Source: Perkinsus olseni
Lineage: Eukaryota
Assembly (NCBI GenBank): GCA_013115125.1
Contig: JABANN010000034.1
Span: 62,001-114,027 of the forward strand
DNA: 52,027 nt
Direction of reading: 5' to 3'
The position numbers were made by a program, and so were the translations under genes. Position 1 is the stretch's first letter. Every line of letters starts with the position of its first letter. Shown in pieces: positions 1 through 52,027 of this stretch. The notes beneath the pieces are model-generated. The model did no database searches, was not told the origin of the DNA, and was given only the letters and a program-made list of their open reading frames with translations.

Positions 1-466
1 TTGTTAAAGTTTTGAGTTCAAGTGTCGGGTTGGCATTCGGGTCCACGTTAATGAGTGAATAATCGAAATCGTGTACCGAAGGAAAAACCTAGGCAGTCTA
101 CAACATCAGGGGCAGCTATGTGCTTGCGTGCAGCATAGTGGGTGTCGCGTCAGCTGCAGAGTCGGTGCCGGGCACTCTGTTCTCGGGTCCGATGTAGATG
201 TGCCTCGTCTCCAACTGTCCGATCCGCGACACGAGCTCTCTTCTCCACTTCGAGTTCACGGACTGGGATTTTGACTAATTGAATGAGCCAGCAGGGGTGC
301 AGGCTCCGTGCCACAGAGAAGTCGTGAGCTTCCCCAATGCTGCATACAACAACCTGGAACCATTTCCCAGTGCATCCTCACCGTCATCGTGAGCACGTGG
401 AAAGTTGTGCGTTATACAGACTGCATATTTGCTTGGCCTACACTCAGTGTTGAAGAGATTTCCTCG

Positions 467-1378
467 ATGATGTCAATTTGCCTCTCCGCCATCCTCCTGT
501 CTTCAGCTGCTGCAACTACCCCTGAGGTTGTTGACATCCTCGGCATCTCCTTCCCCATACCCAAGATAGGCGACTATGAGTGCCAGAAGGTTCAACTGAA
601 TGGAAGCTACGAGTACAAAACCATCTCTCGTCCAGAAGGAGATCGTCACTTTTTCGTCTACACCCCGGCGGTGACACAAGTGCGTGCTCTGGTCTTGAAC
701 CTCCACCATCTCAGCGGAGATTGTCGACTGTTCAGGAAGCAAAGCTGCATCGTTAATGCCGCGGACAAGAATGGGTGGCTGGTTGTTACGCCATGCGGCC
801 TCCCAGGGCTGCTAGGGCTCAACTCGTGGAACGCTGGCTCCTGCTGCCAAACTGATAAGACGATCGATGACTACGGCTTCATGAAGGACATTATTGCTCT
901 TCTCCTTCCAACGAACCACATTCCAGTCTACGCTGTTGGGTACAGCAACGGTGCTATGCTCGCCGAAGGTCTGCTATGTAGAAACATTGTTACGAGGGCC
1001 GTCTCAGTGAGCGGTGTGATAACCGGTGGGAAAGAAGGGCTCAAGGCTTGTAGGTCGTCGTTTCGAATGTCGGCCGAGGCACGGTTGGGTCATGTCCATG
1101 GTCTGTTGGATCCATTTGTTCCCTATTATTTCGGCCCTACATCACTTATCTTCGACTTCCCTTCCGTACCGAATGACATGAACACATGGGCCGTCAAGTT
1201 CAACTGTGATGGTACGACCAAGACATCCCGCGGTTTAATCTTCGACTTCACCGAATGGCGAAACTGTCAGAACGGTTCCGAGGTAAAGTTGGTGCGGAAC
1301 AATATTGGCAGTCACTTCTGGTGGGAAGTGGATGATTTCAGCACTTCTTCATTCGCTATCAATATGCTAGAGAACTGA
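467..1378 (+). CDS. Secreted alpha/beta-hydrolase, LpqC / PHB-depolymerase-type esterase family (intronless)
   Basis: ATG at 467 begins a signal-peptide-like MMSICLSAILLSSAAA. Family motifs: LVLNLHH, ADKNGWLVVTPCG, SWNAGSCC, DDYGF, nucleophile elbow GYSNG, HGLLDPFVPY (Asp), GSHFW (His). Confidence 0.85.
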   Translation: MMSICLSAILLSSAAATTPEVVDILGISFPIPKIGDYECQKVQLNGSYEYKTISRPEGDRHFFVYTPAVTQVRALVLNLHHLSGDCRLFRKQSCIVNAADKNGWLVVTPCGLPGLLGLNSWNAGSCCQTDKTIDDYGFMKDIIALLLPTNHIPVYAVGYSNGAMLAEGLLCRNIVTRAVSVSGVITGGKEGLKACRSSFRMSAEARLGHVHGLLDPFVPYYFGPTSLIFDFPSVPNDMNTWAVKFNCDGTTKTSRGLIFDFTEWRNCQNGSEVKLVRNNIGSHFWWEVDDFSTSSFAINMLEN

Positions 1379-1607
1379 ATACATCATTCGAGTCTCTATA
1401 ACTCGGAGAAAGCACCAACGACAGTCTCCTCGGAGCCATTATGATTATCGGTACATTTTTTCGATCACAATACAAAGGCGATCTCAGATGAATCTGCTTG
1501 CGGCGATCAGTCGGTTCGGAAACCGGTTTGATCGGACGTGCCTGTCTTGTGACTTCCAGCAGTCGGTTAAGGACTTCCATGTAGAATTTTTTACATCCCA
1601 ACACACC

Positions 1608-1820
1608 TTGGACTGTGTTCGGGATTTATTTTCATAGTTTTGCTCGTGACATCATTTATCAGTTGGGGTGCCCGGATTGAGGTGCTTAACGCTATCAGCC
1701 GGGAGATGGATGATGTTCTTTACGTAGCACCGATGGTGAGGTGTTGAGTATGATTCAATCGTGGGCATATACACCCGTTTGGCCGGCTATGTCTACTCCT
1801 GGCGAGTGTTTTGCTCGCCG
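1608..1820. repeat. Diverged dispersed repeat, copy 1 (copy 2 at about 4048-4263)
   Basis: Shared blocks in the same orientation and order: ctgtgttcgggatt, agatggat, ggtgaggtgttgagtatga.tcaatcgtgggc, cgtttggccggc, tactcc.ggcgag. Confidence 0.8.
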
Positions 1821-2073
1821 GAACCCTATTCGTACACTGGCCCTACGTGACTTCAATTTCGATTCTATAGGCCTTCAATACCACGAGGCAGAACTTGAGA
1901 TGATTGGGACCTTCAAAAATCGTGGCCGGTCCTCGAGACATTCATTTTCGCGGCTCTAGAAAACCAAACTTCGCGAATAGGATATCCCGCTCCGTTGTCC
2001 ACAGCACATTCGCCGCACTTCATCATAAACACGGAGAGATCACGAATACGCGAAACACAGTTCACGTGATAAT

Positions 2074-2228
2074 AAGGGCGCCGACTTCAAAAGGGCCCAC
2101 CCATCATAAATTCGCCTACCTTTCAAGGCACCTCACAGCGTCGACATAACCTCTGCCAACAGATTTTCGCTTAACTCGTTCGCCCCTGAAATTAATGAGG
2201 GGTGGGCCTTTTTAAAGTCGACACCCTG
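2074..2228. mobile_element. Short (about 155 bp) Tc1/mariner-type MITE relic
   Basis: About 38-bp imperfect inverted repeat: gggcgccgacttcaaaagggcccacccatcataaattc (2076-2113) versus gaaattaatgaggggtgggcctttttaaagtcgacaccc (2188-2226). The right end reads CACCCTG followed by TA, the typical TA-CAGGGTG Tc1/mariner terminus; the left end is degenerate. Confidence 0.65.
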
Positions 2229-3087
2229 TATCATGGCTGCATAGACACTTGGATTCGGATCTCGGATCGTGATGTACACGTCTACTAAACTGATACCGGC
2301 AAAGCAGGCAGAGGGTGAGGTGCCGGTGCGGCTGATGTCCGTTGGGTAGCTGATAGCTACCTGACAGAGCAAGTGCCTAATCGCTCCCAGCTGGACAAGA
2401 GTCGTTCAAACTCGATGTGTGGTTGGATCACAAAAGTCGAAAGGTGAGGCAGTGACTACTTGATAGTATCATTGAGATCAGTTAACCCAGGTGACAGCGA
2501 GGTCCGAGAGGCGATATCCGGCAAGCCCGATACTTAAAGAACGATCAAACGCTTGATATCGAGCGAGGATAACCCTAATTGCTTTGCGATACTCGCTGTG
2601 CGATAGCCCGGCCGCCTACGTCTGGAGTCAAGACTCTTGACTCAAGAGTCATACTAGAGGCCAGAGGAATGACTCATCATGCTTTGTCTCCTCTCTAAGA
2701 GGTTCAGCGTAACTTCCTCTGCGCATACTTCCCGACAAATGATTACCGATCTGAACCACATATCCTGATGCAGCCGTGTGGCGTACACCCTCCCTCTAAC
2801 GCTTTGCTGAAGATTCGTCAAGGCGGGAGTTACGAACCCGGTGGTCTCCCCCTAAGTAGCCTCAATACCGAAATCTTAGATACAGTCCGTACGGGGTTCC
2901 CGACGCAGTGGGTGTGTCGGGCCGCTCAAGAGACATCGCGCATCCAGCTTCTCCGTGGACTCTTCGGTGATAGAGATCGTGCCTAAGGTGCTACGACCCC
3001 GTCTCACGCGCAGGCACTGCGAGCCTGGAATATTCTCCCATAAACATGCATCCGCACGATTGGATCCCTCAACCGCGAAACCCGGAA

Positions 3088-3238
3088 GGTGGTACCCGAA
3101 GGTGCTTCTCTGTACTCTTCAGTGAGATTACTCGAAAGGGATGCACAGGGCGGTGCGAAGAGGCCCGGCGAGGCTAGGGTAACGGAGACAAGGGCAGCAG
3201 CATGCACCCACAAGCGAGCAAGAGTTATGCAATCGGTT
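3088..3238 (-). pseudogene. Isolated duplicate of exon 1 (signal peptide/propeptide) of the cathepsin X gene
   Basis: High identity to 8040-8190 (WVHAAALVSVTLASPGLFAPPCASLSSNLTEEYREAP versus WVHAAALITVTLASPGLFAPPCASLSSNLTEDYREAP). The start ATG is lost (ccgATG to ccgATT) and no downstream exons follow. Confidence 0.85.
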
Positions 3239-4047
3239 CACTAATTGAGTCGGATTATTTTGAGAAGAAATAACTGAACAGAGGGAGAACCCCTGAATAG
3301 AAGGTGTTTTCTGCTAGCACCTTCGCGAACACTGTCCGAAATTCTTCGCTGGTTTGGGAATCTCGTTCAGTAAGCTGTGGTGGCCTCTTGTAAGTTTTGG
3401 AAAGCACGTGTGCTTGGAGGTACAGTTCGAGCCGGAGTCGTTACCTCACCTTGCTCGTCCCCTATTTTGTGTTTGGCACACAACTCTGTCGGTCTCAGCT
3501 AGCGGCAGGTGTCAGACCATTGCAGGACTCTTGTGCGCGCCCTGGCCATTAGTTCCACACATGCTGTGACGCTCAGACCAGTCACTGTGGCGAGTGTGCC
3601 CAACACACCGATTTTTTTTCTTTCTTTCTCTTTCTTTGTACGGGGCAGGTTCAGCGGCCGATTCATTGTTGTATATCGGCAGAGTGCCCCGTCGTGCTTG
3701 GTCGGCGGTTGTATATGGATATTGCTGTATATCTGCTCAATCGAGCCGCTGATTCAAAATGATAGCCCAATCCTGTGGTGTCTTGTGTTCGAGTCGAGGT
3801 TTGGCACGCGAAGGCAATGAACTGTAACTTGAGTCAAGTACCGCAAGGCTATCTACCTCTAGCCCTACCACCGGTTCGCCTCACCGAGCATAACGACAAG
3901 GTTTTCTCATCCCCGCAAGGTGTCTCGCCGTAATCTCTTGTGCACTATAGTGACAACATAGTGACGCCTATACTGTACGCTATCTTACAGCTACAGCCTG
4001 GTTCAATACTACTAGCCTGGTCTCGATTATTTTCACCCTAACACGGC

Positions 4048-4263
4048 TTGGGCTGTGTTCGGGATTCATTCTCATCATTCCACTAGTGTCAGATCATTCC
4101 ATCATTCAGTGTGCGCTGATTTAGCGCTCAACGCAGGTGATGCCGGCAGATGGATAATGTTGATCACGTTGTTCGGTGGTGAGGTGTTGAGTATGAGTCA
4201 ATCGTGGGCTTATACCAGCGTTTGGCCGGCAATATTTACTCCAGGCGAGGGGTATGTTCGCCG
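4048..4263. repeat. Diverged dispersed repeat, copy 2
   Basis: Homologous to 1608-1820. Confidence 0.8.
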
Positions 4264-4671
4264 ACACTGTCGAAATGATAATAGACTGCGGTGAGTGTGA
4301 ACCCTATCATCACCACCCTCTTCATAGACTGAAATAACTCAACTCTGATGATCGATTCGAGAATCCGCAGACGCTATTTCTAGGCAGTAGTGCATGGTAC
4401 TGAGTCACACAACATCTCTACAATATGCAGACAATCACTCTACTGGCAGTACTATGACTCTAGTGGACTGATACGGAGATCGTCTTAGAGGAGATCCCGT
4501 CTGACGACGACATGTGATCATCCGCACGCATCAGCGGAGATGACACAATCGACGAAATCAAAAATTCAAACAGTTAGCAACAAAAAGGTAAGTTCAATCG
4601 ACGATAGCGACAATAATATGTTCAGAATTGCCCTGTGCGGGCTGACCAGTGCGAAGTAGAGGAATAGACGG

Positions 4672-7600
4672 TTATACACTTATAACTGATTCATCCAGGC
4701 TTTCAGGAACGGGATGGTAATCAGGTGCATTCTTCAAGTAGTCATCCTCGAAGTATGTAGCGGCTGTCCATCCTGTGGAGGCATCTGAGCATGATGACAA
4801 CTGCTAACAGACGTTGGTCATCAACGACTCACCTCCGATGGTGAAGGGGGCATTCGGAACCACCTTGCCAGCGGCGTTGCTGTTTGGTTCAACCCAACTG
4901 AATTACGGTCAAGAAAGTCCTTCATAGACATTTGATATGGCCCATTCCCACCTGCAGTCGGAATCAATGTCCAGATTTCCAAACTTGATCCTCATGTAGC
5001 CGTTCTCGCCCCAAAAGGTTCCCCAGGAATTCCGCATAATCCAATATCTTGCAGAGAGACTGTGACCGGAACGGCGGATATCCTTACTCCTACTCGTCGT
5101 TCGTTCCCTCCTCTCGACCCCACCCGACGAGACCAACTTCGTGGTTGATCTTCGGCTGCGGCTTATTCTGATAGAATATACCGCCAGTGTAGCTGAGACG
5201 ACAAACGCGATGGGAACGGAGGCGAAAAGGACCCAGATGAGCGACGGGCTCACTCATCCATCTGTTTCGTAGCATCCACACCACAACTAACCGGGCCTCT
5301 CTTCCAGATCTCCCGCTTGATCTGATCAGTGCCATTCAGCAGCCTCGCGTAGTCTCTGGCGAACCTGAAATTATCCCTCCACCGCAGATGATCCATGGCC
5401 GAGCTACCAAGTGCGGTAATGTTTGGTCGGACGGCAATTGCCACCCTCAGCGCACTCCAGGCATCTAGCCTCAGCCGGACACCATTCGCTGAAGTCTTTG
5501 TAATTCTTGGCAGCATAATTATGACAAGTATCATGCACCTAGCACACCAGCTGAAACTCCGAAAAGAGCGGGAGGCTGCGCGTCTTACGGCTCCAAAGCC
5601 GAAGAAGAAATCGTACACGCCGATTTTCTCGCCACCGTAGCAATCTCCACCGCCCCGGCAGTTGATAACCTGAGCGCCAAAGCCTACGACTGGGCTACAC
5701 TCCCGAGCCTACTTGCTGCGGTGAGATCGCCTTGTTCGGCCAATGGGCCGCCGAACTGATGGATAGACGATCGGCAAAGGAAGAGGTGACTGAATTGACC
5801 GTTGAGGGTCGGAATGCGGCTAACCCAGAACTACCCGCGAACGCCCAGCAGCCGCCGCAGTACTCTGGATTGTGCTGGTTACGGGTGAAAGTGAGGTAGT
5901 TCTTGCCATTAACATTACGCCAGTCCCATGACTCTGCAGATTGACGACAGGTTAGATCGCGAGCGAGGCCAGCGTTGCTCACCTGGAAGCTTTTCGCCAT
6001 CATTTGGGACCTGCTTACCGGCGACTCGGGGCGCCTGCAAGATATTAACTATACAACGCTGGTTGCAAGAGGGACCGTTGGCTTACGCAGAGGTAGCACT
6101 TCTTATTATCCGTAGAACGAATGTCGTAGGTCTGAGGTTATGGTCTTGTGCAACTATAAAGCGACCGGCGGTATCACCTTGTAGTATCCGGAACCACATT
6201 GACAGGTTGGGTCTATGCTACAGACCATCGAGTAGGTCGAACCTGATAAGTGTGATGGTGCCATCAATGAATTCAAGACGGAGCTTGCCGACATCTGTTC
6301 TCCACAGTCGGGATCTTGTAACCTCCAGCTCGATTGGAGCTGCGGGCATAGTAATCCTGAGAGGGGCGAAGAGGTCAGGTCCAGCTTGAAGGACAAACTC
6401 GTAGCCCTTACATCTCCGAAGGTTTGGTCACGAATCATGTCCTGCGGCTTCGGATTCGCCACCACTTGCTGTTCCTGAGCCTTCTCGACCAACGGCAGGG
6501 GCTTGCCCTGACAAAAGTCGATTCATACCGATACCGTAGTAACGCGGAATGCCGTACATGCCTTCCCGCACGACGAGCAATAACAGACCCGTCCTCCAGA
6601 ATTTCTTCTACCAAATAGCGCTCATTCTCACCCTAACACGACGAGGTGAGGGAGCGGCAATCACATGTGCTACACTCACGGTGTTAACCGATTCCAGATA
6701 CTGCCGGCGTCCTGACGGCTTTGAGGTGGGTGGCACATACCTGAGTAAAACGGCCTGTGGAGGGCCCTCGAGACGCGGCCCCCCTCTCACTTCATATTGG
6801 GGTACAGTGTCCAGTCCTTCCAGGCATCAGGACTGTTGAAGGAAGGATCAATGAACGGACGAACGGCGGGCACTCACTTCACCGTGGCCCAGACACATCC
6901 ACTGTTCTCGATTAGACCAGTCGAAGCGCGGCGCAACTTAGCCCAGCCGTGATCGCCCCATTCGGACCCTACAAAGCGTCGCGGTCCTCCAAGCTTCATG
7001 ATACAGTAGCTAATTTACCATAAGAGAACCGGGCCACCCAGTACGGTTTACCTAAACGGGTCGTGCGCTTCCACTACGAAAACCCGAGGCCTACCATCAG
7101 CCTCCTCGCCCCAACCAGCGATCTCCACCGCGTGGTTGACTCCGGCGTGGTCAGGCAAATAATCAAAGTCCCAGATTTGACCGGGTTGGTAACTGCTGGC
7201 GAGCCGAGTAGGGACCAGTGTTGGGAGTTGCGCTCACTTGGCACGGAATGTTTCATCAGCATGCATATGGCAGACCACTGGGCCTCGGCTCATCACTTCC
7301 GATTGGATATTTGCTTCTCCCTTGAGGAGGCCGTACCTGCGCCAACAGTCACTGCCCGACCGATGGATCTCCGCGGTCTCACTGATCGATGTAATAAGTA
7401 GAGTAGGTCTTGGGTATACCACAGGAGCCATCAGCGTCACAGTTCACGCACCTGTTGTACGAGAATCATAGCGCATGAAGGAAAAGCGATACACACAGGG
7501 TAGTTCCCCGGCAAACCTCTCCAGAGTCCCTGCCCCTCCCCAGATAAGGCGAGCAGGTTTCATCAGTGATGCCGTGGTCTTTGATCTGAAACCCGAAACC

Positions 7601-8185
7601 GCTAAGCATGACTGACACGAGACAGACCATTACATAGCGGACGGCGTCAAGTACACGACCACCGCGGCAGCCGTTACCAGCTTGGTAGGCGCAGGTCAGG
7701 AGAGGCTGGGCTGCTAGGTTAACCTGGAGCACCGGTAGAGAGCTCGAGGCTGGTCAGACACTGACCTCAGGGAATGCAGCCTTCCGCTGGATACGGATTC
7801 TGTCAGAAAGTGTGTGGGCCAATGCGAACGCCCAGCATGCAGCACACGACCTAACAGGAGACACCACTCCGAAACAACAGCGCCAGTAACCTAGCCCGAC
7901 CCGGGGTTGGAGTGGCTTCTGTCGGTCGTGACCATGTTTTCTCCGTCAATATCACGCCAGTCGAAGTGAGCTGGTATGGCCGAGGCCTGGGAGGAGCCCT
8001 GGGAAATGTGACTGGCCCGGTAGTATCGACGACCTCACCGGTAGTATCCGAGGAGCTTCTCTGTAGTCTTCGGTGAGATTACTCGAAAGGGATGCACAGG
8101 GCGGTGCGAAGAGGCCCGGCGAGGCTAGGGTAACGGTGATAAGGGCGGCAGCATGCACCCACGAGCGAAGAAAGGTTGTAATCAT
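4672..8185 (-). CDS. Two-domain papain-family (C1A) cathepsin X/Z-like cysteine protease, multi-exon, with signal peptide
   Basis: Domain 1: IPAHFDWRDIDG, RSHSNPGSCAACWAFA, LSDRIRI, RGPVVC, VNHAVEIAGWG, YWVARFSYG. Domain 2: WDWRNVNGKNYLTFTRNQHNPEYCGGCWAFA (cathepsin X mini-loop), RGPVSCGVDA, INHEVGLVGWG, YWIMRNSWGTFWGENGY. ATG at 8185, TAA at 4672-4674. Confidence 0.92.
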
Positions 8186-8581
8186 CGGTTTGCAAGTCGA
8201 GGCGGGTGATGATGACACGGAATAACTGGGGAAAGGGCAAACCCGTATGTGATGACAACTGAGCGCGACAATCCAGTGGTTGTGAATAACATGCACAGAG
8301 AGAACAGTGGCAGTGTGAACTGTAGCTGTTATTACTGAGACGTACCAAATACAGCAGCTATCTGACCAGTAGGGATACATGTAGAGGAAGAGATCCGAGA
8401 AGCGAACAGTGTGTCAGGGGATACTTAGGGCGAGACTCTGACATCCACTCGGCTTGCTCAATATACCGCATTGAACCGCTCAACAACGCCGAATGAAAGC
8501 GCCTTCACAAACTGTCATTCTTGCGTTGAGGAATAGTAAGAGTCATCAAGTGAGCAAGAATCCACACTGCTCCCATGTCTT

Positions 8582-9201
8582 GGCACAAACATCGGCTGTC
8601 ACTAAATTCTGTGTCCTAATCACTAAATTTAGCGCGCGCCCAATTGATCGATATCTGCGCGCTTTCCTACTGCTGTCGCCTCTTCCGGACTCCGGAGTCC
8701 GGAGCCCGTTAAAGTGCCCTTGGGTAACCCTTTGGGTTTATGGTTGCCTTGGGTAACCAGAAACGGTTTCTGATTGCCTTGGGCAACCCTTCGGGTTACT
8801 GGTTGCGCGCGCCCAACTGATCGATATCTGCGCGCTTTCCCACTGCTGCCGATTCCTTCGGACTCCGGAGCCGATCACATTGCCCCTTCCGGTTTCTGGT
8901 TGCCTTGGGTGAGCCCTCGGGTTTCTGGCTGCCTCGGGTAACCCTTCCGGTTTCGGGTTGCCTTGGGTAACCCTTCGGGTTTCTGGTGGCAATTCTTTTG
9001 TTTTTCTGCTGAGAGCCACCTTCATCACCATGCCGAGAGCGTAACGTGTTCGCTGGGTGCATACGATGGGCCATGTGCGCTATGAGCACAGCAAAACGCA
9101 ACACGTGCCTGGGGAACGCGGCGCGCAGATATCGATCAGTTGGGCGCGCGCTACTTTTAGTGATTAGGACACAGAATTTAGTGACACTCGGTGGACGTGC
9201 C
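8582..9201. mobile_element. Non-autonomous Mutator-like element / MITE, 620 bp
   Basis: GGCAC...GTGCC termini; about 81-bp TIRs (8582-8662 and 9121-9201; the inner 66 bp have 3 mismatches); perfect 9-bp flanking duplication ccatgtctt (8573-8581 and 9202-9210); internal roughly 29-bp subrepeats; no coding capacity. Confidence 0.9.
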
Positions 9202-9279
9202 CCATGTCTTCACTAGAGATGACAATAACGCAACCCCTTTGGTTGATTGGACTGTACACAGTAGTAACAGAAACATAAT

Positions 9280-10544
9280 TCAGTCAGTAGCATTGATCGC
9301 GGTAGGGTCTCCGTACATCTGGTTGCGGGGCTCTATGAGAATCTCGTTCACACCAACATGAGGGGGTGCGGTGAGGGCGAAAACTCCGGCCTGAGAGCAG
9401 CAGCAGCAACAGCCGCGATGGCACAGGAGAGTGACAGGGGTTCTTACATCAACTATATCAGACACGTCGAGGACGGCGTTGCGGTCGCCGCCACCGTCGA
9501 TAGTCTTACCTATAGTCACACCGATGGTGTTGGCCGCGTCGGTATCTGTGTTGTTAACAACCTAAAAAGGGGGGGATTGAACAACAAGCTTGCTGATGGT
9601 GCTGAGCCTACTAGATCCGTTCCGACATCGCCGGGCTGCAACTCTGTCACGCGGATGCCGGTACCGACGGTCTCCCCTCTTAGCGACTTTGAAAAAACGT
9701 GTACGAAGGCCTTCGATGCGTTGTACCTGTTATTGATGCTCACAGCTGAAGAGTCCAGACGATACACGGCTTACACTGAGAGAGCTGGGAAGATCGTCGT
9801 GGCTGCATCGCTGGAGATGTTGATGATATGGCCGACCTTTCGCTCGAGCATGCTCGGCAACACAGCTCCTGATGTGTACACCTGACAGGCCGGTAAAAAA
9901 GGGAGGACAGAGAGACGCTCCTACCACTCCCTTGCAGTTGATGTCAATCGTGCGCTCCCACTCATCCCAGTGTTGGCTTCGGTGGAGGGTGAAGTACATG
10001 ACCCCGGCGCAGTTCACGACGATGTCAACCTAACAGCGGTAAGCCGGCTTGTAAACCAGCAAGGAGATCCTTGGACTCTGGCTCACCGGTCCGAGCTCGG
10101 CTTCCACGCTCGTAAACAGGGACTTCACAGAATCCTGCGAACTCACGTCAGTTGCCACCGCCATCGCAGTGAGCCCCTTTTGCTTCAACTCGTCGACTAT
10201 GTTGTTGAGCCTAAAATGAGAGGAGGATGGTCATTGAAACGGGCAAAAAGCCGGCCGGTCAGTCTGATGGACCCGCACCACGCACGGGAGCTCTCATGCC
10301 AAGCCTCGCAAGTTCGCGTAGATGACAGTGGCATCCGAGGGCGTACACCCGAAATGGCTCATTGCGAGCAGTTAAACGAAGCGCATCCTCAGTGAGCTTA
10401 CCTGTCCTCTCTCCTGGCAGCCAAGGCCACCTTACAACCCTCAGCGGCAAGTCGGCGGGCGAAGCCCTCCCCGATACCACTACTGGCTCCCGTCACAACA
10501 GCCACTTTGCCGGCCAAAGACGTACGAGTGTTTGACGCAGACAT
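9280..10544 (-). CDS. Classical short-chain dehydrogenase/reductase (NADP-type, YdfG/oxidoreductase-like), multi-exon
   Basis: GKVAVVTGASSGIG, ALAARREDR, VDIVVNCAGV, GHIINISS, catalytic YNASK (spliced at about 9727), IRVTELQPGDVGTDL, PPHVGVNEILIEP. Confidence 0.9.
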
Positions 10545-10846
10545 GGATAGAATGGAACTGAGTTGCTGCAGCGACGGAGCCGCTTTCACATGATGGTCAA
10601 ACTCCATTGGGGATCGGCACAGTCTCCAAAGAATCCTTCAACCCTCCCTGCAAATCTTGTAATCCCACACAAATTAACGCCGACAATCCCCTCGGAGGGA
10701 CCGGGGTGACAAATTGTAGGCGAGAGTAACCCAACGGTCCGTAGAAAGCAGATGGAAAGGCAAATAACAAACCCCGACTGGCAGTACGCTCAAGTCGGTG
10801 ACTCTGACACACACCCGATATTCATAAACTCTCACCGCTGACAACC

Positions 10847-11860
10847 CTAGTGTTTCTTGGCAAAATCGACACCCCTCTGAATATCTTCCTCGAGCTTCGT
10901 CTCAACAGCCTGCAGCCTCCCCTCCTCGTACTCATTCAACTCAGGCAAGCCCTCTACCTTTGCCACCTCACAATCATTCCCGAACTTGCACTTTGCCGCA
11001 AAGTACTCTAGACCTCCCACAGGCTTCTTCACGAAGGCATATGCCGACTGACCCTGGACGATCTTGTCGACGAAAACAGCAGCAGCGTAGGCCATGGACA
11101 AAGTAGCGGACCCGGCACCCTGCTTCGCCTCCACTACCTCTGTCCCCGCGTTCTGTATGCGCTCGTCCAGCTGCTTGACCGTCGCCGCATCCAATTTGTG
11201 GGGCGGGAAGGCATGGGAGAAGACCGGCATGATAGTCTCGCCAGCATGACCGCCTATCACCGGCACCTCCACTTTATCCACGGCGAAGTTGATCTTGTTC
11301 GAGAAGAAGGTATTGGCTCGAACAGAGTCCAGAGTTGTGACACCCACCAGTCTACGCCAGTCAAAAACGCCTGCCTTCTTCAACGTCTCAGCGGCGATGG
11401 GCACGGTCGAGTTGACAGGGTTAGAGACCACACACAAGGTGGCCTTAGGCGCGTATTCAGCGCAGGATTTCGACAAGCCCATAACGATCTTAGCGTTGAT
11501 GTCAAAAAGATCGTCCCTGGTCATGCCAGGCTTCCTCGGTACACCTGCAGTCATGATGACGAGCTTGGCGTCCCTGAGCGCCTCCGCGATCTCCTCCTCT
11601 CCCGCATAGCCCGTCACTTTAGCGTTGGAGTCGATGTGGCTGATATCAGCCGCCACGCCTTTGCAGGGAGTAGCTGCCTGCTGTATATCGTAAAGAGCAA
11701 GCTCCTTGATGGCCGGGTTCATCTTCAGTAGCAAAGCCAATGGTTGGCCAATCCCACCAGAGGCACCCAACAGGCATACCTTCGAGACCTGGCTGCTGAA
11801 GCCACGGGCCATCATCGCTCTCGATGCCGCTGCCACGAAGGGGCGCTGCAGGATCGACAT
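10847..11860 (-). CDS. MDH: Mitochondrial-type malate dehydrogenase (intronless)
   Basis: Transit-peptide-like MSILQRPFVAAASRAMMARGFSS, then LGASGGIGQPL, AGVPRKPGMTRDDLF, SNPVNSTVP, GVTTLD, VIGGHAG, AGSATLSMA. Confidence 0.96.
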   Translation of the reverse strand: MSILQRPFVAAASRAMMARGFSSQVSKVCLLGASGGIGQPLALLLKMNPAIKELALYDIQQAATPCKGVAADISHIDSNAKVTGYAGEEEIAEALRDAKLVIMTAGVPRKPGMTRDDLFDINAKIVMGLSKSCAEYAPKATLCVVSNPVNSTVPIAAETLKKAGVFDWRRLVGVTTLDSVRANTFFSNKINFAVDKVEVPVIGGHAGETIMPVFSHAFPPHKLDAATVKQLDERIQNAGTEVVEAKQGAGSATLSMAYAAAVFVDKIVQGQSAYAFVKKPVGGLEYFAAKCKFGNDCEVAKVEGLPELNEYEEGRLQAVETKLEEDIQRGVDFAKKH

Positions 11861-11959
11861 AACAAAAAGCCAAAACTCAGACATGACGCAGAACTCCGCC
11901 CGGGACACCGTCAACGAGAAACCGCCGAGAGAAAGAAACCACACACAGGATAAGGAATA

Positions 11960-14900
11960 CTACAACTGTTTATTAATGATCTCATTGAATAGTTTCTCGT
12001 GGCTGAGCATCTCCGTAGTGACTACGAGGAACCGTCTCCCCTTCCTCTCCACCGCCGACAGCCTCCGTAATGCTGCAATCTCACCGTAGGTCACTCCACC
12101 AACAAAGCACACTACAACCACCTATAGACGAGCATGTCATTCACGGGGAGCCAGTGACTATCGACACACCCACCTTGTCGCCCTTGCCAACGGTTCCCTC
12201 CTGATCTACACTACCGGGCAAAATTTCAGGCCTAGCCCCACATGCAACCTGAAGACAAAGCTGCAGCGAACCGCTCCCCTGACCTAAGGTTTCCTCCGGG
12301 CGGCGGTTGTATACGGACCTCAATGGCAGGTCCCCACAGCAAGTTGAGGTTCTCCGCAGCCCCTCGCCATCCATTGGGTTGAGCCTCTGTCAACTCGACT
12401 AACCGTATGGACAAGGGAGCATAGCCCGAGTAAGCGTACGCTATGCCGGTATCAGCCGCTATGTTGGAACCTGGCGAAGGATGGTAATGGGCGACCGGTG
12501 TCAATACGCCAACGATAATAGCGACTACATCACATAACGTCAAACGATAGTGAGTAAGGTGGGAACAAGTAGGGCAAATTCCGGTAGTTCTCTCCAGAGA
12601 TGCAGCTCACACCTGAATTAGATTCACCATCATCGTCCTCCGGACCACCACCAGCGACAACCAGGTTGAACGCCTGCTTCATCCTCTGCCATTTGCCGGA
12701 GCCACTTGATACCAAGTCAGCGCCGGTGTCGCTGGACAGCTTCAACAGCCCACACGCGGTCATATGATGCAACATGGGGACGATCAGTTTAGGACCGTAC
12801 CTAAGAGGCACAAGAGCATCCTAGCTCGCCTCAGGGTGCGGCACATACCATTCGATCAGGTTTTTGGTGAGGGCCTTAAAGGTCTTCATCTTAATGCCTC
12901 CGTTCACTACACTGCAAAGGCATATCAGCCGGAGTACGCGATCGAGCGGTTGGGATCCCGGAGTCTGTCAGGGCAATAGCAACAGCAGAGAAAAACAACA
13001 CGGCTGCATCCTTACCGGCTGTTGGCCATCCTTCACAGGCTGGGGTAAGTTGGGCTCCATCATATCATTGACGATATCGACCAGCTGAGCGGGGGTTATC
13101 GCCCCGGACATGAGACCGTCCTCAACCTGCGAGTGGTGGACATCGTGTAAGCCCAGTGGCAATGATAGCCTACCTGCCACTGTTGCTGAAACCAAGGCAT
13201 TTGAGTGAGGGCACTCGTGAAGCTGGCCAGGTTAACATGGTCCGCGAGAGAGGCATGTTCCGCTTGGGCAGACTTGAACTTGTCCATGTACATCTTCATC
13301 TGGGGTATGTCTGATAGCCGATCCTTCTCGCTGTACCTGATCAAGTACCGCCACTACAGTCACAGGCCGATCCTCCAATGACCCCTGACGATGAAAAGGT
13401 AGTGCACCATAGTGATGGCAGATGGACCGGATGCTCCAGTATTGGATACTCACGTCTCCTGAATTTGGCTGGCCTTCTTGTGCAGCAATGGTCCAAGCAC
13501 CTCCATTCGTAGGTCCCTTATACGATCAAAAAGTTTGTCGTTGGAGTTCAACACCACCGTCTTCCTCTCTGGCAAGATCGGCTCCCCAACATCTATGTAT
13601 CTGCCCATACAAATCAACCTGCCACCCCCAAAAAATAGCGAGCATTTTAACCATCACACTGACTGAGTGTTCTCTCTCGCGCGAGCAACCAACAACAATC
13701 CTCGAGCAAAGGTCCCCCCAGCAGCATACTACCCATATCTGATGCCGAGGCATCTGTCCAGTAGACTCTCGTAAGTGAATTGTGTGCAGAGGACCGAGAA
13801 GAGATCCGTGCGTCTATCGATGACTATGAACTCCTCTATCTTCAGCCCCTTGCTGGTCACTGTCTCCGGTAGTAGCGGCTTCCGCCGACCTCCCCCCAGG
13901 CTGGGCCCAGCAGAAGCTTCGGGAGTGACCAGGTGGCCAATCGGAGGAGCCCTAGGCCGGGGCTGGGAACTGGCAGCATTACAAATACCCGTGAAAGGTT
14001 CTACATCCCTTGAGAACCCATCCTGTTCCCATTACCTCCCATCACCAGTGAATGCCGCCTTCTCCCCCTCGTCCACGGGAGCTCCCGCTTCATCATCCTC
14101 CTTAGTCAATCTCAAAACATAGTCGACAACGTACTTAGCAGCCGTTCCTATCGCGTTCATCTTGAGAACTCTACGACCTACAAGAAAAAGAAACTGTCTT
14201 CAGCAGACAACGCTGACAGTTGCCATGGTACTACCTGCCTGCCGGGAAACGCCCAGACCAGCACCGAAATTGCGCTGCAGGTCGTGCAAAGTCTCAGCCA
14301 GTAGCGAGAGAGGGGTAGGGTCGGAGCGGATGTGGAAGTCTCGGAATGCACCTGAGAGAAGGAATACCCTGATCTCCGTGAAAGACCGTACTTAAGATCA
14401 GATGTGAAGATACAACACGGATGAGGAATTAAGAATGGTGTGATAATGGAACATAGATGTGGAAGTTAAAGTCCTGCAAAACTTAACAAGTAGAATAGAG
14501 GAGTACTTCTACATCGACATTATAATGTGAGGACTATCATTGCATCATCGTATCAGTAGCTATCCATATAGTCGCCATGCCTACCAGGTTGGTCAATAGT
14601 GATAACATCACCCTCGACACAGAGGCCCATCAGATGTAGTGGCAAGACCTCCGCCAAGCTGGACATTACCATCCTCTGCTGTAGACGGCCGAGGACGAGG
14701 TGGGAAATATAAGGCACACAGATGAGGGTGTATCTGAGGGGCTCTGCATTCCCACAGCCCCAGAAGGAAGTCTACGCACTACGTCCTCTCGAAGGCACTC
14801 TCCTTGTTGGCTTTCAGTCGGCCGTCGTCCGCTAGGATCTTCTCTGCCACCAGATCAATCATCGCCAGCGTATCCGAACTTTGTGCATGAACCATAAAAA

Positions 14901-15315
14901 TAATCTGAAAAGTCCCTGGGGATCTCAAAGCCTGGTCGATCAACGGCGAGGCGACCTGCTTAGAATCCTGAGCGGCAGCAGCATCCCCGGCCGAGTCCGC
15001 GTCTAACTTCCTCCATAAGTCAACACCGTGGGACTTCAAGTCGTCTACCTCTACCAACAGAGAGAGCTCCGGGGAGATGCTTGGGTCCAAATACCTGCTC
15101 ACATGTAGCAAACACTCACAGCAGCTGGTATAGTACATGGTCTTGGCCCCCTGGACATGATCGTGCAAGATGTCGAGCAGCTCTCTCCGCATCGACCATC
15201 TCCATGCTGCCAGATCCACAGGGGCATTGTCCAACTTGGGAGCTCCCGAACCTCGACTGGACGATGAGGAAGAGGAGCTTGCCGCAGCAACGGTGGGAGC
15301 GGCAGGAAGAGCCAT
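11960..15315 (-). CDS. VPS33: VPS33-like Sec1/Munc18 family protein, multi-exon
   Basis: Exons encode RRELLDILHDHVQGAKTM, YLDPSISPELSLL, VIDRRTDLFSVLCTQFTYESLLD, LADHVNLA, AYAYSGYAPLSIRLVE and VCFVGGVTYGEIAALR. TAG at 11960-11962. Confidence 0.88.
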
Positions 15316-15403
15316 GGGCAAACAACCAAGCCCTAGTCCTTGCGTCGACCCCCGGCAGCACAACGAAAACGGTGAAGGAAAACCCAGAGAATCGTTGTTG
15401 AGC

Positions 15404-18023
15404 CTATCGTTCCCTCCGTCGCTTCCTGTCGTCTTCCTCTTCTCGATCTGATATGTCCGAGACGTCATCTGATGAGGACTCGTCCCTCTTGGCTCTACTC
15501 TTCGAAGTTGCCCCTAAAACACCTCCGCGGATGCAAGCAGCCAAAACAGCAACAATCGAGAGAGCGTCGTAAGAGGCCCCCAGCGAAACACTTCCACATT
15601 TTCTGCGACCCCTGAAGCACCCAGTCACATGGTAGTCAACACTGGCGAACCGTCACACTATCCACATTGCAGAGAAATCGACAAAGCACGATACCGCCGC
15701 TCACGTCCAACCTCACCTCGACGTCTATCTCCTGATGAAGACCGGCGTCTCCGCCTCTCCCTAGAGCGGTTCCTGTCCTCTGACCTCCTCCTCGAACCCT
15801 CTTCGCGCTCCTCTGACCTTCGACGTTCCGATCGGGACCGTTCCTCCGACCGCCCTCTACGCCTGGATACCCTCCTCTCCCCGTCATCATCCCTGTCACT
15901 CCTTCGTCGGCGTGACGACCTTCTGTACTCCTCCTCGTCGTCTTCATAGCGCTTCCGTCGGTGATCGGCTCTTGAGCGTCTCTCAGCGTCTCGTTCTTCC
16001 GAACGAGTACGCTTACGAGGAGACTTCTCAGATTGCGGGGACTTCTCCCTTCCCTCCTTGCGGCTGGCCTCTTCAGCAACCTCGTCATTCTTATCATCTT
16101 TAGGATCCTTCTTAGGCTCGGCAGAGCCCTCTCTGACGCCCTTCTTCGTCGGAGCTGCCACGTCGAAGGCCTGCACAGTATGTTAGTGCTCCGCGCACCT
16201 CCATCCCGCCAGCACTACATTCTTCGGCTTCTTATGGCCATGATCATTTTGAGACTCAGCGCGCTCTGATCTTGCCTGACGCTCCTTCTCCATCTCTAGC
16301 TGGGCTCTCCTCTGGCGAGCCTCTCGACGGACCTAGTCGAAGCTCGATAACCTGCCCCTAGAGTACCTCCCACTCCCTACCTCCTTGGATATGTCATTGA
16401 AGATGTCATAGGGCTGGCTCGAATTACGACTGCCGATAAGATCGATGTAGGCCTCTCGGTCCTTCAGATCCTTGTGGAGGTCGAACCAAGACACACCATC
16501 TGCACCGGAAGATTCCCCGTCAGTGCCACCGGGGACCGTACTGTGGATTTGTTCCATGTAGTCATGCACGAGCATTTCTCTAAACTTATCCCTATGCTTC
16601 CGCTCAGCCCGACGCCTGGCCTTCTCCCGCTCGATCTACAGGAAAGACACCACTCGCAGATGCCACGTGGAGCGATTGTGGGCGACGAGCCAGGTTATTG
16701 CATGACCCGTGACTACTACCTTGTATTTCTCATCGGCCTCCTTAATCCATCGTTCCCAAACTGCCAGTCTATCCAGCGGCTCTACTGCTCGGAATTCCTC
16801 AGGAAACTTCTCGGCCATGAAGTGACAGACATCATTCCACCTGATAGCGCTTATTTCAAATCGAGCACCAACGGTTCAGAGAGCGCGCGTCGATTAATTT
16901 TGCGCTGCCTTCATGCTACGATGCTCACTGACGCATAAAAAGCTTTTCCGCCAGCCCCAAACCTCGTCTTACTTGGTGAGCCTATTGACTTGTGGGTGCT
17001 TCGAATACACAAGGAAAAGCTTATCCATCTTGCGGATCCTGTCACGTCTGCTGATGTCTCGCATCTTGTTCTCGTTCTCATCCATAAAGTCCTGGAAGAT
17101 GTGGTCCAGATCCTACAAGGAGAGACTCTACATCATTCTGTCAGTAATGATGAGCTCAACAAGATCCAATAGATTTTAACGCGCTACCAAATTGCCGAGT
17201 CGGCCGGCCACCCGAGGGCCATCAGGATCAGGCGAGTGAATGATCACGCAAGGCAGTCTCTCCCGCACAGTACATCCTCATGCGTAAACTTCCAGAAGTC
17301 CTTCTTCCGCCAGGCATAGGCCAAGTCCCGGAAAGTAACATTCTCGAAGGTAAGAGCTGATCGTGAAAAAGGGTTGTGCCCATATTCTCAGCCACCGTGC
17401 CGATAAACGAGGACAAGTGCCCGGAATGGGCGAGTGAGTCGGGTATTACGACTGCCATCCTCCATCAAAGCGGCCGCCGAGTCCTCCTCTGGCTTCTTAG
17501 CTTCATCAATTATGGTAGGAACTTCGGTGCTCACAGCCTCGGCTTCCTTCTTCTGCGCCTCGGCCTCTTCCTCTTTCTGCGCATGCAACCACTTATCCAA
17601 CTGCTCCTGATCATCGTCACGACGACGACCTCGATCCTCTTATAAAGTCCATCCGTCACTACTCTGAACTCTTTCTTCGCTGCCATTTCTCGATGGCGGC
17701 CCTCAGTCTGTTCGAACTTAACTCGCCGGCTCTGGTACTCGGACAAGAACTGCTTACGCTGGCCTGCACCGGTCGGGTTTCGCTCAGGCTCGAATATTCA
17801 CAATCGTACCGTTGTTCTTGCATAGTCCGAAACGCCAGTCATCTTTGATGATCTTCTCAACTTCATGCCACTTCATCCTGATATCCACAAAGATCCGTCG
17901 CGCACAGCGAAGGTTTCTAACCCACTTAGAGGTTATCTCGTATTCCTCTAGCATTCTGTGGAACGCCTCCTTCCGTTCCTTCTCGGACATGTCCGTAGTA
18001 GAGTTTGCATTCTTGTCAGACAT
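15404..18023 (-). CDS. PRP40: Prp40-like FF-domain splicing factor with Arg/Ser/Glu-rich C-terminus, multi-exon
   Basis: FF-repeat signatures (RKEAFHRMLEEYEITSKMKWHEVEKIIKDDWRF, RKQFLSEYQ, PLDRLAVWERWI, GSRNSSQPYDIF) followed by a long RS/RE low-complexity tail ending ...DDRKRRRER-stop at 15404. Confidence 0.75.
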
Positions 18024-18960
18024 CCCAGGCTCGAGAGGTGACGCTACGAATGACCCTACTTCTGCAGGAGCGGGAACAACTAGACGCTGATCAGAAGATG
18101 TTCACCGAGGCCTTGGCACGATGAGGATGACCTCCAATCCACCACATCCCATTCACTGGGCGATTTAGCCAGCGTAAAAACTCAAACTCAATTCATTTCT
18201 ACCGGCAATCAAGATTGTACCGTGTTTAGTCTGAACGGCGCTCGAAGAAACGACGCTGATTCATTTCAGTATTAAGCGCATGGCTGAACAAGACAGAACT
18301 GGAAACGATTTGAGGGTAAGAAAGATTTGTTCGGTCCTTCGTGAGGTTCTTCGCGACCTTGCAGGTGCTTGGACGTCAGCTTTCCCATGCAGGACCACCC
18401 GTGAAGTCTTGGGACTGATCTCTTGAATTTGCGGAAGATATTCACGAAACCGCCGAATCTGGCGGGCGATATTCAAGTTGTCGAATCTGGCATCTGCGCG
18501 AGCAACTCCCTCGGGGGTGTAAAGCGTGGCACTGCCACGGTGGCAGAAAACTTTGAGAGGTTCTGCGAAGCGTAGTTTGCAGCGGAACCTGAGTAACACT
18601 GGTCGGAATGCCTCAACAGCCAAACTCTCTCTACGCAGACATCGTGGGCTTCATTGTGCAGCATTGTCTATTCGCCCACTTACGCCCGTTTCACAACCGC
18701 CACCTTAACCTCCGGCCGTCTGATGCCAAGCAACGGTGCACGAAGCCTCACGGCAATACTTTAGCTGATTTGGAGACGATTGCTCGTCAGCATCACACCC
18801 TGACCCATCCGACAAAACCGCAGGCTATAGGCTACACTGGCGTACCTCAGGATGCGCCGCAATAGATCAGAATTCCGCGCGCGGTTGACATTTGGCTTCG
18901 CTTGCGCTATAGCTATCTCACCCTTCCAGGCTTTCTCAAGTCAATCACACTTCAATCAAC

Positions 18961-20046
18961 ATGCCTTACACTACCGGTTACAAGTACGAGTCTGAGCTCA
19001 TCGCCACCGCCAACGCCATCTGCGCTGCTGGCAAGGGTATCTTGGCCGCCGATGAGTCCACCGGCACCATCAAGAAGCGTTTCGACGGCGCTGGTATCGT
19101 CAACACTGAGGAGAACCGTGCCGCCTACAGGTCTCTTCTTTTCACCACCCCCGGCCTCGGTGAGTACATCTCCGGTGCCATCCTCTACGAGGAGACCCTC
19201 TTCCAGAAGAACGCCGAGGGTATCGAGATGGTCGAGCTTTTGAAGAAGCAGAACATCATCCCCGGTATCAAGGTCGATAAGGGACTCACCATCCTCGCCG
19301 GTACCGACGGTGAGACCTCCACTATGGGTCTCGATGGCCTCGCCGAGCGTTGCCAGAAGTACTACGCTCAGGGTGCCCGCTTCGCCAAGTGGAGAACCGT
19401 CCTTAAGATCGACGAGGCCAAGCAGATGCCTACCCAGCTCTCTATTGAGGAGACCGCCCACAACCTTGCCCGTTACGCCTCCATCTGCCAGGAGAACGGT
19501 CTCGTCCCCATCGTCGAGCCCGAGATCTTGCAGGATGGCGTCCACACCATCGAGACTGACGCTTACGTCACCGAGCGTGTTCTCACCGCCGTCTTCAAGG
19601 CCCTCAACGACAACCACATCCTCCTCGAGGGCTGCTTGCTCAAGCCTAACATGGTTACCGCCGGTGCCGAGTGCCCCGTCCGCCCCACTTCTGAGGAGAT
19701 CGCCAGGTTGACCGTGCGCACCCTTGCCCGCACTGTTCCCCCGGCCCTCGTCGGTGTCACCTTCCTCTCCGGTGGCCAGTCCGAGGAGATGGCTTCCGTC
19801 AACCTCAACGCCATGAACGCCCTCCCCAAGGAGCGTCGCCCTTGGGCTCTCACCTTCTCTTACGGTCGCGCCCTCCAGGCCTCCACCATCAAGACCTGGT
19901 CTGGCAAGGCCGAGAACACCAAGGCTGCCCAGGCTGTCTTGTTGGCCCGCGCCAAGGGCAACTCTGAGGCTCAGCTCGGTAAGTACCAGGGTTCTTCCGA
20001 TGCTACCGCTAACGAGTCCAACTATGTCAAGAACTACGTCTACTAA
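18961..20046 (+). CDS. FBA: Fructose-bisphosphate aldolase class I (intronless, strongly codon-biased)
   Basis: [35 protein letters not shown], Schiff-base Lys in [24 protein letters not shown]-terminal YVY. Confidence 0.98.
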
Positions 20047-21303
20047 GTTCGTCCTTTCGGACTAGTACGTTCCTTGGATGGTAGAGTAAGGTCTTGTGCT
20101 GATTGACTTGTCATCGAATGACCAAGTCGCGTTTTGCGCATTCGAGTTCCTTGTTCTATACATTACTGGTTCATTCTTTAACTTCGACGCCTGGACAGGG
20201 CTGTCACAAACCGTGTATCACGACCAATTCTCGGTGGATTTGAGTTGCCAAGTTGGGGTAGTGGGTGTCGAAGTAGGATAAGCCTCTCAAGAAGTGAGAA
20301 GAGATAAGCGTGAGGTGTCTCCCTGGAGTTGAGCGGTGTGTACGAGCAGGGAATTAAACGTGGAAGCCTTCTGATTAAGATAACGAATAAGAAATTCGTA
20401 GCACTCGAGCATGTACAGACATGATAGGGTAGTGGAGCTCTATACTGTCGAACAACTTGCAATTGCCACCGCTTTTTTTCTTTCCTCGAGGTCTCCATAC
20501 CGCTCCTCTCTGAATGTTGCCGAAGCAGCAGGAGCTACTCCTATGCAACACTATGGATCTCGGGAGCTTCTCCCTCGTGTTCTGATTTAGCGCTGAGGCG
20601 TGTTCCTAGTAGATGCGTGTGATTCCGATGGTCCCAGTCCCGTAGAGCTGTAGCAGGCCCCCCTGACCCCCTCCCCTGGCACCGAGCAGCACCGCCTTGG
20701 CGATTCCCTGAAGTAGGCTAATCACTGAGGTAGTTGCAATGGTCGGGAAGTAGTGGTCGAGATCTCCCCTAAGCTGGCCCGCCAGGCGGTGGCTGCAAGC
20801 CTCCCTGTGCAGGGCCAAGCTCCCAGCCAGACTGAGAGAGTCGGCACCTTTCTTCAGACGCACTAAGTTGCGGGTCTCTACAGTGTAGCCGATAGCCATA
20901 TGCTATACTTCAAACTTGGTCGCTGGCAGTACTGGTTTGTTTGGTCGAGTGGAGTCACTCTCGTGTGTTGCTGCGTTTCTAGCGTTGTCTTTGACTTGAC
21001 CAACTTGCCTCACCCGCTAACTTGCTAGCAATACGCACTACATCAGCCTGACCCGAAAAGCATTGCACAGTATACACAGACTAACAGCTTATCCCTGCAT
21101 CTGCAGTTGTCTCAACTTTCCTTCGGGGTTTGAACAACAGGGCTAAGGGTAGAAGTGGAAAACAACGCGATTGCGCGTTTTCGATCTTATATGCATTGCT
21201 TCTCAACTTGCTGTTAGTCAAATTGCTTCAACCCGCAGTTCCACAAAGTGTATGACACGCGATCGCTCGCGGTCTGACGCTACTCCTAGTTATCCCCGTA
21301 CAG

Positions 21304-21362
21304 GGCATCCTACCCACGACTCGTGGGTAGGATGCCACGTGGGCCACTCGTGGGCCACGAGT
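21304..21362. repeat. Two adjacent perfect palindromes (16-bp and 8-bp arms, 1-nt centres)
   Basis: ggcatcctacccacga-c-tcgtgggtaggatgcc (21304-21336) and actcgtgg-g-ccacgagt (21346-21362). Confidence 0.9.
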
Positions 21363-23294
21363 AACTCTCAATAAACGGATGAAGGTTTCGGGTTAAAATG
21401 TTCCTTGGGGTTTAGCGTTCGAGGGCTCATCCATGTATACTAGTGGGTGCGGACAGCCCGCCTCACCGTCAACGCATAACTTTCTCCCCATTACTGAGAA
21501 TTAGCGCAACAACAATTCTGCTTACGCAAGCATACTTTAACTATCACATTCACAGGCAACCCTGAACTATTGTACTTCCAAGCATAACTAACGCCTTCAA
21601 AGAACAACCGCATATCTTTCGTAATGATGAGGGTGGTGAAATTACGATGGAGCAATGAGACACTGTTTCTACGGGGGATTAAGTGGATAAAACACGATCT
21701 TAAGGATATCAATCACAGATTACGAGAAGACAACCGCAATGCTTCTGCCACTTCATCGGCGAGGACCACCACTATCTCCTCCCGGGCAGATAGACAATTT
21801 TGAGAAAGCAATTTACAGTGACCACATCTCAACCTCACGAAGAGGCGGCAAGTCAGATTGATTGTAGAGAGAATGAGGCCACTTATGAAAAAATGAAGGT
21901 ACAGACGGGAGAGCAGTCAACGAAGCAGTGTTGCGAGCCAGTTCATCCTTGCCATACGGGGGCCAAGCAGCAGCCAGAACGACTTCGCAATAGCTCAAAG
22001 AATGACCGCAGTAAACCGTGCGAGTAGCCGTCTCCATCGGCAGATCAACCAGACGATTCTGTCACCATCAGCCTTGCGACAGAGAGGCGCGTGCATCGAT
22101 AGGGAGACTGCGAAGGATGAGCGAAGCCGCAAAGCAGCCAGCAGGACGGCACCCACATCACAGGACCAAAAACCACAGCTTGAGTTACACAGCAATGTAC
22201 CTGAAAAGCGATGCCTTCTAACAGCACTCTACAGGCTCAGCGAACTTACAATAATATCTATTTAATAAGTATTTCATCTAAGGGTTTCTTCTCAAACGGA
22301 CAAGCAGTAGCAGTGGTGATCCGTGATGTTCCCCCTCATCGATGTGGCCACATACTAGGCGTATATCTCTCTCGAGCCAAGCGGGTTCGACGAAGGAAGG
22401 AATCGATATGACAGTATTGTTCTTCACACACAATGTAAACGATGCGAGGCTATACTAGTTGTTCGTAAACGACAAGTCGCGTAGGCTCGGGCGATGAAAT
22501 TGGGGCCGCTTATAAGGCAGAACGAGCCCGGCCTTAACCGTTGGCAATCAACTAAACTGCTACTGCTCCGATTCCACCGCAAAGGCGGCTTCATGCGTCA
22601 GCAGACGCGTTTCGGTCTCTACTCCATACCGACGGGGAGGGCATCGGTGATACCTAGCATGCCAATGAATGCACTCCAGGTCTCGTAAGCCGGGCCATTC
22701 ACCCCTATGGCACTGTGGAGCTGGCCCCTCGAGAACCAACCCGCCTCTTCGGGCTCAGGCGCCGTGGGAGCTTCTCTGCTACCACTGCGACCTAGCAGTA
22801 AAGACGTAATGGAGCCACAAGCTGAATAGGAGGCACAACGCGATAAAGCAAACACGGCAGAATCTGCTGCACTCACCCCGATTCTTAGGAGGCTGCGACG
22901 ACACGACCCGTCGCTCCTCATTGGGACTCAGATCATGAGGACTGTACTTGAGATCCGCCGTGACCGTCTGTGTCTCGTCAGATGGCGAGCTAGGATGATC
23001 CTAAAATCATAAGCTATGACAACACAACTCTGGCGAGACATCTCTCGAAAGCTCAAGACCAGAAGGCCCCGATTGCCTTCAACAACTTTTTGTGGTAAAT
23101 CGTCAATCAGCAGCATCAGAATTACGTTACGCAGACAGGCAGCAATGAGATAATTTAATCATTAATATAATTTCCTATCCAAGTAATGGTGCGATAATGT
23201 ATTAGTTAACTGTGGCAGCAATGTTGTTATGTTGTTGACAGTAGTGGAAGATCGCCCCGCTCTCATTGGATACATCTCGATATCATCAACATTT

Positions 23295-26010
23295 CTATAC
23301 CTTCTTGCATCGCTTTTCGGCCATCACAAGAACTTTGTCCCACTTCTGTTTGTTGCGACTGTCGGGCAAGCGCTGGTAGTTCCTGAAGACTCGCTGCTGC
23401 TCATCATGAACCTTCACAAACATGAAAGACGCACCTCACTAACGCTCCGTAAATCTGTTCGCATAGTTCCGTAGTGGGCGCCAAACGAAGTGCAGTGGAC
23501 ATGACGAAAACACCGTATCTGAGGCTCAAGTGCCACCATTATGGGAAAACTCCAGTGAACCTACGCGCTGTTCATAAGAGTTATCATGGCTGCATTTTGG
23601 CACGAGGTGTTTCCGTAGTCAATCAAGCGGTGGATCAGCATTACACCTGATAATGAAACATAATTTACTCGAGTAGAACCGGGTGAACAGCAGCCTGGCT
23701 TACGCATATCATCTGGTGAGACTTTGAGGGCTGTCTCAACAACATTAGATGCAAACTTGTGGATAGCCATCGATATGATACTTTCAGATATCTTCGTGAT
23801 GATGTCCGAACAAACTTCTGGGCCCTGGCAGTGGTGACGTGCCAATATCGACCGAGCAAACCATGCGACCCCTACCCAAATTTCCAAAGCGTGCTGAACA
23901 GCGTAGTTAGCATACGGATTCTCAACAAAGTACCTGACAAGATTGACAAGATATGATCCGAGCTCAGCCTGACTTCTAAGGACTCACTGTAGCTTGTTCA
24001 GCATCTTTGACTTGTATTTCTCTACGTATGAGCCATCACCGTACCACGGCGCATGAGATATGCACTTCTTCACAACACCAAGCCCGTTTGGGTCGCCTGA
24101 GTAAGCGGATCCGAGTTCTTTGAAATTCGCCACAGCCTCGACACCATACCAGCAAGAGCTTCCAAGTTCCTGTAAATATCGTCGAAAATGAAACCAAAAT
24201 CAGCCATAGGCAGATGGCTATATTCCTTGCCAGGCCCATCAGGGGTGCACTTGGTGATAGTTTGTTGTAGGACCTGAAGAGTCGCATATCGCGACCACCA
24301 ACCTTAGCTCAATGCCAGCGTTGTCTCACGTGAGTCGCATGAACATCTAAAGCCATCTTATTAACGTTGTCGTGGAGTGTCTCTGCCAGCAGTGCATGTT
24401 CTTGGGGAGTTTGCATACACGCTATCAATGCCTGCAATGATTACAGCGTCAAGAACACGGTGAGAGGCACAGAGCGGCGACCAACCTGAAGAGAGTGGGT
24501 TCCACGACGGTCTTGAGAGATATAGACTATGTTCTCCAGGACCTGACATCGACGAATCTGAACTGGCTAAAGGATCTGAGCACATCCACTCACATTGCGG
24601 AGCAAAGCAATCCTTTGTTCAGCTGAAGAAACCTGGAATAGCTGTTGGCACATATAGTTAGCATACGTATCACACATTATGCGTGATAACACCTGCAGAA
24701 AACAACCACCATGATGGCGAGTTGTATACTCAACAACGGGAGTTTAAGCCGAGAAGCCGAGAGACCTAGAAGAGCACTGCCCGAAAAGGGGAGACGAGGA
24801 GCGCAGACCGGACGCAAATCTACGCCAGGTAGGAATGCAGGCTATTCTCACAGAAAACGGACCACAGGCCACTTCAGCTTAGCGCACAGAGGATGAAAGC
24901 CGAAAATATCCGAAAATATTTACGATGGAAGCAAGAGTGATGAGGTCGTCACGTTGGACAAGAGCTAGACGATCGATTTCCTTACCGGTTGTATCTCATG
25001 GATGATAGCATCAATAAGCTTCTCCAGCTCCTCATGCGATCCCCCGTCCGCAGCACTAGCTGAGGTGTCCGAGATCAATTTCTGCAGGACACGACTGCCG
25101 CTACGATCCATGGCCATCTCGAGAATCTTGTCCCGTATCTAAGACCGATACCACACATGGCACATCATCCACAAACTCCACCGCAAGGGCCCACCTCATC
25201 CAAAGTGACACTGGGCGTGTTGTGATTGTGGCTCGCACCTCCTCCCTTCAGCTTTCCTCCAGTAGCGCCTGTGATGTGACACAGTCCATATCCTGACTCC
25301 GCACGAACGTCCTACTGCAAGGCGTCGTTGAAGTCCTCTGGGAAGCTGCGTCACTCGCAGCATAACCCGTATTGGACGACCCATGACGGAGGAGTATCGA
25401 AGGCCAAGGGCTCGAGCCACTGACGATACAACAGTAACAACCAAAACACGATTCAGTACTCTCTTACCTGCTACTACGATGACCCTGCGGAGTCGACACT
25501 TCGTCGGCGAGCATTTGACTGTACATTCTGCTGCTACTGCTGGCAGGGGGCCTCGAATGATACGCCGAATGAGCGTGAGAGAGACGAAAAATATCTAACC
25601 CAAGAAGAGGCGATGATCGAAGAACAAGCAAAACCAGACATCATACCCCGAGGTGTCCCTGAAGTCCCATCATTCTGCATCATCGAAGGGCTCGAACCCT
25701 GCGGACCTCCTCGACTCGATCCTGCCACCCTGTTTAGCTGGGGTGTGCTATATCCCACTCGAGTCTGGTCACTAGGGGTATTCGCGAGAGGCGAGGACAA
25801 CGATGACATCACCGGACTGCTCGCTATGTGACGAAACATACAAGAACTGAGGGAGACACAAGTTGCTGAGCGAGGGAAAATCGGAGGACCAACCTGTCAT
25901 AACTAGCTAATCCACCGTCTTGTAAATGAGATCCATTTGCCGGCGACACTGGCGACGACAGGACTCCACGCAAATAATAGTATCCATCATCCTGTGAATA
26001 AAGATGATGA

Positions 26011-26041
<31 letters not shown>

Positions 26042-27088
26042 GGTGGAGCTGGGAGCCCTCAAATGCGCGATAAGGCGAGGTAGTAGACGACACTGCATCG
26101 TAACCCGAAAACGGGGACCGGACGTCCGGAAGTGGGGCTGTTGCGGCCTGGAAGGATACGACTCACTAGAGCTAGGTAACTTCCGATGGCTCACCATTGG
26201 ATGTCCGCTCCCAGAGGCGCTCCACCCACCACCGGCGGCGGGAGGTGTACCAGGAGCCCAACGCCCTGGACCGACGGCACTAGCAGACGGCGTTCGAGAA
26301 GGAGCAGTCCCTCCTTGAAGGGACCTGTGAATGAGAGACACTCGACGATGCCATGCGCAGACAACTAACTTGCCTTTCAATGGACGCGATAGCGTGCCAG
26401 TCACTCGGTGAAGTGTTGGTACTACTGGCAACACCGGAGTTATTAGAGGGAGCCGTCACAGTAGAACCAGATGATGAGGTAAACACAGGACCACCATCAC
26501 CAACAGCACCACCACCGACTCGAAAACTGGACCCACTTGCCATACCAGGCATAATCCCCGGTGGACTGAGAAGGCAGTGAGATAGCGCGAGCGACCATCA
26601 GTTCTCACTACGCAATGAATCAAATCGCTCATCGCAAAAAAATCACGAAGACAGTCGGAATCGATGCAGGGAAATAGCGAGGAGGATAGTAGCCAAATAC
26701 GAAGAGCCTTGACGGTTCACTACGCTGTGCTGCCACTGTCATGTTGTTCACGACCACTAGTCCTCGTCAGAGAGCCTGCAGCTCCTGGAGCTCGAACGGG
26801 ACGATCGCTAGCCTTCGGTGTCCAGATCGACGCCTGCAGACCAGACAAATCCGTCGCCTGAAAAGAAGACTGAACATAAAAATACAGTGAAACGAGGTAA
26901 GATAGGCCAAGACGCGCACGCGTGCACCAGGATCATGATGTTGAACATCGCACTCACCATTGATGACAGAGGTGACTGTAGACCAGGCGGCCCGAACTGC
27001 TCTACCGCAGCCTGAGTGGGCGAGCCACTGCTGCTGTCTGATGAACGCTCGGTGCCGGCAAATATCTCACGAATAGAACTTGGAATCT
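23295..27088 (-). CDS. Pumilio/PUF RNA-binding protein with low-complexity, polyQ-containing N-terminus; 5' end unresolved
   Basis: Puf repeats across exons: ILEMAMDRSGSRVLQK, IVYISQDRRGTHSLQ, KMALDVHATHVLQ, DPNGLGVVKKCI, FVENPYANYAVQHAL, MAIHKFASNVVETAL, LMNSAYGVFVMSTAL. Upstream Ser/Gly/Pro-rich exons. Confidence 0.85.
26013..26042 (-). repeat. (CAA)10 microsatellite encoding polyQ in the PUF gene
   Basis: Ten TTG units on the + strand, giving LHQQQQQQQQQQHHH on the - strand. Confidence 0.9.
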
Positions 27089-28194
27089 GAGGAGAAAATC
27101 TCGATAACAGCTCTCATAGACGCAAAAATCAACCAATACGATTCATAACGAAGCGACTAAGTGCAAAAAGAACGGAAATACGAGGCACATGATGTGAAAC
27201 GACGAATAAGTGCTAATGGTGGAGTAGACGACGAGAAAACAGACTCGGACGAAACAGCCAAAAGCGATAAATAACAAGCGGAAGGGCCTTCGAGACGAAC
27301 CTCGATAGTATGGGACATAATGGTGTCAATGTTAGCCGAGTGATTGAAGAGAATAGAGGGACGTTTGGCTACCGACGAGGGAGATAAATACACAACTGCA
27401 AGGAGAGGAGCACGTGACAAGGACCCAACTTCAGAGGGCAGCCTCATTGAAAGGGCTGAGCTAAATCCCTTGTGGAGCAGTGTCAACAGGGAGCGTCTCA
27501 GCATCTACCATACTAGTAGAAGGCAGAGGCAGACAGAAGAGGGTTATTGAGAACGCCGGGTAAATCCATAGCTGGTGATGTAGCTGAGAAACGCGGAAGT
27601 CGGCTACGATAGGGCTTCCTCTGGGCTCAGTGGCGACCTGTCGTCAAAGGTTGATGGTAGAGAGGGCCTCTGAGGGTTATGGAGGGGTCATACCACCCCT
27701 GAGAGATGGGGTATTACTTCGATTGACGGGCCAACAAAGCACGAGATGATGGACAGTTTGAACGGAAACACTGTTTGTGGCGCGGAGAGATGACGTAAGT
27801 TTTCAAGATTCTAGCTTCCTTCACGCAAGATACAATTTGGGCGCGCGCTAAGTAACTTGCGCTCTATGCAGCGTTTTTAGCCAATCGTCATTCTTTTGGA
27901 ACCGATGCCCTTTGCTCGTCATGGATGGGGGTAATGCTGCTCCGCTATTCTTTCTCAGTTTCCTTGCCCCTTGCGCTTCTTTTATTCCCATTCACTCAGT
28001 TTTCTACGTCACGGCGCCACGGAATACGACGGAAAAATGAGATGAGGTGTAATAAATGTCGGTGGGCCCTTCAGGATTTATGATCTATCCTTCACGATGG
28101 ATAGTCTCCGCATTGAATGCCGGTCGCTGTTTCGTAAACTAGTGTAACGCAACACAGAGGGATGTTGAGGAAACAATGGGGGTAACAACAATGA

Positions 28195-29952
28195 TCACCA
28201 CTCGTCATCATCATCGTCATCAGCAACGCCCCAGCCAGACTGAATGCAACAGGATCCAGAGGGCTCACGCTGAGAACGCCGCTCACCCGTTGCGGTCCAC
28301 CGCGCCCCTTGTTCTTCCGCCGACCCTTGATGATAGGCTCGCCCTAAAAAGTACAACAGTTCTTGGTAATTACGGAGGGCTCCACCTACCGTCCCGATCA
28401 AGCCAATGCTTGGCCCTCCCAAAGGACAGATGGCATTAGAGCGAGCATCTTGGAGACTGAAGTCCGGATAGGAGAATGTTAGTTCCCACTCCCCAGCGTT
28501 GTATCTGACCATGGGCCATGCTCCCTTCGCTTCACCACCGAGATCCTTTCACCTGTACATCCCTATCATCCCGTTTCGCACAACGATTCTTCTCTCGGCC
28601 GTTGGCGTGTCGTCAAATTCCGCCAAGAGCTCCTCGAAGGCAATACCGACGAGAGTATCGGCCTGGCAGATCAGGATTCCTTCAAAGGCTCACTGCCGTT
28701 CACTACCTCTGCCCCCGTTAAAGTCCCCTTAGCTGTCATCTCTTCCATGACACCTCGTAAGCCTTGAATCAAAGAGCATCGCTCCGCTAGATATTTACCC
28801 TCTTTGGGCGGGTTCATTGACCAACCTTCATTACGAGACGACGATGATGGGGAGGATGGTGGAGCACTCATCGTTGGACCGAAGAAGCACTGTCATATGA
28901 GAGTGAGCATAACGTCAGGACGATCAGGTGTCAGCTAGACAAACATGCGGAACAAGAGGCGAACATGAGCAAGGAGCCGTCGACGAGTTGCTGCAACTGC
29001 AGCGAGGACTCAGAGACAAAATGAAGCAGTTGGGATTCGCTATCGCCACCAGGCACCCCGCGGTCAAGACCCCCCCCTCAGTAAACTCGATCAACACCTC
29101 TTGGGCGCTATCAGCTGTACAGCTTTTGTTATGATCCATGAAATCACCGTCTGAACGTACGACCTTGATTGAATTGTAGAAGGTTGGTCGCCGACTTGGT
29201 AGTGCCTGCATTACGCTGTAAACTGAACCTGAGCACGACTCTCCTCTCTGACCGCCGTGCCTCCACTCACGTGGATCCAACACCACAGTCATATCCTCGC
29301 TCCGATGCCAAAGCAGCGCTAGTAAATTTAGATGTGGTCGCCTTGAGGCCCCCCGTGGCTCTTCGCGTCGATTCCCGCATGCCACCAACCAGATATCGGA
29401 ATTGGCCGTTTACTAAGCCCAGTTGGCGCTCCAGATTGGTGGCCAACGCCTCCCGATGAGTCTTGTCGGACTCCAAGATTTTCATCTGTCGATTGAGCCG
29501 GGCGATCGCTTCGTTTGTCTTCGACAGTTGATCCTTCTTGATGGCCACCTCCTCGATCGCCATGTCACGTCGTTTGCGGTAGTTAACGACGGACTCAAAC
29601 AAGGCATCAACCTTCTGCTGGAAAACTTTACAGTTCTTGCCCGCCTCTCGGAGTTTTGTCTAAAGCAGCAGCGTATCACACACTGCTAGGTTCGTCCAGA
29701 GCTGTCGATGACTCGACGACGGACCATACCCAGCGCACGACGAAGAAACGAATTCCGACAGCGCGTATGCGTACCAGTCGCCATCAGCTGAACTGGACGT
29801 CCCACGAGAGCCATGGCCAAACATACTAGCCAAGTTACATTTCCTGATAGCTCTATCAAATCTTTCTCCAGAGAGGGGGGCCCTATCACCTGTAACGCTG
29901 CGGCTTCCTCGGCCGTTAGAGGCGCCTCCTTATCACGGGACGCCGCTGACAT
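28195..29952 (-). CDS. Hypothetical coiled-coil protein, multi-exon, acidic C-terminus
   Basis: Heptad-rich exon (KVFQQKVDALFESVVNYRKRRDMAIEEVAIKKDQLSKTNEAIARLNRQMKILE...) and a terminal exon ending ...NYQELLYFLG...DDDDDDEW-stop; GT-AG bounded segments. Confidence 0.6.
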
Positions 29953-30172
29953 CGTTTACCGAGTGCCAAACTGCCCTCGTCCCGCCTACTATGATGAACT
30001 CAAGCATATGATCACACTCTCTGTCCAGAAGCGATTAACCGTAGATACAACAGCAACAAGCAGCAGGCTACTACTAATGATACAGTAACTGAGTCTTCGC
30101 CATCATCATCAACACCATCACTCCGAGTAATCGTTCAAAAGGCCTCATAAAGGCACCAACTACGAGTAAACG

Positions 30173-32921
30173 TTAACTTCGACTAGCCACCCAAACCTGC
30201 GCCTCTCCTGTGACACCGTCGTTGCCCAGCACCAGCAGGTCATCATCTCTATACGCACAGTCCTTCAAGTCAAGATTGTCGCTCGATATGGGTCCGGTGA
30301 AGTTAGATGCTCCCGACCAAACGCCTCGACTCGTCCAAGTGAGCAGCTCACCCTTGTCTGTCACCACAGCCGCTGCCCCATCAGATGAGCCACATGCTCC
30401 CACGGGCTTGCCGGACACCAAGTCGTAGGGCACGTGCAATTGGGACGTCCTCACGCCGTTAACGCTACGATACACATTGCCGCTGTTAACCGAGTACTTC
30501 ACATTTTGAACACCCACGTCAGCAGGCTCATCGTGCAGTCGACCACCGATAGCAGGGAATGACCACTTGTTATTGAACTCATCGCCTAGTATCAAACTAG
30601 AGTCCACCACATCTACTGTAGTCGGGTAGAAGAACGGGCCAGGCTCTAGGAGATTGAGTCGGCTACTCTCGAAGGTGACACAGGAGTCCTCCAACCTACG
30701 ATGCTCCTCCTCGCCACCCTCTTCCACCAAGCCAGCCTTATTGTTCCACCCCCAGCTTGTTGCGCCAGCAGCTACAGCGCAGGTGTAACCCACACCGAAG
30801 AGCCATAGGGCGGCCACAACGGCACCACCGGCCTTGTAGATCCTCCAAGGCAGTATCTTAGCCTTTGCGGAATTCTCACGGAAGGTCTTAGTCAGGCTTG
30901 GCTTCTCCTCTGCTTGCAGAGCTCGACCCATAGCCAGTGCATCAGCCTCACGCGTGATACCGCGGCCAATGCGGTAGGGCGCACCGGAGCTGGTACTTCC
31001 ACTATTGGGGACAGCAGTAGAGGAAGACGATGATGCTTGGGAGCCTTCTGGGATGGAGCTGAGAGATCGTCCCAACTCCCTCGTCTTCTGCTTGTGGATC
31101 TTCTGAGCTAACTTCACCGAGCCGGTCTGACGAGAACAGCAATCGACCGAAGTAGGAATCGGTTCGCGGCAGGAGCTTACCTGTGGAATGAGCTCGGAGA
31201 CCGGCGCCTCTTGTTTGGTCACCGTGTCCATGTGCCTCATCTTGCGTTGCTTCTGTTCCTCATCCAAGCCGAGGACGTCGATCGACATTATCATCGAGAA
31301 CTTGGTCGGGAGATCTCCATCCGGTTCAAGGCCTGGAAAAGCAATCCAACTCACGCTCATACAAAGAGGACTTAGGTCTCGAGTCTGAGAGGCCAACATC
31401 CGAAGTCTGGGAAGAGCCAAAGACACACGAGGAAGTCTCTACTAAAGGCATCCCGCACCCACCCAGGCTGATGAAGTAGCCGATGAACAAGAAGTGGAGG
31501 AAGTAGATGATGGGTGTGAGGATGTTGACCGTCTCTATCCAGCCCTCATGATCTCCAGGAACCCCTCTCTCCATTCTAATACGATAAGTGATGTCGAATG
31601 TGGCAGCAAAGCCGGCTAGGATGGGACCTGAAACAAAGAGGACGTAACGACTGCTGAGGACTCCTTCTCCTCCCGGTGTACCGGAGACTTGCAATAGAGT
31701 CAGACTCCAATGCTCCAGAGGTGACAGGAGGAGGTTCATTCTCTCATGGATGAGGTCGAAGGTGAGCATGAGGAGGATGAAGATCCACGGACCCCAGAAG
31801 TTGTAGGCAATGAAGTAGAACATGAGCCCCATGTAACTGAGGAAGCGGCATCAAGGCAGCCCTGCGCTTACAACTATCGGTCGAGCTTCTGATGACGCGA
31901 CCAGCTATCCCACTTACCAGAGCACGTTGACGAGCTGGTTAGTTCCAAGAACCATGAATACTCGGGCATACGCGTCGAACCCTTGCCAATGCTCCTTAAG
32001 GCGGTTAAACAAATAGAAGTGCTCTACGAAGATGTTGTAGTCCGTAGCGATGTCCCTGCAAAAGGGAAGTAGGACCATATCCTCTCCCAAAGGATCCTAC
32101 TCGGTCGCCGCATTGCTTTCGAGGATCTTCGGAGCCGCCTCTCGAAGCTCCTTATCCTCCTTAGCCCGAGCTCCCTTCACCGGCATGAAACTGAGTAGGT
32201 CAGACTCATCGACGCCACACACCAGTTGCCGATCCTACTTGGACACGACCGGTATCCTAAACATAGTATCGAGGCCCTTCCGTTCGTAGTTCCTGAGGTC
32301 CGCGCATGCTGAGTTGATCTGCTCCTGGCCGGGGACGGGCAGACGCATCCATTGTGTCAACAGACGCACGGCGAAGGTCTGCGGTGAGAAGAAATACAAA
32401 GCTATTCGGGAGACGTTGAGATGGTCCAACCTGTGCTGTGATAGATGCGTGGATGGAGAACCAGATGGACATAACCAGAAAGAATACAGCACTGGCCAGG
32501 TTGAGGGCCCACAGGAAGATCAGCCATGACGGGGTTCCCTCCTCAGGCCTGAGACACTCTTACTACAAACCAACGCCTACAGTCGGCAGCTGCTGCACCC
32601 ACGTTTTGGCTTCATAGTAGAAACCCATGACGAATCCCAGAGTGAGGGTGTTGATAACGAGATAGTTATCCATCTTGCCGATGGTCAGCTCGAAGAGGTC
32701 TCTAAGATCCTCTCGATACAGTTGCACCTGCAAAGGACCATCAGACAACCGACTCTCCACTCAAACCACATGACCGAGATGCTCACCTGGTTGACCCTCA
32801 GCTTCTGTAACTGGAAGATACGTTCCTGATTGAGTTCTCGATTGTACTGGTAGGTCTCCCTATTATACATGAACAGCTCGCCGAGGCCTCCCAGTACGGC
32901 AGCTACTTCTACGAACACCAT
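30173..32921 (-). CDS. Polytopic membrane protein, paralog A (Orai-like N-terminal TM pair, further TMs, C-terminal ectodomain)
   Basis: MVFVEVAAVLGGLGELFMYNRE...QLYREDLRDLFELTIGKMDNYLVINTLTLGFVMGFYYE; TM2 WLIFLWALNLASAVFFLVMSIWFSIHASITAQ; LLTQWMRLPVP; HWQGFDAYARVFMVLGTNQL plus about 4 more hydrophobic helices; PWRIYKAGGAVVAALWLFGV. Collinear with paralog B. Confidence 0.8.
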
Positions 32922-33291
32922 GGCGGTAACCTCAGTAGCAAAACGGGGAGGAAAGGACTGTCCAGAAGAGCAATCGGGAGGCGATACCAAAGGGGCCCGG
33001 CAGTTACTCAACATCTGATGGCAGTGGAAAGAACCACCCACACAAGTGAAGGACCCGTGAAGGACATAGCAGCCCGGAGCTGCCGCATCTAATGCAAGCA
33101 AAATGGGTAAGGATTATACGAGAAGGTCATCGTAGTGGTAGTGCAGGTCGTCGTAGCGGAAGAAGAAATGTACTCAAGTATTCGTACAGTGGGGACGTAA
33201 CGGTAGCAGCTAGTCACAATGGAACAACACAAGTGGGAAGAGGAGAAGGGTGAATCTCCCACTTCAAGCTTCGATACCACTCTAGACATCA

Positions 33292-36200
33292 TCACTCATT
33301 CTCTACAGCTGTCCTCGTAAGGAGGTATGGGTCAACGAAGAACTCTCTGGCGACCACCGCTTCACGAGTATGCTTGTCATAGCCCAACAGGGAGCCTTCA
33401 CAGGCCGACACCCACTCAATGTCAGCGCCTTCTGTACCAGGGATCTCAGCTCGGCCTAGGAACCTCCCCGAGACCATAGACCACAGATCGATCTCAGAGT
33501 TCGGAAGCAACACATAAGCATTCTCATCTGCTGTATGGACCGACACAGCGTTGGGATACTTCGCTGCACCCGGGTACCAATGCGAGCTCTTACCGCTGTT
33601 GAAGTAGATCTGAGCGTCATCTCGGGAAATGGCAACCCAGGCCCCCGCTGCGGACTCCGCAATGAGCCTTGGCTGAGGAGCGGACTCGGCAGCAAGCAGC
33701 ACTTCATTACCGCTGGCACACTCGATAACCCTACCACCCGACAGGACGGCGAGCTCGTCGTTCCGCAGAATGAGGGCATCATCAATCACTGAACTCGTAA
33801 GACCACACTTGCGTGTGACCGCCGAACTGAGGAGCCTCGAACCCAGCAAGTCCGCTGTATAAACCTCACTGGTCGAACGGCATGCAATGGAGGAGGGAGA
33901 GTAGAAGGCAGCACCGTCCAGAAGCGCCGGGGTGGCATAGGATACAGGAGAGCTGAGCAAGTGACGGTTGATGCCTTCCCTGACCGCTGCATTGCGGTCC
34001 CCGGTAGTATCTATCTTGGCGATCTCGAGGGCTGTGTCAACTATGGCACCACACCAACAGAGGAGGGAGACGATACTGCCAAAGTTAGTCATCTGAGTTA
34101 GAGGCAACATCATGCATAAGCACAAGTCACTACGACGACCACCACTATTACCCTTAATGGCATCCTCGACCGTGCCTTATTGAAGCGGTTATCCTCAAGC
34201 AAGTGGAAGCCCTTAGTCTTCTGGACCTCCTTATAAGCCTTCACCTTCTGCTCGTATTCATCCAGCTCCTCAGGGATGAGGGAGAGGCCTCGGGCTCGGC
34301 CCTGGTGGTACGAAAGAGTGGAAATTCCACAGCTGTAGCGATCCCACTACCTGTAACGCTTCATCGGGCATGTCCCACTGCACCTCCCCGGTATCACAAT
34401 TGAGGTGATAGGGCATAGTCTGCCCCTCCTCATCAACATACTCGAGCCTGATCCATCCCTCCCTAGGCTGGAATGGAGTACCAGGAGTGCAGTCCCCTCG
34501 GCCCTGCTCAGCTCGGACGGCTCCTGCTAGGGCTTTCCGTTGAGTAGCGAATTCACCCTTCAGCTGTTCCAACTCCCGAAGCTCCTACAAAGGGACTAGT
34601 GAAAGACGGTGAGCGTCACGACGACAAGAGCCCTCACCCCATCACTGAGCTGCTTCTGCTCCTTCTCCGTCTCCCAATGCCTGAAAAGCCTCCCCAAACT
34701 CCTCTCAGTCGCCTTGCACTGCCTTCGGAGATCCTCAGAAATATCAGGATGATAGCCTTTCTTCGGGTTCTTGAAGTTAATCTTGTCGCTGGCGGGACCG
34801 TACGTGTTGAGCGGACCGTCTTCGGGGAAGCTCGGCAGATTCAAGTGCCTGTGGAATCGTCCTTTTCACCCGTCCAATCATACCGCCACCTCACCCTGCG
34901 TGCATGTGCTTAGGCTGAGCCAGAGGCTCGGCAACTTCCTCCATGGTCTCAACACCGAAGCCCATCACATCAATGCACCATACTGTCGAGAACTTCACGG
35001 GCAGGCCCTTGGAATCAGGCTTGCACAGGTAACTGAGCGGAGACCGTGCAAGTCTCCCACAAAATGAGAGTTCGTCAACAAAACGAAAAGCAGAACCTCG
35101 CACCTGAATTCGCGATTCCTCAAGAGTACTACATAAAGAAGGCCTGCCAGCCGCCCGCTAGTATGACCGCCACAAGGCCAGTGATGGCTCCACCGAACTC
35201 CGTGATGGCATACGTGTCCTCCTTCTGTACCGCGTTGACGTACAGAGCCGTATCAATGGATTGCAGGGCGAGTGGTACAAATAGTAGGAATAACTACACA
35301 CGAACGATGAACCGGCGGCGCCAAGAGAAGCGTGGTAACGCTTACCATGACCATATTCTCCCGGGGCGTGAGAAGTGCATTAATCTGCATGTGGATGAAA
35401 GCGGCGGTGAAGCAACAGATGGTGTACGCATAGGCCGCCCATGGCTGGTTGAAGAAGACTCCATAGTAGGCCAGAGAGAAATAAGACATGGCAGTAAGCA
35501 ACTGATTGGTACCTGCAAGAAGGGAAATGGCGAGGTGAAGGGATGGAGTCCAGGGAGCATCATCACCCCAACACATGCAGACTCTAGCGAAGGCCTCATG
35601 GCATTGCCACTTCTTATGCATCATGTTGAAGAGGTTAAAGTGGGCCAAGAACACCTCCCAATCCGTTGTCAGATCAGCAACACCCTAAAATGCAAGAACC
35701 GTGCAAACGTCAAGACTCCACCAAGATCACACCGATATAATCGCACAGAGGGGACGGCTGTTCGAGTTCCCGACTGCCCTACCCTATTCGGTCTGTTCTT
35801 ATTGGCTAGACTGGAAGGCTGAGTCCTCAAGTCCTTGGGGAGATCATGACCATACTTCCGCCCTTGCTCGAATACAATAGGCACACGGAGCATGGACACA
35901 ACACCGCTGGCTGAGGGGATACGCACAACGTGAACGATTTGTACGGGGCTCTCTTAATACCTTCATAATCCTTCAATCGCGAAGCAGCATCTGCAATCTC
36001 TTGGGCGCTGGGGACTGGAAGCCTCAACCATTGGGTGAGGGCACGGACAGAGAACACTTGGGCATTCACAGAGGCATGCAAGGCAAACCAGAGCGAGAAT
36101 AGGAGAAATATGATCGACGTGCCTGAGCAACACTCGACCTCCTACTCCCGCGGTACAAACGCCTGCCGTCCACCACAAGATACCAAGTTCAATTCCCATC

Positions 36201-36570
36201 CTCCCCACCTTTACTACCAAGTGATATCGCATATGCCCAGAATAGGAAGTTCTGCGTCGGTGATGGTATACGTCCTTTGTAGAACATCTCAATGCACCAT
36301 ACCAGTAGGATAGTACTCACAGTCTGATGAAGGGCAAAGCAACATCTACAGGAGAGCTCCAACGCCATCCAGTCTTACCGCGTAGTTATCCATCTTTCCG
36401 ATAGTAAGGCCGAACAAATCGTGAAGATCCTCTCGATAGAGGTCGACCTGTCTAACACGCATCTTCTGCTGCTGGTAAAGATTCTTCTGTCGCAGCTCAT
36501 TATTGAACTTCCAATTTTCTCGATTGTACGAGAACAGCTCTCCACCAGCCTCCTTCGCAAACTCAGCCAT
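33292..36570 (-). CDS. Polytopic membrane protein, paralog B, with an internal WW-like domain
   Basis: MAEFAKEAGGELFSYNRE...DLYREDLHDLFGLTIGKMDNYA|TVSTILLVWCIEMFYK; AYAISL|GTSIIFLLFSLWFALHASVNAQ; LTQWLRLPVP; KWQCHEAFARVCMCW|GTNQL; WW-like EGWIRLEYVDEEGQTMPYHLNCDTGEVQWDMP; last TM then a beta-rich ectodomain. Confidence 0.8.
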
Positions 36571-37045
36571 CCGCCGCGAGGTAGAGGATCAAGAAAAGTG
36601 TAAGGCAACTGGGCAAACCTGGAATCGATTCCCCTCCCAAGAATCGAACCTCCGAACGCCACAACCTCAGGGTATAGAACGAGTAACCGCGTAGACTCCC
36701 AGCTACACTACCTGGCCAGCCCATCCCAGCTACTAACTTGTAAATGTTAGAGTTTCCCGTCTGACGAGATTGCGCAACGCCACCTGGTGAGCAGCGTAAT
36801 TCCGGTATCCTGCACAAAAGCATTCAACTGGGTGACACGCATGTTACAGTGGCCCAGTCCTTGCGGACGCTAGGTTTTGCATTGACCTTCCAAGACTTTA
36901 TTTTGCTGCAGCTCCTGTCATCCACTCAGAACGGCGCTAACGCATCAGCGAAGCGACGCTGACTTTTACTTCTCCGATGCGCGCGCCTACAAGTATCGCA
37001 TGTTACTTCTCGCTCGCCCTTTTCTCGGGGGATGCGTGAAATGCC

Positions 37046-37311
37046 GGGTAATTCCCAAAATCCAAGGGAAAGGTACAAAATCCAAGGTGGCACTTTCGGG
37101 GATCGTGTTCCCCACGGTAATAGTTCCGGTTTCTGGTTGCCCTGGGTAACAGTTTCGGGATCGGGTTGCCCTGTCGGGTTTCGGGAGGGGTTTCTGGTTT
37201 CCCGTTCCTGCCTTGACCCGCAGTTCTGGGTTTTTTTCTGTTGATTTTCCCTCCCTGTCGCACGCGCTTCCTTGGATTTTGTACCTTTCCCTTGGATTTT
37301 GTACTTCACCC
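37046..37311. mobile_element. Non-autonomous MITE, 266 bp, Mutator-type TSD
   Basis: 42-bp TIRs: gggtaattcccaaaatccaagggaaaggtacaaaatccaagg (37046-37087) versus ccttggattttgtacctttcccttggattttgtacttcaccc (37270-37311), inner 32 bp perfect. Flanking 10-bp duplication gtgaaatgcc (37036-37045 and 37312-37321). Confidence 0.88.
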
Positions 37312-37551
37312 GTGAAATGCCCGATTTTGACATTCCGCGTAAGTCTGGACTGGCCAGAAGCATTAAATTCTCCCTTGTAAACGATACTCGTTCTCGGGCT
37401 GTCGACAGATCATGAGAATCATCGCTATTCACTGCACCATGAACAGGAGCTCGGGTGTCGTGAGTTCTTCAGCCACGGCGAGCTCATCTCCCGATGAAGC
37501 CATGATGCGGGAGGGTTCCACCTTTCAGTTCCACTCCGTCACACCTCTCGA

Positions 37552-39150
37552 ATGAAAAAATCATCCTTCATCAGTGCCATGGCTCTCTTACTAGTAGAGA
37601 CTCCGACTTGTATGGGAGGGGTGATTACGAAGCTGCTGCGACGTGGTCAAACCATCACTAAAAAGGTGTGTCCCCACCCAAGGGCGTTGCGTACTCGGGC
37701 GGTCTTGCTCTTCATCTTTTATTCGACCGTTGCTACCTCATGCATGGGTTGGCCAGCTGGGGCTGACTCATGGGCTCGTGGGATGAGCTCCGCAGACTTC
37801 AACTAACCATCTGATTCGTGCGCTAGGAATTTTAAGAAGTACGCCGATGAACCGAATGACGTCACCGTGGATCGAACCGGTGCCGCTCACTGGTACCGCC
37901 TACAGTGCTGTTGCATCCCTCTCAGGCTTCTGTCGATACACGCGATATGCGCTCCTTGTCTGAGTTTACTCCTGACGGGACTACTTTGGTGAGACTATTA
38001 TTGGCGTTATTGAGAAAAATCGCTTGCTTCAGCTCAAGCTGGGCTATGATAAGGTCGAGAACGATAGGGATGGGGAAAAGTTGGTCTTGACGGATGTTAG
38101 CCGCTACTCGAGGATCGCAGGAGAGCCTACAGGTCCTTTTACATTCGATGATGATGAAGATGAAGCCGACGAGAGCATCTCCTTCGACGTCTTCCTGGAT
38201 AGGGGAGTGTTTGCACTTGTGTCAAATGGTTCATTGGCGAAGGATTTGGTGGAAATGAGGGAGAAAGAGAACTCTGTAGAAGAGCTCAAAGAAGAACGTC
38301 CCGAGCTTGAAGGTTACTCCCTCGAGAGATTCGGTAACGAACTGAAGACAGAATCCAACCAGCTGAGAATGAAGCAGAATCGCTGTGATGCCCACGATTT
38401 GATCTCGTTCCAAATCTTCCAGCCCGATGGTATAAATACCAGATCGGTGAGTTGCTGTAGTAAGCACTTCATTCCTTCAACGATGGCAAATGCTGAAAAA
38501 GGATTCAAGATTACCGAGCTGTCCAGCTCCTTCGGCAGGCACTATGATCCGTAGGCACACAGAGGCGGGTGGTGCTCAGAGGCACATGAGAGTGCTCTGA
38601 AGGGGCGCATCCTGTAAATGGTTGCTAGAATTATTCGCGGTCGTCCGTCAATACGCCTTTCACACGACCGTGATGGGCTGGACGCGAGTACTCAGAATAT
38701 CAAGAAATGACTCACTGTGATGAGTTCGTGTTTCACTCCCCTGCCGCCCCTATCCACATGGCCCTCACTCTACTCAGGAAGCTCGAACTGAAATTCGACA
38801 TGGATCTCCTGCGGAAGATGGAGGCCGTAGCAAAGGTCGAAGTCCCCAAACGTGGCGCCAAGCTGACCAAACAGTACCTCACTCAACTGTGCAGAAAGCA
38901 GCTGTCGAACTACGCTCGTTACCTGTTGAAGCAGGAAGGAATCAAGACCAGTAGATCTGATCCGGATATCAGAGAGAACGACCTGAGAGGAATCGTTATG
39001 TGGCTCACAACCGGTAGCTACAGAACCGTGCCGGCGGACCTCAATGATGAGTCGGCCGATGACGAACTGGAAAGACCGCAGCATCAACTAACGATTAAAG
39101 GGAAGACTCCGACCAGAGGAAGGAGCAGAAGATCCGAGAATGCTCAGTAA
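37552..39150 (+). CDS. Secreted hypothetical protein, tandem paralog 1 of 3
   Basis: Signal exon MKKSSFISAMALLLVETPTCMG; exons ASVDTRD..., LGYDKVE..LVLTDVSRY, KGFKITELSSSFGRHYDP, KLELKFDMDLL...LCRKQL...LRGIVMWLTTGSYRTVP. Intron positions shared with the paralogs. Confidence 0.8.
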
Positions 39151-39642
39151 CCATTCTACGATGAGATCCGACGTAGACAGTCAACCGAGACTATCGAACT
39201 TCATTACTATAAAGTCGTGGGCTGCTGTTCGTTCAAGATGTGACGTTGCATGTTCGTGAGAGTTGAAGAGAGCCACATGTTGAGGTTGTCAAGCCAAGGA
39301 TGAGCTGCGCGGTCCTCATTTTTGCGTACCTTTCTCGATAACCGCCGACCACAAGGAAGAGAACCGCTCAGGGGCGAGCTCTTCGCTCTGAGGGGAGAAC
39401 TTAATGCCGTAGTGAAAAATTCGGTGTAGCGCTTTTCGGAAGGGACTCCGTCTAATTCGCGGGCCGTTCCTTGAACAAGTATCGAAATCCGATAGCACGA
39501 CGGCAAGTGGCGGCGTGCCACGGATCGAACTCCGGGGAGGGCATCACCAGCCGTAGACTTATCGGTTACGGCAGCCCATGACGGTGCTGCATCACGGAGA
39601 ATTCTCTTGACCAGCTGTATTGAAGCACCCCGTCCTCTTGCC

Positions 39643-41068
39643 ATGACTAAATCGTCCATCTTTAAAGCGCTGATGCTCTTCCTGCTTGAAGCTCCGCTCA
39701 GCAGGGGGGCGTTTTCCCTGGCTACAAAGATAGTCAAGAAGTCTCTTGCACCTCCTAAGAGACCTGCTGTTAAGGTGAGCGCTTGGTCACTTGCTGGCAT
39801 CCGCAAGAATCTAATACCACAGAATCGTGGGCGTTAGTTGTTGCATAAACTTGTGGATTTCTCAAGGGTCGTGAACAACGATCTGAATCGAGTGAAAAAC
39901 CACCAGAGAAGCGCCGCGGAGCGTCGAACCGTAGGCTACTTCATGTAGAGCTACTAGGACCTTCGCCACGAAGGCCACCGAGTCGTGCCGAGTTCACTGG
40001 CATGCATCACTGGCAGCGCATACCGTGCAGTTGCACCTTCTCAGGCTCCAGTCGAAACACGCGACACACGCTACCTAACCAATACTACTCCCAAGGAGAG
40101 GAGTTTGGTGAGGTCAGTCTGACCATCCTCCAAATTCATCAGTCGCTTCAGGTCGAGCTGGGGTACGACAAAGTTATGAGGGAGGATGGTGGAGAGGACC
40201 TGGTCTTGACGGATGCTAGCCGATATACGATGATCGCGGACTCTCCCGATGACCTGGAGAAGAAAGTTTACGACAACCTCTCACTCGACGTTTTCCTTGA
40301 CAAAGACTTGCTAAGACTCGTAGAAAGGACAGAGGACTACTTTACCATCCCAAAGAAGGAATCCCGTCTCTTGAGATTGGCCAAGGATCACTGTGAAGCT
40401 AGCGACTTGATGACGTTGTGGGTCCTTCACCCGAATGGCGAGCGAAAAGCTGCGGTGAGCTGCTACGGCAACTGAAACATTCCAGCTAGACTCCTCCCAG
40501 ATAACATGGAGTGTGGGGTTGAACTTGGAGATGACTGATCCCAAGGAGGGTTTCAAGATCAGCGAGATATCCAGCTCTTTCGGAAGGAAATATGATCCGT
40601 AAGTTACGCAGGAATTCACCCTCTCGCTCGCCCGGGGCGTAGTTCGGAAGGGGAGCAGCGCATGAGAATTCCCTTATGCCCGGGCATTTGTGACAATTCA
40701 GGCAACTTAATCTCAAGTTCGACATAGAGCGTTTGCGTGCGCTCGAGAATGCTACCAAGGCTGAGGTTCCCGAACCCGGCGCGGTGCTGACCAATGCTAA
40801 CCTGACTGAGCTGTGCTGGAAACAGCTTATAAGATACGGTCACGTTCTCGAACAACACGAGAAAATAAAGCCGAAAATTCTGGATCCTGAGTTCAAGGCG
40901 GACTACCTGAAAGGAATCGTCATGTGGCTCTTGACAGGCAGCTACAAGACCGTGCCGGAGGATTTACAATATAAATGGACTTTAGACAAGAGCATCAGGC
41001 CTCATCATCAAATAACAGTCTCGGGAAGGACCGCGGAGAGAAAGGAAGTTACAAAGGAAGCCAAGTAG
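39643..41068 (+). CDS. Secreted hypothetical protein, tandem paralog 2 of 3
   Basis: Signal exon MTKSSIFKALMLFLLEAPLSRG; APVETRD, LGYDKVM..LVLTDASRY, EGFKISEISSSFGRKYDP, LKFDIERL...LCWKQL...LKGIVMWLLTGSYKTVP. Confidence 0.8.
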
Positions 41069-41464
41069 TCATCTTCCGATACATTCAAGAGGAAATTCGG
41101 GAAGTGACGATCAGAATCAGATTTTTCAGAGAACGTTGTATGTTGTTCATGTGAAGTTGATACAGTATGATGCTGTGACATGTCGATGCTGTTCACGCAC
41201 CAAGATTTTGAGTTGCCTCACTCCATGGAGTGCCGCCATTCGCGGTCATTCTACACCAGCGTAGTGTTCTTCCATCTAACAGTCAGGGACACGGTGTCAT
41301 CAATGCCAAACAGAGCATGTGTGTCAATCATCCTCATCATGAGAAGGGGACTACCGCTCGCTACGATAGAATCCTCCTTTCGCCGGAAAGATCGGCCCTC
41401 CTCAATTCTGACAATGCGAGTCTGTGGCTCAGGCTATTATAACTTAGTCTACGACCAATTTAAT

Positions 41465-42977
41465 ATGCTCCTTTCACTACACCTATTGAGACCAGTGGCA
41501 CTACTCCTGGTATACTCGCCTGGGAGCTTGGGAAGCGAATTTGTGAACAGAGAAGAGCAGACGACAGTGTGGGACAAGATCAAAGCCAAGTGCTTGCCCA
41601 AATGGTTAACAACGAACGTGAGTGACGGGACTGAGGATATTTGGATGACTCTCCCACTGCTATTTCCCCCACATGCTGATGCAATCTTTATGATGATAGA
41701 GCCCACACTGTCACAGTAGGTGTGAGTCCTGAGCTCATAGCGGATGAGTATAATGATACTAGTCCTGCTATACACGGCTATTGCGCGATCACGTTTCTGA
41801 TGCTGGACAGGGGCCCTGTATGCTTAGATAGTATTCGTTGTTGTTGTTGCCTTTGTAGACGCATTCGTCACAAGTCACGCTTAAGAGCTCCACTCCTGAC
41901 GGAAGATTACTGAGAGTGAGCAGGCTGAGCACCAACTTTCCTATTCAAAAGCAGGAGCTGAACTGAGTGTACCTCTCCTTAGTGCGATATAGGTCACACT
42001 GGCAACGACACTGAAGCCGTCACGCACGTTGCCTACCACGTTCAACTTCCTAAGAGGTGGCGAGGATGCTCTAGGATTGTCGACCACAAGATGACAGAAC
42101 TTTTCCCAGATACAGCTACTCCTTCGAGGCCTTCGTTTCCAATGACGTGTTGAGCTATGCTTGTCAACTAATACCAGAAAATCCAGATGAAAAACCTGAC
42201 ATAGAGGAGATTGGCAGAGCCCTGAGGAGGAAGGCCAATAGTCGTCGAAGGGAGACTAATGCATGTACAGCTACTGACCTCATGGAGATCCCTGTCGGTC
42301 GCAATAAAACTGTGAGTCAACTCGAGACTGCTGGGGGAATCAGCGCAGTATATTGCTACAGGTGGCGTGGATAACAACAATTGAGCTGGAGATGAAAGAT
42401 CCTAAGATGGGCTTCATGATTACGGCTCTGTCCACGAGTTTCGGGAAGAAATACACCCCGTAAGCCGTCCTGCTTCCCACCCATGATGGATCGTTCAAGG
42501 AGTGACTTGGCTCTTCGGTTTAGAACATGATTAAGATGGAGATGATTGATTTCGTCGATGCGCCCTCTCGCAGCTTCTTTTTTCTTTAGTAAGTTGAAGT
42601 TCAACTTGGACATCAACCGGCTATCGAAGCTCGAGAGGAAGAATAGAGTTACATTTGCTGATGGCAAGCCCCGCAACTTCACCCAGCCCGAACTGACGGA
42701 CCTCTGCTACCAGCAGCTGCTCCACTACAATCAATACATCGGAACTATGGAGGATAACGTGTTTCGTAGCCCCATCTTCCGACCCCCTCCCGAACCATTC
42801 ACTGTGAGGAAATTGCTCATGTGGCTCACTACGAACAGCTCCAAAACATTGCCACCCAATTTACCATACACATCGGCCAAGCATGACCTATCGGTCTGGG
42901 CACGGCGCCCTGATCGAGAAAGGTATACGGATTACCGCCAGGACATCGAGCGGTTGGTCTTCGAGGAGGACGCATAG
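41465..42977 (+). CDS. Secreted hypothetical protein, tandem paralog 3 of 3 (most diverged)
   Basis: Signal MLLSLHLLRPVALLLVYSPGSLG; MGFMITALSTSFGKKYTP; KLKFNLDINRL...LCYQQL...RKLLMWLTTNSSKTLP. Confidence 0.7.
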
Positions 42978-43634
42978 GCCTTCAGCAGGAGCGAGTTGAC
43001 GTCTTCATGATGTCGCTGTCTGTGTTGTTGTGTGATGTTACCGAAGTTTGTTCTTGAGTTGCAAGTCGGCAGCCTCGTTCCTTATTATTGTTCGCTTGAG
43101 ACGAACGTTGAGAACCTGAATCGGCTAACGAGTCTTCGTCATGGTTCGCCATACTTAGCTGTACGATGGATTATTCCTCCTTCCCGCGTGTGGTGCATAC
43201 TGTGCTCTTCTGGCTCTTCGACGGATGATGCTCAGGATTGGTTTACTCACAGCTTCGACGTAGGATACGGCTCTAGCCGGCCGAAGGACGATACGCCACT
43301 CAGGAAGAGTCATTGCCAGTCACCATAGGCTAACGTACGGAGAGAGAATACTCGATCCACTTCTTCTATTTCAAGCCTTCTATGGCTTGCAGACTCGGGA
43401 GATGCTCACCGAAGCTGACCATTGTCTGATGGTACTTAATGCTCTCTCACCGCTGCGGCGGCCAGTTTTTAAGAAATCCACCTGGTGTTTCGTTCCCTGA
43501 CTGATGCGACCTGTAGTGAGCCTCTATGAAGTAAGATGATCTCTAGGCACAACTTGAGCAATGAGGGTGCCATCCTGAACTTAGTACCGCTGAATGAGCG
43601 AAAAACGCAAACACACAGCTCAAGTGCCCACACA

Positions 43635-46600
43635 TCATCTCATCGAAGCCATGATGACAAGCACAGCCACTAAGAGAAGTGAGACTCCGCCTTGTCTGGG
43701 TTGCGCTGATGATGTTAATGCAGCCAGCCTTGCGCAGTAGTCGTTGAATCTAAGATCCAGCGACATGTCCATGCGCGATTGAGCATGTTAAGCACTATAG
43801 ACAAACAAAACAGCGAGGACGGACACCGCGACTACGACATATAAAGCAAGTCGAGAGGTGATACACTAGGCCGGGTAGAACACCAAACCGAAATCACTGC
43901 AGATCATCAGTGACTAGCCGTCGAAGAATTGTACGCCCTAGAGCGTCCCGAAAGCAGGGGCAACTCACCGATCATCCCCTGTCAGACCACATTCCGCTGG
44001 AGGGATGTATGGCCCTCCCGACAGCTGCTGAGTCTCGCACAGCAATGCATAGTATCTGCGGGCAGGTTCCTCCGAGCCCCGCCCCCGGGCCTTCTGACTC
44101 CTACTTCTTTTCTGCTTCTACTCCTCGCTCCTCCAGACACTCTCGCTCGTCCCAGAACGATCCGCAATATTTCGCACGATAATACAGCCAGTCACGCCAT
44201 CTCTCTTGGTTGTTGGAGGAGTCTCCCGCCACGGGCATACAGTACCTCACACAGAGGCAGCTCATACCAACCTTCCCGCTAACAACCAATGCAGACAACG
44301 CCCGAGCGTCGCTTCGACTACAGTACTAGTGCGAGCTGCTGCTCACTTGGAGTCGCCGCTGCTCCACCAAGCTTTACACACACATTCGCCTGTTTGCCCT
44401 GTCAGATCTGTGGTCGTACAGTCTCTGTCGGAATCACACCTGCCACGCCAGGCCTAGGGACCACCGTAGTGCTGGCCCGGCCTTTCACCTCCGACCGACT
44501 CTGTGTGACTTAGCCGCTGCAGAGCACAGGTTGAAGGTGTCGAGGAAGCCACTGGAGCATAGCTCGGGATAGGGCGATGCGGCTCCGATGGCCAGGGAGA
44601 ACATTCGCCTGCACCTGTTCATACCGCCCTTGGCCGTAGAACATGTCAGAAATGGTCTTTCCAGAGAAAAGTTCCCTCATAACAGAGATCTGCAGATCTG
44701 GAACCACGAGAGAGAAGTCGTTGTAGTTTCCCACTTACTTAGGAGGGGTTTCATAGGTGTTGCACTTGAAGTCCGGTGAGCACTCTCTATCAGCTTCGCA
44801 GTCCTCCCCTTCGGTCTTTTGTCGTCTGCAGCTCTTCCGCCAGTACGGGTCCTCACCATCCGCAGGATCATCAGGACAGTAGAAGCCGACGTGGCCGCAG
44901 TCGAGGTCGATGGCGCATAACTGAGGAAGGGAGACAGGCGACCACAGAACAACAACCTGCCCAGCTGCTGCTGCTCACCGGTATATCTTCCTGAGCAGCA
45001 GCAGCAGTGCCTACAGCAAAGTAAAGTCAAGGCAACAGATAAGGCACCTGAGCTCATCTCACCGCTGGAAGCGGTGGCCTCGATGTGGGGGAGGGGTTGA
45101 CACACATTCTCTACACAGCGTCTCCGGCCGTAGATGCAGTCCATGTCAGTCCGACACGTCATCCCAACCTACACCGACCGGTGTGTTAGAGAAGAAGAAA
45201 ACCAAGGAGACCGACCTTCCGCCTGTCCCGACACACCCACGTTGGCGGCCCCTCAAGGTCCCCATCAGACCCCGGCGCCGGGGTCGGTGGAGTGTCGTCC
45301 CACCAGGCAGCCACACACAGGCCCTGAGCGATGCTCGCTGTCCAGGCTCACGCCGGCCCTCTCTGACGCCCTTACTTGCACCCTGTCGATAGCAGTGTAG
45401 CCTGTACAGTTCTGACAGGAGTTGGCAGAGTGACAAGTGCTGTCCAAAGGGCAGTAGTTTTTTCCCAAGTCACGCTTGCAGTTGGTCGGGTTGGGCTGTA
45501 CGCACCTGCCAAGTTGAAGCCTTCACGGCAGGACGTAAAAGCTAGCGGAGACATACTTGTGCTCAGCGTGGTCAACAGCGGTCTTCCATCCACACTCAGA
45601 GCAGTCACCATCGGGCTTGCAAGTCTGGTCCAACGCGCAGAATTCCTTCCCTCCATCCTCGTGGCAGATCTCTCCCTGATCATACCATATCTTGTCTACA
45701 TCCAGAATCGTCCGAAATGACCTCACACCGCTCCCCTACTCGGGCTAGGTAACGAAAGAAATGTTGAGATGATTCTGAGCGCCCAAAGGAGCGTGTTAGT
45801 GGCGCTGATCGTTCCTTATCAATCCGCCCCTACTACCTGCAAGTCGGGTGAGGCACACGCATCGGCTATCGCTGGCTGTACATCATCAGTCAAGTTGCGG
45901 CACACCGAGAGGTTGAGGCCAGAGAACAGGGTCTGCATCATCATCATCATCCTCAAAGTGACAGCTGCACGACATGTATCTCACCTGCAGCCGCCGTCGA
46001 CCTAGGACAGTCTCATCTTGCACGACTGTGGCCGGGGCAAGCAGCAACTGTGCGCGGTGGAGCTGTGCTGGCAGACCTGAGTGGTGCCGCCATGCCCATC
46101 AGAAATCTTGAACGTTTCCCTGTGATCTTGCCTGAAAATTCTGTCTGTGTGAGTTGGCCATCGGTATCCTGGTCTAATACTAGAAAGAGGTTCGACAGCT
46201 CAATAGCCCGGCTCAGGACATGCTCTCCCTGCACCTTATACCTGAGCAACACCGACGTACCCCTGCCATCACTGCGGAGGTCCCGCCGGTTCAGTCACCA
46301 ACTTACCCTTCAGCGGACACCTCGAATTCACCGTAAGTGATTGAAAAAATCCTGTGGATGGGTTGGACCTGAGCTGGCAGCGCTGACACCTCCCTCCCAT
46401 CCTCATCGACTTTGCCACGTCGTGCTCAGTGTCATTGATACTGGCCAACTCAGCTTCACTCTCAGAGGCCACCATCTCCAGCTGGCCGTACATCTGGACC
46501 ACAGCCTCGCCGCGGGCAAGCTCCGACTTGGGGAGCGCCGGATTGAAGGGAGCGATGTCAGTCCATTTAGGAACTTGTCTGTTCGGCACCATCTCTGTGA

Positions 46601-47232
46601 CAGGCAAGCATCGACGTGCCCCACTTCGGCGCCGGAGCGATCTGGCAGACTTGGTCGCTGGGGTTCCAGGAGCATCGTGGCTCGGGACACAGGGTCGAGT
46701 GGAGGTAGGTGTTGCAAGGCCGATAGCATATCCCCTGGCCCGCCCCACAGACGTTCGAGAAGCCGCACTTCTCGCCGTACCTAGACCGCCAAGAGGCCAG
46801 CAAGGGAAGCGCCATCTTTGTGAGATTCTCACCCGACTTCAACTGTGAATGGCGGGGTCTCACAAGTGCAGACGGTCGGGTTGACACCGCTGCATTTGGT
46901 GCAGCCCATCTTAGTGGTTTCCGCTGTACTAGCGGGCGAGGGGCAATACCTATGGCATCGAGGAGGCTGTCACTCAAGTCACCAGGCTCGTCACCTTTCT
47001 CTAAGATAAACTGACGGTAGGTGCTCTCGACAAAACTCCGACTTCTGCGAGAGACAAGAACTGCGCTGGCACTGGTTCGGCAAAGACTGCGCTACTGCCA
47101 CCCGGAATGAGGTGCCGATATCTGAAATCATATGACTCAGGCTCCCTTTGAGCAAGAGAAGGCGCTCGTCGGATTACCCAAGTCTGAGCAGAGCAGCAGC
47201 CACTGCCAGACTAGGTGGATATTGGGCGTCAT
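43635..47232 (-). CDS. Cys-rich, EF-hand-containing, probably GPI-anchored surface protein, many exons
   Basis: In-phase stitching from MTPNIHLVWQWLLLCSDL through Cys-rich exons (CTKCSGVNPTVCTC, CGAGQGICYRPC, CRTDMDCIYGRRRC, CEADRECSPDFKC, CDSDRDCTTTD..GECVC). Canonical EF loop DQDTDGQLTQTE. Last exon ...TSSAQPRQGGVSLLLVAVLVIMASMR-stop. Confidence 0.72.
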
Positions 47233-47499
47233 TATCAAGCCTGTTAGTGAAGGAAAAAAAGAAACTCAAGCGAGTTCGAGAACGCCCCAACTCAGCCGCT
47301 TCTCGACTGATCTTCACCGATATGTGAAGGTCTGAGCGGCGAAGAATGAGCCTCCTTCGTGGGACTGCTCTGTCTTGAGACTCTTCCCTTGACCAGAGGA
47401 GCGGTCCGAGCATTGACTATACTCCCGACACAACAGCTGAGAGCTGGACACATCAACACCAGGCTTTGAGGGGTCAGTAGGAGGGAAGAGATTTCACAA

Positions 47500-49035
47500 T
47501 GCGGCAGTTGCTGAGAGAGCTAACTTCTTTTGGCGAGCTGGCGCTGTAGTAGAGCAAGACGGACCTAATGGGGAAGTTTCAAGGAAAGGCATAGCTGAGG
47601 ATTGCTAAGCAAGAGCGACGACAGCTGGCCAACTGACTTTTATCAATTGTTTGTCGTCTGATGACCACGTTACGAAGTTGCAATCCAAGGCAGCGTTCCT
47701 GAGCTCCTCCACGCTACACCTGAGTATTATTGAGAACTCGGCGGCCCACAAGTTGGGGCGTAGCATCCCTACCGGAGGTCTGCCTCGGCCTGATCTGCCT
47801 CTGACTCGTTCTTCAGCAGCTCAGTTAGTAGTACTATGCAGCGACAAAAAAGTGGGTTCGAGTCCACTGCATCAACCTGAGTCCAGCCCCGTACATCATG
47901 GCTCCACACCAAGTGCCCCTACATGTGACCGACGGCCAATGTCCTCCAGCTCCAGCCAGGCTACTCGGAGAAGCAGCTCAGGAGAGGCGGAGGCCAACAG
48001 GTCCAAACAACCGACGATAATGACCTCACTGCGCTCGACATTTCGTACAGCGCCATAGACCTGTGGTTGGATCGACTCAAGATTCCCGGAGGCCACAGCG
48101 GCCCGGCGAGAACAAGGGGAGTCACGAACAGCGATCGAGGCGCTCACTTTCTCATTATCGTGATTCGCAACTATTGAGAAAGCCCGAGCAGCAACCCCAG
48201 CAGCGGAGATAGCATCGCAAAGATCTTCGTTCCTAGAAAAGATGGAGTCATCTCCTCGAGTGCTTCTGTCGGTGTCTTATGGTAGGCAACATGGCAACGG
48301 CAGTGTACGTACTTCACGAAGGACTCAAGTCTCCCTGTCGCCCCCACCACCGGAACTCGGCACCATTTAGCGAGGACCTGAGCCTTAGCCATGGGCGCCC
48401 TCTGCCTGGAGGGTGTATTTCCGACTTGGCAAAGTAGACCAACTAGCGTAGGATTGTCCTTGTGGGTGCGGAACAGTTGAATGCACTCTATGAACTCGGG
48501 CGAGCTAGCTGCCACACAGCAGTCTGGGAGGGCGCAGTCTGAAGAACCCCGTCCGAAATCAAATGCGCAGAGATGATCGAATTCACCTGCAAGACAAGGA
48601 TTCTCATCGGGTGTGCCAGTTTGTGGTACCGGTCGGAAGTTGCTGTATGGGCTTTGACTCTTCTTTGAGCCACTCTATCGCGCGACGAGCGCATCTCAGT
48701 TCCTTGGCATTGCTGCTGCAGTTTCGGAATTCTGTTGTCGATAGGCAGTCCATCTACCAGAGTCACGAGCAAGTCGAAGTATGGTCATGCTTCGACCGCC
48801 ACCTTGGATGAGGTGAGGGAGAGCTCTCGATCGAAGCCTTCAACTGTCGTCTTGTCTGTCGTGGTTCTCCAGGTAAGGCTGGATACTGATGCCATTCCCC
48901 TGAGGCACTGAGATCCGCCGAGAGACTCATTGAGGTTGCTGAGTACTGAGTGGCTCGAAGCAACGCCCTTCTGTGATGTCTTTCTTCTGATGCGAGTTCA
49001 TTTCCGCTGGTCTCCTCACGCGCTGGCATCATCAT
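47500..49035 (-). CDS. Hypothetical Leu-rich helical (ARM/HEAT-like?) protein; exon structure and 3' end uncertain
   Basis: Short GT-AG bounded open segments with amphipathic helices (SSPEFIECIQLFRTHKDNPTLVGLLCQ, VYGAVRNVERSEVIIVGCLDLLASASPELLLRVAW, PLFCRCIVLLTELLKNE). No family recognised. Confidence 0.45.
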
Positions 49036-49211
49036 TGGTAACTTCCTCGTCCGCATGACAACAAGAATTGACCAACACGAAAATGTCGAGTTCACAACGT
49101 TAAAGATGCAAGGCACGTTTGGTAAATAGTACGGGCAATCTTACAACAGTCCCCATGTGAATGAGAAAATTACACAGGTACGCATCAATGGTGCAAGGCA
49201 AGCATAAATCG

Positions 49212-51920
49212 TTAAATCAATCGGCGTTTCAGTCGCGGTGCTCTGGGGTTCCTCAGGAGATTTTCAGGCCGGGGGCATTGTATCCGAGAGGTTCCGTTCT
49301 GGTGGCCCAAGTTGAAGATGTCGTGCATATCGGCACCGGAACCGGCGTTACTGTTGAGACTGACCAGTTGGTTGAGGAGCTCAGACATGTCGTATTCATC
49401 CGCACCCCAATGTATCCACGGAGACCTGCACGAGCGATGAAGAAACACCATAACAAGCTGTTCTCACTTGCTGACGATGTACGGCAATAAGGCTTTCTGG
49501 AACCCTTCTCTGAACCTCGTCGTTAGATCATCCACATTAATCTGACAGGATAATAATAGCAAAGATTATCGTGCAGGATGGCTCAGTCTTACCGTAATGC
49601 CAAACACTAGTTGCTCGGAAATCTTGAGACTCTGGTCCAAAGTGACGTCCTTGATCGCTATGTTCCGTACGTATGGCCACTCCTCATTGCATGAAGCTGA
49701 TATTATCAGACTCCAACCAACCTGACAGAATGAATCGATGATAGCAAATCCACACGAGCCAGAGCTGCCAAGGATTCGTAACTACTGAATTTGAAGAACG
49801 TGAATGGGAGCGTTCACAAGAGAGAAGAGAAGTGCTGGTGCAGAACACGTGCACTGCGCGAAAACCGTCGATGAAAATTCCGCGCATGCAACGTAGGACT
49901 CGTAGAGAACTCCGCAGACATCAACACCAAGCAGAAAGCACTCTTGACCCCAGCGAGCGGCACCTGCTTCCAGGAGTAGACCTTGTCCCAAAGTGCCGAG
50001 CATATCGGTTTCTCTAACTTCGTCCCATTGTTGCCATCTGCTGTATCATTGGTACTTCGAAAGAGGTTGTCCGGCGTTATACACTGTCCGATGTAGAGGG
50101 ACATGCTCAGCTCGTCAAACGAGCCAGCGATCGACATCTCCAACTCGCTTTCGCCAGGAACTACTAGACTGAGTTCCTCCACACTAACACTTCGAAGACC
50201 AGACAGCCACCGTGCCAGAACTTCCATAACGGCCGCTGAAAAAGGACGTTAGTCTCCCTTCGTCCAAACAGTAGCTGAGCTACTTACATTTGTCGTGATA
50301 GAGTGGGCCAACGTCTCTGCAGATGTCTGCTTGCGGGAGCTCTCCTGGGCACTGCCCCACCATATTTGGGAGGAAGTCCCGAAGGCCACTAGTAACCAGC
50401 GGAGCGTTCTCTTTCAGAGTCTCGTTCACACCCGCTAGGTCCAGGCTGGCGTTGCCCGAGTTCACCCACCAGATGACAAAAAAGACGATCCACCCAATCG
50501 CCTTCAGCACGAAGAACGGCAGCCCCAGCTTCTGTACGATTCGTACCAGCCCTCGACAGCAGCTGCCGAGACGACGCGACTTGGCAATCGTCACTGTGCT
50601 CGCTACCGAGTCCACTCGAGACCGGAGTCGCTCTTCTGAGAAGGAGCTGCTCGAGTGGTCCCTCCTATGCTTGATGATGACGCCAGACACCACACTAGCT
50701 CCCTCGCAGATGTCCTCGTCTATTTCGGCCATCTTGAGGAGGTCGTGCTGCGCTGTTCTGAGCATCGGTGGAAGGTCGTGCTTGGCTAACTCGAAGCCAC
50801 TCATAGCCGCCATAAGGACACAGTAGAACCCCCAAGGAGCAACGGCTCGAAGGAGGCTGAATGCGTTGAAGACAAACAAGGTTATGAACAGGGCGAGGGC
50901 GAATACATCGAGCTGTGACCATTCCCACATCCACTGAGCCAACTGCCCGCTCACTCGGCCGACCTGCTTAGGCAGGCACCCAGCCTTGAGCACTGCAACG
51001 GTCGTAATGTGGCACATTGGCAAGCAGACGACGAAGAGCACTAGCAGCACCGTGGGGAGGAGATGGCCAGAATCCATCATACTGCGGCTCATGTCATGCA
51101 GTGATAGAGAGTTCTCCGCCACGACGATTTTCTGCCGGAACAAAAATCTCACCGAGAGGATCGGCCAGCCGAGGGCCCAGACGAAGCCGACCACGAACAT
51201 TGATACCGTCATGTAGAGAAGGACTAAGTCTATCGTCGTGACTACCACTTCTGGGTCCTCCAGGTCCCGCCTCGGTCCTACAGGATTGGGCGGTGCGAAG
51301 ACGCTGTCACTACTGCTGTCCAGGAGCTGCGTGGCGGCTATACTCGCCATACAGTAGAGCGTGAAGTAGTAGAAGCCGCTACGGTAGTGGGCCTCAATGA
51401 CGTTGTGATTGAGGAAGGCCATAGTGAGCACCCCAACAAAGACATCGACCATCTGGTACTTGCTCACTTGCCGTAGCACTCGTCGTAGATCCAAGTACTG
51501 ATGCTTTCGGATATGCACCAAGTGCCCTCGAGTTTCCGAGTACAACAGTACCAACAACTTCACAGCTGGCGTCACAAACGAGAAGAAAATAATAAGTCCA
51601 GCAGGCACCCAGTATCCAGCATCAAACAGATCGTGAACAGAATCGAGAGTGCTCCGCACGAAGCTGGTCTCGGCGAGCGGCGACCTCGGACTCGCGGAGG
51701 TGGGCGCCTCCGCCCCTTCCGTCGCAGGAGGGTCGAGGATGTTGGAGTTGATCGGTATGATGGCTCCGTTGCCGCTAGACGAGAAGCTGTGCTGCTGGCC
51801 GCGAATCTCCACTATTGGCAGCATCAGGCCCGGGATGAGGGCCGAGTACGCGAGAAGGAAGAGGGCTAGGGCGAGGGTTCGCCGGAGGGAGTAGACGCGG
51901 CTGCCGATGGTCAAACCCAT
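49212..51920 (-). CDS. Eukaryotic paraquat-inducible protein A (PqiA/LetA-like) membrane protein: two PqiA domains plus C-terminal soluble domain
   Basis: Domain 1: RSTLDSVHDLFDAGYWVPAGLIIFFSFVTPAVKL, VSKYQMVDVFV, SGFYYFTLYC. Domain 2: LLPTVLLVLFVVCLP, WEWSQLDVFALAL, PWGFYC. After a further TM, exons MEVLARWLSGLRSVSVEEL...IAGSFDELSMSL and INVDDLTTRFREG... Confidence 0.82.
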
Positions 51921-51952
51921 AACGCTGAACAGGCAAGTCCAACAACAGGGCC

Positions 51953-51954
<2 letters not shown>

Positions 51955-52017
<63 letters not shown>

Positions 52018-52027
52018 CGGGGGGGGG
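51955..52027. other. Terminal poly-G run, probably a sequencing or assembly artefact
   Basis: About 72 G with one C, running off the window end just upstream of the PqiA-like ATG. Confidence 0.7.

What the first reader, a model, noticed from the sequence alone, without database searches (positions are those of the whole stretch)
30173..36570. Tandem pair of membrane proteins with an Orai/CRAC-like pore helix: a candidate unrecognised Ca2+/cation channel system
Seen: paralog A TM1 reads KMDNYLVINTLTLGFVMGFYYE. Established: human Orai1 85-106 is [22 protein letters not shown]. The two align without gaps, with K85, L95, G98, F99, M101 and the selectivity-filter E106 all matched. As in Orai, this helix is preceded by a long cytosolic helical extension (ERIFQLQKLRVNQVQLYREDLRDLFELT) and followed by a short loop and TM2. 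The rest is unlike animal Orai: extra TMs, a cytosolic loop and a large C-terminal ectodomain. Inference: an Orai-related pore module fused into a larger receptor-like protein, in a lineage not generally considered to have STIM/Orai store-operated entry.
Basis: partly seen in the sequence, partly recalled or inferred. Interest (0 to 1): 0.8.

Follow-up and report, generated by a model that had tools for sequence, protein, structure and literature searches.

The report
Orai-like membrane protein pair in Perkinsus
Two neighbouring, expressed Perkinsus genes belong to a very large, unnamed family of seven-helix membrane proteins whose core is probably a distant relative of the Orai calcium-channel subunit, which would give this group of protists an unrecognised type of Orai-like channel.

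Summary
Two minus-strand genes lie at 32921-30173 (A) and 36570-33292 (B), and both appear as spliced RNA contigs. A's first membrane helix reads as quoted. The window is Perkinsus: protein P0001, named Perkinsus olseni by its sources, matches A almost exactly.

The genes belong to an unnamed family with 1618 representatives at 50% identity. The named hits are Perkinsus and Symbiodinium. No family member matches any Pfam family.

The Orai idea is partly supported:
- A protein-language-model search puts Orai-1 as the nearest named family for two members that are 34% identical.

Against it:
- The Pfam Orai-1 model, PDB sequence searches and Foldseek find nothing.
- HH probability is only 2-11%.
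- Orai's basic pore residues are not matched.
- The Glu is in 172 of 237 members, and B has Lys there with Glu one turn deeper.

Verdict: probably (about 0.5) a divergent, enlarged Orai-superfamily branch. Channel function and Ca2+ selectivity are inferred, not shown.

The parts
30173..32921 (-). Paralog A gene (CDS, 10 exons, 723 aa). Exons: 32921-32787, 32727-32603, 32548-32431, 32378-32239, 32190-32100, 32055-31918, 31836-31682, 31627-31463, 31332-31181, 31126-30173 (stop included).
   Evidence: Frame reading. Almost identical to P0001. Spliced RNA contigs show joints 31836|31918, 32054|32100, 32190|32239 and 32378|32431, and pieces 30100-31126 and 31680-31836.
32611..32676 (-). TM1 of paralog A (residues K63-E84). 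The Glu codon is at 32611-32613.
   Evidence: In both AlphaFold models this segment is the end of one continuous helix, residues 2-84.
32683..32921 (-). Long pre-TM1 cytosolic helix of A (residues 1-62, split by the intron 32786-32728). It holds the most conserved family motifs (F17, Y19, N20, R42, LYREDLRDLF).
30767..30841 (-). Last membrane helix (TM7, residues about 502-526) of A. The conserved Pro499-Trp500 precede it. Coordinates were worked out from residue numbers and are approximate.
   Evidence: Hydropathy, conservation, model helix 482-525.
30176..30766 (-). C-terminal, probably extracellular or lumenal, beta-rich domain of A (residues about 527-723). Fold unknown.
   Evidence: Beta strands 584-720 at low confidence (pLDDT 30-70). 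No Pfam hit.
33292..36570 (-). Paralog B gene (CDS, 12 exons). Exons: 36570-36379, 36323-36218, 36122-35961, 35910-35783, 35684-35567, 35512-35346, 35293-35133, 35032-34895, 34848-34638, 34584-34351, 34301-34152, 34092-33292.
   Evidence: Frame reading. tblastn of P0090. All eleven joints are seen in spliced RNA contigs of run X2, ten of them also in X12. The public model P0090 skips exon 35684-35567 and runs into A's first exon.
36219..36323 (-). Exon 2 of B: the rest of TM1 and the loop (TVSTILLVWCIEMFYKGRIPSPTQ...). Lys stands at the position of A's Glu84, and Glu stands four residues earlier.
   Evidence: All 17 rows of the B clade show Glu80 with Lys/Arg84.
34366..34458 (-). WW-like motif in the cytosolic region of B (GWIRLEY...PYHLNCDTGEVQWDMP). 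The match is weak.
   Evidence: Pfam WW E=0.1, 13.1 bits, below the cut-off of 26.9. Sources name two B-clade Perkinsus marinus relatives (P0063, P0088) 'WW domain-containing'. Pfam at E<=1 did not list WW among 58 members.

Best explanation
A and B are two expressed, anciently diverged paralogues of a very large perkinsid/dinoflagellate family of about seven-TM proteins.

The conserved core consists of a long cytosolic helix running straight into TM1, a short outer loop with an invariant-like Pro, TM2, a conserved cytosolic loop, TM3, and a later Pro-containing helix. This core is most likely a remote relative of the Orai pore subunit. The family adds an inserted TM hairpin, a cytosolic region (WW-like in B), a seventh TM and a beta-rich outer domain.

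Inferred mechanism: subunits assemble around TM1. One helical face of TM1 carries Asp65 at the inner end, hydrophobic or small residues in the middle (69, 73, 76, 80), and Glu84 at the outer end. That is the layout of a cation pore with an outer acidic ring. The ectodomain and cytosolic region would gate or anchor the channel in place of STIM.

A keeps the outer Glu. B has Lys there and Glu one turn deeper on the same face, so B should differ in ion handling, or act as a modifying or heteromeric subunit.

Shown: gene models and expression, family size, conservation pattern, and the three-way convergence on Orai. Inferred: homology rather than convergence, oligomerisation, pore lining, and cation or Ca2+ conduction.
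For: Family: 108 relatives with no Pfam domain; 1618 representatives at E<=1e-3 and 768 at E<=1e-30.

ESM Atlas, P0001 residues 1-400: after its own cluster (0.93) come two clusters with no common Pfam family (0.88, 0.88), one of them mostly Oomycota by its few taxon records. Then comes an Orai-1 cluster (0.87, 188 of 256 features). All ten best hits with a family share one family or clan.

ESM Atlas replicate, P0085 (34% identical to P0001), named clusters only: the same Oomycota cluster is rank 1 (0.87, 185 of 256 features). Orai-1 clusters are at ranks 2 and 3 (0.87 with 184 features; 0.85 with 175). The next different family set appears only at rank 21 (0.78).

- P=0.01 with alignment A3.
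- P=0.023 with A1.
- P=0.0026 and Prob 11.4% with 237 family sequences.
- Block-shuffle nulls: 1 of 132 shuffles reach the real score, and 0 of 174.
- The second, colinear alignment puts family TM6 on Orai M4 with Pro on Pro (P=0.14).

The Glu is the likely ancestral state. It is in 18 of 18 rows of the clade on one side of the midpoint root, which includes Symbiodinium, and in most of the A clade. An acidic residue stands at position 84 or 80 in 87 of 108 members.

Spliced RNA contigs show that both genes are transcribed.

Precedents read as passages: divergent Orai clades in diatoms (PMC11085791); Jiraiya/TMEM221 as an Orai derivative without the Ca2+-binding residues (PMC7016017).
Against: Pfam Orai-1 matched 0 of 11 exon or ORF pieces (E<=10), 0 of 3 full proteins (E<=10) and 0 of 58 members (E<=1).

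PDB sequence searches, with one protein and with the family profile, found no Orai at E<=10.

Foldseek against PDB gave no match at E<=0.001 for either model and showed no Orai row. Orai was not listed in the second look at the 628 chains that Foldseek ranks highest (463 of them aligned, 50 entries shown).

HH probability is 2-11%, and only TM1, the loop and the start of TM2 score. Without TM1 the best alignment has P=0.14-0.2.

Conservation of the six matched positions in 237 sequences: K 220, L 187, G 144, F 171, M 31, E 172.

The positions matching Orai's basic inner-pore residues hold Ile/Val61, Asp65 and Ile/Leu/Val69. The position matching the TM3 Glu is Ala by consensus (my reading). 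The Orai residue roles are recalled. The Glu is followed by Gly (216 of 237) and Arg/Lys (194 of 237), not by Orai's acidic loop.

The most conserved face of TM1 (T60, M64, Y67, N71, C78) lies opposite the face that would line the pore.

Twenty of 108 members have no acidic residue at position 80 or 84. The family has seven TMs, not four.
Confidence: 0.5

Rival explanations
1. This is an unrelated, new family of seven-TM proteins, such as a transporter, receptor or adhesion-type membrane protein. Its likeness to Orai is chance or convergence: a long helix running into a membrane helix with a hydrophobic LxxGF pattern and a charged cap.
Against: Three different representations agree: language-model features, a predicted 3D model searched without Foldseek, and profile-profile alignment. 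Each put Orai first or nearly first out of thousands of alternatives, and in the same register. The hhalign P-value improved from 0.01-0.023 to 0.0026 when more family diversity was added. Zero of 174 shuffles reached the real score.
Confidence: 0.3
2. The family derives from Orai but is not a Ca2+-selective channel. It could be a non-selective or otherwise selective pore, or a non-conducting regulatory or scaffold protein, as proposed for Jiraiya/TMEM221. The ectodomain and the WW-like region would then do the main work.
For: The Glu is not universal (172 of 237) and is followed by a conserved Gly-Arg. A whole clade of 22 rows lacks it, and the B clade has Lys there. Orai's basic inner pore and TM3 Glu are not kept. 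Passages in PMC7016017 describe an Orai derivative that lost the Ca2+-binding residues.
Against: An acidic residue on the same helical face (position 84 or 80) is kept in 87 of 108 members. A second acidic residue, Asp/Glu65, lies on the same face at the inner end in 204 of 237. This pattern suits an ion path better than a scaffold.
Confidence: 0.2

Closest known systems
Orai / CRAC channel pore subunit (Pfam PF07856 Orai-1; structure 4HKR)
   Same: - Cytosolic N-terminus, with a helix that runs without a break into TM1.
- TM1 pattern K...L..GF.M....E, with Glu on the last turn.
- Short outer loop with a Pro before TM2.
- A later TM helix with a conserved Pro.
- Best structural match of the core model.
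- Nearest named family by language-model features.
- Best hhalign alignment in the same register.
- Orai outside animals also works without STIM (passages in PMC11085791).
   Different: - Not recognised by the Pfam model.
- Seven TMs instead of four.
- A 100-120-residue conserved cytosolic loop between TM2 and TM3.
- A large region after the core, with a last TM and an outer beta-rich domain.
- No basic inner-pore residues and no TM3 Glu.
- TM1 is made of bulky rather than small residues.
- Glu is followed by Gly-Arg.
- Glu is lost or shifted in two of the four clades.
Divergent Orai relatives: the diatom 'second group' Orai, and Jiraiya/TMEM221
   Same: They set a precedent for Orai-superfamily branches that standard searches separate from canonical Orai. 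One keeps the Glu (diatoms, passages in PMC11085791). The other has lost the Ca2+-binding residues (passages in PMC7016017).
   Different: Those branches were found by sequence methods and keep the four-TM size. This family is much larger, has extra domains, and is seen here only in perkinsids, dinoflagellates and unnamed environmental sequences. I did not compare sequences with either group.
Four-TM large-pore channels (pannexin, connexin) and a de novo Ca2+ channel hexamer
   Different: Their scores are within noise and no better than soluble helical bundles. There is no sequence or feature support.

Membership tests
Orai-1 (PF07856) | Match to the Pfam Orai-1 model at or above its cut-off (25 bits) | tested here: not met
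   0 of 11 window pieces (E<=10), 0 of 3 (E<=10), 0 of 58 members (E<=1). Positive control: 26 of 26 metagenome Orai ORFs scored 141-229 bits.
Orai-1 (PF07856) | Profile-profile similarity to Orai over the domain | tested here: inconclusive
   hhalign P 0.0026-0.023, probability 2-11%, 42-47 columns covering TM1, the loop and the start of TM2 only. Shuffle nulls: 1 of 132 and 0 of 174 reach the real score. The rest of the domain has P 0.14-0.2. The Orai alignment is narrow: every sequence was fetched with one TM1 motif.
Orai-1 (PF07856) | Fold of the subunit: M1 with a cytosolic extension, M2, M3, M4 with a Pro kink and an extension | tested here: inconclusive
Orai-1 (PF07856) | Glu at the outer end of TM1 (human E106, Drosophila E178), the selectivity filter | tested here: inconclusive
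   Present in paralog A and in 172 of 237 family members. Lys in paralog B, with Glu four residues earlier. Absent in 20 of 108 members at both positions. In the 23 Orai ORFs the Glu is invariant.
Orai-1 (PF07856) | Basic inner-pore residues of TM1 (human R83, K87, R91; roles recalled) | tested here: not met
   In the shared register these positions hold Ile/Val61, Asp65 (183 of 237) and Ile/Leu/Val69. Lys63, which matches human K85, is kept in 220 of 237.
Orai-1 (PF07856) | Four TM helices with both ends in the cytosol | tested here: not met
   Seven hydrophobic helices by hydropathy and model. The C-terminal domain lies beyond the seventh. The extra hairpin and seventh TM are compatible with an Orai core plus additions.
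Orai-1 (PF07856) | Hexamer with TM1 lining a central pore | not testable with these tools
   The complex tool takes at most four copies of a chain and 1000 residues, and gives no contacts. No model coordinates were available to inspect.
WW domain (PF00397), paralog B only | Match to the Pfam WW model | tested here: inconclusive
   E=0.1, 13.1 bits against a cut-off of 26.9, matching only the second half of the domain. Not listed among 58 members at E<=1.

The most novel reading that the evidence does not exclude
Perkinsids and dinoflagellates hold a hugely expanded, so far unrecognised branch of the Orai superfamily. These would be seven-TM 'receptor-Orai' channels in which an Orai-type TM1 pore is joined in one chain to an outer ligand or adhesion domain and a cytosolic docking region. 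They would be gated directly from outside or from the cortex, without STIM. Such channels could be the missing Ca2+-entry pathway of this branch of the alveolates. Clades with the Glu kept, shifted or lost would make heteromers with tuned selectivity, and the A/B tandem pair would be one such set.
Probability: 0.3. Interest if true: 0.85.

Novelty: new variant of a known kind. Interest (0 to 1): 0.62.

Why it matters
Store-operated or other Ca2+ entry has been reported in alveolates. BLAST surveys found no Orai or STIM in apicomplexans or Paramecium, and left the channel unidentified (passages in PMC3194816).

This family has 1618 representatives at 50% identity, carries no annotation, and has Orai as its best structural, feature-based and profile match. 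That makes it a concrete, testable candidate for a new kind of Orai-like channel in perkinsids and dinoflagellates. These groups include shellfish parasites, coral symbionts and bloom-forming algae.

If the link is real, it would also show how far the Orai fold can be rebuilt: extra TM helices, a fused ectodomain, and a shifted or lost acidic ring. It would add a third divergent branch beside Jiraiya/TMEM221 and the diatom clade.

Limits: I found no named apicomplexan member, so the bearing on malaria or Toxoplasma Ca2+ entry is not shown. My four full-text searches (Orai with Perkinsus, dinoflagellate, Toxoplasma and store-operated, or alveolates) found no paper linking such a family to Orai.

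Tried and rejected
Because of that, the taxa of unnamed hits could not be read.

Searches that gave nothing useful:
- The search for homologous proteins with 'shorter' lengths gave only two fragments and no short Orai-like intermediates.
- The search of protein representatives lists only the best 150, all strong family members. The weak tail, where Orai might sit, could not be seen.
- Foldseek against PDB for both models gave only long-helix proteins at E>0.01.

Other attempts:
- Complex prediction on a homotrimer of P0006 residues 36-360 scored 0.04 and 0.18 against a mark of 0.32. The verdict was 'no answer', the alignment was not used, and it is not evidence either way.
- Raw-read RNA runs X23 and X24 laid 0 reads, so they are no test.
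- Near-global hhalign suggested that Orai's 'H..(11)..W...G' before and in M3 lines up with family H215, W226 and G240. Confidence was near zero, so this is not counted.
I took exon borders from the printed frames, tblastn and RNA joints instead.

Ideas considered and dropped for lack of any hit: MCU-like two-TM pore, bestrophin, pannexin/CALHM.

Not opened: the supplements of PMC7016017 (per-species ORAI counts) and PMC11085791 (Orai alignment). They may show whether canonical Orai is on record for perkinsids or dinoflagellates.
Full report
**What is there**

The window is eukaryotic, with GC about 0.52 and introns of 45-100 nt. Region 30173-36570 holds two genes on the minus strand.

A search with a read-through ORF of gene A found three Perkinsus proteins of 723-725 aa. 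One of them, P0001, is named Perkinsus olseni by its sources and matches the window's gene A almost residue for residue. tblastn of all stored proteins showed that P0090, also labelled P. olseni, is the public model of gene B.

The quoted upstream helix is spliced across the intron 32786-32728.

**Expression and gene models**

Contigs from two RNA-labelled runs (X2, X12) carry the spliced forms of both genes. Fifteen GT..AG joints are listed.
- Thirteen joints match my hand-made exon borders.
- Two corrected me. A has an extra 91-nt exon (32100-32190), as in P0001. B's exon 4 ends at 35783.
- The joints also show that public model P0090 wrongly skips exon 35684-35567 and runs on into A's first exon.
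- The two transcripts are separate records.
- Two raw-read runs laid no reads, so they are no test.

**The family**

A search with residues 1-400 of P0001 returned 108 proteins, none with a Pfam domain on record. The named ones are from Perkinsus (several paralogues per species), Symbiodinium, an MMETSP transcript and a EukProt transcript. The rest are unnamed environmental sequences.

An exhaustive profile search found 1618 representatives at 50% identity with E<=1e-3, and 768 with E<=1e-30.

The most conserved parts are:
- the pre-TM1 helix (F17, Y19, N20, R42, LYREDLRDLF, LT.xKMDxY);
- the stretch after TM2 (HASITAQ..VRLLTQWLRLPVP, with R138, L139 and P140 invariant);
- the run into TM3 (H215, W226, DAYARV.M..GTNQ);
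- a motif after TM6 (GGLP..F.TV.S.DVLG);
- Pro-Trp before TM7.

Hydropathy and two AlphaFold models give the same picture:
- one unbroken helix from residue 2 to 84;
- a 9-residue loop, then TM2;
- a cytosolic loop of about 100 residues;
- four more TMs, a cytosolic region, a seventh TM, and a poorly modelled beta-rich C-terminal domain.

The P0001 model has pLDDT 73.2. The P0006 core model has pLDDT 80.8.

A FastTree of the core gives four main clades. A and B sit in different clades and are 32% identical. So the tandem pair is old, not a recent duplication.

**First round on Orai: negative**

- Pfam's Orai-1 model matched none of 11 window pieces, 3 full proteins or 58 family members.
- phmmer and the family profile found no Orai among PDB sequences at E<=10.
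- Foldseek found nothing for either model.
- The 6-of-22 identity is rare per comparison: 6 of 9,253 control windows. It is not significant for a match picked from all known channels.
- In the 108-sequence alignment the Glu column holds E 65, K 15, A 10, D 5 and G 5, with R 2, C 2 and four other states.
- Paralog B reads ...CIEMFYKGR, with Lys at that place.

**Second round on Orai: three independent pointers**

*1. Language-model features (ESM Atlas).*
- For P0001 residues 1-400, the hits after its own cluster (0.93) are two clusters with no common Pfam family (0.88 each), one of them mostly Oomycota by its few taxon records. Next comes an Orai-1 cluster (0.87, 188 of 256 features shared). 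All ten best hits with a family share one family or clan.
- I repeated the search with P0085, which is 34% identical to P0001 and lies in the clade on the other side of the midpoint root, asking for named clusters only. The same oomycete cluster came first. Orai-1 clusters were at ranks 2 and 3 (0.87 with 184 features; 0.85 with 175). The next different family set appeared only at rank 21, at 0.78.
- The tool warns that scores under 0.9 are leads only.

*2. Structure.*
- I folded a naturally short family member, P0006 (406 aa, the core only), and searched 48,161 representative solved chains with VIA-align, which does not rely on Foldseek.
- With the 723-residue model, Orai was not among the 50 rows shown. 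The tool notes that single domains can be missed in models above 400 residues.

*3. Profile against profile.*
- To get real Orai sequences I scanned metagenome contigs with a degenerate pattern for the short TM1 motif. This returned 70 loci.
- Twenty-six ORFs of 199-652 aa all matched Pfam Orai-1 at E 4e-41 to 3e-68. I aligned 23 of them.
- In every version of the family alignment, hhalign's best local alignment is TM1, loop and start of TM2 on the same part of Orai, with K on K, GF on GF, E on E and P on P. The values are P=0.01 (A3), P=0.023 (A1), P=0.017 (core against core), and P=0.0026 with probability 11.4% using 237 family sequences.
- As a null I shuffled Orai columns within 20-column blocks. 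One of 132 shuffles reached the real score, and 0 of 174 did. The reversed alignment scored 17.3 and 16.4.
- The second-best, colinear alignment puts family TM6 on Orai M4, with the conserved Pro on Pro (P=0.14).
- Without TM1 nothing is significant.
- The Orai set is narrow, because every sequence was fetched with one motif.

**Weighing the evidence**

None of the three results is significant by its own statistic. Each is, however, a search over thousands of alternatives, made with a different representation, and each puts the same pre-named family first or nearly first in one register.

I take real structural kinship as likely, at about 0.7. I take common descent as more likely than convergence, because the profile signal grew when family diversity was added.

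The Atlas and VIA results are.

**What the sequence says about mechanism**

On the tree the Glu looks ancestral:
- It is in all 18 rows of the clade on one side of the midpoint root, and in most of the 51-row A clade.
- The 17-row B clade has Glu at position 80 and Lys/Arg at 84.
- A 22-row clade has mostly small or hydrophobic residues there.

An acidic residue stands at 84 or 80 in 87 of 108 members, and 20 have neither.

A helical-wheel analysis of 237 sequences gives two faces:
- Positions 65, 69, 73, 76, 80 and 84 lie on one face. These are the positions that fall on Orai's pore-lining residues; the Orai residue roles are recalled. The face reads Asp/Glu65 (204 of 237), hydrophobic 69 and 73, Gly/Ala76, variable 80, and Glu84. 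That is acidic at both ends and greasy in the middle, which suits a cation path.
- This is the less conserved face. The most conserved face (T60, M64, Y67, N71, C78) lies opposite. It would pack on TM2 and TM3 if the Orai arrangement holds, but it could equally be the functional face of a non-Orai protein.

Other differences from Orai:
- Orai's basic inner pore is not matched, nor is its TM3 Glu.
- The Glu is followed by Gly (216 of 237) and Arg/Lys (194 of 237), not by an acidic loop.
- TM1 is built of bulky residues, so a pore as tight as Orai's hexamer is not to be expected.

Ca2+ selectivity is therefore open.

**Known context (passages read)**

- Orai occurs in brown algae, oomycetes, diatoms, green algae and early land plants. 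Diatoms have a divergent clade that keeps the Glu. STIM is missing outside animals and choanoflagellates (PMC11085791).
- ORAI is called largely pan-eukaryotic, and Jiraiya/TMEM221 is an Orai offshoot without the Ca2+-binding residues (PMC7016017).
- BLAST found no Orai or STIM in apicomplexans or Paramecium, and the basis of their Ca2+ entry is unknown (PMC3194816).
- ORAI is counted among components likely present in the last eukaryotic common ancestor (PMC7935092).
- Four full-text searches found no paper describing this family or linking it to Orai.

**Verdict**

A and B are members of a large, unannotated perkinsid/dinoflagellate family. It is probably a much-modified branch of the Orai superfamily. 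Channel function is a reasonable inference, not a result.

The decisive tests are a full HHpred run, residue-level structural superposition, oligomer modelling, and electrophysiology of a family member.

Noticed in passing
window 50283-51920 (-): A 546-aa uninterrupted ORF matches Pfam PqiA (paraquat-inducible protein A) at E=1.4e-17 with two stretches. This is a bacterial-type membrane protein family, found here in a Perkinsus nuclear contig.
   Followed up: no
window 18961-20043 (+) and 10850-11944 (-): A class-I fructose-bisphosphate aldolase (E=3.9e-163) and a lactate/malate dehydrogenase (E=4.7e-43 and 5.2e-31 for its two domains) are each readable as one long ORF.
   Followed up: no
window 33292-36570 (-), public protein P0090: The public gene model of paralog B skips exon 35684-35567, which encodes the conserved run into TM3. 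It also reads on into exon 1 of paralog A. Spliced RNA contigs give the correct 12-exon model.
   Followed up: yes
window 30100-36700: All 15 RNA-supported introns listed are 45-100 nt with GT..AG ends. The two transcripts lie under about 100 nt apart by my estimate from contig ends.
   Followed up: partly
L040:127-2082 (-) and L019:326-1600 (-): These are environmental Orai-1 proteins of unusual size. One is 652 aa with the Pfam domain split into three stretches, and the other is 425 aa. So Orai proteins with large inserts exist in nature.
   Followed up: no
P0001 residues 355-400 and the matching part of B (window about 35032-34895): A strongly conserved cytosolic motif follows TM6 (GGLP..F.TV.S.DVLG). 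Pro364 is invariant in 108 sequences, and V370, D374 and G377 are over 90% conserved. It has no known counterpart and could be a gating or docking element.
   Followed up: no
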